Source of the DNA: an uncultured Lachnospiraceae bacterium | GTDB lineage: Bacteria > Bacillota > Clostridia > Lachnospirales > Lachnospiraceae | DNA length: 64,000 bases | NCBI GenBank assembly: GCA_910585545.1 | Contig: CAJUFN010000005.1 | Span: 28,954-92,953 of the forward strand | Reading direction: 5' to 3' | Shown: piece by piece, positions 1 through 64,000 of the stretch | Numbering within the stretch: the stretch's first letter is position 1 | How the letters are laid out: every line of letters begins with the position of its first letter | Made by a program: the position numbers and the translations under genes | Notes under the pieces: generated by a model | The model's database searches: none | Seen by the model: only the letters and a program-made list of their open reading frames with translations | What the model was told of the DNA's origin: nothing

Positions 1-428
1 AAATCCTCAAGACCTGCACCGATTGGAAGTCCGTCTTCTGAGAATGCACTCTGTGTACGACCGTAAACGATCTGCAAGAACAATTCTCTCATAGCTGTAT
101 TAATAGCATCACAAACAAGGTCTGTGTTAAGAGCTTCCAAAATTGTTTTTCCCGGAAGGATCTCAGAAGCCATAGCTGCTGAATGTGTCATACCTGAGCA
201 TCCAAGTGTTTCTACTAATGCTTCCTGAATAATACCATCTTTAACATTCAGTGTTAACTTACAAGCTCCCTGCTGTGGTGCACACCAGCCAACACCATGT
301 GTTAAACCGGAGATATCTTTTACTTCTTTTGCTTTTACCCATTTTGCTTCTTCTGGGATTGGAGCTGGTCCGTGATTTGCACCCTGTGCTACCGGACACA
401 TCATCTGTACTTCATGTGAATAAATCAT
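1..428 (-). CDS. NifU/IscU-like Fe-S scaffold-domain protein, N-terminal part (3' end lies beyond window start)
   Basis: This ORF is not in the ORF track because it runs off the window. My own minus-strand translation from the ATG at 428-426 gives MIYSHEVQMMCPVAQGANHG...GWCAPQQGACKLTLNVKDGII...ETLGCSGMTHSAAMASEILPGKTILEAL. The Cys-containing motifs resemble the IscU/NifU N-domain. A GGAG RBS lies at 436-439, 7 nt upstream. Confidence 0.45.
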   Translation of the reverse strand, partial: MIYSHEVQMMCPVAQGANHGPAPIPEEAKWVKAKEVKDISGLTHGVGWCAPQQGACKLTLNVKDGIIQEALVETLGCSGMTHSAAMASEILPGKTILEALNTDLVCDAINTAMRELFLQIVYGRTQSAFSEDGLPIGAGLED

Positions 429-607
429 GTTAAGACTCCTTTCAAATATGTATCTTTTCTCTCTTATAAATGGTTGATAAAAATTTAACACCCATATATA
501 CATTTATTTTCTCACAAACTTCTCTGTTCGTCCATACATTTTTTCGTTTTTTTCGTTTTCCTTTACTATTTCTTTTATTATTACGACAATTATTATACAC
601 TTTTCTC

Positions 608-2029
608 CTAGCGAAGCGTCTCAGGCATGTCCCAAAATGCTGAATCTTTCAGATATTCTTCCAAATCCTCTTTCTCAAAATCCATCGTAACATAGCCGCC
701 GTTTCCTTCCTCATCAGAATAACTGATTCCTATCTCAAGTCCATCCTCCGTCACGAAACAAACCGGTCTCGCACTTACCTCTTGTCCCTGAAATACTTTT
801 TCCAACATTTTATTATCCATATCAGCAATAAAATCTATCTCCGAATCTTCACTGAGCACTTCATTTCTCCACATCTTTGCGAATGACTTATCAACATTCA
901 AAATCTTATCCAGCGTATATACCTCTCCGCTTTCTAAGTTAAGCATAACGCTTCTCAAATCATAACTTCCGACATACATATTCCCAATATATCTTTGATC
1001 CTCAAAGATAACGCTTAGAAATTCCTTTCCCATATAACAGACCTTATATTTTACCATAGATGCAATAAACGGTTCTTTTCCAAGCATCTGCTCCTTCCCT
1101 TCCTCGGTAGGTTTTTCATAATAATCAAGGACTGTGCGCATTGCACACTCTTTAAAAATCTGATTTGCTTTCTCCTGCATGCCTTTCTCTAAGCCTTCTA
1201 TCTTCGGATAATCAATCTCAAATTCCACATAATATCCTGTGCTCGACTCATTGTAATTGTTATATTGATAATGGTCCTCCTCTATTGTATATGACAAACC
1301 TTTTTCTTCATATAGGTCAATATCCCAGATTCCATCACTTTCTTCTGCATCATCAAAATCATAAAAAGGATTCATATTTTCGCCAAAATACGGCAGCCTA
1401 TCTCCAGGAAGCATTTCCTGATCCCAATATTTTATAACTCTTTCTTTCTCCTTTCCCACGGCAAGTATGGTGAAAAACAGCAAAAATACGGTCACTGATG
1501 CCAGCACGATCGACAAAACCAAACGTTCTTTTTTATCCTTAGGTCTCATTTTTCCATTCGCAATCGCCTTATATGTCTCAATAAACATCGGAACAAAATC
1601 AATTCCTCCCTGACACTGTGCCGGTGCATTCTGCACAAATCCCATTTTCACATAGGCCTCGGCTGCACTTGGCGCCGCATTTACAGTTAGAATCTTACAT
1701 CCAAAGCGTTGCTGTGCCATACGTGCCATCTCGTAAACCAATGCCGTTCCCATTCCTTCTTTCTGGCGATGTGTTTCCACAAACAGCAATGATATATGTC
1801 CGTCTGTATCCATCTGAGAAACACCGCATAATATGCTCCCCTCAAATGCCCCGAACGTAAATCTTTCTTGATTTCTATGCCATTCCAGCTGCTTTTCAAA
1901 TAAAAGGAAATCTTCAAAATTCTTGATTCCTTCCGGGCTGTACCTTGGCGCCACCTGTTGCATAAATATTCGGTAGCATAAATTCATCGCATTCCATAAT
2001 TCAGTTTCTCTTATTAGTCGAATCTGCAT
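608..2029 (-). CDS. GNAT acetyltransferase fused through one TM helix to a DUF4163/DUF3298 (RsiV/PdaC-type) extracytoplasmic domain
   Basis: The ORF is 473 aa. The N-terminal ~150 aa are GNAT-like (FVETHRQKEGMGTALVYEM, a Q/RxxGxG/A-type motif). A single TM follows (LVLSIVLASVTVFLLFFTILAV). The C-terminus carries IDYPKIEGL..., LNLESGEVYTLDKIL and GLEIGISY, patterns typical of DUF4163/DUF3298. The ATG at 2029-2027 overlaps the cinA stop by 29 nt. Confidence 0.6.
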   Translation of the reverse strand: MQIRLIRETELWNAMNLCYRIFMQQVAPRYSPEGIKNFEDFLLFEKQLEWHRNQERFTFGAFEGSILCGVSQMDTDGHISLLFVETHRQKEGMGTALVYEMARMAQQRFGCKILTVNAAPSAAEAYVKMGFVQNAPAQCQGGIDFVPMFIETYKAIANGKMRPKDKKERLVLSIVLASVTVFLLFFTILAVGKEKERVIKYWDQEMLPGDRLPYFGENMNPFYDFDDAEESDGIWDIDLYEEKGLSYTIEEDHYQYNNYNESSTGYYVEFEIDYPKIEGLEKGMQEKANQIFKECAMRTVLDYYEKPTEEGKEQMLGKEPFIASMVKYKVCYMGKEFLSVIFEDQRYIGNMYVGSYDLRSVMLNLESGEVYTLDKILNVDKSFAKMWRNEVLSEDSEIDFIADMDNKMLEKVFQGQEVSARPVCFVTEDGLEIGISYSDEEGNGGYVTMDFEKEDLEEYLKDSAFWDMPETLR

Positions 2030-2549
2030 GTTTTGTTTCTCCTTTCTTTTCTTCTTTTTTATCTAACATTATTTCCATCAGCCTCAACGCCTCTGTCACT
2101 GCCAACGCTCTGTTCTGTGCTCTCGTTCCATGAAATCTGCATTCTTTCACAAGCACATCACCTTTTAAGTAAGCCGATACATATATCAATCCAACCGGCT
2201 TCTCCTCTGTTCCCCCTCCTGGTCCTGCAATCCCGGTGGTGGCAAGTGCTGCGTCTGCATTTGCGGCTTTTGCAGCCCCTCTTACCATCTCCTCAGCCGT
2301 TTTTTCACTGACTGCACTATATTTTTCCAACGTTTCTTTTTTTACTCCTAACAATTTTGCTTTGGATGCATCTGAATAGGTAATATATCCTTCCTCATAT
2401 ACCTCCGATGCACCGGCTATATCCAAAAGACGCCCCGCCAAAAGACCACCTGTGCAAGATTCTGCCGTCGTTATCTTTAAATGCTTCTGTATCAACGTCT
2501 GCACAATCGTTTCCTCTAAAGCCGATTTTTCTCCCAAGAACATCTCCAT
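2001..2549 (-). CDS. cinA: CinA-family nicotinamide-nucleotide amidohydrolase (PncC-type, C-terminal domain only)
   Basis: The TAESCTGGLLAGRL and TTGIAGPGGG motifs are present. I prefer the start at MEMFLGEK (2549) because GGAAGGAGAG lies about 9 nt upstream. The longest ORF extends to 2591. Confidence 0.8.
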   Translation of the reverse strand: MEMFLGEKSALEETIVQTLIQKHLKITTAESCTGGLLAGRLLDIAGASEVYEEGYITYSDASKAKLLGVKKETLEKYSAVSEKTAEEMVRGAAKAANADAALATTGIAGPGGGTEEKPVGLIYVSAYLKGDVLVKECRFHGTRAQNRALAVTEALRLMEIMLDKKEEKKGETKHADSTNKRN

Positions 2550-2650
2550 CGTCAAAATCTCTCCTTCCCGAACCAAAAGCAGTTTTTCCAAACCATATAT
2601 AAAAAGCCACTGTCCTGCGTTTTCGCCGGCACAGCAGCCATTTTTTCTTT

Positions 2651-3193
2651 TTACATTCCGCCCTGTGTCAGAACCTGCTTATTCTTTATTACATAGTCTA
2701 CAAGAGATACGATCGTAAGCACAAGCGCAATCCAGACAAGAGCCGTTCCAATGATATCAAAAACGCCTCCAAGGTCCATAATCAGTACAATAATCATCAT
2801 CATTTGGAATACTGTTTTAAATTTTCCCCAATAGCTTGCCGCGATCACAATTCCACCGTCAGACGCAACCAGACGAAAACCGCTGATAATAAATTCACGG
2901 CTGATAATAATGATCACGATCCAGGATGCTAACATTCCTTTTTCAATCATACAGATCATTGCTGCGCTTACTAAAAGCTTATCCGCAAGCGGGTCCATAA
3001 ATTTCCCAAAATTAGTTACCAGATTATATTTTCTTGCAATCTTTCCATCTAAAAGGTCAGTTAAACTGGCAACAATAAATATTGCAAGCGCAATCCATTT
3101 ATCTGCCGCTCCTGTAATATCCATCAGCATAAATACTACAAAAAACGGAATCATGATCACACGTAATACCGTTAATTTGTTTGGTAAGTTCAT
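2651..3193 (-). CDS. pgsA: CDP-diacylglycerol--glycerol-3-phosphate 3-phosphatidyltransferase
   Basis: It carries the CDP-alcohol phosphatidyltransferase motif DLLDGKIARK...FGKFMDPLADK, is a 180-aa polytopic membrane protein, and overlaps rimO by 4 nt. Confidence 0.9.
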   Translation of the reverse strand: MNLPNKLTVLRVIMIPFFVVFMLMDITGAADKWIALAIFIVASLTDLLDGKIARKYNLVTNFGKFMDPLADKLLVSAAMICMIEKGMLASWIVIIIISREFIISGFRLVASDGGIVIAASYWGKFKTVFQMMMIIVLIMDLGGVFDIIGTALVWIALVLTIVSLVDYVIKNKQVLTQGGM

Positions 3194-4512
3194 GATATCA
3201 TCTCTCCTATCAAATCATATTCTAAAGCTTTCATTACCTTGACTTTCACAAAATCTCCCGACATCAGTTCTTCATCCGTGTGGATAAAAATAAATCCGTC
3301 TACATTTGGAGCATCTTTATACGTTCTTCCTACATAAGCATTCTCATCGGCTACTTTTCCCTCAATCATGACAAGTAATTCTCGTCCGATCATATTTTCC
3401 GCCATATCGAATGCAATCTCCTGCTGCAGTTCCATAAGTTCTGCCTGACGCTCTTCTTTTACTTCTTCTTCGATCTGGTCTTCCATGACTGCTGCCGGCG
3501 TATCTTCTTCCTGAGAATAGGTGAACACCCCAAGCCTGTCAAATTCCATCTCGTCAACAAACATCATCAATTCCTCATGGTCTTCTTTTGTCTCACCTGG
3601 GAATCCGGTAATCAAGGTTGTGCGAAGTGCGATATCCGGTATTTCCTTACGAAGCTTCGTAATCACTTCTTCCAACTGTGCCCTGGAAGTTCTCCTTCCC
3701 ATCCGTTTTAATACTTCATCACTGGCATGCTGTATCGGCAAATCCAGATAATGACAAATCTTCGATTCTTCTTTTATAACCTGGATCAATTCATCCGTAA
3801 TCTCCTCTGGATAGCAGTATAAGATACGAATCCAGTAAATACCGCTGATTTTACACAATTCTTTCAAAAGCTTTGGAAGCGACTTCTCTCCGTAAATATC
3901 TTTTCCATAAAGCGTTGTCTCCTGCGCCACAAGAATAAGTTCTTTTACTCCCTGATTCGCTAATTCCTTTGCTTCCGCTAAAATCTGCTCCATCGGAACA
4001 CTTCTGAAATTCCCTCTGATTTTAGGAATGATGCAATATGTACAATGCTTATCGCATCCTTCCGCTATTTTTAGATAGGCAAAATGACCTCCCGTTGTCA
4101 ACACTCTCTTGCTGCCTACGCTTGGAAGTCCTGATAGCTCTTTTAAATGCAAAGCATGTTTCCCCTCCAAAGCCTCGTCTACTGCATCTAATATCTCGTC
4201 ATAGGAATTCGTTCCTATCACAACATCTACTTCCGGAATCTCATCAATGATTTCCTGTCGGTAACGCTGTGCAAGACATCCTGTCACGATCAATGCCTTA
4301 CAGCGTTCTTTTTTATATTCCGCCATCTCAAGAATTGCCTGAATGCTCTCTTCTTTGGCGTCATGGATAAAGCAGCAGGTATTAATGATGATAATATCTG
4401 CCTGCGTCTCGTCATCTGTCATCTGATATCCCCGACCAGAAAGCATCCCAAGCATAACTTCCGTATCGGTTAAATTCTTATCGCACCCAAGTGAAATAAA
4501 TAATATATTCAT
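3190..4512 (-). CDS. rimO: Ribosomal protein S12 methylthiotransferase RimO (radical SAM)
   Basis: The N-terminus is MNILFISLGCDKN (UPF0004 domain). The radical-SAM motif CDKHCTYC is present and the C-terminus is TRAM-like. The rimO-pgsA order is typical. Confidence 0.85.
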   Translation of the reverse strand: MNILFISLGCDKNLTDTEVMLGMLSGRGYQMTDDETQADIIIINTCCFIHDAKEESIQAILEMAEYKKERCKALIVTGCLAQRYRQEIIDEIPEVDVVIGTNSYDEILDAVDEALEGKHALHLKELSGLPSVGSKRVLTTGGHFAYLKIAEGCDKHCTYCIIPKIRGNFRSVPMEQILAEAKELANQGVKELILVAQETTLYGKDIYGEKSLPKLLKELCKISGIYWIRILYCYPEEITDELIQVIKEESKICHYLDLPIQHASDEVLKRMGRRTSRAQLEEVITKLRKEIPDIALRTTLITGFPGETKEDHEELMMFVDEMEFDRLGVFTYSQEEDTPAAVMEDQIEEEVKEERQAELMELQQEIAFDMAENMIGRELLVMIEGKVADENAYVGRTYKDAPNVDGFIFIHTDEELMSGDFVKVKVMKALEYDLIGEMIS

Positions 4513-4584
4513 ACTGTCTCCTCTTTAATAGTTACAAAGACAGATACCATATAAGCACCTGTCCTTTTATTGCGGCATATAAAA

Positions 4585-4824
4585 TTATTCAGACTCTTCT
4601 CCGATAATCTTAATCTTCCCATTATTAAGCTCATCAATTGCAATAGAAAGTGGTTTCACACCTTCTTTGTGGTTCACAAGTGCTTGGGAACCATCAATGA
4701 TCTGTCTTGCTCTTTTTGATGTAGCCAATACAATTGAATAACGGCTGTTTACAATTTTTTCGGCACCCTCCTCAACGTCTTGGTTTACCACTTTCATCAA
4801 ATCTGAATAAGATGGATGTAACAT
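4585..4824 (-). CDS. rpoZ: DNA-directed RNA polymerase subunit omega
   Basis: The protein is 79 aa with NSRYSIVLATSKRARQI and lies downstream of gmk. Confidence 0.9.
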   Translation of the reverse strand: MLHPSYSDLMKVVNQDVEEGAEKIVNSRYSIVLATSKRARQIIDGSQALVNHKEGVKPLSIAIDELNNGKIKIIGEESE

Positions 4825-4849
4825 AAAATATGCTCCTTTCTCATGCTTT

Positions 4850-5473
4850 TTAGCTTTCTTTTAATTCTGTCTTAATCTGATTCAAAAATTCCATATTACG
4901 GAAACACCTTCTGTGTTCTCCTGAAATAATCTGATGCATCTCTTTTACACATTCTTCAAGATCATCATTGACAATCAGATAATCATAATTTTCAATTCCT
5001 TTTGCCTCTTCTTTGGCACGTTTCATTCTTGATTCAATGACATCCATTGTCTCCGTCCCTCTTCCTACCAGACGATTTTTTAGTGTATTCGCATCTGGCG
5101 GTGTCACGAACAAAAGTAATGTGTCCGGGAATTTCTCCTTTACTTTTAAAGCCCCCTGAATCTCTATCTCAAGAATGACATCTTTTCCCTCCTCAAGCTT
5201 TTGCTCTACATAAGCTTTCGGCGTTCCATAATAATTGTCAACATACCTAGCATACTCTATCAGCGCATCTTCTGCAATCATTTTTTCAAATTCTTCCATC
5301 GTTTTGAAAAAATATTCTCTGCCGTCAGCTTCCCCTGCGCGCGGTTTTCTTGTTGTCGCAGAAATAGACAACGCATAATCATCATATTCTTTTAAGAGAC
5401 GATTCATCAAAGTCCCTTTTCCTGCCCCTGAAAATCCGGATACTACAATCAGTATTCCCTTTTTTTTCATCAC
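4850..5473 (-). CDS. gmk: Guanylate kinase
   Basis: It has the P-loop SGFSGAGKGTL, the ISATTRKPRAGE motif and EIEIQGA. Confidence 0.92.
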   Translation of the reverse strand: MMKKKGILIVVSGFSGAGKGTLMNRLLKEYDDYALSISATTRKPRAGEADGREYFFKTMEEFEKMIAEDALIEYARYVDNYYGTPKAYVEQKLEEGKDVILEIEIQGALKVKEKFPDTLLLFVTPPDANTLKNRLVGRGTETMDVIESRMKRAKEEAKGIENYDYLIVNDDLEECVKEMHQIISGEHRRCFRNMEFLNQIKTELKES

Positions 5474-5516
5474 TTTTCACCCTTTTTCGTCTTTTTATTC
5501 TTTCTCTCTTAAAAAC

Positions 5517-6395
5517 TTATTCGATATTTTGAATCTGTTCCCTTACTTTTTCAATCTCTGTCTTAAGTTCAATCGCCCAGTTTGATACTCCCAGATCATT
5601 TGCTTTGGAAAGAATCGTATTAGATTCACGGTTCATCTCCTGTGCGATAAAGTCAAGCTTACGGCCAATACCTTCGGACTTATCCAAAGTTTCTTTCATA
5701 TGCTTGATATGACTTCTCAGACGTACCGTCTCTTCATCGGTACATATCTTATCTGCAAAGAGTACCACTTCTGCTGCAATTCTTCCCTCGTCGATCTTTG
5801 AATCTTCCAGAAGCTCTTTTACCTTTGCCTCAATCTTTTCCCTGTATTCTCTGACGATCTGCGGAGAACGCTCTTCTACATGTTCCACCAGCGTAATCAT
5901 TCCATCCAACTTTTCGATCAAATCCTTTTTAAGCTGCTCGCCTTCTTTTTTTCTTGTCTCTACAAGCTGCCCAAAAGCTCCTTCCAGTGCTTTACTAAGC
6001 CCGTTCCAGAGTTCTTCTTCGTCTGCAGACTGCTCTTCCATCGTAAACACTTCCGGATAACGAGACAAGGTAGAGACACGGATATCATTCTCCAGACCGA
6101 AGGTCTCCTGCATTTTTTTGAAATAATCCAGATATTCCTTTGCCAATGTCTCATTATATTTCAAAGCCATCTGGCTTTCTGATAAATCTTCATACGTTAT
6201 AAAAATATCTACTTTCCCTCTGGAAGCATATTGTTTTAAAAGGCTGCGGATAGCAGCTTCAAAAAAATTAAATTTCTTTGGCATACGGATATTCGCATCC
6301 AGATAGCGATGATTCACACTTTTTATCTCAACCGTAAATCTTCTTTCTCCGTCAGCAACCTCACATCTGCCAAAACCTGTCATGCTTTTTATCAT
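5517..6395 (-). CDS. yicC: YicC-family stress-induced protein (endoribonuclease-like)
   Basis: The N-terminus is MIKSMTGFGR, the C-terminus contains REMNRESNTI-type motifs, and the length is 292 aa. Confidence 0.85.
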   Translation of the reverse strand: MIKSMTGFGRCEVADGERRFTVEIKSVNHRYLDANIRMPKKFNFFEAAIRSLLKQYASRGKVDIFITYEDLSESQMALKYNETLAKEYLDYFKKMQETFGLENDIRVSTLSRYPEVFTMEEQSADEEELWNGLSKALEGAFGQLVETRKKEGEQLKKDLIEKLDGMITLVEHVEERSPQIVREYREKIEAKVKELLEDSKIDEGRIAAEVVLFADKICTDEETVRLRSHIKHMKETLDKSEGIGRKLDFIAQEMNRESNTILSKANDLGVSNWAIELKTEIEKVREQIQNIE

Positions 6396-6553
6396 TTGTT
6401 CTCCCTCGTTTCACTACACATACTTATTTATAATAATAAGCTTTTTCACCTCTGCTGTCAACCTGTAAACAATCTGCTTTTTTTAATATATCAGTTGAAA
6501 AATGAACTCTTTTCTGTACAATAGAATTATATGATTTTTTAGGAGGAACTATT

Positions 6554-8293
6554 ATGGCTTTAGACGGAATCGCGATTGCTAATGTAACCGCAGAATTAAA
6601 AAAATGCCTTCTTGGAAGCAGGATCAGCAAAATTGCACAGCCAGAGATGGATGAACTTCTTTTTACCTTGAAAAGTCCATCCGGTCAATATCGCCTCTGC
6701 ATCAGTGCAAGCGCCTCGCTTCCTTTGATATATCTAACCGATACAAATAAACCAAGTCCTATGACAGCGCCGAATTTTTGTATGCTGCTTCGCAAACATA
6801 TAAGCAATGGGCGCATCACAGATATTTTCCAGCCAAAGCTGGAACGCATCATTCATTTTGAAATCGAACATCTGGATGAACTTGGCGATTTATGCAAAAA
6901 GCAGCTGATTATCGAGATTATGGGAAAGCATAGTAATATTATCTTCTGTGACTCGAATAACCGTATCATTGACAGTATCAAACATATTTCCGCACAGGTG
7001 AGTTCTGTACGTGAAGTACTTCCGGGCCGAGAGTATTTTATCCCGGATACCATGCATAAAGAAAATCCTCTTGATGTTGATGCAGATACATTTATAAAAA
7101 TGCTGACAGGAAAACCTATGACGCTTTCGAAAGCAATCTACACCAGCTTTACCGGCATAAGCCCTGTTGTCGCTGAAGAAATCTGCCAGATTGCCGCCTT
7201 GGATTCTTCTGTCACACCTTCAGAATTACCTGAAGATATGCTCTTACACTTACATCGGCAATTTTCCATTTTCTTCGATGCAATAAAAGAAGAATCGTTT
7301 TCTCCCTGCATCTATTATCTTGGAAAAGAGCCAAAGGAATTCTCGGCGCTGCCGCTCTCGCATATGGAAAATTATGAAAGAAAAGATTTTTCTTCTATTT
7401 CCGAAGTACTGCGCACTTATTATGCTTCCAAAAATGCACTGACGCGTATCCGCCAGAAATCTGCCGACCTGCGTCATGTGGTTCAAACATCTTTGGACCG
7501 AAACCGAAAAAAATTCGATTTGCAAAGCAAACAGCTTCGTGATACGCAGAATCGTGACAAATACAAAGTTTATGGAGAACTGATTCATACTTACGGATAT
7601 GATCTGGAAGTTGGTGCAAAGAAATTAGATGCTTTGAATTACTACACGAATGAAATGATTACCATTCCTTTGGACAGCCAGAAGACGCCGCAGGAAAATG
7701 CACAAAAATATTTCGATAAATACAACAAACAGAAACGTACTTTTGAAGCGCTTTCTTCACTGATCCAGGAAACGAAAGATGAAATTATTTATCTGGAATC
7801 AGTCATGAATGCACTAGATATTGCTCAAAATGAAGATGACCTTAATGCAGTCAAAGACGAACTGATTGCAGCAGGATATGTACGGCGCAAATTCACGAAG
7901 CAAAAAGTGAAACACAAAAGTAAACCGTTTCATTACATTTCCGGCGATGGCTATCATATGTATGTCGGAAAGAATAACTTCCAGAACGAAGAACTTACCT
8001 TCCAGCTTGCAGAAGGCAATGACTGGTGGTTCCATGCCAAAGGAACTCCTGGTTCCCATGTGATCGTAAAAACCAACGGAGACGAGCTTCCAGACCGTAC
8101 TTTCGAAGAAGCCGGACGACTCGCCGCTTACTATTCCAAAAACCGCGGAAATGACAAAGTAGAGATTGACTACATCGAAAAGAAACATGTAAAAAAAGCA
8201 AAGGGCGGAAAACCAGGATTCGTCATCTATCATACAAATTATTCTCTGATCATAGATTCTGACATCTCAGAAATTAAATTGTGTGAATCCTGA
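6554..8293 (+). CDS. rqcH: RqcH / fibronectin-binding protein A family (NFACT ribosome quality-control factor)
   Basis: It has an NFACT-N start (MALDGIAIANVTAELK), a coiled-coil middle region and a C-terminal NFACT-R motif (WWFHAKGTPGSHVIV). The RBS AGGAGG lies upstream. Confidence 0.85.
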   Translation: MALDGIAIANVTAELKKCLLGSRISKIAQPEMDELLFTLKSPSGQYRLCISASASLPLIYLTDTNKPSPMTAPNFCMLLRKHISNGRITDIFQPKLERIIHFEIEHLDELGDLCKKQLIIEIMGKHSNIIFCDSNNRIIDSIKHISAQVSSVREVLPGREYFIPDTMHKENPLDVDADTFIKMLTGKPMTLSKAIYTSFTGISPVVAEEICQIAALDSSVTPSELPEDMLLHLHRQFSIFFDAIKEESFSPCIYYLGKEPKEFSALPLSHMENYERKDFSSISEVLRTYYASKNALTRIRQKSADLRHVVQTSLDRNRKKFDLQSKQLRDTQNRDKYKVYGELIHTYGYDLEVGAKKLDALNYYTNEMITIPLDSQKTPQENAQKYFDKYNKQKRTFEALSSLIQETKDEIIYLESVMNALDIAQNEDDLNAVKDELIAAGYVRRKFTKQKVKHKSKPFHYISGDGYHMYVGKNNFQNEELTFQLAEGNDWWFHAKGTPGSHVIVKTNGDELPDRTFEEAGRLAAYYSKNRGNDKVEIDYIEKKHVKKAKGGKPGFVIYHTNYSLIIDSDISEIKLCES

Positions 8294-8314
8294 TCATACC
8301 TTAACTAAAAATGT

Positions 8315-8345
8315 ACGCCAGCCGTAAAAACGAAACGGCTGGCGT
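8315..8345. terminator. Bidirectional intrinsic-terminator hairpin between convergent rqcH and folBK
   Basis: The sequence acgccagccg-(11 nt)-cggctggcgt forms a perfect 10-bp stem in the 56-bp gap between convergent stops. Confidence 0.6.
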
Positions 8346-8349
8346 CAAA

Positions 8350-9174
8350 TCATTCCCTATTCAGATCTTCATACATCTCTTTCATCGTTTTCCCATACAC
8401 CGGATGTCTTTTGTATGGCTCTATCTCTGCCATCGGTTTTAATACGAATTCCCGATTCTGCATATCCACATGGGGAATACACAAATCGTCTTCTTCCAGC
8501 AAAAGCTTATCATATAAAAGAATATCCAAATCCAACGTACGCGGTCCCCAGTGCACCTTTCTTTCTCTTCCTGCCTCCTGCTCCAATTCATGAAGCCGTC
8601 CAAGCAGCTCTTTAGGCATCAGCAGCGTTCGCAATTTCAGCGCCCCATTCAAGAACACATCCTGTTCCACACCGCCATATGGTTCCGTTACAATCAGTTC
8701 CGATATTTTTTCCACCTTACATCCCGGTGTGGCTTTCAATCCTTCGATCGCTTTTTTTATATATGCTTCTTTATCCCCCATATTGGAGCCAAATGCTATA
8801 TAAGCTTCATGCCAGCTTCGCTTTACAGACACCGACACCGTATCCAGAGGCAAGCCAATTGGTGCCCACGGTTTTTTTACTTCGATCTCTACAGCCTCTA
8901 TCTTCTCATCAAAAAGCAAGATATGCTCTGCGAGATGCTCTGCTGCTGCCTCGATCAAAAGAAATGTATGCTCTTGCATCTCTTTTTTTATCAAGTGCGC
9001 AATCGTTCCGTAATTAACCGAGCACGTTAAATCATCCTCTCGCCCTGCTTTTCTTGCATCCAGATGCAAAACTGCCGTCACAAGAAATTTCTGACCCAGT
9101 GTTGTCTCTTCTGCATAGACACCATGATGCGCAAATATTTCCAAATCTTTTATCTTAATTTGATCCATCTCCAT
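8350..9174 (-). CDS. folB/folK: Bifunctional dihydroneopterin aldolase / 6-hydroxymethyl-dihydropterin pyrophosphokinase
   Basis: The N-terminal half is FolB-like (IKIKDLEIFAHHGVYAEE). The C-terminal half is HPPK-like (AYIAFGSNMGDKEAY...WGPRTLDLDILLY). The start is placed at MEMDQ, with GAGGAAG 6 nt upstream. The longest ORF reaches 9189. Confidence 0.85.
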   Translation of the reverse strand: MEMDQIKIKDLEIFAHHGVYAEETTLGQKFLVTAVLHLDARKAGREDDLTCSVNYGTIAHLIKKEMQEHTFLLIEAAAEHLAEHILLFDEKIEAVEIEVKKPWAPIGLPLDTVSVSVKRSWHEAYIAFGSNMGDKEAYIKKAIEGLKATPGCKVEKISELIVTEPYGGVEQDVFLNGALKLRTLLMPKELLGRLHELEQEAGRERKVHWGPRTLDLDILLYDKLLLEEDDLCIPHVDMQNREFVLKPMAEIEPYKRHPVYGKTMKEMYEDLNRE

Positions 9175-9210
9175 CGTTTTCTTCCTCATTTGATTTTCCG
9201 AATATCGAAC

Positions 9211-10020
9211 CTATCCTCTTGCAAGAATCGCCTCAGTCATCTTGATTGCCCTGATATTCTTTTTCACGTCATGAACACGTACAAATCCATATCTGTTCTG
9301 TACTGCCATCACCGTTGTCACAAGCGTTCCTTCTTCCCTTTCATCTGCCGGAAGATCTAACGTCAGACCAATCATTGACTTTCTTGATGTTCCAAGAAGC
9401 AGCGGATAACCTAACCCTTGAAACATGTCAAGATGCTTCATGACATCTAGGTTCATCTCATAAGTTTTACCAAATCCAATCCCTGGGTCAAGCATGATCT
9501 TATCGTCTGCAATTCCTGCTTCCTTCGCTGTTCTCACACATTTTTCCATCTCGGTATACATATCTTTCAGGAAATCACTGTATAGTGGCTCTGATTTATT
9601 ATGCATAAGGCAGCACGCCGCATTATATTGTTTTACTAAATTCGCCATCTTGTCATCATATTGAAATCCCCAGATATCGTTTACCAAGTCTGCCCCTGCT
9701 TTTAAAGCTTCTTTCGCGACTTCGCTTTTATAAGTATCTATGGAAACCGGAATATCAAAGTTTTTCTTTGCAGCCTCCACAATCGGAACGACACGTTCAA
9801 TTTCCTCCTGCGTACTGATCTGTACGTGTCCTGGTCTTGTGGATTCCCCGCCAATATCCAAGATATCCGTTCCATCCGCAATCAATTGTTCTGCATGCTC
9901 CATTGCCAAATCATAGCTTTGAAATCTTCCTCCATCCGAAAAAGAATCCGGTGTCACATTCAAAATTCCCATAACGTACGTATGGTTTACAACGTCAAAT
10001 TCTCTGTTTCCTATTCTCAT
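9211..10020 (-). CDS. folP: Dihydropteroate synthase
   Basis: Motifs GILNVTPDSFSDGG, DIGGESTRPG and VHDV are present. The start is either 10020 (MRIGNREF, preferred) or 10050 (longest ORF). Confidence 0.88.
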   Translation of the reverse strand: MRIGNREFDVVNHTYVMGILNVTPDSFSDGGRFQSYDLAMEHAEQLIADGTDILDIGGESTRPGHVQISTQEEIERVVPIVEAAKKNFDIPVSIDTYKSEVAKEALKAGADLVNDIWGFQYDDKMANLVKQYNAACCLMHNKSEPLYSDFLKDMYTEMEKCVRTAKEAGIADDKIMLDPGIGFGKTYEMNLDVMKHLDMFQGLGYPLLLGTSRKSMIGLTLDLPADEREEGTLVTTVMAVQNRYGFVRVHDVKKNIRAIKMTEAILARG

Positions 10021-10054
10021 GTCTGTTTCCTGCCTCTCCCAGTTGTCCAACTAC

Positions 10055-10534
10055 CTAGTATCTAATTTCCAAATTCTTTTTTTGCGTGTCCCAGTTGCAA
10101 TTATCTTTTGCTTTACACAAAAAGCAGTTTCTGGATGCCTTGTCCGCATCATACAAAATTTCCGAAAGAGCAGAAGTCTTCAGCGGCTTTTTACGATGCT
10201 CTAAAATGGCCTTGAGAATGCCTTCTTTCTCTTCTTCTGTAAACTCTGTTTCTTCCAGAATTCTCTCCGCGATCACGGAGCTTGCCATCTCATGAGGCGT
10301 TCCTTCTTCATACTGCTGCCATTTTCCGATATCATGAAGCAATGCCGTCCCATATACCTGTGCCTTTGGTACATCATATCCTCGCTCCATAGAAAAGATA
10401 TAAGCAAGCCTGGCTACATCCAAAAAATGCTGCATGTCATGACAACAGAAAATCCTATCTTTCTCTGCTTTTTCAATCCGTTTTAAACACTCCTGATAAT
10501 GCGGATGTTCATATATTTTTGTAACTCTTTTCAT
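10055..10534 (-). CDS. HD-domain metal-dependent phosphohydrolase embedded in the folate operon
   Basis: The HD signature is present (CCHDMQHFLDVAR ... LLHDIGK). The protein is 159 aa and is tightly packed between folE and folP with 5-nt gaps. Confidence 0.7.
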   Translation of the reverse strand: MKRVTKIYEHPHYQECLKRIEKAEKDRIFCCHDMQHFLDVARLAYIFSMERGYDVPKAQVYGTALLHDIGKWQQYEEGTPHEMASSVIAERILEETEFTEEEKEGILKAILEHRKKPLKTSALSEILYDADKASRNCFLCKAKDNCNWDTQKKNLEIRY

Positions 10535-10539
10535 TTCTT

Positions 10540-11097
10540 TTAATCCTTTACCAGATTCAAGAACATATTCTGAAACTTTTCATCTTCTTTAAAAATCCCT
10601 CTAGTCACTACACTTACCGTCTTGCTTCCCGGTTTTTTGATTCCCCGCATGGTCATACACATGTGTTCGGCTTCTGCCATTACCATGACCCCTTTCGGTT
10701 TTAAATGTTCCATCAGTGCGTCTGCAATCTGTGCAGTCATCTGCTCTTGAAGCTGCAGTCTCCTTGCATAAACCTCTACGGTTCTTGCAAGTTTGCTAAG
10801 CCCTGCTACCCTTCCATCCGGTATATAAGCAATATGAACCTTTCCGAAAAACGGGAGCATGTGATGCTCGCACATGGAATAAAAAGTAATATCTTTTTCC
10901 AAAACCATCTCATTATTTTCTGCCGTAAACGTTTTTCCAAGATGTTCCCCTGCGTCTTCGTCCATACCGCTGCAGATTTCTTCATACATTTTTGCGATCC
11001 GCTTTGGTGTCTCCAACAATCCTTCTCTTTGTACGTCTTCTCCGATTCCTTCCAGCAAAAGACATACTGCCTGTTCTATTTTCTCTCTATCTACCAT
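10540..11097 (-). CDS. folE: GTP cyclohydrolase I
   Basis: Motifs [27 protein letters not shown] and [10 protein letters not shown] are present. The start is placed at MVDREK, which has the RBS GGAAAGGAAGG. Confidence 0.92.
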
Positions 11098-12388
11098 CTT
11101 TGCCTTCCTTTCCACGTGTAAGGCGAATCACTTCGCCAAGATACGATAACGAACCAAACGCAAGAATCTCTTCCCTGTCTCCTGCACGTCCCTTTGCTTT
11201 TTCAAGAGCCTCCTGCACACTTCCAGCTGTTTCTGAATTCACGTGATATGCCTTAAGTACCTCTGATAGTTTTTCCTTCGCAAGTGAGCGCTCCTTATTC
11301 GGAAGCTCTATTGCATAAATATATTTGAAATATGGCGCTATGATTTCTATCATTTTTTCATATTCTTTATCTTTAAAAACCCCTAAGATTCCGATGATCT
11401 TCTTATCCGGAAAATAAGTCCTTATATTTTCCGTAAGCCTCTTTACTGCATCCACATTGTGGGCACCATCCGCAATGATAACCGGTTCTTTATTCACAAG
11501 CATAAATCTTCCGGGCCAGGAAGCATTCTTCAACCCTTTCCTGATTGCCCTGTCGCCTATTTTATATCCACATCTTTGCAATCGTTCGATCGCCTCGATT
11601 GCGGTAACCGCATTCTCCAGCTGATGTCTTCCAGAAAGTGAAATCTCAACATTTTTATATTGTTTATAAGAAAAACTCTGCCCTTCTAAAGTCTCCTCAT
11701 GAATGATGATGTTTTCTGGTTCTGCACTGAAAAAGCAGCACTCTTTTTCGTCTGCCTTCGCTTTTAAAATGGTAAATACTTCTTCTCTTTGCGGCGCAGA
11801 TATAACGTCTGCTCCCGTTTTTATAATTCCTGTCTTGTTCTTCGTAATCTCTTCCAAGGTATCTCCAAGAATTCCCATATGATCCATACTAATCGATGCA
11901 AACACGCATACCTTCGTATTTTTAATGATATTCGTTGCATCCAGAAGTCCTCCAAATCCTGCTTCCAATACAACAATATCGCATGCCTTTTCTTTAAAAT
12001 ATAAAAACGCTGCCGCCGTCTCTATCTCAAATACCGTAGGGGAAGGATTCCCCTTTTCTATGCTTCGCCTGGCGGCATTTTTCACCTTCTCTATGATAGC
12101 TCCAAGTTCATCCTCCGACATATATTTCCCATCAATCTGAAAACGCTCCAGATATTCCATGACGGTCGGAGAAATATATCTCCCTGTCCGATAACCTGCT
12201 TCTGTTAAAATACCGGAAATATAAGCAAGAATGGAACCCTTGCCATTCGTACCTGCTATATGTATAAATGTTAAATCATTCTGTGGATTTTCAAGCTCCT
12301 CCAATAAGCCTTTTATACTTTCCAAGCCAAGTACACTTCCGTATTTCGATACCTGATCCAAATATACCCTTGCTTCCTCGTATAACAT
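11087..12388 (-). CDS. folC: Bifunctional folylpolyglutamate synthase / dihydrofolate synthase
   Basis: It has a Mur-ligase-type P-loop ([11 protein letters not shown]), the ...DGAHN motif, and is 433 aa. Confidence 0.9.
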
Positions 12389-12438
12389 CCTTTTTGTCCT
12401 TTCTTAAATATCATCTTCTATATCTTAGCACAAGTACT

Positions 12439-12462
12439 AAAAAACGTCCACTGGACGTTTTT
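12439..12462. terminator. A-tract/stem/T-tract hairpin about 50 nt upstream of the folC start (bidirectional terminator or attenuator)
   Basis: The sequence is aaaaa-acgtcc-act-ggacgt-tttt. On the folC-sense strand it is followed by U6. A possible promoter, TGGACG-17-TAAGAT, overlaps the descending arm. Confidence 0.5.
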
Positions 12463-12935
12463 GTCGTATGTGATTGCCGCAGTGCGCATCCCGCGGAGCG
12501 TTTTATCTTATAGGAAAAGCTTTCCGCTTTAGCGTGACAAGGTATTTCCTATAAGAATCGGATAGGAGGATAATCATTAATTGATTATCCGTCCTTCCAC
12601 ACCACCTGGCATACAGTTCCGTACCAAGGCTGTTCCCTAGTTTTCATAGACTACTAGATAATAGTCCAGCATGGATGTATATCTTTAAGAAGCCGTCCTA
12701 CTACTTGCTTTCACAAGCTATGGACGGGGACGAAAAAGCGAGCGACCCACGCAGTGATCCGAGAGCGACTGTTGGAAAAGTTGCTTTGCCACAACCTATC
12801 CTCACAGAATAATAATACGTCCGCATGGTGCGGTTCTGCCCACAAGAATGGGAATAGTTGAGATACTAACGGAGCTTTCCAAAGCCGTCTGTCTGCTTGC
12901 AAAAAATGACACACAGTAAAGGGGGTGTATAGATT

Positions 12936-13139
12936 ATGAACAATACTGATGTGCCTATCTGATTGAAATATTCCTTAACTTTAGAAGAAGCTTCAAAATA
13001 TTTTAGAGTTGGCGAAAAGAAATTGCGTAGACTGGTAGAAGAAAATCCTGACGCTGACTGGTTCATTATGAATGGAAACCGTATTCAGATAAAGCGTAAA
13101 TCCTTTGAAAAATTCTTTGATACCTTGAATGTTATATAA
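12936..13139 (+). pseudogene. xis: Tn916-type excisionase (Xis) with an in-frame TGA at codon 9
   Basis: The translation [66 protein letters not shown] is collinear over 67 codons with Tn916 Xis as I remember it (..[47 protein letters not shown]..). The TGA at 12960-12962 sits where Tn916 Xis has Trp. The RBS aaaggggg lies upstream. Confidence 0.8.
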
Positions 13140-13217
13140 TGAAAACGGGCTTTGTATGTGGTATAATTAGAGTATCTCATATCGAAGCTCTTTCCGTTCT
13201 GAAAGGAGCGAAAAGCA

Positions 13218-13945
13218 ATGTCTGAAAAAAGACGGGAGATACGCATATAAATATGTAGACGCATTTGGAAAAACGTAGTTTGTGTACGCATGGAAACTTG
13301 TACCACCAGACAGAACACCAGCAGAAAAACGTGAGGATATTTCCTCACGGGAAAAAGAGCAAGAAATACGTCAAGACCTTAATGACGGTATAGACACCGC
13401 CGGAAAGAAAATGACGGTGTATGAGCTTTTTGAGAAGTATCTGAAACAACAGAGAAATGCAAGGCTGACTACACAAAATACTTATAGTTATTTGCTAGAA
13501 TTTTTGAAAAAGGACAAATTGGGAGCAAAGAGCAAGAAGAACAACTGCTGACCTATGTTCAAAGTGATGTATGCTACCAAAAGCATTATGATGAAATCAT
13601 AATTTTGTTACGGACTGGACTTCGTATTTCTGAATTTTGTGGACTGACAGTAAATGACTTGGATTTTAAGAATAGAATAATCAATATCGACCACCAGCTT
13701 ATCAAAGTATCGAAAATTGGTTATGTGGTGCAACCGCCAAAATCAGAAAATGGTATCAGACAGATACCTAGAATTACACCACACATCATGCGTCATACAT
13801 TCTGCACAAGATTAGCAAATGCAGGAATGAACCCAAAAGCATTACAATATGTTATGGGACATTCAATATAACTATCACGCTGAACCTTTATGCTCATGCT
13901 TCGCTGGAAACTGTAAAATCAGAATTACAGCGATTTGTAGCCTAG
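13218..13945 (+). pseudogene. int: Tn916-type tyrosine integrase, heavily decayed (internal deletions, stops and frameshifts)
   Basis: Fragments occur in several frames: MSEKRRE..., FVYAWKLVPPDRTPAEKREDISSREKE...GIDTAGKKMTVYELF...FLKKDKLGAKS, ILLRTGLRISEFCGLTVNDLDFKNRIINIDHQL...ITPHIMRHTFCTRLANAGMNPKALQYVMGHS, and LNLYAHASLETVKSELQRFVA. The remnant is about 730 bp, against about 1.2 kb for an intact gene. Confidence 0.85.
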
Positions 13946-14045
13946 TAGTAAAAGACAAAATACTACTGATTTACTACTTTTCAAAGCAGATTGAAGCGGA
14001 AATAAGCAGAGTTATGCAATGTATCAACCAATAGGAAAGTTAAAA

Positions 14046-14084
14046 AAGTCCGTAAATACGGGATATTCCAGCATTTACGGACTT
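14046..14084. repeat. Perfect 12-bp inverted repeat (hairpin) just beyond the int remnant
   Basis: The sequence is aagtccgtaaat-(15 nt)-atttacggactt, with an A-tract on the left side. It could be a leftward terminator or part of an element-end inverted repeat. Confidence 0.4.
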
Positions 14085-14300
14085 ATGGATAGATAATAGA
14101 AAAAGATTGAAGTAAATATAGTGTAATGTAGAAATGAGCGTGTTATAAGAAAGGAGAAATTTATGAATATGCAAGATACTAGTTAAGAAAATAACAAGAA
14201 GCGAATAATAGAATGTGATTGGAATTGTCAAAATTACAATCATACAATTTTACTATGAGAAAAATAATTTGTAAATCTATGAGGAAAAGGAGAGTTTTTA

Positions 14301-15365
14301 ATGAAAAATTTGAGTAAAATATTAATAGGCGGATTAGTATTGATTGGATCATTTATGTTAAGTGGAAAAGTTGAAGCAGCAGAATATAAGTACCCAGTTT
14401 ATCCAAATTCTCCAGAGTGGGAAGCAAGTACTCAAGATAGAGGAAATTTAAAGGCTATGTTGCAAATTCCACAAAATACTTTAAAAGAGTTATCTACAGA
14501 AGAACTCGTAAATGCAGTTTTAGAGTATCCATGTTTTAATGATATGTATTATTATGATTCTAAGCAAGAAGGATTTGAAGCAATGAAAAGTTCTTTTAAT
14601 GGAATAAATGAGTTGTTTCAAAGAAAAGATGCAGATAGTATTCTGTTAGAAAAATATGATGAGACTCAAAAAGAATTAAAGGACATTAGTAGTGACACGA
14701 AAGAATTTTCACAAGAAAATTATGAGTTGATTTGCAGAAAGTCTAATATAGAAGTTCTTTTAGCACAAGAAGAAGTAAAAGAAAATATGACAAATGAAGA
14801 ACGAAACAAATTGGATAATTTAATTGCAACATATAAATTAACAGAAGAAAAATCAGCAGATCAATTAACATATAAGCAAAATACATATTTTAAAATTACA
14901 GAAGAACAGATGACAAATAATATCGAAACTAGGGCATCTGTAAATACGCCAAAGGGAACTCCAGTATATGTATTTTCAAGAGGAGAGCAAATATCGTCTA
15001 CGGACAAATATTATATGCGTTTAGAGGTAGAACGAGATTTCCCTGGAACAATTATCGTGGGAGATGGGACAACTTGTTATAATTGTCATTCTTTTGCATG
15101 GTATTGGATGGATGTAAATAATAAATACTGGATGAATGATCCTTCTGCTTATATGACTGATGGAAGTTATAAAGAGGTAAGTCTTAATGGAAGAAAAATG
15201 AATGATAGAATTTGGTTTAGCAAAGTGCATTCAGCAGTAGAGACAGCTCCGGGAGATAAGAACGATATGTTGTCTAAATGGGGAGACTATCCGTTAGTGA
15301 GACATAGTTTAACAAATAATCCATATTATACGGCACCATTAATAATAAAAGCATATAGAAGATAA
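14301..15365 (+). CDS. Secreted hypothetical protein with a putative papain-like/NlpC-like Cys-His C-terminal domain
   Basis: The RBS is AAAGGAGAG, followed by a signal peptide MKNLSKILIGGLVLIGSFMLSGKVEAA. The C-terminus carries GTTCYNCHSFAWYW ... KVHSAV ... SKWGDYPLVRHS, which I read as candidate Cys and His catalytic residues. The region is very AT-rich. I recognise no family. Confidence 0.55.
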   Translation: MKNLSKILIGGLVLIGSFMLSGKVEAAEYKYPVYPNSPEWEASTQDRGNLKAMLQIPQNTLKELSTEELVNAVLEYPCFNDMYYYDSKQEGFEAMKSSFNGINELFQRKDADSILLEKYDETQKELKDISSDTKEFSQENYELICRKSNIEVLLAQEEVKENMTNEERNKLDNLIATYKLTEEKSADQLTYKQNTYFKITEEQMTNNIETRASVNTPKGTPVYVFSRGEQISSTDKYYMRLEVERDFPGTIIVGDGTTCYNCHSFAWYWMDVNNKYWMNDPSAYMTDGSYKEVSLNGRKMNDRIWFSKVHSAVETAPGDKNDMLSKWGDYPLVRHSLTNNPYYTAPLIIKAYRR

Positions 15366-15620
15366 TAGATATATTAATGAAAAATAAGAAGTAAAAATCA
15401 TAAGCAAAAAGAAGGATTTATGAAAAAATTGTATCGCTATTAGCAGTAGTTATACTTGTGATAAATGAGAATACAAATAATATAGTATTTGTAAGTCAAA
15501 ATAAGTACAATGAAAGCAATGCTGAGTTGGGAAATACAAAAAATTCTTATAAGAAAATTGGTCGTTAGAAGAAGTAATGAATCAATTAAGTGGTGGTTTA
15601 TTTATTGCTGACACAAAAAT

Positions 15621-15654
15621 ACGAGAGTAAAATCAAATACGATTTTACTCTCGT
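15621..15654. terminator. Bidirectional terminator hairpin between the 14301-15365 gene region and the GH84 gene
   Basis: The sequence acgagagtaaaatc-aaatac-gattttactctcgt forms a perfect 14-bp stem, with an A-rich tract on the left and a T-rich tract on the right. Confidence 0.7.
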
Positions 15655-15676
15655 GTTTTAAATCTTTTTTATACGT

Positions 15677-18600
15677 TTATTTTTTCTTCCAAGCAATGAT
15701 CGCTGCAAGAACTGCTGCAAGCCCTGTTGCTACAGGAATTGCTGCATTTGCACCGTCACCTGTCTTAGCTGCTGTATTACCAGCTTTCTTATTTGTTGTC
15801 GTGCTTGTTGTCTTGCCTCCTGTAGTATCAGAAGCTACTTTATCATCTGTCTTATCACCTGCTGCGACTTTATCATCGCCTTCTGACGGTGTTCCTGCAC
15901 TGACTTCCAGTCCCTCTACTGCTTTATTTAATGCGGCAACTGCTGCGTCTACACGATCTTGATCTGCAGTTTCATCTGCAAATATCTCATTCGCATACGC
16001 AAGCACTGCTTTTACTGCACTTGCAGTTTCTGCAGTGTAATTGCTAAGGTTGATTGCCTCAACATCTTTAATAAGATCTTTAAGAGCCTCCTTATTTGGC
16101 TTTTCTCTTAATCCGAAGATAGCCTGAAGCAATACGCTGTAGGCATCATCAATTTTTTGCTGTGTAATCTCTGCATCAGATAATGCTAATACTGCATTTG
16201 CTGCTTCAAGTGCTGTATTAAGGTCTTCTACTGAGATATATTTCTCTGCTTCTGCCGCATATCCTTCTCCCTGAACAACCAGTGCCTCTAGCTTAGCCTT
16301 GTTAACCGGGCGGCGTACGAGACCTTCTTTTGCTGCCATTAAAGCATCATAAGCATCTTTAATATCCCCTGCAAGAGCATTCTCGCCTAAGTCAAGTATT
16401 TCTTTTGCCTTTGCTAATGCATTCGCTAATGCGTTTGCACTTTCTTCTGTGTAAGCGTTCAAATCATATCCGTTTAATACTTCATATTCTGTTTTAAGAT
16501 CTGAACTGTCACCGCCGATGAAGCTTAACAAATGTACCTTCGCAAGAAGTACATCATATGCTGCATCTACTTCTGCCTGAGTTGCTGTCACATCTTCTTT
16601 CACATCATTTGCTGTATCAAGAGCCTCTTCAAATGCCGTTCTTACAGCAGGGATTACTGACGCATAATCCTCATTCTCCATCTGAGACTGTGCATATTCA
16701 ATCAGAGCTTCCAGATCCTCTTTATTACTTTCCACCGGTACTTCTTCGTAGATATCCGGCAACTCGATAGCTTCTTCTAATCCCATCACTTCTACTTCAT
16801 AGATTCTGGCAGCGCTGTCACCACCTTGAGTAGGGCGGTCAACGATCAATTTCACATATCTTGCCAGGCTTACTGGGAATGCATCTGTAGTCAGCCCTGC
16901 CTTATTGTCGGTTACACTAACAACCTCTTTATAGTTGGATCCATCTTCACTTACCTGAACGCGATATGCTTGTGTATTCAATCCGGAGCCTTCACCGCCG
17001 ATTTCGGCATGGGAGATCACGATACTTCCTACAGTAGCAACCTCTCCTAAATCAATCGTAAGCGTATGTGGACGATTGTATCCGGTTGCACACCATTTTG
17101 TAGAGCTAATACCATCAATAGCCTTTCCTGGGGCTTCTGATGCTCCCGTATAAGACGTTGCTGTAGCGTTTTTACCTAAGGCAACATTCGTAAAGGTCTT
17201 CGCTGCATCTTCGGAAACCGTAATCACATTTTCTTGCACAACCGTATCTTCACCCAGTTTGTTGCTTGCAACTAACTGAATCGTATAAATACCTTCTTGC
17301 GCATAGCTGATTACCGGATTTTCTTCTCTGCTTGTCTTAATATTTGCACCCTTCATTGTCCATTTCAAATTTGTAGAAGAGATAGAACTTGTATTTGTCA
17401 GCTGAATCTCTTGTCCTGGAACAACAAATGTATTGGAAACTGTAAATCCTGCTGTCGGATTTGGATCATAATCCAAAGCGTCTTTTACAAACTGTACTGC
17501 TGTTCCTTCAGAAACTAACTTTCCGGATGTCAATGAAGAAGCACTTCCTAAGGAACGTCTTAACTCAGCAACTCTTGCATCATCGCCTTCTCCAATCGCA
17601 ATAAATACTTCCAATGCTATTTTGTCTTTTTGACCCAATAATTTTAATTTATCAAGATTAGCGCTGCAGTGGCTTAACTGCTCTGCACTAAATTCTGCTT
17701 TTAATGTATCAGCAGCTAAAATCATGTTGTCAAACTCTTCTGTCAAAGCTGCAATCTCTGCACTTGCATCTTCACCCTTGGCAATTTTCTTAATAAATGT
17801 ATCCATCAAGGCTCTGACTTCCGGAGCATCTGCTCTACCTGTAGAAGCCCATCCTGCAACCAGACGAGAAGAATGGTTCGCAAATGTATACATATAAGGA
17901 GCTAAGTCTCCATAGAGTAAATCAATCGAATTCACAAAAGAGCGATCGTAATCATATTCTGCTGTATTCCATGCATAATCCGCACCTGTTGCAATTGAAA
18001 TCTTAGACAATTCAGCGTGCTCCATTGGGTTTACTACTAAGAAATCCAATTCATCAGCCAAGCCTTTTTCTAAGCCGTACACTGGTCCTAAACCTAATTT
18101 ATTTGTAATATAGTCCGTAACCGGATAGTTCCACCAGATACCGATACGTTCACCGTAGATGGATTTTACAAACTGTGCATTATCTACATTGATTCCTTCC
18201 GGTACAACTGCAGTACCAGTCCATAATACGCGGATTCCTTCCTCCAATGTCTCGGAGAAAGCTTTGGTATACTGATTTAATACCGGACCTGCACTCATTG
18301 CATTGGTATCATACTCTGTAGGTACCGTAATAAGCGGTGTTACATCCCCTTTTACTTTTACGAATTCCTGATTAAAACGGTTTAATAAAGCCGCCTGATT
18401 GGCACCGTCTTTATTAGAAATATCATCATAGAAAATAGCGTAGCTTCTCACGCCCATTTCATACATTGCTTCACATTTATTCATCAATGCCTGGAAGTCT
18501 GCTTCCCCTGCTTCTCCTGTAAACCGGATACTGTTTCCCGGAGATAATGCAAAAACAAAGTCTACTTTATTTTCCTTTGCCGTCTGAATCAATTCGTTCA

Positions 18601-19312
18601 TTCTGCCCATCTCAGATTCCGGATATGGCTCTTTCCATTGCTCTCTGTGGTAAGGATCATCCTTTGGCGCATAGATGTAAGTATTCATCTTATGTGCACC
18701 ATAGAATCGAATCTGATCCAAACGATCCTGATGTGTCCATGGAGTTCCGTAGAAACCTTCGATGGTTCCTCTTGTTGTCATAGTAGGCTCGTCACTGATA
18801 ATCGCCTCACGTGCTTTAAGTCCGTCTTCATTTACGGATAACTGAGTCAATGTCTGTACTCCATAATATGTACCAACGCCATCTTTTCCTTCAATTACGA
18901 TCGTATCGTCATCAACGCCTAATACATATCCTTCTTCTTTCAATGAATCTGCATCTGCCAAATTCATTTCTGCTTTTGCCGCATCCAACTCGGCAATCTC
19001 ATCATCTGCTTCACCGATGATCAATGTCGTAGAAGCAGCATCAAACGTCTCGTTTACCTCAATGCCATTCTCACTTAAAAATGCTTTCAAACTTTTTACT
19101 GCGTCCTGATCAGCAACATCTTCACCTTTGATGTTTACAGATGAAGTAAATGTAAGCATTTCATCCACAAGTGTTACATTCTTAGGTGCCGGTACGAACT
19201 GAGGTTCAAATAATGAACCTTCTGCACTAGCAGGCATAGCCGGAACAACGCCTATTACAAGACTTGCAAACATCCCGACTGCAATTACTTTTTTCATGTT
19301 CTTAAATTTCAT
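15677..19312 (-). CDS. Cell-surface GH84 beta-N-acetylglucosaminidase (O-GlcNAcase/NagJ-like) with PKD-like, F5/8-type-C/CBM32-like and FIVAR-like repeat modules
   Basis: It has a signal peptide and the GH84 core motifs RGTIEGFYGTPWTHQDRLDQIRFYGAHKMNTYIYAPKDDPYH and the Asp pair IFYDDIS. A discoidin-like segment is present (ALGKNATATSY...KWCA). There are 4-5 helical repeats (DAAYDVLLAKV, DAYDALMAAKEGL, DDAYSVLLQAIFGL, DAAVAALNKAVEGL). The C-terminus ends ...AAKTGDGANAAIPVATGLAAVLAAIIAWKKK. Confidence 0.85.
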   Translation of the reverse strand: MKFKNMKKVIAVGMFASLVIGVVPAMPASAEGSLFEPQFVPAPKNVTLVDEMLTFTSSVNIKGEDVADQDAVKSLKAFLSENGIEVNETFDAASTTLIIGEADDEIAELDAAKAEMNLADADSLKEEGYVLGVDDDTIVIEGKDGVGTYYGVQTLTQLSVNEDGLKAREAIISDEPTMTTRGTIEGFYGTPWTHQDRLDQIRFYGAHKMNTYIYAPKDDPYHREQWKEPYPESEMGRMNELIQTAKENKVDFVFALSPGNSIRFTGEAGEADFQALMNKCEAMYEMGVRSYAIFYDDISNKDGANQAALLNRFNQEFVKVKGDVTPLITVPTEYDTNAMSAGPVLNQYTKAFSETLEEGIRVLWTGTAVVPEGINVDNAQFVKSIYGERIGIWWNYPVTDYITNKLGLGPVYGLEKGLADELDFLVVNPMEHAELSKISIATGADYAWNTAEYDYDRSFVNSIDLLYGDLAPYMYTFANHSSRLVAGWASTGRADAPEVRALMDTFIKKIAKGEDASAEIAALTEEFDNMILAADTLKAEFSAEQLSHCSANLDKLKLLGQKDKIALEVFIAIGEGDDARVAELRRSLGSASSLTSGKLVSEGTAVQFVKDALDYDPNPTAGFTVSNTFVVPGQEIQLTNTSSISSTNLKWTMKGANIKTSREENPVISYAQEGIYTIQLVASNKLGEDTVVQENVITVSEDAAKTFTNVALGKNATATSYTGASEAPGKAIDGISSTKWCATGYNRPHTLTIDLGEVATVGSIVISHAEIGGEGSGLNTQAYRVQVSEDGSNYKEVVSVTDNKAGLTTDAFPVSLARYVKLIVDRPTQGGDSAARIYEVEVMGLEEAIELPDIYEEVPVESNKEDLEALIEYAQSQMENEDYASVIPAVRTAFEEALDTANDVKEDVTATQAEVDAAYDVLLAKVHLLSFIGGDSSDLKTEYEVLNGYDLNAYTEESANALANALAKAKEILDLGENALAGDIKDAYDALMAAKEGLVRRPVNKAKLEALVVQGEGYAAEAEKYISVEDLNTALEAANAVLALSDAEITQQKIDDAYSVLLQAIFGLREKPNKEALKDLIKDVEAINLSNYTAETASAVKAVLAYANEIFADETADQDRVDAAVAALNKAVEGLEVSAGTPSEGDDKVAAGDKTDDKVASDTTGGKTTSTTTNKKAGNTAAKTGDGANAAIPVATGLAAVLAAIIAWKKK

Positions 19313-19399
19313 AGTCTTTTTTTCCCTCCGTAAAACTTTCTTTTATTTCATCTCAAAACAATAACTCTTTTTCAAATTTTCCTATCACCTTACCTTTCT

Positions 19400-20656
19400 T
19401 TACTCATATAATGGATATTTATCACAGATTTCGGTCACTGCTGCTCTGATTTCATCTGCTTTTGTTTCAAAATCAGTAACCGTCATCTTGATCAATTTAG
19501 CGATGACTTTCATGTCATCTTCTTTCAATCCCCTTGTCGTTACCGCCGGAGTACCTATACGTACGCCACTTGTAACAAATGGGCTTTGCGGGTCGTTTGG
19601 AACCGCATTTTTATTTACAGTAATATATACTTCATCAAGGCGATGCTGCAATTCTTTTCCGGTAATTCCCATATTCTGTAGATCTACCAGCATAAGATGA
19701 TTATCTGTTCCGCCGGATACAAGATTGAAGCCTTCTTCCATCAGTGCCTCTGCCAGTGCTTTCGCGTTCCCAATCACCTGTTCCTGATAAGCTTTAAACT
19801 CCGGTTTCATCGCTTCGCCAAAACAAATTGCTTTTGCTCCAATGATATGTTCTAACGGACCACCCTGGGTTCCAGGGAAAATTGCCTTATTGATTGCTTT
19901 TGCATGCTCTTCCTTACAAAGGATAAGACCTCCTCTTGGTCCGCGCAGCGTCTTATGTGTAGTCGTTGTCACGACATCTGCATACGGAACCGGACTCTGA
20001 TGAAGTCCTGCCGCCACAAGTCCCGCGATATGTGCCATATCAATAAATAAAATCGCACCGACTTCTTTAGCAATTTCACTCAATCTTTCAAAATCAATCG
20101 CTCTTGGATAAGCGCTTGCGCCGCCAACGATCATTTTCGGTCTGCATTCTAATGCCATTCTTCTAATCTCATCATAATCTAAAAATCCTTCGTCATTGAC
20201 GCTGTATGGTACAAAATGATAATTAAGTCCAGATGCGTTCACCGGTGAACCGTGTGTCAAATGCCCGCCATGATCAAGGTTCAGTCCCATAACTGTATCG
20301 CCAAGCTGCAAAAATGCCTGATACACAGCCAGGTTTGCATTTGCACCAGAATGTGGCTGTACACATGCATGATCTGCGCCAAAAAGTTTCTTTGCACGTT
20401 CAATTGCAATATTTTCTAAAATATCTACCTCTTCACATCCACCATAATATCTTTTTCCCGGATATCCTTCCGCGTATTTATTCGTTGCAACGGTTCCCAT
20501 TGCAAGCATTACCTCTGGACTTACGATATTTTCGGAAGCAATCAGTTCTAAATTTCTTCTCTGACGTGCCAGCTCTCCATAAAGAGCTTTTCCCACTTCC
20601 TCATCATATTTTGTGACAAAATCCATTACCTCTGTTACCATTCCCATGTCCATCAT
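19400..20656 (-). CDS. glyA: Serine hydroxymethyltransferase
   Basis: Motifs [11 protein letters not shown] and [14 protein letters not shown] (PLP-lysine motif) are present. The exact start among the MMDMGM codons is uncertain. Confidence 0.92.
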
Positions 20657-20733
20657 CTCCTGTTTCTTGTTAAATTTTGCTTTGTAATCTGCTGGTATTA
20701 TTGTATATGAATACCAGTAATGCTGTCAATCTT

Positions 20734-22020
20734 CTATTGTCCTAGAAGATAATCTATAAATTGCTGCGCGGTTCTCCCTGACAGACCTCCATGCGACAAT
20801 TCCCATTTGTTTGCTTCCAGCAAAAGCTTCTCTTCCTCCATCTCGATACCGCTGCGTTTCGCAAGTGTCTTGACAATCTCCTGAAATTCTTTCTTCACTG
20901 GTTTTCCAAAATAAACAGATACGCCAAATCTTGCTACTAACGATAATTTTTCCTGAACCGTATCATTCGTGTGAAGATCATCGTCACGCTCATTCTTATC
21001 ACTGAATTTTTCACGTACCAGATGCCTGCGGTTTGAAGTTGCATAGATAAGCACGTTATCCGGCTTACGCTCCAGCCCTCCCTCGATTACGGCTTTTAAA
21101 TATTTATATTCGATCTCAAATTCTTCAAAAGACAAATCATCCATATAGATGATAAATTTATAATTTCTGTTTTTAATCTGAGAAATCACCGCATTCAAAT
21201 CCTGAAACTGATGCTTATACACTTCTATCATCCGAAGTCCTCTATCATAATACTGATTTAGAATTGCCTTGATAGATGTAGACTTTCCTGTACCTGCATC
21301 CCCATACAAAAGACAGTTGTTTGCACGTTTGCCTTCTACAAATGCTTTCGTATTATCAACAAGTTTCTTCTTTGGAATCTCATATCCTATCAAATCATCC
21401 AGATGTACGTGTGCAATCTTTGTGATCGGTACGATCTCCACGCCTTCCTCGGTATGTTCTATCCGAAATGCCTTGTGGAGCCCTAATTTTCCTACTCCAA
21501 ACTCTTTATAAAACTGTGTCAAAATATATTTAAATTCCTCTGCATCCTTCGCTTCTCCAAGCGCTTTTGCCAGTGCACAGATACGATCCCGGATTCTTTG
21601 GTTATATACCTTTCCCATTACTTCTACGTTTTTATAATCTTCCAGCAGCAAAAAACATCCTGTCCCAAGACTTCGATCAATTTTTTTCAAGTCATAATCA
21701 AACAATTCCTTGAAGATCTCAAAGTCATGCAGCGCAACCGCATTGATACTTCCTTTCACCTCTCCTGTAATCTCACAGGCAGTGCTATATGCATTCTCAT
21801 CATTTGCCAGAAGTAATGTAAGATAAGTATGCCAAAGATTCCCTTCAAATCCATGACTTTCTGAAATCTCCAGAATTTCGTTCATACATTCAAATAAAAG
21901 CGTCTTTAAATCTTCTGCGTTATAATACTCATTTTCATAGTTTTCCATCAGGAAAGTCATATCCTTTAAAATCTTTCCTTCTTCCATATGCCTGTACAAC
22001 AAAAGTTCGTTCGTTCTCAT
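20734..22020 (-). CDS. DUF815-family AAA-type ATP-binding protein
   Basis: It has the Walker A motif LLYGDAGTGKST, a Walker B-like segment FIIYMDDLSF, and NVLIYATSNRRHLV. The pattern matches what I recall of the DUF815 family. Confidence 0.65.
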   Translation of the reverse strand: MRTNELLLYRHMEEGKILKDMTFLMENYENEYYNAEDLKTLLFECMNEILEISESHGFEGNLWHTYLTLLLANDENAYSTACEITGEVKGSINAVALHDFEIFKELFDYDLKKIDRSLGTGCFLLLEDYKNVEVMGKVYNQRIRDRICALAKALGEAKDAEEFKYILTQFYKEFGVGKLGLHKAFRIEHTEEGVEIVPITKIAHVHLDDLIGYEIPKKKLVDNTKAFVEGKRANNCLLYGDAGTGKSTSIKAILNQYYDRGLRMIEVYKHQFQDLNAVISQIKNRNYKFIIYMDDLSFEEFEIEYKYLKAVIEGGLERKPDNVLIYATSNRRHLVREKFSDKNERDDDLHTNDTVQEKLSLVARFGVSVYFGKPVKKEFQEIVKTLAKRSGIEMEEEKLLLEANKWELSHGGLSGRTAQQFIDYLLGQ

Positions 22021-22040
22021 ACTTCTTCCTTCTTTACTGT

Positions 22041-23171
22041 CTAATAATTACCAAGTATTTTTAAACTTTTGGCTTCTTCCCTCAATCCGCGGATCGCATT
22101 TTTGACTGCCCCGTCCGCAAGATTGCCCTCAAAATCCACGAAAAACCGATACTCCCAAGGCCGCTCTTCAATCGGTCTTGATTCGATCTTCGTCATGTTT
22201 AAGTCATTATAGATAAAATGAGACAATATCTCATACAAAGAACCACTCTCATGCGGTACTTCGAAGCAGATGCTGATTTTCGAAGCATCCTTTAAGAATA
22301 CCTTCTGATTCGTGATCACAATAAATCTGGTAGAATTGCTGCTGCTAAAATTAATATCTTTTTCCAGTATCTCCAGCTTATGTATCTTCGCTGCATATTC
22401 GCTGCATATTGCAGCCTGTGCCTTATCCTTGTCGTCTAATATTTTCCGTGCAGCCAATGCAGTATTCGATATGCTTAACTGCTCCCAGTTTCTGTGCTCG
22501 TCCAGATATTTCTCACATTGCATCAAGCCTTGCGGATGAGAATATACTCTTTTAATATCTTCTTTTTTTGTTCCCGGCAGCACAGACAGCGTATGTGTAA
22601 TCGGCAAAACTGTCTCGCCTACAATATAATTTTCAAATTCTACAAGAAGATCATATACTTGATTGACCGCCCCGGCAGAAGAATTTTCAATCGGAAGCAC
22701 TGCAAAATCTGCACTTCCTTCTTCTATTGCCTCCATCACATCACGAAAGGTCGTCACAGAAAAACTATTGGTTTCTTTTCCAAAAAACTTTTCCATTGCC
22801 GCCTGTGTATAAGCTCCCTTCGTTCCCGGATATACGATTCTGGAATTTTCAATATCAAGTTTATCAATGCCTATAAACGGCAGCCTTCCAAGCACTCCTT
22901 TTTCCGTCAGCATCTGATACTGAAGCTTACGGCTCATAGACATCAGCTGCTTATACAACTCTCTGATACCCTTTTTATGAAATTCCCCTTCTACTTTTTC
23001 AGAAACCGCTGAAATTTTCTCTTTTTCACGCTGCTTATCAAATACTTTCTTCCCTGTGTCTATCTTATAATTTGCTACTTCCGCACATACTTTCATGCGT
23101 CTTTGATACAAGCTTACGATTTCATTATCTATCTTATCAATCTCTTCTCTTAGTAAATTTAAATCTGCCAT
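22041..23171 (-). CDS. pheA: Bifunctional chorismate mutase / prephenate dehydratase
   Basis: The N-terminus is a CM domain (LREEIDKIDNEIVSLYQRRM). The PDT core contains TRF(IVI) and ESRP motifs, and the C-terminus is ACT-like. Confidence 0.88.
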   Translation of the reverse strand: MADLNLLREEIDKIDNEIVSLYQRRMKVCAEVANYKIDTGKKVFDKQREKEKISAVSEKVEGEFHKKGIRELYKQLMSMSRKLQYQMLTEKGVLGRLPFIGIDKLDIENSRIVYPGTKGAYTQAAMEKFFGKETNSFSVTTFRDVMEAIEEGSADFAVLPIENSSAGAVNQVYDLLVEFENYIVGETVLPITHTLSVLPGTKKEDIKRVYSHPQGLMQCEKYLDEHRNWEQLSISNTALAARKILDDKDKAQAAICSEYAAKIHKLEILEKDINFSSSNSTRFIVITNQKVFLKDASKISICFEVPHESGSLYEILSHFIYNDLNMTKIESRPIEERPWEYRFFVDFEGNLADGAVKNAIRGLREEAKSLKILGNY

Positions 23172-23219
23172 GTCCCCACCTTACTTTCAAAATTCTTTTT
23201 TATTATAATACAGAAAAGG

Positions 23220-23248
23220 TTGAAATAAAAGTATTTTTATTATATGAT
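23220..23248 (+). promoter_or_regulatory. Candidate sigma-A promoter of pyrBI
   Basis: The pattern is TTGAAA, a 17-nt spacer, then TATGAT, about 45 nt upstream of the pyrB ATG. Confidence 0.5.
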
Positions 23249-23292
23249 ATTGGGAAGCAAAATGATGCCATTACATACCAAGGAGGTTCTTT

Positions 23293-24213
23293 ATGAGACA
23301 TTTAATGAGTCCTTTGGACTTAACGGTTGAAGAATTAGACAATATTTTAAATTTAGCAAATGACATTGAGCTTCATCCTGAGAAATATGCACACGCATGT
23401 GAGGGGAAGAAGCTTGCTACATTATTCTATGAGCCAAGTACACGTACCAGATTAAGCCATGAGGCTGCAATGTTAAATTTAGGGGGCAGTGTTCTTGGCT
23501 TTTCTTCTGCGGATTCCTGCTCTGCATCCAAAGGAGAAAGTGTATCCGATACGATCCGCATGGTTTCCTGTTATGCAGACATCTGTGCGATGCGTCATCC
23601 AAAAGAAGGCGCTCCGATGGTTGCATGCCGCCACTCTTCTATCCCTGTCATCAATGCAGGCGACGGCGGACACCAGCATCCGACTCAGACTTTGACAGAC
23701 CTGCTCACGATCCGTTCTTTAAAAGGACGTTTGGATAATTTGAAAATCGGGCTTTGCGGAGATCTGAAATTCGGGCGTACTGTACATTCCCTCATTCATG
23801 CGCTGGTACGATACACCGGAATTGAATTCGTACTCATCTCTCCTGAGGAACTTCGCCTTCCAGGCTATATGCGTGAAGATGTGCTTGAGAAACACAACGT
23901 TCCTTATAAAGAAGTTGTCCGTATGGAAGAAGCGCTTCCTGAACTTGACATTCTCTACATGACACGCGTGCAAAAAGAGCGTTTCTTTAATGAAGAAGAC
24001 TATGTGCGTATGAAAGATTTCTATATTCTTGACGCAAAAAAAATGGAGCTTGCAAACGAAGATATGCTTGTGCTTCATCCTCTTCCGAGGGTAAATGAAA
24101 TCGCGGTAGAAGTTGATAAGGACCCACGTGCCGCTTACTTTAAACAGGTACAATACGGAGTATATGTACGAATGGCGCTTATCTTAACACTTCTTGAAAT
24201 TGACGTAAAATAA
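23293..24213 (+). CDS. pyrB: Aspartate carbamoyltransferase catalytic subunit
   Basis: Motifs [13 protein letters not shown](TL) and HPLPR are present. The RBS is AAGGAGG. Confidence 0.93.
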
Positions 24214-24225
24214 GGAGGAGCACTT

Positions 24226-24690
24226 ATGTTGAATATTAAAGATAAAAGTAAATTAAATGTCAGCGGCATCGAAGAAGGTTTCGTACTTGACCATATTCAA
24301 GCCGGGAAATCCATGGATATCTATAAATATTTAAAACTTGATAAGCTTGACTGTACTGTTGCCATTATCAAAAATGCAAAAAGCAGCAAAATGGGTAAAA
24401 AAGATATCATCAAGATCGAATGCCCGATTGATTTCATTGATTTGGACGTGCTTGGTTTTATCGATCACAATATTACGATCAATATTATTCAAAACGACAA
24501 GATTGTAGAAAAGAAACGTCTCCATCTTCCAAAAGAAATTACAAATGTGATCAAATGCAAAAACCCTCGCTGTATTACTTCCATTGAACAGGAGTTAGAA
24601 CATGTCTTCGTTCTTACCGATGAAGAAAAGCAAGTGTACCGCTGTAAATATTGTGAAGAAAAATACGAAGGACGCTTACACAAAAAATAA
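24226..24690 (+). CDS. pyrI: Aspartate carbamoyltransferase regulatory subunit
   Basis: The protein is 154 aa with a C-terminal Zn-binding Cys pattern (CKNPRCIT...YRCKYCE). It lies immediately after pyrB. Confidence 0.9.
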   Translation: MLNIKDKSKLNVSGIEEGFVLDHIQAGKSMDIYKYLKLDKLDCTVAIIKNAKSSKMGKKDIIKIECPIDFIDLDVLGFIDHNITINIIQNDKIVEKKRLHLPKEITNVIKCKNPRCITSIEQELEHVFVLTDEEKQVYRCKYCEEKYEGRLHKK

Positions 24691-24700
24691 AAGTCAAAAA

Positions 24701-24740
24701 AATGAGGTCTTGGTCTTCATGCCAACACCTCATTCTTTGT
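24701..24740 (+). terminator. pyrBI intrinsic terminator
   Basis: The arms aatgaggtcttgg and ccaacacctcatt pair at 12 of 13 positions and are followed by ctttgtt. Confidence 0.6.
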
Positions 24741-24773
24741 TCTATTTCTCTTAGTCTGTATCTTAATCTGTTT

Positions 24774-25120
24774 CCAGCAAGACGATAAGCCGGGTTATGT
24801 CGTTGAACGGTCATCTATCTAGTCTTAGCGTTGCCGCCAAGCTCGAGCAACCTACCTAAAACGTGACGGGCCGCCACATTGTTTTTATTCGGTCTTGCTT
24901 CGGATGGGGTTTACATGGCCCCTGTTGTTACCAACAGGGCGGTAGTCTCTTACACTGCCTTTCCACCCTTACGTCAGCACTGCTGACGCGGTATATCTCT
25001 GTTGCACTGGCCTTGGAGTCGCCTCCACCGGACGTTATCCGGCATCCTGCCCTGTGAAGCCCGGACTTTCCTCGCCTGCGTCCTTTCGGAACTTGCAGCC
25101 GCGACCGTCTGTCTTACTGG
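24774..25120 (-). ncRNA. rnpB: RNase P RNA
   Basis: The minus strand carries the universal GAGGAAAGUCCGGGCUUCACAGGGCAGGAUGCCGGAUAACGUCCGG segment (plus-strand 25059-25073 is gcccggactttcctc). The 3' ...ACAUAACCCGGCUUAUCGUCUUGCUGG pairs with the 5' CCAGUAAGACAGACGG to form P1. The length is about 347 nt. End points are approximate to within about 5 nt. Confidence 0.9.
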
Positions 25121-25168
25121 AACACTGTCTGCTATTTTATCATGGATGATTTTGATTGTAAACCCTAT

Positions 25169-25651
25169 TTATGCGTCTTTCAATCCTTCGTCAATAATCA
25201 AGTCCTCGCCATCTGCTGCCATTGTCGCCAATGTATCACATCTTTCATTCTGAACATGGCCGTCATGACCTTTGACCCAGCAAAACGTAACCTGATGCTG
25301 CTCCTTTGCTGATAGCAGACGTTTCCACAAATCCACATTTTTCACAGGTTCATTCTTTCCACGCTTCCAATTCTTTTTCAGCCAGCTATCTATCCAGTGC
25401 TGATTAAACGCGTCTACCACATATTTGGAATCCGAATACACTTCCACCTGACATGGCCGATTTAATGCTTCCAATCCTGCGATAACCGCCATAAGCTCCA
25501 TCCGGTTATTCGTAGTCCTTACATATCCCTTTGATATTTCTTTTGTATGAAGATTTCCCTTCGTATCCACATATTCAAGTACCGTCCCAAAACCTCCCGG
25601 ACCGTCCGGATTGCCTCTCGCCGCTCCATCCGTATATATTTTCACCTGCAT
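25169..25651 (-). CDS. rnhA: Ribonuclease HI
   Basis: Motifs VKIYTDGAARGNPDGPGGFG, NNRMELMA and VKGHDGH..NERCD are present. The start is at MQVKIY, with the RBS GGGGAGGAA. Confidence 0.9.
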   Translation of the reverse strand: MQVKIYTDGAARGNPDGPGGFGTVLEYVDTKGNLHTKEISKGYVRTTNNRMELMAVIAGLEALNRPCQVEVYSDSKYVVDAFNQHWIDSWLKKNWKRGKNEPVKNVDLWKRLLSAKEQHQVTFCWVKGHDGHVQNERCDTLATMAADGEDLIIDEGLKDA

Positions 25652-25770
25652 GTTTCTATTCCTCCCCTGTATTTTTCTCATACATATGTTACAAATTACA
25701 GCACATATAATTAAGATAACACATTTTTCTTCTTTTGGAAATTTCTCTGCGTATTTTCCTTATAAGTTGT

Positions 25771-27243
25771 TTAAATAATAATACATACCATGCCGCCATT
25801 GCTGTCATTGACAATTTTCTGCATCGTATCTTGCAGCTTCGATTGACTTTCTTCCGTAATCATTGACATTTTGTTACGCATGCCGTCTTCCACCAAATCT
25901 TCGATGGACTTTCCAAATATATTGGTATCCCACATACCATTTTCACTTTCTCCTGCCGCCTTAATATATTCCGCAAGATCCTGTGCCTGCTTTTCATCTC
26001 CTACAATCGGTGCGATTTCCGTTTCGATATTGGCACGGATCAAATGAATAGATGGCGCCTGAGATTTGATTTTCACACCATACTTGTTCCCCTGACGAAT
26101 GATAACCGGCTCTTCCAGTTTGATTTCATCCCGTTTTGGACTGACCATACCGTAACCTTTCATCCGCACGGAAGAAAGCGCATCCTTGACATTTTCAAAT
26201 TCTTTTTGCATCGTAGAAAACTTTTTCATAACACTCAACAGTTCATATTCGCTTTCGATATGCATTCCTGTCATCTCACTTAGCATTTCATAATAATGAA
26301 CTTTGGCAACTTCAATCTGTATCCGTACCGTTCCGGTATCCATACAGATTTCCTGTACTTTTGCACCGGATAAATAGGTTCCGCCTGGTTTCTTGATATC
26401 GCCTCCTACATCTTGAATCTTATGTATGCTGTCCATAATCTCTTTCACATATTGAAGCAATTCTTCTTTGATACAATGTGTCCTCGGCAGCATTTCTACC
26501 CATTTTGGAATATAAAATTCTACTTCCACTACCGGAAATTCAAACAATACCTTCTCCATAATATGATGGATGTCTTCCTCTCTTAATTGTTCACAGTTAA
26601 CCGCAAGCGCTTCTACACCATATTTGGCCTTTAATTCTTCCACGACTGCTTTGGCCTCGTTTCCATACGGCTTCACCGTATTGACAAGCACAAGAAATGG
26701 CTTCTTGATTGCCTGGAGCTCTTCTATGGTCTGTTTTTCCGGTTCTATGTAATTCTCCCGTCCAAGTTCTCCGATCGTTCCATCGGTCGTGATCACAATG
26801 CCTATTGTCGCATGATCATGAATCACTTTCTTTGTTCCAATACTTGCCGCTTTCGTAAATGGGATCTCCACATCGAACCATGGTGTTTTCACCTGACGTT
26901 CTTCTTCATTTTCAATATGCCCTGCCGCTCCTTTCACCATGTACCCCACACAATCAATCAATCTTACCTTTACCGGTACCCCTTCGCCAAGCATGATCTC
27001 GGCTGCTTCTTTTGGTACAAATTTTGGTTCCGTCGTCATGATCGTCCTCCCGGACGCGGATTGCGGCAGCTCGTCTTTGGTACGCATCTTCGCATTCTCA
27101 TCTGCCATTTTGGGAATGACAAGCAAATCCATAAACCGTTTGATAAATGTCGATTTTCCCGTTCTGACAGGTCCTACTACACCTAAGTAAATCTCACCGT
27201 TTGTCCTTGTCTGTATGTCCTTGTATAAATGAAACGTATCCAT
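25771..27243 (-). CDS. spoIVA: Stage IV sporulation protein A (spore-coat morphogenetic ATPase)
   Basis: The N-terminus reads DIQTRTNGEIYLGVVGPVRTGKSTFIKRFMDLLVIP and the C-terminal tail is conserved. The start is placed at MDTFHLY (RBS AAGGGGGT). The longest ORF reaches 27282. Confidence 0.9.
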   Translation of the reverse strand: MDTFHLYKDIQTRTNGEIYLGVVGPVRTGKSTFIKRFMDLLVIPKMADENAKMRTKDELPQSASGRTIMTTEPKFVPKEAAEIMLGEGVPVKVRLIDCVGYMVKGAAGHIENEEERQVKTPWFDVEIPFTKAASIGTKKVIHDHATIGIVITTDGTIGELGRENYIEPEKQTIEELQAIKKPFLVLVNTVKPYGNEAKAVVEELKAKYGVEALAVNCEQLREEDIHHIMEKVLFEFPVVEVEFYIPKWVEMLPRTHCIKEELLQYVKEIMDSIHKIQDVGGDIKKPGGTYLSGAKVQEICMDTGTVRIQIEVAKVHYYEMLSEMTGMHIESEYELLSVMKKFSTMQKEFENVKDALSSVRMKGYGMVSPKRDEIKLEEPVIIRQGNKYGVKIKSQAPSIHLIRANIETEIAPIVGDEKQAQDLAEYIKAAGESENGMWDTNIFGKSIEDLVEDGMRNKMSMITEESQSKLQDTMQKIVNDSNGGMVCIII

Positions 27244-27325
27244 AAAAATACCCCCTTGCTGTGCTGTTATACTTATATGCACACAAAGAGGTATTTATTA
27301 TCATATCATTTCACTTTTTTTGATT

Positions 27326-28336
27326 TTAGCTCCATGGAAGCTCATTACTTTCAGTTTTTCCTTCACGGCCCATCAACTCTTTTACCGCTTCAGCAGCATT
27401 CTTGCCCTCAAAAAGCACTTTATTGATCTGTTCGATGATCGGTATACTTACCTCGTATTTTTTTGCAAGCTGTAATCCTGCTTTTGCAGAATAAACACCC
27501 TCTACCACCATCTGTACTTCTTCCATAGCTTCTTCCATCGTCTCGCCTTGCCCCATCAGATAACCTGCTTTACGGTTACGGCTGTGTACACTTGCACAGG
27601 TTACAATAAGATCTCCAATTCCGGTAAGACCTGCAAATGTCTGCATATGTCCGCCCATCTTAATCCCAAGACGCGCAATTTCAGCAATTCCTCTTGTAAT
27701 CAAAGCAGCTTTCGTATTATCTCCGTAGCCAAGGCCATCCGCAATTCCTGCCGCAAGCGCGATGACATTTTTTAATGCTCCGCCCACTTCGATTCCTATA
27801 ATATCCGGACTTATATAGACACGAAATACCTCGCTCATAAATACAGATTGAATGAATTCGGCAGTCTCTTTGTCCTTTGCTCCTGCCACACAGGTCGTCG
27901 GGAGCCCTCTTGCTACTTCTTCGGCATGGCTTGGTCCGGAAAGTACTGCCACATTGGCTCCTTTGATTTCTTCTTCAATCTGTTCTGTCAGGGTCATCAA
28001 TGTATCTTCTTCAATTCCTTTTGCCACATTGACAATGATCTGTCCTTCTTTGATATATGGCGAAACTTTTGCCGCTGTACTTCTTGTAAAAGTGGAAGGT
28101 ACTGCCATAACACAGATATCCTTTCCCTTTACCGCCTCTTCTATATCCGCAGTAACACAGATATTTTCCGGTACTTTCACTCCCGGCAATTTATCCTTAT
28201 GTTCCCTTTTTTCTCTAAGCATGCGGACTTCATCTTCGCTGATAGACCAGATTGTTACGTCATGCCCATTTTTACTAAGTAAGATACCAAGCGCAGTTCC
28301 CCAGCTTCCGGCTCCCAATATTCCTATCTTATTCAT
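27326..28336 (-). CDS. gpsA: NAD(P)H-dependent glycerol-3-phosphate dehydrogenase
   Basis: Motifs IGILGAGSWGTALG and GALKNVIALAAGI are present. Confidence 0.92.
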   Translation of the reverse strand: MNKIGILGAGSWGTALGILLSKNGHDVTIWSISEDEVRMLREKREHKDKLPGVKVPENICVTADIEEAVKGKDICVMAVPSTFTRSTAAKVSPYIKEGQIIVNVAKGIEEDTLMTLTEQIEEEIKGANVAVLSGPSHAEEVARGLPTTCVAGAKDKETAEFIQSVFMSEVFRVYISPDIIGIEVGGALKNVIALAAGIADGLGYGDNTKAALITRGIAEIARLGIKMGGHMQTFAGLTGIGDLIVTCASVHSRNRKAGYLMGQGETMEEAMEEVQMVVEGVYSAKAGLQLAKKYEVSIPIIEQINKVLFEGKNAAEAVKELMGREGKTESNELPWS

Positions 28337-28345
28337 AACTGCCTC

Positions 28346-28984
28346 CTATTTTTTGAATGAAAGTTTATTTTCGTTTCCTGCGATCAACCGTTTTATATTT
28401 TCACGATGTTTATAAAACGCAAGCACCATAAGCGCTGCAACAATTCCGTAGATTTCATAAACTGCCGGCGCTTCCAATCCAAATCTCCCGGTCTGTCCAT
28501 AAATGATAGTTTCTATCAAAAAAACTGTAACCAGTACGAGAGAACCTAGCGAGACATAACGTGTAATACCCACGATAATGATAAAAACTGCAAACGCAAT
28601 GATTGCAAGCCACACATTCGTCACAAGCAAAAGTCCGGCAGTTGCAGCAATTCCTTTTCCGCCTTTAAACTTCAAGTAAAACGGATAATTATGCCCAAGC
28701 ACTGCTCCAAGCCCCGCATAAGTAGACAAAAGCGCAATCAGGTCGGCATGAGTATTTCCGTAAATCAGATGTACAACCAACGCTGCTGCCACACATTTCA
28801 AACAGTCTCCAAGGAATGTCACAACTCCCGCCTTCCAGCCAAGCGTTCTCAGGGCATTCGTCGTCCCTGCATTCCCACTTCCGTATTTTCTGATATCAAT
28901 ATGATGAAGCTTTCCATAGATATATCCTGTCTGAAAAAGCCCGAATAAATATCCGATTCCTATACTTATGAGCCTTTCTATCAT
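28346..28984 (-). CDS. plsY: Glycerol-3-phosphate acyltransferase PlsY
   Basis: Motifs GSGNAGTTNALR and FKGGKGIA are present in a polytopic protein. The start is at MIERLIS (RBS AAAGGAG, 7-nt spacing). Confidence 0.9.
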   Translation of the reverse strand: MIERLISIGIGYLFGLFQTGYIYGKLHHIDIRKYGSGNAGTTNALRTLGWKAGVVTFLGDCLKCVAAALVVHLIYGNTHADLIALLSTYAGLGAVLGHNYPFYLKFKGGKGIAATAGLLLVTNVWLAIIAFAVFIIIVGITRYVSLGSLVLVTVFLIETIIYGQTGRFGLEAPAVYEIYGIVAALMVLAFYKHRENIKRLIAGNENKLSFKK

Positions 28985-28985
28985 A

Positions 28986-30314
28986 CTAACGCTCCTTTTC
29001 TTTCCTCTCACGAATGAAAAATTTTAACGAAGTTCCCTTGAAACCAAATGCTTCTCTGATTTTATTTTCCAGATACCTTGTATATGAAAAATGCATCAAT
29101 TCTTTATCATTTACAAAAATCACAAAAGTCGGAGGCTTCACAGAAACCTGCGTAATATAATAGAGCTTGAGTCTCTTTCCTTTATCCGACGGCGGCTGCT
29201 GCATCGCAACTGCCTCCATCATTATCTCATTAAGCACGCCCGTTGCCACGCGAAGTGTCTGATTCTCTATGACCATATCAATCATATCATAAAGCTTTGG
29301 CAAACGTTGTCCGGTTTTGGCAGATACATACATAATTTCTGCGTATGGCATATAAGAAAGCACCTGTCTTATCTTCTCCTCATATTCATACATCGTCTTA
29401 TCGTTCTTCTCAATGGCATCCCACTTATTTACTACAATGATGACGCCTTTCCCACGCTCATGTGCAATTCCTGCAATTTTGGCATCCTGTTCGGTTACTC
29501 CTTCTTGTGCATCAATCACCATCAAAACGACATCCGCTCGTTCCACCGCTGTTACAGTACGGATGATACTAAATCTTTCCAACTCTTCTTTGATCTTACT
29601 TTTTCTGCGCAGTCCTGCCGTATCAATAAATACATATTCTTTTCCATTATATTTAATTGCGGTATCAATGGCATCCCGCGTTGTTCCTGCTACATCTGAT
29701 ACAATAACCCTGTTTTCCCCAAGCAGTTTATTAATGATAGAAGACTTTCCGACATTGGGTTTCCCGACAATCGCGATCCTTGGGCGTTCATCCTCTTCCT
29801 CTTCCTTATTGTGTTCCGGGAAATGGCTGCATACCTCATCAAGCATATCGCCGATTCCGAGCCTTGATGCTGCTGAGACGGCAATCGGATCACCAATTCC
29901 AAGATTATAAAATTCATAGACATCCGCCATATATTTTTCAAAACTGTCTACCTTATTCACGACAAGAACAACCGGCTTTGCGGACCTTCTTAACATATCC
30001 GCCACCTTCGCATCTGCGTCTACAAGTCCCTGTCTTACGTCTGTAATAAATATGATCACATCTGCCGTATCAATAGCAATCTGTGCCTGCTCACGCATCT
30101 GTGACAATATAATATCGCGGCTGTCTGGTTCGATACCTCCGGTATCGATCAATGTAAACTGACGGTCAAGCCATGACACCTCCGCATAAATACGATCCCT
30201 TGTAACTCCAGGCGTATCTTTTACGATGGAAACCATCTGCCCTGCCAGTACATTAAACAACGTAGATTTCCCTACATTTGGACGTCCTACGATGGCCACT
30301 ACTGGTTTACTCAT
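28986..30314 (-). CDS. der: Ribosome-biogenesis GTPase Der (EngA)
   Basis: There are two GTPase domains ([12 protein letters not shown] and [12 protein letters not shown]) and a KH-like C-terminus. Confidence 0.93.
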
Positions 30315-30334
30315 AAATCTATTCTCCTTATTTT

Positions 30335-31645
30335 TTATCTTTTTATAACTGCATCGACAAAATCTTGTCCGCTTGATTTTACAATATCTACCTTCACTTG
30401 TAAAGCCTCTTCCAGTTCTGATTTTGTCACATCATCCAAAAATACCTCTTCTGTATCCCGAAACATATTGCAAGGCAAAAGCAGAGAACTTCCCAGTGGT
30501 TTCCCCTGCAATTGTGTAATAATATCCTGTCCGGTCACAAGACCTGCAACTGTTATCTTCTCTCCGAAAAACTCATTTTTAATACAGTAAAGATGTGCTG
30601 TGAGATTCGGATACTTTTCCTTTAGCCGCTCTAACATTCTTTTAATATACGGATAAGCAAGCTTTGCTGTTGCCAGTGAGATTTCAATCTCCTTTTTGCT
30701 GCCCTTTAGCGCCAAGAAAGCCTCCTCAAATTCATCAAGAAGGAGTCTTATCATCCCCACGCCATTTTCCAACTGTAAATATCCGTCATAACGCGATTCT
30801 TCCGGCAGCTCTTCTTGTGCCAGAAGATACCACTCATCTCCTGCATGTATAAAATGCATTCCGTATTTTTCATAAAAAATATTCTGCCATCTATGAATGA
30901 TAGCAAGAACTTCTTTCGCATCTTCTTTTGTAAACGGCTCCAGCGGATACAGTCCTTCTCTGTATTTCGTAAGTCCTACCGGAACGATCGACACACTTTG
31001 CAGCTGCGGTATATATTCCGCCATCTTCTCTATACTGTATTCTAACTCTGCTTTATCATTGATTCCTTTGCACAGTACAATCTGCCCATTCAGCGTAATA
31101 CCGCCTTCATATAGTCTTTGCAATTTTTTAAGGGCTTCTCCTGCAAAACGATTATGCAGCATCTTGCATCGAAGTTCCGGATTCATCGTATGAATAGACA
31201 CATTGATCGGCTCCAGATGATATCGGATGATCCTGTCAATATCATGATCGCTCATGTTCGTCAATGTGATATAATTTCCCTGCAGAAAAGACAATCTGGA
31301 ATCATCATCTTTAAAATACAATGTTTCCCTCATTCCTTTCGGCATCTGGTCGATAAAACAAAACATGCACTTATTTCTGCAAGAGCGATACTCGTCCATC
31401 AGCCCCTGCTCAAATTCAATTCCTAAATCTTCTTCATAATCCTTCTCTATCTCGAATTCCCATTCTTCTCCATCCGCTTTGCGAACGAGAAGTAAAATTT
31501 CTTCATCATTGACATAATAATGATAATCAAATACGTCTTCAATTTCATTGTCATTAATTGAGACAAGAACGTCTCCTGGTTCAATACCGAGTTCTTCTGC
31601 GATACTGCCTGTTTCTATCTTACTTATTCTATGTTCGTGCTTCAT
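30335..31645 (-). CDS. DUF512 radical-SAM-like protein with N-terminal PDZ domain
   Basis: It has a PDZ-like N-terminus ([19 protein letters not shown]) and a Cys motif CRNKCMFCF. Its position upstream of der is typical for Clostridia. Confidence 0.7.
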
Positions 31646-31786
31646 TTTACAGCTCCTTAAGCTTTCTTCTACCTTATCATACTAAATTTCTATGAAAAAT
31701 GCAATTTTTTGCCTTCTATTCTTGTCCTTATCCGCAAAAGGTGATATAACAGATGTAGGACTATTAGAAAATACTAGGAGAAAATC

Positions 31787-32953
31787 ATGGCAAATATCAA
31801 AATATTAGAACAAACTCTGCCAAAAGCACCATTAAAGATCATCGCGCTGGAAAGCTGCAAAGAGCTTGGGCAGAAAGTAAATGACTATATTGTAAAATTT
31901 CGCAAAGAAGCACTAACTGATCCTTCTGCCTCTTTTGCTGACTATAAACATGAAAACTATCTTACCGATCACTCCTGCCCGCGTTTTGGAAGCGGTGAGG
32001 CAAAGGCAACTCTTTTGGAAAGTGTTCGCGGAAAAGATTTATTTATTATCGTAGATGTATGCAATCATAGTCTGACTTACACGGTCAACGGTCATACAAA
32101 TTACATGTCGCCGGATGACCATTATCAGGATTTAAAGCGAGTTATTTCTGCCGCTACCGGAAAGGCAAACCGTATCTCGGTCATTATGCCGTTTTTATAT
32201 GAAAGCAGACAGCACAAACGTACCAAAAGAGAATCTTTGGACTGTGCGCTTGCACTCGAAGAACTGATGAATATGGGTGTGGAAAACATCATTACGTTTG
32301 ACGCACATGATCCTCGCGTTCAGAATGCCATTCCACTAGAAGGCTTCGATAATTTCGGACCACAGTATCAGTTTATGAAAGCACTGCTTCGCAATGTGCC
32401 GGATTTGAAAATCAATAAAGATCACTTAATGATCGTAAGCCCGGATGAAGGCGCTATGCATCGTGCCGTTTATTTTTCCAATGTCCTTGGCGTCGACATG
32501 GGCATGTTCTATAAACGCCGCGACTATTCTACCATTATCAATGGCAAAAATCCAATCGTTGCACATGAATTTTTAGGAGATGACGTGGCTGGAAAAGACG
32601 TTATCATCATCGACGATATGATTGCTTCCGGCGAAAGCATGCTTGATGTTGCCAAGAAATTAAAAGAGCGCAATGCAAACCGTGTGTTTGTATGCACTAC
32701 TTTTGGCCTTTTCACAGAGGGCTTCGCAAAATTTGACGAATACTATGAGAAGGGCTATATTAACAAAGTCATAACGACAAATCTTACTTATCTTCCGCCA
32801 GCTGCTATGGCGAAACCATACTTTGTAGTGGCAGATATGAGTAAATATCTTGCCTTGATCATCGATTCCCTGAATCATGATATGTCTATTGGCGACGTTA
32901 TGGTTCCAACGGAAAAAATCCGTACCTTGCTTGAAAAATATCAGGAAAAATAA
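31787..32953 (+). CDS. prs: Ribose-phosphate diphosphokinase (long-form Prs)
   Basis: Motifs ITFDAHD and the PRPP loop VIIIDDMIASGESM are present. At 388 aa it is longer than the canonical ~315 aa. Confidence 0.8.
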   Translation: MANIKILEQTLPKAPLKIIALESCKELGQKVNDYIVKFRKEALTDPSASFADYKHENYLTDHSCPRFGSGEAKATLLESVRGKDLFIIVDVCNHSLTYTVNGHTNYMSPDDHYQDLKRVISAATGKANRISVIMPFLYESRQHKRTKRESLDCALALEELMNMGVENIITFDAHDPRVQNAIPLEGFDNFGPQYQFMKALLRNVPDLKINKDHLMIVSPDEGAMHRAVYFSNVLGVDMGMFYKRRDYSTIINGKNPIVAHEFLGDDVAGKDVIIIDDMIASGESMLDVAKKLKERNANRVFVCTTFGLFTEGFAKFDEYYEKGYINKVITTNLTYLPPAAMAKPYFVVADMSKYLALIIDSLNHDMSIGDVMVPTEKIRTLLEKYQEK

Positions 32954-32960
32954 ATAAATC

Positions 32961-32993
32961 GAGGACGCAGCTTTTTAACAACGCTGCGTCCTC
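32961..32993. terminator. Bidirectional terminator between convergent prs and aroE
   Basis: The sequence gaggacgcagc-(11 nt)-gctgcgtcctc forms a perfect 11-bp stem and is followed by tgtttcatttt. Confidence 0.7.
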
Positions 32994-33013
32994 TGTTTCA
33001 TTTTCATCTGATT

Positions 33014-33829
33014 CTAAAACAACCTGGATAGCTCTTCGTGTATTGCATTTCCCAGCCGATAATTAATTTCCTGTCCAAACCATATTTCTTCTGAACGGAT
33101 GGCTTGCCCCACCAGCATGGATAGTCCGGTCACAATTTTTAAACCTTCCTCTTTTGCAATATTCAAAAACTCTGTCATAAGCGGATTATACACGATATCC
33201 GCTGCTGCTTTAAAAGTTCTTATTACTTCACGCTCGACGACACTTTCACCTTCATTCGGGTACATGCCTACTGGTGTTGTGTTGATAAGAATATCTCCAA
33301 ACAACTCATCTTCATATGTAAAGCATTTAATATATGGAAAACGTTCCTTTAATTTTTCCGCTTTTTCTATCGTGCGTGCAACTACCGTGATTTTCGCTGC
33401 ACCTCCATTTTTCATGGCATAAATAACCGCACATGCTGCGCCGCCATTTCCAAGGATGACAACATTTTTTCCTTTGACACTTACATTTTGCAGTTCAAAC
33501 ATATAACGGATTCCGATATGGTCACTATTGTATCCGTATGCCTTCCCATCTTTCAAATGAATCGTATTTACTGCACCGATAGCCTTTGCGTCTTCCCCCA
33601 GTTCATCCAGATATGCCATAACCGCTTCCTTATATGGCATCGTTACATTCAATCCCATCAGTTTCTTTTGTTTCATCATCTCTACGACATTACACACTTC
33701 TTCCGGGCAAAGTTCTATCTTTTCATAAGTCCCCTCTATCCCTAACTGCCGATACATATATTTATGGATTTCCGGAGAAAGCGAGTGCTTTAAAGTTTTT
33801 CCAATCACCGCCAAATGCACTGTACTCAT
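33014..33829 (-). CDS. aroE: Shikimate dehydrogenase
   Basis: Motifs SLSPEIH, NVTMPYK and the NAD(P) loop ILGNGGAA are present. Confidence 0.88.
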   Translation of the reverse strand: MSTVHLAVIGKTLKHSLSPEIHKYMYRQLGIEGTYEKIELCPEEVCNVVEMMKQKKLMGLNVTMPYKEAVMAYLDELGEDAKAIGAVNTIHLKDGKAYGYNSDHIGIRYMFELQNVSVKGKNVVILGNGGAACAVIYAMKNGGAAKITVVARTIEKAEKLKERFPYIKCFTYEDELFGDILINTTPVGMYPNEGESVVEREVIRTFKAAADIVYNPLMTEFLNIAKEEGLKIVTGLSMLVGQAIRSEEIWFGQEINYRLGNAIHEELSRLF

Positions 33830-33854
33830 TTTTCAAATCCTTCTTTCTATATCA

Positions 33855-34913
33855 CTATACCATTTCTACTTCATCAAAATACTGAATATCAGCAGGATAA
33901 ATCTCGCTTTCTGAGATTTCCTTTAACAGAATCAAATTCAGGGTATTTTTAAAATTCTTTTTATCCCTGGTAATCGCACTCACCAGGTTCTCCATCGGAA
34001 TATCTGCTTTTAACGGCAATCCATACATCTTTAATATCCTGCCAATCGCTTCTGCGGTTCCTTCTTTGGTGAATCCTTTTTTTTCGGAAATTCTTGTGAT
34101 CTGATACATTCCTTCCGCCACTGCCTCTCCATGGCTTTCTCTTGTATAGTGACAATATTGTTCAATCGCATGCGCTAGGGTATGTCCAAAATTCAACAGC
34201 ATCCGCTCACCTTTATCAAACTGATCTTTTTCCACGATGTCTCGTTTGATATTCACACATCGATAAATAACGGTTGTCATATGTTCTTTCAGATTTTCAT
34301 AAGAGCCACTTTGTTCTAAAAGTTCAAACAACTCCTTGTCTTTGATGCATCCATATTTGATAACTTCTCCCATCCCATCTTTCAAATAACGCTTGGGTAA
34401 AGTTTCCAATACATTCGGATCGATCAATACCATTTTCGGCTGATAAAACGCCCCTACAAGATTCTTTCCTTCCGGCAAATCTACCGCAACCTTTCCCCCT
34501 ATAGAGGAATCTACCTGTGCGAGTAAGGAAGTAGGAATCTGTATAAATGGAATTCCTCTTAAATACGTTGCAGCCACAAATCCTGCCAGATCTCCAACCA
34601 CACCGCCGCCAAGTGCGATAATCAAATCACTTCTTGTGATACCTGCTTTTAACAATGCGCTATAAATGCCCGAAAGCATCTGAAAATTTTTAGACTGCTC
34701 TCCATGCGGAATGATATAGCTTCCGCAATCATACGATCCATTCAGCTGACTCTCGATACATTCGCCATAAAGTGCATAAACCCTGTCATCAGAAATAATA
34801 AAAATCTTTTTCCCATTGAATTTCTCCTTTATATGGCACTCTACCTTATTCAAAATTCCTCTTTCAATATAAATTGGATAGCTTAAAGCCCCAAGCTCGA
34901 CCATCATTTCCAT
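33855..34913 (-). CDS. aroB: 3-dehydroquinate synthase
   Basis: Motifs LGGGVVGDLAGFVAATYLRGIPFIQIPT and NFGHTLAHA are present. Confidence 0.9.
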   Translation of the reverse strand: MEMMVELGALSYPIYIERGILNKVECHIKEKFNGKKIFIISDDRVYALYGECIESQLNGSYDCGSYIIPHGEQSKNFQMLSGIYSALLKAGITRSDLIIALGGGVVGDLAGFVAATYLRGIPFIQIPTSLLAQVDSSIGGKVAVDLPEGKNLVGAFYQPKMVLIDPNVLETLPKRYLKDGMGEVIKYGCIKDKELFELLEQSGSYENLKEHMTTVIYRCVNIKRDIVEKDQFDKGERMLLNFGHTLAHAIEQYCHYTRESHGEAVAEGMYQITRISEKKGFTKEGTAEAIGRILKMYGLPLKADIPMENLVSAITRDKKNFKNTLNLILLKEISESEIYPADIQYFDEVEMV

Positions 34914-34942
34914 TAAATCTCTCCCATCAAGACAAGTAGTTC

Positions 34943-35959
34943 TTACCTAAGTTTCTTTCCTACTACCGGTGCGATTGTCCCTATCGTCTGCAAAAGCATA
35001 TCATATTTTTCTGGTTTTAATGACTGTGCCCCATCACACAAAGCGCAAGACGGGTCGTTATGAACCTCTACCATCAAGCCATCTGCTCCTGCTGCAACTG
35101 CTGCTTTTGCCATTGGCTCTACCAGCCACCATTTGCCTCCGGCATGACTTGGATCAATAATGATTGGCAGATGTGTCAACGTCTTGATAACCGGAATCGC
35201 CTGAAGATCCAGCGTATTTCTTGTATAAGATTCAAATGTACGTACACCGCGCTCACAAAGAATTACATTTTCATTTCCCGCTGCCATAATATATTCTGCT
35301 GCCATGATCCATTCTTCATAAGTCGCATTCAATCCTCTCTTTAAGAGAATCGGTTTTTTCGTCTGTCCAAGGTGTTTTAATAAATCAAAGTTCTGCATAT
35401 TTCTTGCCCCGATCTGAATCAAATCAACCTTATCGTCAAATACCTCCAGATGTTCCAATGCCAATAACTCCGACACAATCGGAAGCCCTGTTTCTTCTCT
35501 TGCCGCACACAGGATTTCCAGACCATCCATGCCCATTCCCTGGAACGCATATGGGCTCGTACGCGGTTTAAATGCTCCGCCTCTGAGAAGATTCGCACCG
35601 GATGCCTTAACCGCCTTTGCAATCTCTATCACCTGTTCTTCAGACTCTACCGAACAAGGTCCGGCGATCATTGCCAAATGTTCGCCGCCAACTAAAACAC
35701 CGCTCACATTAACTACCGAATCTTCCGGATGAAATGCACGGTTTGCCAACTTATATGGTTCCTGTACATGCATAACTTTATCTACACATGGATCCACCTC
35801 AAATAATTTTGAATCAATTCTGGTTGTATCGCCGATACATCCGATAATCGTCATCTCTTCTCCGATAACAGTATGCGGCTGCATTCCCTTCTTTTGAATC
35901 ATCGCCTCCATACGTGCCACGTTTTCTTTGCTTGTTCTTGGTTTTAATACAATAATCAT
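34943..35959 (-). CDS. aroF: 3-deoxy-7-phosphoheptulonate (DAHP) synthase, type I-beta with N-terminal regulatory domain
   Basis: The core is KDO8P/DAHP-I-beta-like (IAGPCSVESEEQ, GANLLRGGAFKPRTSPY, DPSH). The N-terminus is about 75 aa and ferredoxin/ACT-like. Confidence 0.88.
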   Translation of the reverse strand: MIIVLKPRTSKENVARMEAMIQKKGMQPHTVIGEEMTIIGCIGDTTRIDSKLFEVDPCVDKVMHVQEPYKLANRAFHPEDSVVNVSGVLVGGEHLAMIAGPCSVESEEQVIEIAKAVKASGANLLRGGAFKPRTSPYAFQGMGMDGLEILCAAREETGLPIVSELLALEHLEVFDDKVDLIQIGARNMQNFDLLKHLGQTKKPILLKRGLNATYEEWIMAAEYIMAAGNENVILCERGVRTFESYTRNTLDLQAIPVIKTLTHLPIIIDPSHAGGKWWLVEPMAKAAVAAGADGLMVEVHNDPSCALCDGAQSLKPEKYDMLLQTIGTIAPVVGKKLR

Positions 35960-36020
35960 ACAATCGTCCTCCCATATTAAACTTTTTTACAGAAACAAAT
36001 TTTCCTAATAAATCCTAATA

Positions 36021-36297
36021 AATTAAGAAAGCTTCCATCCTTATAGAAACTATAAGGATGAAAGCCAAGACTTCCATGATCCCACCTTACTTCACAAATA
36101 CTTCACAGTATCTGCCTCACTAAGTACACCGGATAATCCGTTTATACTCTTGCATGTTAACGGTTGCTGCCGGAGATGCCTACTTTCGTTTCAGCATTCT
36201 ACTCCAAGAGGAATTCTATATCTTGTAACATGTCCTGATCCCACCATCCAAGACTCTCTGTATTGTACAATCCGATATATACTATTTCTTTTCATCG
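36021..36297 (-). promoter_or_regulatory. T-box riboswitch leader of aroF-aroB-aroE (specifier candidate UUC, Phe)
   Basis: On the minus strand the elements are, in order: a K-turn start CGAUGAAAAGAAAUAGUA; an upper helix UAUAUC/GAUAUA; the AG bulge AGAGAG; the distal loop GAUGGUGGGAU; the specifier loop GAA-UUC-C (UUC = 36213-36211); and the T-box/antiterminator AAGG-UGGGAUC-AUGGAAG...CUUUCAU-CCUU. A mutually exclusive perfect 16-bp terminator lies at 36031-36065, followed by UUUCUUAAUUU. Confidence 0.8.
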
Positions 36298-36329
36298 TAT
36301 TTTTAGTAGATGTATTCAATTCGTTTTTT

Positions 36330-36358
36330 ATATTAACTCTTTTTTTCCTATCTGTCAA
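36330..36358 (-). promoter_or_regulatory. Sigma-A promoter driving the T-box leader and aro operon
   Basis: The minus strand reads TTGACA, a 17-nt spacer, then TAATAT, about 30 nt upstream of the K-turn GAUGA. Confidence 0.65.
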
Positions 36359-36402
36359 TCACTTTTTCGCTTTAAAGCAAAAAATTATTTTTTAACTATT
36401 CT

Positions 36403-37992
36403 TTATTCTTTCCAGAACTCTGAATAAACGCCGCCCTTTTCCATGTTAATATTTCTGGACTGCGCCAATTCTGATACTGTCACAAGCTGATATCCTGCTG
36501 CCTGCAATTTAGGAATCAATTGGATTGCCGCATCGACAGATTGCGTATGAATATCGTGCATCAGGATAATATCCCCATCGCCAACGTTATTCATAACTGT
36601 AGAAATAGTGGATTCCGCATTCCTTGTCTTCCAGTCTAACGTATCGATAGACCACATGATAAGCGGATTCTGTACGGTCGATTTCACCGTATCATTCTTC
36701 TCTCCCCAAGGCGGACGTATCACAGTCGCTCCTCGTCCGATAATATCTGCCAGGAGTTGATCCACTGTACCTATTTCGTTATTGATTCCTGCAGCATCGA
36801 GCTTTGTCAGGTTGGCATGCGTATTCGTATGATTCCCAATCTCACAGCCAATTTCTTCCATCTTCTTTATTGCATCGGGATAATTCGGAATATTGCTTCC
36901 AACCATGAAAAAAGTTGCTCTTGCTCCATATTCTTCAAACGCTTCCAAAAGCTCCATGGTACGTTTTCCCGGACCATCGTCAAATGTCAGCGCTACCATC
37001 GGTTTACTTGGATCAATACTGCTTTCTTCGGATTCCAGTTTACCATCTTCGGCAAATACACATTTCTTAATGCCGACTTGTTGTTCTCCGGTCAGCATCT
37101 TACCATCTTTGTCAAAGCAGTATTTATTCCCGTCTAATTCCAGCCAGCTTACATGTGCCTTTCCTTCTTCTCCGAAATAGTATGTTGCATCTTCGATTTT
37201 CTGCCAGCCAGTCAGCATTTTCCCTTCTTCGTCAAAATAGTATTTGTATGATTCGATCTCCTGCCAGCCGATCACTTTCTTTTCATCTTCTCCAAAATAA
37301 TATGTACTTCCTTTGGACTGCATAAAGTTACTTTTCACATAGGTTCCATCATATAATTTAAATTTATCTTCTTCCCATGTCCCATATTTATTCTGAACTA
37401 CTAATTTTCCTTCTTTCACGGAAACATTGACGCGCTTCATATATTTGCGTTCTAGTTTTTTCTTCATGTCTTCCGTTAAATTTATCTTAATATCAAATTC
37501 GCCTTCTACAGTTCCATCTGCTTTGCAAACTACTTCATAACCTTTTCCTGATTCCAGTTCTTCTACAAAGTCCGCAACCGTATAATTGTGCTTTCTGTCC
37601 AATACTTTCTTTAATACCTTTTCCTTTTTTCCTCCGACTTGTACTTCTGCTGTCAAAGAAGGGACTTCCTGTTCTTGCTTCATCTCAAGTTCGGCTGCTT
37701 TGAGCACGATATCTATAGGACTTGCATTTCTCATTGCCGCTGCCGTAAAAAATATAACAGAAGCAAAAATGATCAAAACAGAAAAAAGAGTAACATATCT
37801 TCGGACCAGACGTCTCTTTCTCTTTCTTCGATGTGCTGCATTCCTTCTGCCTGTCGAACGTCTATCCCCCGCCGCTTGCGCACTTCGTGCAACACTTGAA
37901 GCCTTTGTATTATGTACAGCGCTTGTACTACGTGTACCACTCGTACTTCTTCTCGTTTGGCTTTTTGTGCCAGTAGTTCTTTCTTCCTTCAT
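36403..37992 (-). CDS. Polysaccharide (peptidoglycan) deacetylase, CE4, with cell-wall-binding repeats and a basic N-terminal tail
   Basis: CE4 motifs are present (VALTFDDGP, H..TH, RPPWG, ILMHD). There are 4 copies of a YYF(G/D)E(E/D)GK...GWQ-type choline/glucan-binding repeat. The N-terminal ~65 aa are Arg/Ser/Thr-rich and are followed by a TM helix. Confidence 0.85.
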   Translation of the reverse strand: MKEERTTGTKSQTRRSTSGTRSTSAVHNTKASSVARSAQAAGDRRSTGRRNAAHRRKRKRRLVRRYVTLFSVLIIFASVIFFTAAAMRNASPIDIVLKAAELEMKQEQEVPSLTAEVQVGGKKEKVLKKVLDRKHNYTVADFVEELESGKGYEVVCKADGTVEGEFDIKINLTEDMKKKLERKYMKRVNVSVKEGKLVVQNKYGTWEEDKFKLYDGTYVKSNFMQSKGSTYYFGEDEKKVIGWQEIESYKYYFDEEGKMLTGWQKIEDATYYFGEEGKAHVSWLELDGNKYCFDKDGKMLTGEQQVGIKKCVFAEDGKLESEESSIDPSKPMVALTFDDGPGKRTMELLEAFEEYGARATFFMVGSNIPNYPDAIKKMEEIGCEIGNHTNTHANLTKLDAAGINNEIGTVDQLLADIIGRGATVIRPPWGEKNDTVKSTVQNPLIMWSIDTLDWKTRNAESTISTVMNNVGDGDIILMHDIHTQSVDAAIQLIPKLQAAGYQLVTVSELAQSRNINMEKGGVYSEFWKE

Positions 37993-38098
37993 ATTTCTCC
38001 CTTTCGTACTATTTTGCTACAAAATGTAGCTCCCCCAACATTATTGTATCTTTTGATATTATATCTTGCATTTTATTGCTTAGCAATACGAAATCGGC

Positions 38099-38135
38099 AA
38101 AAAAAAGAAGAAATCCCAACTTTAAGGATTTCTTC
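38099..38135 (-). terminator. ilvB operon intrinsic terminator
   Basis: The minus strand reads GAAGAAAUCC-UUAAAGUUG-GGAUUUCUUC followed by U8. Confidence 0.75.
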
Positions 38136-38151
38136 ATAATTCACCATTTTT

Positions 38152-39822
38152 TTACAAATCTTCTTCGCTGAAAGCTTCACTGATAGCAGCTCCCGGAGCC
38201 ACCATTGGCCACACTTTTTCATCACTGTCGATCATACAATCAATCACAACCGGTTTACCAAGTTCAAGTGCTTTTGCAAATACTTCCTTAAACTCATCTC
38301 TTGTGGAAGCTCTGAAACCAACTGCTCCCATAGCCTCTGCCAGTTTTACAAAATCAACTGCATCATTCAATACTGTTGCGGAGTATCTTTTTTCATAAAA
38401 CAATGTCTGCCATTGGCGTACCATACCAAGTACATGGTTATTTATCACAACTTGAATAATTGGAATCTGATGACGTACTGCTGTTGCAATCTCATTCATA
38501 TTCATACGGAAACATCCGTCTCCGGCAATATTCACTACTGTTTTTTCCGGCATTCCCATCTTTGCTCCAAGCGAAGCACCAAGACCATAGCCCATTGTTC
38601 CAAGTCCGCCTGATGTCAGAAACGTTCTCGGTTTTGTATATTTATAGAACTGCGCCGCCCACATCTGGTGCTGTCCTACTTCAGTACAGATAATCGCGTC
38701 TCCATTTGTCTGACGATAAATCTCTTCTATAACAAATGGTCCCGCAAGCACCTCCTCATGATAGGTCAACGGATATTTCTCTTTGTAATCTGCAATCTGC
38801 TGTTTCCAGTCTTTATGGTCTTGCTGCTCTATACGCGCATTCAAAATATCAAGTACCTGTTTCACATCACCGGTCACACTTGCATGAACCAAGATATTTT
38901 TATTAATCTCTGCCGGATCTATATCAATCTGCAAGATCTTTGCATGCTTTGCAAATTTTTTTGCATTTCCGGTCACACGGTCACTGAATCTGGCTCCAAT
39001 CACTACCAAAAGGTCACACTGACTTACCCCAAAGTTAGAAGCTTTCGTCCCATGCATCCCAAGCATTCCTGAATACAATTCATCCACTCCTGAGAAAGCT
39101 CCCTTTCCCATCAGGGAATCACACACCGGTGCATCCAGTTTATGTGCAAATTCGGTAACCTCTTTGCTGGCACCTGACAATACCGCGCCTCCTCCTACAA
39201 AGATATATGGTTTTTTAGACTTGGCAAGCAATCTTTCCGCTACTTCAATCTCTTCCATAGAAATCTTTGGCGTTTTTTCTTTCCAACTGCTTACATCCAT
39301 TTTCACATATTCTGTCTTATTTGCCGTCACATCCTTTGGAATATCAATAAGAACCGGTCCTGGACGGCCGCTTTTTGCAATCTTAAAAGCCTTTCTTATG
39401 GTATCGGCAAGCTGCGTCACATCTTTTACGATATAATTATGTTTTGTAATCGGCATAGTCACACCCGCAATGTCGATTTCCTGAAAACTATCTTTTCCAA
39501 GCAAAGATACGCCTACATTACAGGTAATCGCTACTACCGGTATGGAATCCATATAGGCAGTTGCAATACCTGTTACAAGATTGGTAGCTCCCGGTCCGCT
39601 TGTAGCAAAACACACACCGACTCTTCCTGTCGCTCTGGCATAACCGTCTGCCGCATGAGAAGCGCCCTGTTCATGGGAAGTCAGAATATGCTTAATCTCA
39701 CCCTGATGTTTATATAATGCATCATATACATTTAAAATCGCACCTCCCGGATAGCCAAACACAGTATCCACACCTTGCTCTTTTAAACACTCTATTACAA
39801 TTTCTGCGCCTGTTAACTGCAT
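38152..39822 (-). CDS. ilvB: Acetolactate synthase large subunit (biosynthetic type)
   Basis: It has a ThDP enzyme N-terminus (VFGYPGGAILNVYDAL) and the ThDP motif GDGCFRMNMNE...NN. Confidence 0.9.
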   Translation of the reverse strand: MQLTGAEIVIECLKEQGVDTVFGYPGGAILNVYDALYKHQGEIKHILTSHEQGASHAADGYARATGRVGVCFATSGPGATNLVTGIATAYMDSIPVVAITCNVGVSLLGKDSFQEIDIAGVTMPITKHNYIVKDVTQLADTIRKAFKIAKSGRPGPVLIDIPKDVTANKTEYVKMDVSSWKEKTPKISMEEIEVAERLLAKSKKPYIFVGGGAVLSGASKEVTEFAHKLDAPVCDSLMGKGAFSGVDELYSGMLGMHGTKASNFGVSQCDLLVVIGARFSDRVTGNAKKFAKHAKILQIDIDPAEINKNILVHASVTGDVKQVLDILNARIEQQDHKDWKQQIADYKEKYPLTYHEEVLAGPFVIEEIYRQTNGDAIICTEVGQHQMWAAQFYKYTKPRTFLTSGGLGTMGYGLGASLGAKMGMPEKTVVNIAGDGCFRMNMNEIATAVRHQIPIIQVVINNHVLGMVRQWQTLFYEKRYSATVLNDAVDFVKLAEAMGAVGFRASTRDEFKEVFAKALELGKPVVIDCMIDSDEKVWPMVAPGAAISEAFSEEDL

Positions 39823-39875
39823 ATCATTCTCCTCTTTTATGTATTTTTTCTTACTATATTTTTATTTCTGTATTT

Positions 39876-41549
39876 CTATTTTCCTTCCGGAATCTGCAAT
39901 ACAGCACCTCTGTTACCAGATGTTACCAAAGAAGCATACCTTGCCAGATATCCGGTTGTTACTTTTGGCTGTTTCGGTGTCCACTGCTCTTTTCTTCTGG
40001 CAAGCACATCTTCCGGCACATCTAATTCTAATTTCAGATTCGGAATGTCAATCTTGATGATATCGCCTTCTTCCACAAGCGCGATCGGACCGCCGACTGC
40101 CGCTTCCGGAGACACATGTCCGATAGAAGCGCCTCTTGACGCACCGCTGAATCTGCCGTCTGTAATAAGCGCAACACTGGAACCAAGACCCATGCCCGCA
40201 ATGGCTGATGTCGGATTTAACATCTCACGCATACCCGGACCACCTTTTGGACCTTCATAGCGAATTACAACAACATCTCCGGCTACGATTTTTCCACTCT
40301 TGATTGCATCGATCGCATCTTCTTCACAGTCAAATACTCTTGCCGGACCTTCATGTACCATCATCTCTTCTACCACTGCTGAACGTTTTACCACACTTCC
40401 GTCCGGTGCAAGATTTCCTTTTAATACTGCGAGTCCGCCGGTTTCACTATATGGATTTTCAATCGGACGAATAACATTCGGATCTTTATTCACTGCATCT
40501 TTAATATTTTCTCCAAGAGTCTTACCGGTTACCGTCATGCAGTCTGTATGAAGCAATCCTTTTTTATCCAACTCTTTCATAACTGCTGACACACCGCCTG
40601 CTTCATTAAGATCTTCCATATAAGTCGGACCTGCCGGTGCAAGATGACAAAGGTTTGGAGTCTTTTCACTGATCGGATTTGCAAAATCAATCTCAAAATC
40701 CATTCCAATCTCATGTGCGATCGCAGGAATGTGAAGCATACTGTTCGTAGAACATCCAAGTGCCATATCCACTGTCAGCGCATTTAAAATAGCATCCTGT
40801 GTCATAATATCTCTTGGGCGGATATTCCTTCTATACATTTCCATCACCTGCATACCCGCATGTTTTGCAAGACGAATACGTTCAGAATATACTGCCGGAA
40901 TCGTTCCGTTGCCCGGAAGTCCCATACCAAGCACCTCAGTAAGACAGTTCATACTATTCGCCGTATACATGCCAGAGCAGGAACCGCATGTCGGACATGC
41001 CTTATTTTCAAATTCTGTTACATCTTCCTCACTCATCGTGCCTGCCGCATAGGAACCAACTGCCTCAAACATACTGGAAAGGCTTGTCTTATGACCTTTT
41101 ACATGTCCTGCAAGCATCGGACCTCCGCTTACGAAAACTGTCGGCACGTTAATTCTTGCCGCCGCCATCAAAAGCCCCGGTACATTCTTATCACAGTTTG
41201 GAATCATCACAAGGGCATCAAACTGATGTGCTAATGCCATTGCTTCTGTAGAATCTGCAATCAAATCTCTTGTTACCAGAGAATATTTCATACCAATATG
41301 TCCCATTGCAATTCCGTCACAGACAGCGATCGCCGGGAACATGACCGGTGTTCCACCTGCCATAGCAACACCCATTTTTACGGCATTTGCGATTTTATCA
41401 AGGTTCATATGTCCTGGCACGATTTCATTATAGGAACATACAATCCCAACTAATGGTTTTTCCAATTCTTCTTTTGTATAACCAAGCGCATTAAACAAAG
41501 AACGATGCGGCGCTTGCTGCACACCTTTTGTTACGGTATCACTTTTCAT
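39876..41549 (-). CDS. ilvD: Dihydroxy-acid dehydratase
   Basis: Motifs [23 protein letters not shown] and LITDGRFSG are present. Confidence 0.93.
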
Positions 41550-41587
41550 TGTTTATCCTTCTTTCTATAATAATTATAATAGTATGA

Positions 41588-42673
41588 TTATTGTATTCTT
41601 TCACAGATCAAATCACCCATTTTAGCTGTTCCAATCTGCTCTTTTCCTTCTGACATAATATCAATCGTGCGGTAACCATCTTTCAACACCAGATCTACTG
41701 CTTTCTCAATCGCATCTGCCTCTTTGTCAAGATCAAAGGAAAATCGCAGCATCATTGCCGCTGAGAGAATCGTTGCGATTGGATTCGCAATGCCTTTTCC
41801 CGCGATATCCGGTGCCGAACCGCCGCTTGGCTCATACAATCCAAACTTCGTCTCATTCAAGCTTGCAGATGCAAGCATTCCGATCGAACCGGTCACCATG
41901 CTGGCTTCATCAGATAAAATATCCCCAAACATATTCTCGGTTAAAATTACGTCAAACTGTTTCGGATTTTTTACAAGCTGCATTGCACAGTTATCGACAA
42001 GCATATTTTCCAAAGTCACCTCCGGATAATCCTTTGCCACTTCCTCTGTCACTTTTCTCCAAAGTCTGGAAGAATCAAGTACATTTGCCTTATCGACACT
42101 AGTCACTTTTTTACTGCGTTTCATGGCAATATCAAACGCCCTTTTTGCAATTCTTCTAATCTCAGTTTCGCTATATGTCAACGAATCATATGCGGTCATC
42201 ACACCGGCTTCTTCTACCGTTTTACGCTCTCCGAAATATAATCCTCCGGTAAGCTCACGCATGATCATCATGTCGAATCCGCCTTCTGTAAGCTCTTCTT
42301 TCAAAGGACAAGCGCCTTTTAATTCATCATAAAGCACTGCCGGACGTAAGTTTGCAAATAAATTCAACGCTTTTCGAATTGCAAGAAGACCTGCTTCCGG
42401 TCTCTTTGACGGTTCTAACTGATACCACGGCGATGTCTTTGCATCCCCCCCGATGGAACCCATAAGCACCGCATCGCATGATTTTGCCTTCTCTATCGTT
42501 TCATCCGTAAGAGGAACTCCGTGTACATCAATGGATGCTCCTCCCAGCAATAATTCTTCAAACGAATATGTATGCCCATAAACTTCTCCTACTCTATTCA
42601 AGACTTTGACTGCTTCTGTCACAATCTCCGGACCGATTCCGTCCCCTCTTATCACGCCTATATGAAGCTGCAT
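41588..42673 (-). CDS. leuB: 3-isopropylmalate dehydrogenase
   Basis: Motifs [13 protein letters not shown] and [12 protein letters not shown] are present. The start is placed at MQLHIGV (RBS GAAAGGAA). The longest ORF reaches 42694. Confidence 0.9.
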
Positions 42674-42706
42674 ATTTATCATTCCTTTCAACACTATATA
42701 CGCAAT

Positions 42707-42735
42707 ATATTAACTCATTTTTATATTCATTTCAA
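42707..42735 (-). promoter_or_regulatory. Candidate promoter of leuB-ilvD-ilvB
   Basis: The minus strand reads TTGAAA, a 17-nt spacer, then TAATAT, about 30 nt upstream of the leuB start. No attenuator or T-box fits in the remaining leader. Confidence 0.45.
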
Positions 42736-42829
42736 CCTTTTAGCATGCAAAAGCGAAGATACATCAAGCACAGATTATCTTCACACAATACGAAAGGATG
42801 TGCTTTCACACATCCTCATTGTCAAACTA

Positions 42830-43129
42830 TTATTCTGGTTTTTCCACCTGCGCGATTGCTGCTTTCTGCATCGGGATACGGCAGTTTTTGTTGCTTCCGA
42901 ATTCTACGATCACATCTTCGTCTGTGATATCGATAATTACTCCATAAAATCCGCTGGTTGTAAGAACTGTATCGCCTACTTCCAGAGAAGAAATCATTCC
43001 CTGAACTCTTTTCTGTTCTTTTCTCTGCGGACGGATTAAAAAGAAGTACAAGCCTCCGAATAATAAGGCATATACTATTACGATCACTCCCATACTCATC
43101 GTTCCCTGAGCTGCTAACACTGCATTCAT
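42830..43129 (-). CDS. yajC: Preprotein translocase subunit YajC
   Basis: Motifs LIRPQRKEQKR and GDTVLTTSGFYGVI are present with a single TM. The start is at MNAVLAAQ (RBS AGGAGG, 8-nt spacing). The longest ORF reaches 43195. Confidence 0.85.
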   Translation of the reverse strand: MNAVLAAQGTMSMGVIVIVYALLFGGLYFFLIRPQRKEQKRVQGMISSLEVGDTVLTTSGFYGVIIDITDEDVIVEFGSNKNCRIPMQKAAIAQVEKPE

Positions 43130-43248
43130 ACTTTTATTCCTCCTACAATTATCCTGGTCAGTCGCTATTTCGCTATTCAATAAAACATAATACACAATTT
43201 TTACTATGACATCAAGTATAAATATGTTTTTTCATAAATTCTTTACAC

Positions 43249-44382
43249 TTAGCTGTTTTCTCCAGCCATTCTTTTAAGCTTCGCTTCCTTATAAGCCCTA
43301 TAGTCTCCTGCTTCAATCGCTGCTCTGATTTCTTCCATCATCGTATTGTAGAAATACAGATTATGCAATACGCAAAGCCGCATCCCGAGCATCTCTTTTG
43401 CCTTTAACAAATGCCTGATATATGCTCTGCTGTAGCTTCTGCATGCCGGGCAGCCGCAGCCTTCTTCAATAGGACGCTCATCCAGTTCATATTTTGCATT
43501 GAAAAGATTCAATTTACCCTGATTGGTATAGACATGACCGTGACGGCCGTTTCTGCTTGGATATACGCAATCAAAGAAATCTACGCCGCGCTCCACTGCT
43601 TCTAAAATATTCGCCGGAGTTCCGACCCCCATAAGATAAGTCGGTTTCTCTTGCGGAAGATATGGAACGACTGCATCTAATATACGGTACATTTCCTCAT
43701 GCGACTCTCCTACGGCTAACCCGCCAATTGCATATCCATCCAAATCAAGTTTGGCAATTTCTTTCGCATGCGCAATACGGATATCCTCATAAATACCACC
43801 CTGATTAATGCCGAACAAAAGCTGATGTCTGTTAATCGTATCCTCAAGTCCGTTAAGTCTTTTCATTTCCTCTTTACATCTTACGAGCCATCTTGTCGTT
43901 CTGGAAACGGAATCTTCCATATATTTTCTTGTCGCTACACTTGAAGGACACTCATCAAATGCCATTGCGATCGTAGATGCAAGATTGGATTGAATCTGCA
44001 TGCTCTCTTCCGGTCCCATGAAAATCTTTTTCCCGTCAATATGCGAATTGAAATATACGCCCTCTTCTTTGATCTTTCGAAGTCCGGCGAGCGAAAACAC
44101 CTGAAATCCGCCTGAATCCGTAAGTACCGGCTTATCCCAATTCATGAATTTGTGGATTCCGCCAAGTTTCTTTACTACCATATCCCCCGGTCTTACATGG
44201 AGATGATAGGTATTGGACAGTTCCACCTGCGTTTTTATATTCTGAAGATCATCGGTCGAAACGGCTCCTTTGATCGCTGCCGCAGTGCCGACATTCATAA
44301 ATACAGGAGTCTCAATGACTCCATGTACTGTCTCCAACCTGCCACGTTTTGCAAGTCCATCTTTCTTTATTAATTGATACAT
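43249..44382 (-). CDS. tgt: Queuine tRNA-ribosyltransferase
   Basis: Motifs TPVFMNVGT, LTDSGGFQV and the Zn site CGCPAC...H are present. Confidence 0.93.
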   Translation of the reverse strand: MYQLIKKDGLAKRGRLETVHGVIETPVFMNVGTAAAIKGAVSTDDLQNIKTQVELSNTYHLHVRPGDMVVKKLGGIHKFMNWDKPVLTDSGGFQVFSLAGLRKIKEEGVYFNSHIDGKKIFMGPEESMQIQSNLASTIAMAFDECPSSVATRKYMEDSVSRTTRWLVRCKEEMKRLNGLEDTINRHQLLFGINQGGIYEDIRIAHAKEIAKLDLDGYAIGGLAVGESHEEMYRILDAVVPYLPQEKPTYLMGVGTPANILEAVERGVDFFDCVYPSRNGRHGHVYTNQGKLNLFNAKYELDERPIEEGCGCPACRSYSRAYIRHLLKAKEMLGMRLCVLHNLYFYNTMMEEIRAAIEAGDYRAYKEAKLKRMAGENS

Positions 44383-44409
44383 ATTATTCCTTATACCTCA
44401 TCTGAATTT

Positions 44410-46035
44410 TTAGTAATGTATGATAACCGGTGTATGATAATCAATCAGATTATACAGCTGCGCTGCTGCTGTCGGCGGCATATTAATACATCCATGAGAA
44501 CCTTTTGTCTTATAAAGCTCTCCTCCAAACGCCGGCTGCCAGCCTGCATCATGAAATCCGATCCCGGTCCACGTAACACGCATCCAGTAATCTACCGGAG
44601 TCTCATAAGAATAAGTACCGTCCGGTAATTTCTCACCTCTTAACGTCTTGTTTTTCTTCATTTCCAGTATATCGTATACTCCTTCTGGTGTAATGCGTTC
44701 CGGAATCGGCAGCCCGGTAACAACCGCGCTTTCAAACGCTACTCCTCCATCTTTGACATACCACATATACTGTGTACTCAAATCCACTTCCAAATAAGTA
44801 TTACCCCAATCCTGTGCGCCATGAGTGGCTGCCGACTGTGCGTATTCCGGCGTCCTTTCTGTCACTTCGCCGCCTTTAATACTATTGATAAGAGCATTGC
44901 ATTCCGCATCACGGTCAATTTTCCATCCATAGGTACCGCCGGATACTTCTGCCGTTTTCCCCGTTGGCGTTGTGATAGAACGTGTCTTTCCTACCGTATT
45001 ATACTGTCCGCAGAATTCGTCTATAAAAGCCCCCACTGCTTCTGTATTAAATACCGGCGCCATATTTGCATCCACACTTAACCACTCTGCAATCTTTATC
45101 TTGTCCACGACAATCGGATCTGCGCCTTCTAACTTGTATGTAATACTCGCTTTTAAGTACTGATTCATACTGTCTTTCGCTGCAATAACCTCTTTTGATT
45201 CAGACGTAAATTTTGGAACAATATAGCAACCCTCTTCTGCCATATTCAAATCTGTTCTGAATTCCGAGATATACTGCTGTACTTTCGCCGTAAAGTTTTC
45301 CTGATGAATCTGTGTTCCTACAACTTCCGGCTCCACCGCAAACTCGGTACCGTTAAACTTCGGATGTGCATCTACGGATGCCAGCTGATTTTCTGCCTTC
45401 ATACATTCCAAAGCAGCCATCTTCTCAGTCAGACTCTCCTGATTATATTCTACTCCTACTTCGACTTCTCGCTCGGATTCTTTCCATAAAGATACCGGCC
45501 ATAAAAATGGATTCTGGTCATCCATGATTTTATTCAGCTCTTTTTTTTCTTTGTCCTTGGTATATTTGATACCGATATCTTTCCCATTCACTTGTTCTTC
45601 TTTTCCATTGGCTTCATGCAATGTCAGAACATAATTATCAACCTTACTTTCCAGATATGCCTCTACTTCCTCGATGCTTTTTCCCGAAAAATCTTTGCCA
45701 TTAATCTCTGTAGAAAAATAAAAATGGCTTTGGAAGAACAAAGCTAATCCCAGATAAGCGGCTGCGATCACTGCCAAAAGGCTTGTGCATATGATCAATG
45801 TAGTCTTTTTTCGTTTTTTTCTCTTTCTTAAGCGCTCCATCTCACACTCACTGTCATCCTGTTCTTCGTATTCGTCTTCATACTCATCGATGTCATCTAC
45901 TTCGATATCTTCATACTCTTCAATGTCTTCTACTTCGATGTCTTCATACTCGTCATCAGCTTCGTATTCATCTTCATACTCGTCACCGTAACTATCATAG
46001 ATTTCAAGTTCAGTTTTCTCTGTTTTTTTACTCAT
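44410..46035 (-). CDS. L,D-transpeptidase (YkuD domain) with a poly-acidic N-terminal tail and one TM
   Basis: The C-terminus has the YkuD catalytic motif GSHGCINMPP. The N-terminal ~65 aa are D/E/Y repeats (EDIEVEDIEEYEDIEVDDIDEYEDEYE), followed by KRKKRKK and a TM helix. Confidence 0.8.
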   Translation of the reverse strand: MSKKTEKTELEIYDSYGDEYEDEYEADDEYEDIEVEDIEEYEDIEVDDIDEYEDEYEEQDDSECEMERLRKRKKRKKTTLIICTSLLAVIAAAYLGLALFFQSHFYFSTEINGKDFSGKSIEEVEAYLESKVDNYVLTLHEANGKEEQVNGKDIGIKYTKDKEKKELNKIMDDQNPFLWPVSLWKESEREVEVGVEYNQESLTEKMAALECMKAENQLASVDAHPKFNGTEFAVEPEVVGTQIHQENFTAKVQQYISEFRTDLNMAEEGCYIVPKFTSESKEVIAAKDSMNQYLKASITYKLEGADPIVVDKIKIAEWLSVDANMAPVFNTEAVGAFIDEFCGQYNTVGKTRSITTPTGKTAEVSGGTYGWKIDRDAECNALINSIKGGEVTERTPEYAQSAATHGAQDWGNTYLEVDLSTQYMWYVKDGGVAFESAVVTGLPIPERITPEGVYDILEMKKNKTLRGEKLPDGTYSYETPVDYWMRVTWTGIGFHDAGWQPAFGGELYKTKGSHGCINMPPTAAAQLYNLIDYHTPVIIHY

Positions 46036-46113
46036 TATATACTCCCTTTTTACTCATTGCTGTACCTTTTGATTATAATATAACCTTCTTTAAAAGTACA
46101 GAGAAAAATAAGA

Positions 46114-46142
46114 TTGCACCTTTTTTTCTATTCCTATATAAT
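46114..46142 (+). promoter_or_regulatory. Candidate aroC-pot promoter
   Basis: The pattern is TTGCAC (46114-46119), a 17-nt spacer, then TATAAT (46137-46142). Confidence 0.45.
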
Positions 46143-46149
46143 AGGAATA
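46129..46149. promoter_or_regulatory. Perfect 9-3-9 palindrome overlapping the aroC -10 box (candidate operator)
   Basis: The sequence is TATTCCTAT-ATA-ATAGGAATA. The TATAAT -10 box lies inside it. Confidence 0.35.
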
Positions 46150-46217
46150 ACGGTTTTTAAATATATAACATATAAAACAACTATTTTACAAAAATTTTAT
46201 AGAAAAGAGGAATGCCT

Positions 46218-47321
46218 ATGTCAGGTTCTATCTTCGGAAATCATTTTCGAATCACTACCTGGGGAGAATCCCACGGCCCTGCGATCGGTGTTGTCATTGA
46301 CGGCTGCCCTGCAGGACTTGCTTTGTCCACAGAGGATATTCAGCCTTTCCTGGACCGCAGAAAGCCTGGACAAAGTAAATATACAACAAAACGAAATGAA
46401 AGTGAGCAGATCCAGATTCTATCTGGTATTTTTGAAGGAAAAACCACCGGAACTCCAATTTCTTTGATTGTATACAATCAAGATCAGCGTTCCAAGGATT
46501 ATAAAAATCTTGCCGCCACTTACCGTCCGGGACATGCCGACTATACTTTTGATGCCAAGTACGGTTTTCGCGATTACCGCGGCGGCGGACGTTCTTCCGG
46601 ACGCGAGACCATCGGCCGTGTCGCTGCCGGTGCAATTGCTTCCAAAATTTTGCATACACTTGGTATTACAATACAAGCATATACGAAGGCAATCGGACCT
46701 TATAGTATTGCCCCATCGGATTATCATTTTGATGAAATCAATCGTAATCCATTGTATATGCCAAATGCTCAGACTGCAAAAAAAGCAGAAGAATTTCTTT
46801 CTGACTGCATGGAGCAACAGGATTCGGCAGGCGGAGTAATCGAATGCCGGATAGAACATCTTCCCGTCGGGATTGGTGAACCGGTCTTTTCTAAACTGGA
46901 TGCCACTCTTGCAAAAGCAATCATGTCTATCGGCGCAGTAAAAGCGGTAGAGATTGGCGACGGATTTTCTGCCTCTTCTGCACTTGGGAGTCAGAATAAT
47001 GATGCTTTCTGCCTGGACAAAAACGGTCATATCAGCAAAAGCACCAATCATTCCGGTGGTATCTTAGGTGGTATGAGCGATGGTGACACTGTAATTTTAC
47101 GTGCCGCTTTCAAACCCACTCCTTCGATTGCCAAGGTTCAAAATACCGTTACGAAGCAAGGAGAAGCAACAACGTTATCAATCACAGGACGGCATGACCC
47201 TGTCATCGTTCCAAGAGCAGTCGTAGTGGTAGAATCCATGGCGGCACTCACTGTTTTGGATCTTATGTTTTCTAATATGCATTCCAATCTGGATGGCATA
47301 TTAAATTTTTATAAAAAATAA
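46218..47321 (+). CDS. aroC: Chorismate synthase
   Basis: Motifs [18 protein letters not shown] and [10 protein letters not shown] are present. The start is at the second ATG (MSGSIFG), which gives proper spacing to AAGAGGAA. The ORF-track start is 46212. Confidence 0.9.
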
Positions 47322-47341
47322 AACCTACGGAGGATAAGGAT

Positions 47342-48415
47342 ATGTCACACAAATTAATCGACCTTGTAAATATATCAAAGTCATACGGAGATAATCTCGT
47401 ATTGGACGAATTGAATCTTTATATCCGCGAAAATGAATTTTTAACCTTGCTTGGTCCAAGTGGCTGCGGAAAAACAACTCTTTTGCGTATTCTGGGTGGA
47501 TTTGAATCTCCGGATACGGGAAAGGTCATCTTCGACGGTGCAGATATTACAAGTCTTGCACCAAACAAGCGCCAACTTAATACCGTTTTCCAGAAATATG
47601 CACTTTTTACGCATATGACAATCGCAGAAAACATTGCGTTTGGCTTAAAAATCAAAGGCAAAACCAGGACATATATTAACGATAAAATCAAATACGCATT
47701 AAAGCTGGTAAATCTCGATGGTTTCGAGAATCGTATGCCCGACTCCTTAAGCGGGGGACAGCAGCAACGTATCGCAATTGCGCGTGCCATCGTAAATGAA
47801 CCAAAAGTTCTGCTTCTCGATGAACCTTTGGGCGCACTGGACTTAAAGCTGCGTCAGGATATGCAATACGAGCTAATCCGCCTGAAAAATGAACTTGGCA
47901 TTACATTCGTCTATGTCACCCATGATCAGGAAGAAGCTCTTACGATGTCCGATACCATCGTTGTCATGAATCAAGGCTATATTCAGCAGATTGGTACTCC
48001 GGAAGATATCTACAACGAACCGGAAAATGCCTTCGTTGCCGACTTTATCGGCGAGAGTAATATTCTTCCGGCAATCATGGTCGAAGATAAGCTTGTGAAA
48101 ATCCTTGGTGCAAACTTCCCTTGTGTGGACGTTGGCTTCGGCCGCAACAAACCAGTTGACGCAGTCATCCGACCAGAAGATATTGATTTGGTAAAACCGG
48201 AAGAAGGTATCATCGAAGGTGTTGTTACGCATCTTATCTTCAAAGGGGTACACTACGAGATGGAAGTTTCCGCCAATAATTATGACTGGCTTGTTCATAG
48301 TACAGACATGTTTCCGGTAGGTACACAGGTAGGCATCAAGGTAGACCCATTTGATATCCAGATCATGAAAAAACCAGAATCCGAAGATGAGGAGGCTGTT
48401 ATCATTGAAGAGTAA
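47342..48415 (+). CDS. potA: Spermidine/putrescine ABC transporter ATP-binding protein
   Basis: Walker A is GPSGCGKTT, the signature is LSGGQQQR and Walker B is LLLDEP. The C-terminus is a TOBE-like domain. Confidence 0.88.
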
Positions 48416-49220
48416 ACGTATCCTTAGCGGACCATACCTTTTTTGGGCAGTTTCCTTTATCATCATTCCGCTGCTTATGATCGTATATTACGGAATGACC
48501 AATCAGGACGGTGCCTTCACATGGATGAACCTTGCAAAAATCACAACGCCGGAGAACTTAAAGGCGCTTGGACTTGCTCTTTTATTGTCGTTTATCAGTA
48601 CGATCATCTGCCTTCTTATGGCTTATCCGCTTGCAATGATCCTATCAAAGATAAATGTCAATCAGACAAGCTTTGTTGTGTTGATTTTCATCCTGCCAAT
48701 GTGGATGAACTTTCTTTTACGCACATTGGCATGGCAGACTTTATTAGAAAAGAACGGTGTCATTAACGGCATCTTGTCTTTTTTTCATCTGCCTTCGCTT
48801 TCCATTATCAATACACCATACGCGATTATCCTTGGTATGGTTTATAATTTTCTGCCTTTTATGGTACTGCCAATCTACAACATCCTTGTTAAGATTGACA
48901 AAAATGTCATTGACGCCGCACTGGATTTGGGCGCCAGTAATTTTCAGACACTTACCAAGATCATCATTCCACTGTCTATTCCAGGTGTGATCAGCGGAAT
49001 TACAATGGTATTTGTTCCTGCACTTACTACATTTGTTATCTCAGATTTATTAGGCGGAAGTAAGATCCTTTTAATCGGTAATGTTATAGAACAGGAATTT
49101 AAACAAGGAAGCAACTGGCATGTAGGCAGCGGTCTTTCTCTTGTACTCATGATTTTTATCATCCTTAGCATGGCTTTAATTGCCAAATATGACAAAGATG
49201 GGGAGGGGAATGCATTCTAA
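48387..49220 (+). CDS. potB: Spermidine/putrescine ABC transporter permease
   Basis: It is a 6-TM permease with the EAA-type loop DAALDLGAS. An in-frame TTG at 48405 with GAGGAGG upstream is an alternative start. Confidence 0.85.
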
Positions 49221-51097
49221 TGAAAAATACAATACAAAAGATATACCTGGGTCTGATTTTTGTTCTGCTGTATGCACCAATCGTCACCCTTATGGTACTT
49301 TCTTTTAATGATTCTAAAACTCGTGTAAAATGGGGCGGATTCACCGGAAAATGGTATGTTCGTCTGTTTCAAAATGAACAGATCATGAATGCGCTTTACA
49401 CAACTTTGATCATTGCATTTTTATCTGCCTTGATCGCAACCATTATCGGAACTGCTGCCGCAATCGGCATTCAGTCTCTGAACCGAAAATTTCGTACCAT
49501 AATGATGGGGATTACCAATATTCCGATGTTAAATGCCGACATCGTTACCGGTATCTCTCTCATGCTGCTTTTTATTGCCTTTCGTTTTTCGCTTGGCTTT
49601 TCCACGATTTTACTGGCACATATTACCTTTAATATTCCATATGTAATTTTAAGTGTAATGCCAAAGCTAAAGCAAACAAATAAACGAACCTATGAGGCTG
49701 CATTAGATCTTGGTGCTTCTCCGGTATACGCATTTTTCAAAGTCGTATTCCCGGATATCCTTCCAGGTGTCTTCTCCGGTTTCCTTTTATCATTCACGAT
49801 GTCGTTAGATGATTTTGTTATCACGCATTTTACCAAAGGACCTGGAGTCGAGACCCTTTCCACCAAGATTTACAGTGAGGTTCGAAAAGGAATTAAACCG
49901 GAAATGTATGCACTGTCTACGCTTTTATTTGTATCCGTGCTCTTTCTTTTGATTCTGATCAATACTTCGCCGCAAAAGAAAGAAAATGCACCGAAAAAAG
50001 CGCGTGTTTCCAAAACTGCAAAGGCTGCCCATCTTATATTCCGCAGAGTGATTCCGGTTACAATGGCTGCCATTCTTGTCGCAGGTGGATTTTTCTATGG
50101 TTCCAAAAATAAAATCAGCGGCGACAATCAGGTCATCGTATACAACTGGGGCGAATATTTAGATCCTGTCGTCCTTGATATGTTTGAAGAAGAAACCGGC
50201 ATCGAAGTCATCTATGAAGAATTTGAGACAAATGAAATTATGTATCCAAAGATTCAGTCCGGCGCAATCGCTTATGATGTAGTCTGCCCTTCTGATTACA
50301 TGATTCAACGTATGATCGAAAATGATTTGCTTGCTGAATTGAATTACGAAAACATACCAAATATCAAGAACATTGGTAAACAATACATGGAACAGTCCCG
50401 TCAGTTTGACCCGGAAAACAAGTATTCCATTCCATACTGCTGGGGAACCGTAGGCATCTTATATAATAAGACACTGGTTTCAGAACCAATCGACAGCTGG
50501 AGTGTTCTGTGGGATCCACAATACAAGGACAATATCCTGATGCAGGACAGCGTGCGTGACGCATTTGCAGTAGCTTTGCGTTATCTTGGCTACTCTTTGA
50601 ACTCTACAGACTTAGATGAGTTGGAAGCTGCAAAAGAATTACTCATTGAACAAAAACCTCTTGTGCAAGCGTATGTTATCGATCAGGTACGCGACAAAAT
50701 GATCAACAATGAAGCTGCCATCGGAGTCATCTACTCCGGAGAAGCGATTTATACGCAATTGGAAAATCCTGATCTCGAGTATGTGATTCCAAAAGAAGGC
50801 TCTAATGTGTGGATTGATTCTTGGGTGATTCCAAAGAATTCCAAACATAAAGAAAATGCCGAAACTTTTATCGACTTTTTGTGCCGCCCGGATATTGCCA
50901 AGATAAACTTTGACTATATCACTTATTCCACACCGAATACGGCTGCAAGAGAACTAATCGAAGATCCTAAGATCAAAAACAGTACGATTGCATTCCCACA
51001 GCCTTCCGAGCTGGAGCACTGCGAAACGTTCCGTTTCCTTGGCGATAAATATGATGCCATCTATAACGAGCTTTGGAGAGAGATCAAATCAAAATAG
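49220..51097 (+). CDS. Fused PotC-type permease and PotD-type periplasmic binding protein
   Basis: Residues 1 to about 265 are a permease (EAALDLGAS loop). A linker follows with an extra TM (VIPVTMAAILVAGGFFYG). Residues from about 300 to 625 are PotD-like (VIVYNWGEYLDP..., ...IPKNSKHKENAETFIDF). Confidence 0.8.
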   Translation: MKNTIQKIYLGLIFVLLYAPIVTLMVLSFNDSKTRVKWGGFTGKWYVRLFQNEQIMNALYTTLIIAFLSALIATIIGTAAAIGIQSLNRKFRTIMMGITNIPMLNADIVTGISLMLLFIAFRFSLGFSTILLAHITFNIPYVILSVMPKLKQTNKRTYEAALDLGASPVYAFFKVVFPDILPGVFSGFLLSFTMSLDDFVITHFTKGPGVETLSTKIYSEVRKGIKPEMYALSTLLFVSVLFLLILINTSPQKKENAPKKARVSKTAKAAHLIFRRVIPVTMAAILVAGGFFYGSKNKISGDNQVIVYNWGEYLDPVVLDMFEEETGIEVIYEEFETNEIMYPKIQSGAIAYDVVCPSDYMIQRMIENDLLAELNYENIPNIKNIGKQYMEQSRQFDPENKYSIPYCWGTVGILYNKTLVSEPIDSWSVLWDPQYKDNILMQDSVRDAFAVALRYLGYSLNSTDLDELEAAKELLIEQKPLVQAYVIDQVRDKMINNEAAIGVIYSGEAIYTQLENPDLEYVIPKEGSNVWIDSWVIPKNSKHKENAETFIDFLCRPDIAKINFDYITYSTPNTAARELIEDPKIKNSTIAFPQPSELEHCETFRFLGDKYDAIYNELWREIKSK

Positions 51098-51124
51098 TAT
51101 ATATGAGTATAGAAAGGACAGACT

Positions 51125-52030
51125 ATGAAACGGATATTAAATTATGAAATCACAAAAGAATATGCCGGTCAGCCTGTCCTTTTCTTTTTAAAGCAACATG
51201 GGTTTTCCCAGCAAATCGTTACCCATTTAAAAAAGACGGAAAATGGGATTCTCTTAAACGGTATCTGGGCAAGGGTATGGGATATTTTAAAAGAAAACGA
51301 TGTGCTTACTCTGACAATAACCGAAATAGGCTCTTCGGAAAATATCGTTCCGGTCAAACTTCCATTTCCGATTGTATACGAAGACGAAGATTTGCTTGTC
51401 ATCAACAAACCGGCCGGCATGCCGATTCATCCTTCACAGGGAAATTTCGAAAATACTTTGGCAAATGCGGCTGCCTACTACTTTTCTTCAAAGAAAGAAC
51501 CTTTTATCTATCGCTGCATTAACCGACTGGATAAGGATACCACAGGTCTTCTGCTCCTTGCCCGCAACATGTATAGTGCCGCAAGACTTTCCGATATGGT
51601 CGCAAAACGTGAAATCCACAGGACTTACCTTGCCATCGTCAGCGGACATTTAGAGAACGAAGGCTGTGTAAAAGCTCCCATTGCCCGCACCGACGGTTCT
51701 ACGATTGAACGACAGGTAGATTTCCAAAGAGGGGAATACGCCTGCACACATTATCGTGTTTTGGATACAAACGAGCGTTATTCACTCGCCAAATTAAGAT
51801 TAGACACCGGAAGAACGCACCAGATTCGAGTACATATGAAGTACATAGGCCACCCTCTTCCTGGCGATTTTCTTTATAATCCTGATTATTCCTGTATTTC
51901 CCGTCAGGCGTTGCATTCCTATCAGCTAGATTTCAACCACCCGGTAACCGGAGAAAAAATGTGCTTTACTGCTCCTTTGCCAGAGGATATGGATTTGGGC
52001 TGGAAATTAAAGAAGGAGGATTCCTTCTAA
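51125..52030 (+). CDS. RluA-family 23S rRNA/tRNA pseudouridine synthase
   Basis: It has an S4-like N-terminus and the catalytic motif NRLDKDTTGLLLLA, followed by ...GRTHQIRVH. Confidence 0.85.
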   Translation: MKRILNYEITKEYAGQPVLFFLKQHGFSQQIVTHLKKTENGILLNGIWARVWDILKENDVLTLTITEIGSSENIVPVKLPFPIVYEDEDLLVINKPAGMPIHPSQGNFENTLANAAAYYFSSKKEPFIYRCINRLDKDTTGLLLLARNMYSAARLSDMVAKREIHRTYLAIVSGHLENEGCVKAPIARTDGSTIERQVDFQRGEYACTHYRVLDTNERYSLAKLRLDTGRTHQIRVHMKYIGHPLPGDFLYNPDYSCISRQALHSYQLDFNHPVTGEKMCFTAPLPEDMDLGWKLKKEDSF

Positions 52031-53694
52031 ATACGAAAGCATCCTCCACCGATAAATTCTCTAAGAATCGAATTCGCCGGAATATTTTCTCCTCCGATTC
52101 CCACAAAATAATCAAAAAATTTCAAAAGGCGTTTTGCCTCTGTATATTCCTCACAATCCGATTCTATTTCAAACAGTGCGGGCTCAGCATACTGCTTCAG
52201 TACTGCCAATTCATAAATCAATGCGGAATTGAACATCACATCCGCCTGCTCTTGGAACGGAAAAATATTTGCTTCCTCTCCTCTTCTGACAGATGGCCAC
52301 AATTCAATCGTCCGTTTCGCACTTGTTCCCCTTGTTCTTGCATCACGTACAATCCTTCTTATCAGCCGTCCATCTGTGGTCGGTATCTGATTGTGTTCAT
52401 CAATATTGATCTGTGTAAGCGCACTGATATAAATCTTAAATTTGTTCTCTGTAGGAAGTGCATGAGACATCTTATCATTTAATCCATGAATTCCCTCAAT
52501 CACCAAGATATCCTGTTCCCCAAGTTTCTTCTTATCGCCTCGGTATTCCCGTTCGCCCGTCTTAAAATTATATGTTGGAAGCATAATTTCTTCACCTGCA
52601 AGCAAAGAACACATATCCTGGTTAAAAAGCTCGAGATCAATTGCTTCAAGACATTCAAAATCATATTCCCCGCTTGCATCTTTTGGTGTATCTACTCTGT
52701 TTTTAAAATAATTGTCCACTGCAATCGGATGAGGTTTTAATCCATTAGCTCGAAGCTGCACCGATAACCGATGAGAAAATGTCGTCTTGCCAGAAGAAGA
52801 CGGTCCCGCGATCAAGACAAATTTCACATCCGGCCGCTCTGCAATCTGCTGTGCGATCTCTGCTATTTTCTTTTCCTGCAAAGCCTCCTGCACTAAAATA
52901 AGCTCACTGACATCCTGCTTTGTCACCGCTTCATTTAATTCGCCGACCGTTCCTACTTCCAGCATATTTCCCCATTCCACCGACTCCTGAAGTACTTTAA
53001 AAAGCTTATGCTGCGGCTTGAACTCTGGTACCACAGTAGGCGCTCCTTTCACCGGCATCTGTAATACAACACCGCCCTCATACAGATATAATTTGAAATA
53101 TTTCAGGTAAGACGTGTCTGGAACCATATAGCCATAATAGTAATCCTCAAATTCATTCAGGCTATAAATATTCACAGTAGAACTTCTCCTATAACGGAAT
53201 AACTTCTCCTTATCGTGCATTCCATATTTGGCAAATAATTTTATTGCATCATCCGTAGAAATGCTTCTCTTTTGAATCGGAAGTCTTTCTTCTGACATCT
53301 GCTTCATCCGTGCATCTACCTTTGCAAGAAATTCTTCATCAAGCGTGATCTCTCCCTCTATCGTACAATAATATCCTTTGCTCACCGAATAACCCACATG
53401 CACTTTTTTTATTACATCATGGCCGCCCACATCATGCACCGCTTTTACAAACAAAAGTTTCATGCTTCTTCGATATGTTTTATTTCCCACTGTGCTTGCC
53501 GTTGTAACAAACGAAACTTCGCAATCACTTTTAATCGGTTTTTCAAGCTCCTCCAACCGATTTTCTATCATTGCCAGCACAATATCTGCTTCATATTCAC
53601 TCTGATGTTCTTTCGCAAGCTCCAAATATGTAGTTCCTTGCGGATATTCCTTCACACTATCACCTATTTTTATCCGATACATCTGTTTATCCAT
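52027..53694 (-). CDS. Uridine-kinase-family nucleoside kinase with N-terminal TGS/ThrRS-like region
   Basis: The P-loop is LIAGPSSSGKTTF and the C-terminal half is udk-like. The protein is 555 aa. Its stop overlaps the convergent rluA-family stop by 4 nt. Confidence 0.7.
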   Translation of the reverse strand: MDKQMYRIKIGDSVKEYPQGTTYLELAKEHQSEYEADIVLAMIENRLEELEKPIKSDCEVSFVTTASTVGNKTYRRSMKLLFVKAVHDVGGHDVIKKVHVGYSVSKGYYCTIEGEITLDEEFLAKVDARMKQMSEERLPIQKRSISTDDAIKLFAKYGMHDKEKLFRYRRSSTVNIYSLNEFEDYYYGYMVPDTSYLKYFKLYLYEGGVVLQMPVKGAPTVVPEFKPQHKLFKVLQESVEWGNMLEVGTVGELNEAVTKQDVSELILVQEALQEKKIAEIAQQIAERPDVKFVLIAGPSSSGKTTFSHRLSVQLRANGLKPHPIAVDNYFKNRVDTPKDASGEYDFECLEAIDLELFNQDMCSLLAGEEIMLPTYNFKTGEREYRGDKKKLGEQDILVIEGIHGLNDKMSHALPTENKFKIYISALTQINIDEHNQIPTTDGRLIRRIVRDARTRGTSAKRTIELWPSVRRGEEANIFPFQEQADVMFNSALIYELAVLKQYAEPALFEIESDCEEYTEAKRLLKFFDYFVGIGGENIPANSILREFIGGGCFRI

Positions 53695-53744
53695 ACTGCT
53701 CCTTCTTTCTTTGCATGGTTTTATACCTCACAGAATCTGCGTAT

Positions 53745-54536
53745 TTATATAATATGAAATGGGTGACGTACAGGTGCTGGAATAATTTCAATTCCCGGCA
53801 ATTCTTTTTCCAGAAACTGTTTGATATCCTGAATAAAAATATGTTCCAGACCATAGTGACCGGCATCAATGACCATCAGCCCCTGTGCTACGGCATCAAT
53901 TCCGGCGTGATGATCGATGTCTCCGGTAATCAACACCTGCGCACCCTTTCTTAAAGCCTCTGAAAGGACACTCTTACCTGCTCCCGGACATATTGCAACC
54001 CGGCTCACACTTTTTTCTTCCCCTCCAAACACTTTTACATATTCCAGAGAAAATGCTTCTTTCACAAGCTTTGCACATTCTGCCAGCGTCATCGTCTTTA
54101 AGGATCCTACCCTTCCGATTCCTTCCTTTTTTTCCCCTTTATCCGTATCAGACACACCCGTCTCTTCGAGTACTTCGGATTCTGCAAGCATCAACTTATC
54201 CGCAGCCAAATCTGCCATCCCAAGCACATCATAATTCGTATGCATGGCATAATAAGCCATTTTATTCTCTATCATTTTAATGATCCGCCGTCCGATAAAA
54301 TCATCATCCGTCACGCTCTTCATCCCGGAAAAAATAAGCGGATGATGTGTGATAAGCATATCTGCTCCCACACTTACCGCTTCCTCTACAGCTTCATCAT
54401 CTGCATCCAACGCAACATATATTTTTTTTACTTCCTTTTGCCGGCTTCCTGCCAACAATCCTACATTATCCCAAGAAAGTGCATAACACCTTGGATATGC
54501 ACTTTCAATCATTTCTATAATATTTTTGCAAAGCAT
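53745..54536 (-). CDS. Nif3-like dinuclear metal-centre protein (YqfO family)
   Basis: The motifs ITHHPLIF ... GDIDHH and HY..E are present. The trmK-nif3 order downstream of rpoD is conserved. Confidence 0.85.
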   Translation of the reverse strand: MLCKNIIEMIESAYPRCYALSWDNVGLLAGSRQKEVKKIYVALDADDEAVEEAVSVGADMLITHHPLIFSGMKSVTDDDFIGRRIIKMIENKMAYYAMHTNYDVLGMADLAADKLMLAESEVLEETGVSDTDKGEKKEGIGRVGSLKTMTLAECAKLVKEAFSLEYVKVFGGEEKSVSRVAICPGAGKSVLSEALRKGAQVLITGDIDHHAGIDAVAQGLMVIDAGHYGLEHIFIQDIKQFLEKELPGIEIIPAPVRHPFHII

Positions 54537-55231
54537 AGTATACCTTCTTTCGTCTCTGCTATCTCATTAAATACTTCTTCTCTTCGCATTCTTGTACGCG
54601 GATTCTCTGTACTGCTCAACCGTTCCAGAATAATCTCTTTTTCCTTCAATTCCTGCTTAAGATACTCTAACAAGACAGGATGCTTCTTATGTAAAAGACA
54701 AGGTCCGTATTTAAGTTCAATCCCGCTATATGGCGCTGCTTCACCCTTTTCCACACGCATCAGCGGATAATATTTCCCATCTTCATATACGATATCTTCT
54801 GCAGTTATATGATATCCTGACTTTTGTAGATAAGCTCTGACTTTTGCAATCTCAGACTGTGGCTGCAGCACCCAATACTTCATATGCTCCAGGACATCTT
54901 TCCCTTCTGACATAATTTTTATCATAAGTGCGCCGCCCATTCCTGCGGCTGCCATGCAATCGGCTTCGCCTGGTTTCAGCGCTTTTAGCCCGTCGGAAAG
55001 TCTCATCTCAATATATCCAGAAAGATCATATGCCTTGATATGCCTATTTGCACGTTCCAGCGGCCCTTTGTTCACATCCATAGCAAATACTTTTTTGCAC
55101 TTATAATCTTGCACCAATGCAATCGGAAGATATCCATGGTCTGTTCCCACATCGGCCACCCGAAGCTTTTCCATCTCTTCTTTTTCCGTCAATAACCGGA
55201 TAACTGCCTGTAATCTCTTTGATAATTCCAT
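54515..55231 (-). CDS. trmK: tRNA (adenine(22)-N(1))-methyltransferase
   Basis: The SAM-binding motif VADVGTDHGYLPI is present and the C-terminus is coiled-coil. Confidence 0.85.
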   Translation of the reverse strand: MELSKRLQAVIRLLTEKEEMEKLRVADVGTDHGYLPIALVQDYKCKKVFAMDVNKGPLERANRHIKAYDLSGYIEMRLSDGLKALKPGEADCMAAAGMGGALMIKIMSEGKDVLEHMKYWVLQPQSEIAKVRAYLQKSGYHITAEDIVYEDGKYYPLMRVEKGEAAPYSGIELKYGPCLLHKKHPVLLEYLKQELKEKEIILERLSSTENPRTRMRREEVFNEIAETKEGILCFAKIL

Positions 55232-55240
55232 ACCTGCCTC

Positions 55241-56353
55241 TTAATCCAGATAATCACGGAGTTTACGGCTTCTGCTCGGATGACGAAGTTTACGAAGCGC
55301 CTTTGCCTCAATCTGTCGAATACGTTCTCGTGTTACGTCAAATTCCTTTCCGACTTCCTCCAACGTTCTTGCTCTTCCGTCATTCATACCAAAGCGAAGT
55401 CTTAACACTTTCTGCTCTCTCTCAGTCAAAGTATCCAGCACTTCATCTAACTGCTCTTTTAACAAAGTAGCTGCTGCCGCCTCTGCTGGCACCGGCACAT
55501 TATCATCCTGAATAAAATCACCCAGATGACTGTCTTCTTCTTCACCAATTGGAGTCTCCAAAGAAACTGGCTCTTGAGAAATTTTCAAGATCTCCCGCAC
55601 GCGTTCTACCGGCATGTCCAATACTTCTGCAATCTCTTCCGGAGATGGTTCTCTTCCAAGCTCTTGCAGCAACTGTCTGGATACACGGATCAATTTGTTG
55701 ATCGTCTCTACCATGTGAACCGGAATACGGATTGTTCTGGCCTGGTCTGCGATCGCTCTTGTGATTGCCTGACGAATCCACCACGTAGCATAGGTACTGA
55801 ACTTAAATCCTTTTTGGTAATCAAATTTTTCTACGGCTTTGATAAGACCTAAGTTTCCCTCCTGGATCAAATCCAGGAACAACATACCTCGTCCCACATA
55901 TCTTTTCGCAATGCTGACTACCAGTCTTAAGTTGGCTTCTGCCAAACGTTTCTTCGCTTCCTCATCGCCGTCCGCCATCCTTTTCGCAAGTTCTATTTCC
56001 TCTTCCGCACTCAAAAGAGGCACTTTTCCGATTTCTTTTAAATACATACGGACAGGGTCTTCAATACTGATGCCATCCGGAACGGAAAGATCGATTTTTT
56101 CTACATCTACTTCATCTTCTTCAGTGATCACAATCTCGATCTCATCTTCCACATCCTCTTCTGCATTAATACGCAGCACATCAATACCGCTTGCCTCCAG
56201 ATATTCAAAAATCTTATCCATCTGTTCTGCTTCCAGCTCCATGTCTGAAAAAAAGTCATTGATTTCCTGCAACTCTAAAATACTTTTTTTCTTCTTTCCC
56301 AGGGCAACAAGTTCTTTTAACTTCTCTCCAAATTTTGCCATGTTTTCTTCCAT
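55241..56353 (-). CDS. rpoD: RNA polymerase primary sigma factor
   Basis: Region 2 ([17 protein letters not shown]), region 3 and region 4 ([20 protein letters not shown]) are present. The start is uncertain: ATG at 56353 (MEENM), ATG at 56341 (MAKF), or TTG at 56386 as in the ORF track. Confidence 0.92.
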
Positions 56354-56413
56354 ATACCTGTGTCCATCCTCTCTTTGGTCCGGCAAACCGTACCAATTGT
56401 TTATATTTTATCC

Positions 56414-58189
56414 TTAATCAATAGAAATATGCAGTGTCTTAAGGCTTAGCAGCTCTCTTTTCGCATTCATAAGTTTCTGAAGCCCTGCCAAATCTGTCGG
56501 CTCCAATTCCTGCGCAGACTTTTCTATGCTATGGCTCTTAACCCTTAGCAACGTCTCCTTTAATGCTTTTTCCTGCTCTTCCTTTGTCTTTATTTCTTTT
56601 AGTCTTGTATGGAATAAAGAAGCCACCTCCCGATGCTCTTCTTCATCCGTAAATTGATTCATAATCTTAGCAGGATTTACCTCTCCTTGCTGATATTGTT
56701 CATACAAAAGCGCTGCAACTTTTTTGTACAATTCCGTTGAGAAATCCTCCGGTGTAATGTAACGCTTAATCTGCGCAAAAATGTTCTGCCCTTCCAGCAT
56801 CCAAGTCAAAAGTACTTTCTGTGATTTCTTGTAACCATCTTCTTTTTCCTTTGGTTTCCCGGTGATTGCCTTTGGGCGAACAGCCATGGATGCCAGCCCT
56901 GACTGCACTGCTGTTCTTTGTACCAGTTTTTTTAACTCTTCATATCCGATTCGATAAGTTTTTGCAACTGCTTCTATATAATTATTGCGCTCAATCTCTT
57001 CTTCAAATTCTCCAAGCCTTTTTGCCGCTTCTCTGAAAAATGCGGTCTTTCCTTCCGGTGACTGCATATCGTAATCCCGCTCCAGCATCTCAAGTCCAAA
57101 CATAAAACCATTCCTTGCTTTTGCGATACGCTCTTCAAATGCTTCCGCGCCCAGATTCTTAATAAATTCGTCCGGATCTTTATATGGCTCCATACGAATC
57201 ACCTTCGCCGAGATTCCTGCTTCTTTTAAAATCGGCACTGCACGCAGAGCTGCTTTTGTACCGGCTTCGTCGCTGTCATAAGTAAGATACACTTCATTCA
57301 CATAACGCTTGATCAAAGAAGCATGTCCTGCCGTCAGCGCTGTTCCAAGAGTTGCAACTGCATTCGTAAATCCCGCCTGATGCATGGAGATTACATCCAT
57401 ATAACCTTCGCAAATAAGAAAATAAGATTTTCGGCTTGTCCTTGCACGATGCAATCCATACAAATTCCGGCTTTTGTCAAAAATCATTGTCTCCGGCGAA
57501 TTCAGATATTTCGGTTTTGCATCTCCCATCACGCGACCGCCAAACCCAATCACACGGTTATTCGTATCCATGATCGGAAACATCACACGATTCCAGAACT
57601 TATCATATGCTCCGTGTTTCTCGTCTGCATTGATCAAACCTGCTTTCAGAATCTGTTCATCATTGTAGCCTTTTATCTTGAGATATTGGTACAGATCATT
57701 ACTGTATTTGTTTGAATATCCCAGGCCAAACTGACGTATCGTTCCTTCATCAAGTCCTCTTTTCGTCAGATACTCATGTGCTGCCTTCCCATTTTCTGAT
57801 ATTAATTGTGCATAATAGTATTTTGCGGCAAGCTTGTTCATGTCCAGAAGAATCTGTTTTAAATCTCTTCTCTCTTTTTCTTCTTTTGAATATTCTGCTT
57901 CCGGCAGTTCAACTCCGGCACGATCTGCCAAAAATTTCAACGCCTCTACGAAAGAATAATTCTCATATTCCATCACAAATGTAAATACATTCCCTCCTGC
58001 TCCGCATCCAAAGCAATAGTACATCTGCTTTTGTCTGCTCACAGAAAAAGACGGTGATTTTTCATTGTGAAACGGACATAATCCAAAATAAGAGCTTCCT
58101 TTTTTTTGCAGCTTCACGTATCCGGAAATCACATCTACAATATCATTTTTCATTCTTACTTCTTCTACGATATCATCTGAATAATACAT
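56414..58189 (-). CDS. dnaG: DNA primase
   Basis: It has the zinc ribbon CPFHNEKSPSFSV...YCFGCGAGG and the TOPRIM motifs EGYMDV and YDSDEAG. Confidence 0.93.
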   Translation of the reverse strand: MYYSDDIVEEVRMKNDIVDVISGYVKLQKKGSSYFGLCPFHNEKSPSFSVSRQKQMYYCFGCGAGGNVFTFVMEYENYSFVEALKFLADRAGVELPEAEYSKEEKERRDLKQILLDMNKLAAKYYYAQLISENGKAAHEYLTKRGLDEGTIRQFGLGYSNKYSNDLYQYLKIKGYNDEQILKAGLINADEKHGAYDKFWNRVMFPIMDTNNRVIGFGGRVMGDAKPKYLNSPETMIFDKSRNLYGLHRARTSRKSYFLICEGYMDVISMHQAGFTNAVATLGTALTAGHASLIKRYVNEVYLTYDSDEAGTKAALRAVPILKEAGISAKVIRMEPYKDPDEFIKNLGAEAFEERIAKARNGFMFGLEMLERDYDMQSPEGKTAFFREAAKRLGEFEEEIERNNYIEAVAKTYRIGYEELKKLVQRTAVQSGLASMAVRPKAITGKPKEKEDGYKKSQKVLLTWMLEGQNIFAQIKRYITPEDFSTELYKKVAALLYEQYQQGEVNPAKIMNQFTDEEEHREVASLFHTRLKEIKTKEEQEKALKETLLRVKSHSIEKSAQELEPTDLAGLQKLMNAKRELLSLKTLHISID

Positions 58190-58253
58190 TCTGCCCTTCC
58201 TTCCAAATACATCCCACTATATATAATATTCGACAAGGCTTTCCTATTTCCTT

Positions 58254-59258
58254 TTAATTTTTCCAAGATTGAGGTATAAAAAATTCTTCAAACATCAAAA
58301 CCGCATAATTATCCGTCATTCCGGCAATATAGTCACATACGACTTGTTCCTTGCTATGCCCAATTTCCATCATATCATGATACAGCTTTGGCAACTTGTC
58401 TGGATGTTTCATATAGTAATCATATAATTTTCCAACAAGATGAACTGCCTTCTCCTCTTCTGCTTTTGCCACCGGATTGCGGTATACATGCTCATACATA
58501 AAGCAACGAAGCCTCGTGAGCACATCCTGTACTTCTTCCGACATGGAAATCTCCGGCTTCCCGGTACTGTTACTAATCACATCATGCACCATTGTATTCA
58601 GCCTGCTTCTTATCGTTGTTCCAAGTACATCGGTAAATTCCTTTGGAACATCCTCTTTTTTCAAAACTCCTGCTCGAATCGCATCATCAATATCGTGATT
58701 CACGTAAGCAATTTTATCAGAAAGCCTGACAATCTGTCCTTCTAATGTTTCCGGCATACTTTTTGTCTGATGCTTTAAAATACCATCGAGCACTTCGTAT
58801 GTGAGGTTCAATCCTTCTCCATTCTTTTCCAGATATTTCACAACACGTACACTCTGTTCATTATGCCGGAAACCATTTTCACACAATTCATCCAATGCTC
58901 TTTCCCCTGCATGTCCAAACGGCGTATGTCCCAAGTCATGTCCTAGTGCAATCGCCTCTGCAAGGTCTTCGTTAAGACGTAATGCCTTGGCAATTGTTCT
59001 TGCATTCTGTGCCACTTCCAGTGTATGCGTCATTCTCGTCCTATAATGATCTCCGCTTGGAAGAAGAAATACCTGGGTCTTTTGTTTCAACCGGCGAAAG
59101 GCTTTGCTATGCAGTATTCTGTCTCTGTCACGCTGAAAGACTGGTCTTAAATCACATTCTTCCTCGTCTTGCTCCCTTCCTTTGGAATTCCTGCTTAACG
59201 TTGCATATTCGCTTAGATACATCTCTTCACGTCTCTCCAACTCTTCTCTGATCGTCAT
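58254..59258 (-). CDS. dgt: dGTPase-like deoxynucleoside triphosphate triphosphohydrolase (HD domain)
   Basis: Motifs RTRMTHTLEVAQ and LGHDLGHTPFGH are present. The position directly upstream of dnaG-rpoD is conserved. Confidence 0.85.
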   Translation of the reverse strand: MTIREELERREEMYLSEYATLSRNSKGREQDEEECDLRPVFQRDRDRILHSKAFRRLKQKTQVFLLPSGDHYRTRMTHTLEVAQNARTIAKALRLNEDLAEAIALGHDLGHTPFGHAGERALDELCENGFRHNEQSVRVVKYLEKNGEGLNLTYEVLDGILKHQTKSMPETLEGQIVRLSDKIAYVNHDIDDAIRAGVLKKEDVPKEFTDVLGTTIRSRLNTMVHDVISNSTGKPEISMSEEVQDVLTRLRCFMYEHVYRNPVAKAEEEKAVHLVGKLYDYYMKHPDKLPKLYHDMMEIGHSKEQVVCDYIAGMTDNYAVLMFEEFFIPQSWKN

Positions 59259-59271
59259 ATCTACCGCTCCT

Positions 59272-60771
59272 TTAGACTTCTTTCAGTCTTTCCTCTATCG
59301 CCTCTATCACTGTTTTCAATACTTTTATCCGTGCATAATATTTACAGTTTCCTTCCACAACGATCCACGGAGCATTTTTCGTAGACGTCCGAAGAATCAT
59401 CTCATTTACCGCCTCCTCGTAAAGCTCCCATTTTTCACGGTTTCTCCAGTCCTCGTCCGTGATCTTCCATTGTTTTTCCGGGTTTTCCTGTCTTGCCTTG
59501 AAGCGCCTCTCCTGCTCATTTTTGTCAATGTGCATCCAGAATTTAAGTACGATCGCTCCGGCATCCGTAAGGTCTCTCTCCATATCATTGATTTCTTTAT
59601 AAGCTCTTTGCCATTCTGCTTTCGTACAGAATCCCTCGATCCGCTCCACCATCACACGACCATACCAGGTCCGGTCAAAAATCGTCACATGTCCCGCTTT
59701 TGGCATATCTACCCAGAATCGCCACAGGTAATGATGCGCTTTCTCAATATCATTCGGAGATGCCGTCGGATGTACCACATACCCTCTCGGATCCATCTTT
59801 TCAGTCAGGCGTTTGATCGCACCGCCTTTTCCTCCCGCATCCCATCCTTCGAATCCAAGTACCACTGGAATTCTTCTTCGGTACAACTCTCCATGCAGTT
59901 TCTCTATCTTCTTTTGCAGCTTCGACAACTGTTCTTTATATTCTTCCTTTGTATAAGCAAGACCTAAGTCTGCTCTATTCAGAATAGATTCTCCAAGTAC
60001 TTTGTCTTTAGACAATTCTTTGATGCCCCGTTCTTCTGCGTTTCCTTCTTTACGTTTCTTGGCTTCCTCCACTCTTTCCTTGAGAACCTGACACACAATA
60101 TCATAAATCTTAGCCGTGGCAAATCTTCTGTCCGTCGCCTCTACAATATGCCATGGTGCGCAATCCATATCGGTACGGCTAAGCATTTCCTCATTGATTG
60201 CCTCATATTTCTTAAATTTCTTATTGCGCTTTAAATCTCCTTTACTCACACGCCATGCCGTCTCTTCTGACTCGAGGAGCTTATCAAAACGCTTTCTTTG
60301 TTCCTCTTTATCAATGGCAAGAAAAATCTTAATAATCACCATTCCATCCGCCGTCAACTGCTCTTCAAAAGAACAGATAGAAGCAAATTCTCTTTCCACC
60401 TTTTCTTTCTTCGTCTTCTTGTCGAAACGATCCACGAGCACCTTACGATACCAGCTGCTGTCATAGATTGCAATCCGTCCCTTCGCAGGCATCTTTGTCC
60501 AGAATCTCCACAAAAACGGATGCAGTTTTTCCTCTTGGGTCTCGGTCTTAACCGCATATACTTCAAATCCACGAGGATCTAAGGCCTTAATTAATTCTCC
60601 GATCTGGACTCCTTTTCCTGCAGCGCCATACCCCTCAAATGCAATCATAACCGGAATTCCAAGTTCCTTACATTCCCTCTGCAATGTTCCAAGTTTCGGC
60701 ACCAATAACTCCATCTTCTCTTTGTAGTTTTCTTTTTCTAACGTTTTCGCCAAATCCAGCTTTTCCAACAT
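59272..60771 (-). CDS. ppk2: Two-domain polyphosphate kinase 2 family protein (polyphosphate:AMP/NMP phosphotransferase type)
   Basis: It has two PPK2 repeats, each with a Walker A-like motif (FEGYGAAGKG and FEGWDAGGKGG) and WRFW lid motifs. The protein is 499 aa. Confidence 0.85.
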   Translation of the reverse strand: MLEKLDLAKTLEKENYKEKMELLVPKLGTLQRECKELGIPVMIAFEGYGAAGKGVQIGELIKALDPRGFEVYAVKTETQEEKLHPFLWRFWTKMPAKGRIAIYDSSWYRKVLVDRFDKKTKKEKVEREFASICSFEEQLTADGMVIIKIFLAIDKEEQRKRFDKLLESEETAWRVSKGDLKRNKKFKKYEAINEEMLSRTDMDCAPWHIVEATDRRFATAKIYDIVCQVLKERVEEAKKRKEGNAEERGIKELSKDKVLGESILNRADLGLAYTKEEYKEQLSKLQKKIEKLHGELYRRRIPVVLGFEGWDAGGKGGAIKRLTEKMDPRGYVVHPTASPNDIEKAHHYLWRFWVDMPKAGHVTIFDRTWYGRVMVERIEGFCTKAEWQRAYKEINDMERDLTDAGAIVLKFWMHIDKNEQERRFKARQENPEKQWKITDEDWRNREKWELYEEAVNEMILRTSTKNAPWIVVEGNCKYYARIKVLKTVIEAIEERLKEV

Positions 60772-60863
60772 AAAAATAACCTCCTCTCACACCTTTAGAA
60801 GATTCCCCGCGCAAATCTTCCTTAATCAAAAGTTTTTCTATGTCTATTATACACTATTTCTAA

Positions 60864-60888
60864 ATACAAAAAAATACCGGAATCCCTT
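60864..60888. repeat. Direct repeat copy 1 (att-like) at the left edge of the caspase islet
   Basis: The sequence atacaaaaaaataccggaatccctt is identical to 62802-62826 except for one extra A in the A-run of the second copy. Confidence 0.8.
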
Positions 60889-61030
60889 GATTTTATAGTG
60901 ATAAGGAAGTATAGAAACTAACTTATTATTAACGCTAGTAAACAGAGTGCAAAAAAGAATGTATGATTGATAGCTACCCATAAAACAGTATAAACAAACT
61001 GATACTAAAGTAGTTATCTTATGAATTAAG

Positions 61031-61080
61031 AAGCAAAATGGGTATATTACTAATAATGATATGTCCATTTTGCTTATTTT
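61031..61080 (+). terminator. Hairpin plus T-rich tract upstream of the caspase-like gene (insulating terminator or regulatory inverted repeat)
   Basis: The sequence aagcaaaatgg-(23 nt)-ccattttgctt forms a perfect 11-bp stem and is followed by atttta. Confidence 0.4.
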
Positions 61081-61101
61081 AATGATTTGTATTCTGAAAT
61101 A

Positions 61102-61130
61102 TAGGAAAACGCAGATTTCTATGTTATGAT
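61102..61130 (+). promoter_or_regulatory. Candidate extended -10 promoter of the caspase-like gene
   Basis: TGtTATGAT lies at 61122-61130 and a weak -35, TAGGAA, at 61102-61107. The RBS agggtagg lies before the ATG at 61179. Confidence 0.35.
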
Positions 61131-61178
61131 ACAAACAAAAATTTGCAAAGTAATAACGCTAAAGGGTAGGTAGTAAAT

Positions 61179-62699
61179 ATGGGAACAACAAAAGTATTAT
61201 TAGTTGGAGTGTGTGAATATTTAACAGTTAAGTGTCCTTCTTTGCCTATGTGCAAAAATGATTTGTATGCAATGAGGACGGCTCTCGTCAAAGGGTTAAA
61301 TATAAGCCCAAACAATATATATTTGTGTGGCGAAACGGGCATTGTAACAAAGAATGATTTTATTGCATCAATACACACTACACTTAAAGATATATCGGAA
61401 AATGATACATTCATTTTTTACTTTACTGGTCACGGTGGAAAAAATTGCTTAGTATTGAGTGATGGTTTGATTGAGTTACAAGATCTGCTTAATACAATAG
61501 GGCAAATACAAACTAAAAATAAGATTGCCATTATAGATAGTTGTCATTCGGGTGATTTTTCACTTGAAAACATTCCAACGATAGACATTGATGAAACGGT
61601 TGAACATTTTGCCGGACGCGGTTTTGCGGTTTTGGCTTCTTGTGGTGCTGAGCAATATTCTGGATTTAACGAAAATAAGGAAATTAGCTTATATACAAGT
61701 TTTGTATGTGATGCATTAACTGATCGTTTTTTGATTAGAAGAGGAAAGAAATCCTTGGAAACAATAAATGAAGCAATATTTCGTTTTGCAGAAGTTTCAA
61801 ATAAAAAAGGGAAGCATAATTTTCAGCAACCAATATTTCGCTCAAGCATAGGCGGAACTATATTTTTTGATGTTGAAGAATACAATCCCTACAAAATTGC
61901 AAAAGTATATGAAGAAACAGATAGCTATATTATTTATAATGTTGAACCAGTACATCATGCCGGTGTAAAAAGGTTATCTGCTAAAATAATTTTGCGTTTT
62001 CAAAGTTCGATGGAACAAATTGCTGAAATTGCAACAGAGATAAAAAATAAAGTACTTTATTATGACGTATACCAGAATGAAATTGCAGAAGCCCGTTATA
62101 AAGGGCGTGCAGCAAATATCATATGGTGCTATTTTGGTTATGATGAAGATGATATGGTTGATTGTAATTTTATTTGCCATTCTACATGGGTTGATGATAC
62201 ACAAGACAAAAAACATTGGTATCGTACATCAAAAAACACTATCGTTGCAAAGGGAGTTCACATTGATGTACACGGTTCATATGAGTCAATAAAGAACTTA
62301 AAAGATAACACCTTGGATAAGGATGAATTGATTCAAATTACAAGGGAATATACCGCTAATATTATATCAGTAGCCGAACAATACATCAAAATATTTAGAA
62401 AGTATCTCAATAACACTATAACCGAAGAAGAATTGATTGATAGCGTTGTTCCTCTTAATATTGAAATCTTAAAATGGTTTTTGAAACAAAACGCTTTACC
62501 AATACCTCCAAAGGAGTTGCATGATTGGGCACATATACACAAAAAACTTTCCTGTACAATACATGATTTTTCTCTTTTTTACGATAAGAAAAATTTAAAG
62601 ACATGGCAAAGCAAAAATAGAAAATGGTTATTACAAAACGCAATCGAGCAATATGAACTGGAATTAGAAGAATTAAAAGAAGCAGATAAGTTAATTTAA
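61179..62699 (+). CDS. Caspase-like (peptidase C14 / metacaspase-type) protein with an uncharacterised 275-aa C-terminal domain
   Basis: The ORF is 506 aa. It has KVLLVGVCEY (beta-1), FIFYFTGHGG (His85, codon 61431-61433), KIAIIDSCHSGDF (Cys122, codon 61542-61544), AVLASCGAEQ and QQPIF. Residues from about 235 to 506 have no motif I recognise. The sequence is AT-rich. Confidence 0.75.
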   Translation: MGTTKVLLVGVCEYLTVKCPSLPMCKNDLYAMRTALVKGLNISPNNIYLCGETGIVTKNDFIASIHTTLKDISENDTFIFYFTGHGGKNCLVLSDGLIELQDLLNTIGQIQTKNKIAIIDSCHSGDFSLENIPTIDIDETVEHFAGRGFAVLASCGAEQYSGFNENKEISLYTSFVCDALTDRFLIRRGKKSLETINEAIFRFAEVSNKKGKHNFQQPIFRSSIGGTIFFDVEEYNPYKIAKVYEETDSYIIYNVEPVHHAGVKRLSAKIILRFQSSMEQIAEIATEIKNKVLYYDVYQNEIAEARYKGRAANIIWCYFGYDEDDMVDCNFICHSTWVDDTQDKKHWYRTSKNTIVAKGVHIDVHGSYESIKNLKDNTLDKDELIQITREYTANIISVAEQYIKIFRKYLNNTITEEELIDSVVPLNIEILKWFLKQNALPIPPKELHDWAHIHKKLSCTIHDFSLFYDKKNLKTWQSKNRKWLLQNAIEQYELELEELKEADKLI

Positions 62700-62801
62700 G
62701 TATATTTTTTGTTACGCAATAGAACGCCATTTTTGAGAACCGACACATAAAAAGTTAATATATTATAATGCCCCATGCTTGCCCCATTTTCATTTTTTAC
62801 A

Positions 62802-62826
62802 TACAAAAAAAATACCGGAATCCCTT
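62802..62826. repeat. Direct repeat copy 2 (att-like); forms the 3' arm and U-tract of the tRNA-Leu terminator
   Basis: The sequence is atacaaaaaaaataccggaatccctt. See copy 1 at 60864-60888. Confidence 0.8.
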
Positions 62827-62846
62827 ATCTTATAAGGTTTCCGGTA
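62805..62846 (-). terminator. tRNA-Leu intrinsic terminator
   Basis: The minus strand reads UACCGGAA-ACCUUAUAAGAUAAGGG-AUUCCGGUA, a long hairpin, followed by U8. Confidence 0.75.
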
Positions 62847-62857
62847 TTTTGGTTGAA

Positions 62858-62942
62858 TGCGGAAGATGGGACTTGAACCCACACGATCGCATTGATCACA
62901 AGATCCTTAGTCTTGCTCGTCTGCCAGTTCCGACACTTCCGC
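62858..62942 (-). tRNA. tRNA-Leu, type II, anticodon AAG as read by eye (no encoded CCA)
   Basis: The acceptor stem is GCGGAAG/CUUCCGC and the D-loop GGAACUGGCAGAC is typical of Leu. The anticodon stem CAAGA/UCUUG carries the loop CUAAGGA, placing the anticodon at 62908-62906. The variable arm is GAUC-AAUGC-GAUC, the T-arm GUGGG-UUCAAGU-CCCAU, and the discriminator is A. Confidence 0.85.
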
Positions 62943-62959
62943 GCGTCTCAACAAAAAAT

Positions 62960-62988
62960 ATTCTACTATAAAGTTTTCTCTATGTCAA
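62960..62988 (-). promoter_or_regulatory. Near-consensus sigma-A promoter of tRNA-Leu
   Basis: The minus strand reads TTGACA, a 17-nt spacer, then TAGAAT, ending about 18 nt upstream of the mature tRNA 5' end. Confidence 0.7.
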
Positions 62989-63076
62989 TACTTTTTTTAA
63001 TTTTTTTCTATCTTTGCCGGAAGAATCTTTCTTCCAGCAAAGGTATATAAACTTACTTAAATCTATCAAACATGTA

Positions 63077-63433
63077 TTAAGCTAATTTTGCTTTTGCTGT
63101 TTCTGCCAATGCTGCAAAACCTGCTGCATCGTTTACAGCCATCTCAGCTAACATTTTTCTGTTCATTTCAATATTAGCTAATTTTAATCCATACATAAAT
63201 CTGCTGTAAGATAATCCATTCATTCTTGCTGCAGCATTGATACGAGCAATCCAAAGCTGTCTCATCTGACGTTTGCGCTGTTTTCTTCCTGCGTATGCGC
63301 TTGTCAAAGCTCTCATTACAGACTGTTTTGCAATTCTGTACTGTTTTGATCTTGCTCCTCTATAACCTTTAGCCAGTTTTAAAGTTCTGTTATGTTTTTT
63401 TCTAGCGTTCATTCCGCCTTTAATTCTTGCCAT
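63077..63433 (-). CDS. rplT: 50S ribosomal protein L20
   Basis: The sequence begins [37 protein letters not shown]... Confidence 0.95.
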
Positions 63434-63469
63434 CTCTTCTTAATCCTCCTTCAATTGTTTATCTACATC

Positions 63470-63667
63470 TTACAGGTATGGTAAGATTTTCTTCATATTC
63501 TTAACATTAGATGCATCTGTAACAGTTGTTTGTCTAAGATTTCTTTTTCTCTTAGTAGATTTTTTCGTTAAGATATGGCTTTTATAAGCTTTCGCTCTTT
63601 TTAATTTTCCTGTACCTGTTACTTTGAAACGTTTTGCAGCTGCTCTGCTTGTTTTTATTTTTGGCAT
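63470..63667 (-). CDS. rpmI: 50S ribosomal protein L35
   Basis: The sequence begins [24 protein letters not shown]... The start is at the internal ATG, which has the RBS GAAGGAGGAA. The ORF-track start at 63697 is probably too long. Confidence 0.93.
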
Positions 63668-63721
63668 GATATATTCCTCCTTCATCTTATGAGTCATTCA
63701 TACATGACTTATTATTTATGT

Positions 63722-64000
63722 TTAACGTTTTTCAGTTAAAACCATGCTCATACTTCTTCCTTCCATCTTTGCCGGCTTCTCCACCACAGCAATGTCTTCC
63801 AACATTTTTGCGAAATCATCCAAAATATGTTTGCTGGTCTGTGCATGTGCCATCTCTCTTCCTCGGAAGCGAAGCGTCACTTTCACTTTATTTCCTTTTG
63901 TAATAAATTTTCTTGCGTTATTCACTTTTGTATTCAAGTCATTGCCTTCAATATTAGGTGACAGACGCACTTCCTTTACTTCAACAACTTTTTGTTTCTT
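63722..64000 (-). CDS. infC: Translation initiation factor IF-3, C-terminal part (5' end beyond the window)
   Basis: The C-domain reads ...NDLNTKVNNARKFITKGNKVKVTLRFRGREMAH... The infC-rpmI-rplT order is canonical. Confidence 0.9.
   Translation of the reverse strand, partial: KKQKVVEVKEVRLSPNIEGNDLNTKVNNARKFITKGNKVKVTLRFRGREMAHAQTSKHILDDFAKMLEDIAVVEKPAKMEGRSMSMVLTEKR

Follow-up and report, generated by a model that had tools for sequence, protein, structure and literature searches.

A caspase-like gene on an integrase-less mosaic remnant at a tRNA-Leu terminator, a candidate one-protein defence system

The region between ppk2 and the tRNA-Leu(aag) gene in the window (the complete 64 kb stretch of Lachnospiraceae DNA under analysis) carries an islet that is an integrase-less mosaic remnant in the attachment site of a phage, and not a transposon. 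Its single gene codes for a protein that joins a predicted caspase-fold protease to a C-terminal module which recurs behind several other effector domains. We regard this gene as a good candidate for a one-protein anti-phage or anti-mobile-element system, with a presumed role in defence. Taking locus and protein together, we think it somewhat probable that an att-site remnant here harbours a single-chain sensor-effector protein that acts by abortive infection. Many candidate single-gene defence families are currently being reported; we put this one forward as a promising candidate, not as a discovery.

The insert and its direct repeats

The inserted DNA (60889–62800) is 1,912 bp long, AT-rich and missing from conspecific contigs with an empty site. 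Its host flanks are ppk2, the gene for a two-domain polyphosphate kinase 2 (59272–60771, minus strand), and tRNA-Leu(aag) (62858–62942, minus strand), the landmark of the attachment site. The GC content is 0.27–0.34 over positions 60750–62850 against 0.41–0.50 on the ppk2 side, and the GC skew changes sign. The rplT side is also fairly AT-rich (GC 0.30–0.38).

The initial annotation had described direct repeats at the two ends of the insert. These are confirmed, except that the right copy begins at 62801 rather than at 62802. The ppk2-side copy of the att core, ATACAAAAAAATACCGGAATCCCTT, is 25 bp long (60864–60888), and the tRNA-side copy is 26 bp (62801–62826), with one extra A in its A-run. 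Of the 21-nt core AAAAAAATACCGGAATCCCTT the 64 kb contain exactly two copies, against none expected from 100 shuffles, which rules out a generic terminator repeat; with the flanks included, the similarity extends over about 41–42 nt at 88%. As had been proposed, the right copy corresponds to the 3′ arm plus T-tract of the intrinsic terminator of tRNA-Leu (62805–62846, minus strand), which has its hairpin at 62813–62846 and its T-tract at 62805–62812, seen as an A-run on the plus strand. The left copy, read on the minus strand, consists of the terminator 3′ arm and T-tract without the 5′ arm. Because TTTT follows the hairpin on the plus strand, the terminator also appears placed to stop the convergent transcript of the caspase gene.

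In the ORF list there is no integrase, partner gene or other credible ORF inside the insert besides the caspase gene, in agreement with the earlier view that it has no further cargo, and an Rfam scan of the islet returned only the tRNA. Insertion of a transposon or IS element can be ruled out, as the insert has neither a transposase ORF nor an inverted repeat pairing its two ends, and the duplication of 25–26 bp is a phage att core. Relatives often have two tRNA-Leu(aag) copies, and positions 60828–60847 resemble the tRNA promoter region at 62970–62989. A remnant of a tandem tRNA-Leu duplication was nevertheless set aside as lying outside the insertion event, because the empty-site allele already has that ppk2-upstream sequence.

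Empty, prophage and islet alleles

An exact empty site was found in 17 contigs of the same species, at about 97% nucleotide identity. L091, L092, L093 and L096 read ...GGATTCCGGTATTTTTTTGTATTTAGAAATAGTGTATAATAGACA..., a single terminator directly against the ppk2 upstream region, which is the junction that had been foreseen from joining the two repeats; the flank alignments to empty-site alleles overlap by 29 bp at the repeat. In the window the ppk2 upstream region, with its GTGTATAAT −10 box, starts right after the left repeat copy, the same as in the empty site. The islet is present in all 23 contigs that have an identical PPK2 protein. Besides being absent from the conspecific empty-site alleles, the caspase gene occurs in none of 80 ppk2 loci of related species and is thus not universal at this locus.

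In L094/L105 and in L095 this terminator is taken up by a siphophage-like prophage; L095, with an integrase-bearing prophage, is of the same species (97.5% flank identity). The prophage genes at the site encode an integrase, PBECR, Abi_2, ImmA plus an HTH protein, Sipho_Gp157 and AAA_24. The far end of the L094-type prophage is not reached within the 10-kb flank, and IMG/VR scans with the prophage arm sequence and with the integrase gave no match. The islet thus shares the features of an att-flanked element, namely repeats that are a duplicated att core, an exact empty site in relatives, and integrase-bearing elements with a homologous arm at the same site (L094/L105 and L095). Of an integrase of its own, the equivalent of the last ~5 codons is all that remains.

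Mosaic make-up of the islet

The islet consists of a caspase cassette (60889 to about 62752) and an arm of the prophage (about 62751 to 62800). This arm (62751–62800) is a remnant of about 48 bp from the integrase-proximal end. Positions 62751–62900 share 93–95% nucleotide identity with L094 and L095 (94.7% to positions 6371–6221 of L094), and the homology of the arm extends through the stop codon of the L094 integrase. The remaining ~1.86 kb form a cassette found on ICE-like elements: positions 60882–62752 are 89% identical at the nucleotide level to L001, where the cassette lies between large serine recombinases and Sigma70_r4/HTH_16 genes, and the copy in L112, to which the cassette is also 89% identical, has the same left boundary (60883). 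In the most divergent copies (L002–L005), DNA homology begins at 61096. It is the combination of a prophage arm of about 48 bp with an ICE-type cassette of 1.86 kb that identifies the islet as an integrase-less mosaic remnant. The site-specific insertion with target duplication that had been postulated is borne out by the empty site, but the duplication is the att core of a phage. As the repeats are att cores accompanied by about 48 bp of prophage arm, the islet is the remnant of a decayed or recombined integrative element and not a fresh insertion of a single gene.

The cassette was probably not the original cargo of the phage, because no full-length homologue of the caspase was found in 50,697 phage genomes; the same null count weakens an origin of the gene as prophage cargo ("moron"). 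That the cassette came in by a replacement step is our conjecture. In the scheme that we infer for the order of events that built the islet, the tRNA-Leu(aag) terminator would serve as attB for a temperate, siphophage-like element that encodes a tyrosine integrase, and in the lineage of the window this site would have come to hold a 1.9-kb integrase-less remnant bounded by two att-core copies. The interior would be a caspase cassette, made up of promoter and gene, which in Clostridia and Bacilli is passed around by ICE-like, mobilisable and plasmid elements, while about 48 bp of the integrase-proximal arm of the phage would have survived.

The protease domain

The caspase gene (61179–62699, plus strand) codes for 506 aa. 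Its translation contains the caspase hallmarks in the order described earlier: KVLLVGVCEY (residues 5–14), FYFTGHGG with H85, IAIIDSCHSGDF with C122, and QQP (216–218). Pfam Peptidase_C14 (PF00656) matches residues 5–204 with E=3.7e-12 and 46.9 bits (cutoff 21.4), and in the aligned family members H85, D28 and D120 are each conserved in 179 out of 179 cases and C122 in 178 out of 179. Modelling also backs the fold, as the AF2 model of the full protein (pLDDT 88.3, pTM 0.77) has MALT1, caspases 1/3/6/7, CED-3, metacaspase and legumain as its top Foldseek matches (E ~1e-8; target-normalised TM 0.6–0.76, around 0.7). In the comparison with PDB sequences, H85 and C122 align to the SHG and QACRG motifs of caspase-6. 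With a Pfam score above threshold, a caspase-hemoglobinase fold and an ordered His...Cys dyad, the protein belongs to C14 (clan CD), and we confidently predict that its N-terminal domain (residues 1–232; 61179–61874, plus strand) is a caspase-fold protease.

Within this group it is of the metacaspase/orthocaspase type, having a CxxD motif after strand 1 (C25-x-x-D28, which aligns to "GCIND" of Yca1) and, two positions ahead of the catalytic Cys, an Asp (DxCHSG). The S1-pocket-type residues C25, D28 and D120 we take to be the equivalents of C92, D95 and D211 in TbMCA2. Judged by this acidic S1 pocket, the protease would be metacaspase/orthocaspase-like rather than Asp-specific and caspase-like, and it probably cleaves after Arg or Lys (basic P1). 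The gene copy in the window is intact and identical in 125 index blocks. An abundant close homologue, P0002 from the L001 copy, has C122W, so that some copies may be inactive.

A C-terminal module with exchangeable heads

The C-terminal module (C-module; residues 233–506 plus stop; 61875–62699, plus strand) has an α/β subdomain (about residues 245–375) and a helical bundle (about residues 381–505). Nothing had been recognised in these ~275 aa in the initial annotation, and the same result was obtained here: queries with the single sequence and with 20 diverse members matched nothing in Pfam, NCBIfam or PADLOC, PDB gave no match by sequence or by profile, and a Foldseek comparison of the C-module model (pLDDT 91) with PDB and BFVD returned nothing below E=0.06, only coiled-coil/helical-bundle noise. 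No housekeeping or structural family was matched in these databases.

The C-module is carried by 318 cluster representatives and bears at least five types of head: metacaspase, TIR (TIR_2 in P0183, P0211, P0219 and P0259), DUF4365 (P0216, P0233 and P0267), Mrr-like (Mrr_cat in P0251, P0256 and P0266) and an LmuA-like nuclease (P0264). It aligns end to end and almost without gaps across all of them; K264, D325 and W337 are invariant in all fusion types, and R265 and Y368 nearly so. Within this family the C-module stays constant and the N-terminal effector domain is exchanged. The idea that the gene encodes a self-contained sensor plus protease is strengthened by these heads and by the lack of a conserved neighbour in 26 loci (below). 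No description of the family was found in the literature, the coverage of which was incomplete and so gives no proof of novelty. We tentatively suggest, at somewhat below even confidence, that the C-module is an undescribed, NTPase-free immune sensor which directly recognises a cue from a phage or mobile element and by self-association switches on the fused, oligomerisation-dependent killer domain. If so, proteins with the C-module would form a new family of bacterial immune receptors made of a single chain, which ICEs, plasmids and prophage remnants have spread among gut Firmicutes.

Genomic settings of the homologues

Gene neighbours were analysed in 42 loci, of which the clade of the window, with caspases at least 38% identical to the query, makes up 26. 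No neighbour is conserved over these 26 loci; recombinase, relaxase and sigma-like genes turn up repeatedly near the homologues. Other homologues are found in settings that resemble ICEs, mobilisable elements or defence islands, and a full-length homologue is encoded on an E. faecalis vanA plasmid. A distant clade (27–35% identity to the query) has two conserved upstream genes, for an HTH_26 protein and a protein of ~115 aa. Hence "single gene" may not apply to every member of the family, and in the window a regulator might be absent or supplied in trans. A TIR gene was found neither in the islet nor beside the homologues in L001, L002, L097, L100 and L101, nor among the conserved neighbours of the 42 loci. 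Likewise, no gene for a CD-NTase or cyclase lies beside the caspase gene in the window or beside its homologues in these five loci, and none is a conserved neighbour in the 42 loci.

Comparison with known systems

The impression that the protein cannot be placed in a named system was upheld: PADLOC (v2.0.0, which predates type IV Thoeris) gave only a weak match to the protease domain (E=2.7e-7). The caspase of type IV Thoeris (Rousset et al., bioRxiv 10.1101/2024.10.24.620036; Science 2025 according to the references of PMC13069673) and PCaspase are described as promiscuous, Arg-specific executioners, the specificity of PCaspase being only probable (10.1101/2024.10.24.620036). The islet protein, too, would be expected to act as an executioner that cuts many proteins after a basic residue and stops the infected cell. 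However, type IV Thoeris consists of two genes, with a TIR partner that makes N7-cADPR, whereas no signal-making TIR gene is adjacent to the islet gene at the loci examined. A further difference is that sister proteins have the C-module of the islet protein joined to a TIR or nuclease domain in one chain.

PCaspase and SAVED-CHAT of type III-B CRISPR and Craspase of type III-E likewise use caspase-fold proteases as immune effectors. Their activation depends on CRISPR signalling or RNA-guided complexes and on upstream proteolysis, and no CRISPR/Cas, SAVED or TPR-CHAT component was detected in the protein scans or among the neighbours of the homologues, so that the islet protein is not assigned to them.

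Protease-effector modules combine a caspase with EACC1, Pepco, MBL, α/β-hydrolase or gasdermin (Evans et al., PMC12642450; Kaur et al., PMC7159879). The best NCBIfam match of the protease domain is "caspase, EACC1-associated type" (NF047832), at 60.3 bits well under the cutoff of 140. The resemblance lies in an immune-type prokaryotic caspase fused to a sensor domain, but there is no adjacent small EACC1, Pepco, gasdermin or MBL gene, and the protease of the islet is a swappable effector head, whereas in those modules it is the activator of a neighbour. A gasdermin operon is not indicated, since the islet has a single gene and no neighbour is conserved over the 26 loci of the clade. Nor does the protein belong to the Avs/STAND group, as no NTPase domain was found by Pfam, NCBIfam or PADLOC, and the AF2 model consists of the caspase and the α/β-helical module.

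CapRel-SJ46-type fused toxin-antitoxins and Avs are single-chain sensor-effector proteins of abortive infection. SpbK of ICEBs1, a single TIR protein carried by an ICE, aborts infection by SPβ (PMC12847820). Like these, the islet protein would unite in one polypeptide a toxic effector and a part responsible for sensing or autoinhibition, is borne by mobile elements or prophages, and has heads that are exchanged on a constant putative sensor. Unlike Avs it has no STAND NTPase, unlike CapRel it has no RelA/SpoT-like toxin, and its constant module has a different fold without a PDB match.

CIMEs and decayed prophages at tRNA loci are integrase-less, att-flanked remnants. The islet resembles them in that att-core repeats bracket the cargo, the empty site is exact and the site is used by an integrase-bearing element. 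It differs in that the site is a tRNA terminator and not a tRNA 3′ end, and in that the interior is almost wholly an ICE-type cassette with ~48 bp of phage left.

Proposed function and rival explanations

We propose that the gene product would be a cytoplasmic single-chain sensor-effector protein, held inactive by its constant C-module. A trigger, such as a protein of a phage or foreign element or a small molecule, would cause the C-module to drive self-association, and the induced proximity would activate the N-terminal metacaspase-like protease. The active protease would degrade cellular and/or invader proteins and thereby arrest the infected cell, resulting in abortive infection or in exclusion of a competing element. 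Both trigger sensing by the C-module and oligomerisation-driven activation are steps that we infer.

Alternatively, the protein might be an orphan effector activated by a signal, with a C-module that acts as a second-messenger receptor comparable to SAVED, CARF, SLOG, STING or the C-domain of the type IV Thoeris caspase. The signal would come from a TIR or cyclase enzyme encoded elsewhere, or would be a nucleotide made by the phage. In signalling systems, too, receptor domains occur joined to TIR, nuclease and protease effectors, and K264, D325, W337, R265 and Y368 of the α/β subdomain could line a small-molecule pocket. However, we consider this unlikely, as no TIR, CD-NTase or cyclase gene is adjacent in the window or at the five loci named above, or conserved in the 42 loci, the C-module has no Foldseek similarity to a solved receptor fold (E>0.06), and it is itself fused to TIR domains, as one would expect of a primary sensor more than of a protein that receives TIR signals.

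There is also a small chance that the gene serves a mobile element, by excluding or killing recipients of a competing element or by killing cells that lose the carrier, and that the islet is a stranded copy without a current role. Close homologues do reside in ICE-like regulatory/recombination modules, beside relaxases and on a plasmid, C122W in P0002 suggests decay of some copies, and SpbK of ICEBs1 sets a precedent (PMC12847820). On the other hand, the intact window copy, identical in 125 index blocks, and the catalytic Cys kept in 178 of 179 members argue for ongoing selection, and no antitoxin-like partner of an addiction mechanism was found in the islet or among conserved neighbours. Mechanistically, a service to the mobile element overlaps with our main explanation and differs from it only in the beneficiary.

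It is quite unlikely that the islet is still mobile as an integrase-less, CIME-like element that is moved in trans by the cognate prophage integrase via the two att cores. In its favour, the 25/26-bp core is intact at either end, the islet still has 48 bp of the integrase-proximal arm, and an integrase-bearing prophage occupies the site in the same species (L095, 97.5% flank identity). However, as only ~48 bp of a single arm are left and the ICE-borne cassette reaches up to the core at the other inner end, arm-type binding sites are probably missing. Moreover, the identical unit was found at no other att site and has the same context in all 23 contigs read.

Finally, an ordinary cellular protease, such as a regulatory or developmental metacaspase (e.g. 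stress- or sporulation-linked) in a variable region, is very improbable: although to our knowledge many bacterial orthocaspases have no known immune role and existing annotation offers nothing beyond "caspase family protein", the gene is polymorphic for presence at strain level with an exact empty site, missing from 80 related-species loci, and embedded in foreign AT-rich DNA 89% identical to copies in unrelated mobile contexts, and its C-module is common to TIR and restriction-endonuclease-like proteins.

If the protein is a single-chain sensor-effector of abortive infection, as we favour, it would represent a compact form of caspase-type cell-suicide immunity in bacteria that has no partner gene, NTPase or signalling enzyme. 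The C-module would then offer a new and tractable fold for a sensor, one that combines with protease, NADase-type and nuclease heads alike. The three alleles at the site in one gut Lachnospiraceae species (empty, prophage-occupied and caspase islet) constitute a natural experiment and can be used to ask what the caspase gene protects against. The homologue on the E. faecalis vanA plasmid and the ICE-like copies suggest that such genes travel with clinically relevant mobile DNA.

Signals upstream of the caspase gene

Upstream of the gene, a long AT-rich hairpin is followed by a T-run (61031–61075, plus strand). This terminator-like structure is kept in the L001 and L112 copies and possibly insulates the caspase gene from read-through; the only Rfam match beneath it is a miRNA at chance level (E=0.2; 23 bits, where the gathering score is 100). 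A putative extended −10 promoter element of the caspase gene, TGTTATGAT, is located at 61122–61130 (plus strand). Lacking a good −35, it went unlisted in a consensus scan. At the corresponding position the L001 copy reads TGCTAAAAT, and the boundary of homology to the divergent copies, at 61096, falls just upstream of this element.

The insertion and its empty site

The AT-rich block between two minus-strand genes, ppk2 (59272-60771) and tRNA-Leu(aag) (62858-62942), is much as the initial annotation described it. Its sole credible ORF is a caspase-like gene of 506 aa (61179-62699, plus strand), and the GC content is 0.27–0.34 over 60750-62850 vs 0.41–0.50 toward ppk2, with a GC skew that flips sign. 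The insert is bracketed by a direct repeat, ATACAAAAAAA(A)TACCGGAATCCCTT, of 25 bp (60864-60888) and 26 bp (62801-62826), the likeness including flanks being ~41–42 nt at 88%. The right copy had been assigned to the tRNA-Leu terminator and does consist of the 3' arm (62813-62826) and T-tract (62805-62812) of the hairpin at 62813-62846. A generic terminator repeat can be dismissed, as the window has exactly two copies of the 21-nt core against none expected from shuffled sequences.

Alleles lacking the islet, the check named by the initial annotation, do exist. Searching for exact copies of ribosomal protein L20, which is encoded nearby, led to 17 empty-site contigs (L091 and 10 similar, L092 and 3 similar, L093, and L096), which share the gene order nrdD-...-infC-rpmI-rplT-[tRNA-Leu]-ppk2-HD-dnaG-sigA and match the window at ~97% identity on either flank. 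In these, ppk2 begins 374 bp after rplT and the caspase gene is absent. In the empty locus the alignments of the two flanks share 29 bp, and these are the repeat; the sequence (...ACCGGAAACCTTATAAGATAGAGGATTCCGGTATTTTTTTGTATTTAGAAATAGTGTATAATAGACA...) is that of a single complete terminator joined directly to the upstream region of ppk2, which is the predicted junction. Insertion at the tRNA-Leu terminator is thus proven. The islet is present in all 23 examined contigs that encode the exact PPK2 of the window, and no caspase homologue was found at any of 80 ppk2 loci of related species (≤80% aa identity).

Just upstream of ppk2, a 20 nt stretch (60828-60847, AAAAGTTTTTCTATGTCTAT) shows 80% identity to the tRNA-Leu promoter region (62970-62989) and is followed on the ppk2 side by a GCGCGG motif resembling a tRNA 5' end. 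It may be what is left of a former tandem copy of tRNA-Leu and is unrelated to the insertion, as the empty-site allele has it too. A tRNA-Leu(aag) just upstream of ppk2 also occurs in related Lachnospiraceae (L011, L014, L020, L021, L024, L025, L052, L067 and others). There it is frequently divergent, on the opposite strand, two copies sometimes stand in tandem, and rplT is usually not close by. The tRNA-ppk2 neighbourhood is thus conserved, but in rearranged orientation and surroundings.

A phage attachment site with an ICE-type cassette

In a related organism (contigs L094 and L105), the gene for a 289-aa tyrosine integrase ends right beside the same tRNA-Leu terminator. The same arrangement is seen in L095, which has a flank 97.5% identical to the window and a scaffold gap between tRNA and terminator. 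After the integrase come PBECR and Abi_2 genes, an ImmA and HTH repressor-type pair, DUF3846, Sipho_Gp157 and AAA_24; judged from its genes, the element (L105 6354-16037, also in L094 and L095) is a siphophage-like prophage. At 93–95% identity, the integrase-proximal end of this prophage matches the terminator and the final ~48 bp of the insert (62751-62800), a stretch that covers the counterpart of the last ~5 integrase codons. This identifies the 25/26-bp repeat as the att core, and the site-specific insertion that had been postulated is borne out, with the empty site read exactly and the repeat explained. A transposon or IS insertion is ruled out, as the insert contains neither a transposase gene nor terminal inverted repeats.

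Over 60882-62752, the window shares 89% identity with L001 and L112, which carry copies of the cassette. In L001, the cassette is flanked by three large serine recombinases and a Sigma70_r4/HTH_16 gene pair, which we take to be Tn916 orf7/orf8-like. More divergent copies (L002-L005) show homology over 61096-62700, which corresponds to the putative promoter and the gene only. As the cassette matches ICE-type copies while 62751-62800 matches the phage arm, the islet is, by sequence comparison, a mosaic and integrase-less remnant: an ICE-type caspase cassette in a phage att site with a phage-arm stub. No full-length caspase homologue was found in phage records (50,697 phage genomes searched).

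The PBECR2/3 nuclease-like and Abi_2 genes of the prophage come directly after its integrase (L105, also L094 and L095). Since such a prophage resides at the site of the caspase islet, this att site is a hotspot bringing differing defence-type cargo per strain.

A 14-codon hydrophobic ORF (MGILLIMICPFCLF, 61039-61083) overlaps the hairpin upstream of the caspase gene and is probably non-coding, as its start codon is not kept in L001 (ATA). Many metagenomic contigs with close homologues are short (1.7–2.3 kb); one of them, L006 (1901 bp), begins inside this hairpin (window equivalent 61065) and stops 200 bp into ICE-backbone sequence. Such contigs fit assembly breaks around a cassette present in several contexts of one sample.

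The protease domain

The N-terminal domain matches Pfam Peptidase_C14 above threshold. A full-length AlphaFold2 model (51-sequence alignment as input; pLDDT 88.3, pTM 0.77) has MALT1, caspases, CED-3, metacaspase and legumain as its best PDB matches. In phmmer alignments, FTGH85GG pairs with SHG of caspase-6, DSC122HSG with QACRG, and the N-terminus including C25-K-N-D28 with the yeast metacaspase Yca1. Among 179 full-length family members, some with C-terminal modules only ~23% identical to that of the window protein, H85, D28 and D120 are kept in all, C122 in 178 and C25 in 152. The caspase fold and H85/C122 dyad recognised at the outset are thus supported by profile, model and conservation.

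The acidic residues of CxxD and DxC(H)SG presumably correspond to the S1-pocket signature of metacaspases such as TbMCA2, and on the basis of this match the protease is predicted to cleave after Arg/Lys. The type IV Thoeris caspase has been shown to cleave in this way, and the same is proposed for PCaspase (10.1101/2024.10.24.620036). As strand 1 begins at residue 4, a signal peptide is absent, and the protein should therefore be cytoplasmic.

The closest ICE-borne copy, P0002 (L001 8001-9521; 88% identical), reads IIDSWHSGG and so has the catalytic Cys replaced by Trp (C122W). Its cluster represents 247 member sequences. Being the only one of the 179 without this Cys, it may have been inactivated or serve as a decoy.

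A C-terminal module with interchangeable heads

The C-terminal ~275 aa had initially matched nothing recognisable, and this holds for all searches made with the C-module (residues ~233-506). It has no match in Pfam, NCBIfam or PADLOC, either as a single sequence or with 20 diverse members; comparison with the PDB by sequence and profile returned coiled-coil noise only, and Foldseek against PDB and BFVD gave no match better than E=0.06. A published description was not found in the searchable literature, which is incomplete. Modelled separately (pLDDT 91.3), the module is predicted to comprise an α/β subdomain of strands and helices (~245-375) followed by a long-helix bundle (~381-505).

An exhaustive phmmer search with the C-module alone retrieved 318 cluster representatives (E≤1e-3), most having the same caspase architecture of ~505–520 aa. 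Others carry a different head: TIR_2 (P0183, P0211, P0219, P0259), DUF4365 (P0216, P0233, P0267, matching the argonaute-associated 'Aga_REase' profiles of PADLOC), Mrr_cat (P0251, P0256, P0266), an LmuA-like nuclease domain (P0264) or, in several further proteins, N-terminal heads with no family assigned. DUF4365 corresponds to DREN, a restriction-endonuclease-like nuclease known from short-argonaute systems. Across all fusion types the C-module aligns end to end and nearly without gaps, with K264, D325 and W337 invariant and R265 and Y368 nearly so. Single-chain immune proteins are typically built in this way, from a constant module and toxic heads that can be exchanged. In other settings, the activity of all these head types is known to depend on self-association, a need that by analogy may carry over to the C-module fusions.

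Proposed function

The gene is foreign, strain-variable and mobile-element-borne, and encodes an intact metacaspase-like protease linked to a conserved module, which other proteins combine with TIR or nuclease heads. The sensor-plus-protease reading of the initial annotation, though an inference, is substantially strengthened by this domain swapping. In the proposed process, which we regard as rather probable, the C-module would keep the protein latent and sense an invader-derived cue; cue-induced assembly would then activate the protease by proximity, and broad Arg/Lys-directed proteolysis would arrest the cell. That the gene serves its carrier element and not the host is an alternative differing from this model only in the beneficiary. 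The main rival, in which the C-module receives a second messenger made elsewhere, is disfavoured, as no linked signal synthase was found and the module is without any known receptor fold.

By function, the type IV Thoeris caspase and PCaspase come closest among known systems; by architecture, the closest are single-chain sensors such as SpbK, CapRel-type fusions and Avs. Membership in established groups fails because the defining feature of each is absent: the TIR partner of type IV Thoeris, an EACC1 gene (the protein scores 60 bits vs a 140-bit cutoff for EACC1-type caspases), and the features that define gasdermin systems and CRISPR-linked proteases at the islet and STAND proteins in the protein itself. 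We rate the caspase-like protein as representing a candidate family of single-protein defence, its putative sensor module being uncharacterised.

Genomic neighbourhood

Neighbouring ORFs were clustered within 3.5 kb on either side at 42 loci with full-length homologues. The description as a single gene stands for the window clade (≥38% identity), where no neighbour is conserved across 26 loci, but perhaps not for the whole family, as a distant clade (27–35% identity to the query, 13 loci; 30–99% among themselves, most non-redundant pairs 38–60%) keeps two upstream genes on the same strand.

In the window clade, serine recombinases recur at 6 loci, and relaxases and sigma-like genes at 3 each. 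Individual loci have a PIN7 gene (L002), a PHP/AAA_23 protein with two large unknown proteins (L097), MobC and a relaxase (L100), or a KAP-NTPase adjoining rlmH (L101, Paenibacillus). An unannotated full-length homologue (L110, LR961926.1 33926-35413; 38% identity, 97% coverage) resides on a 107-kb Enterococcus faecalis plasmid, ~5 kb from vanZ/vanY of the vanA glycopeptide-resistance cluster. Among the non-caspase fusions, one lies in an ICE- or plasmid-like region (L107), one (L108) in an integrase island that borders smpB/tmRNA and contains PCTIR-TIR and HNH genes, and another adjoins a HEPN gene on a Paenibacillus plasmid.

The two genes of the distant clade, absent in the window clade, encode an HTH_26 protein (~170–190 aa, Cro/C1-type) and a ~115-aa protein in which a 'YxVxEYDEPNHEA' motif is conserved. 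They occur in L134, L136-L147, L149 and L160 (for example L137 4068-4577 and 4588-4965; L147 3651-4226 and 4373-4720), and in most distant-clade loci the second ends 8–36 bp before the caspase start. The two may act as regulator and antidote. Near some distant-clade caspase genes (L124, L139, L144; e.g. L144 7043-10389) there is a trio of Ser/Thr-kinase-like, vWA and PP2C-like phosphatase genes, which from its sequence features we take to be TerY-P-like. A helicase-like protein of ~1,500 aa follows the caspase gene in L137, L140, L143 and L160.
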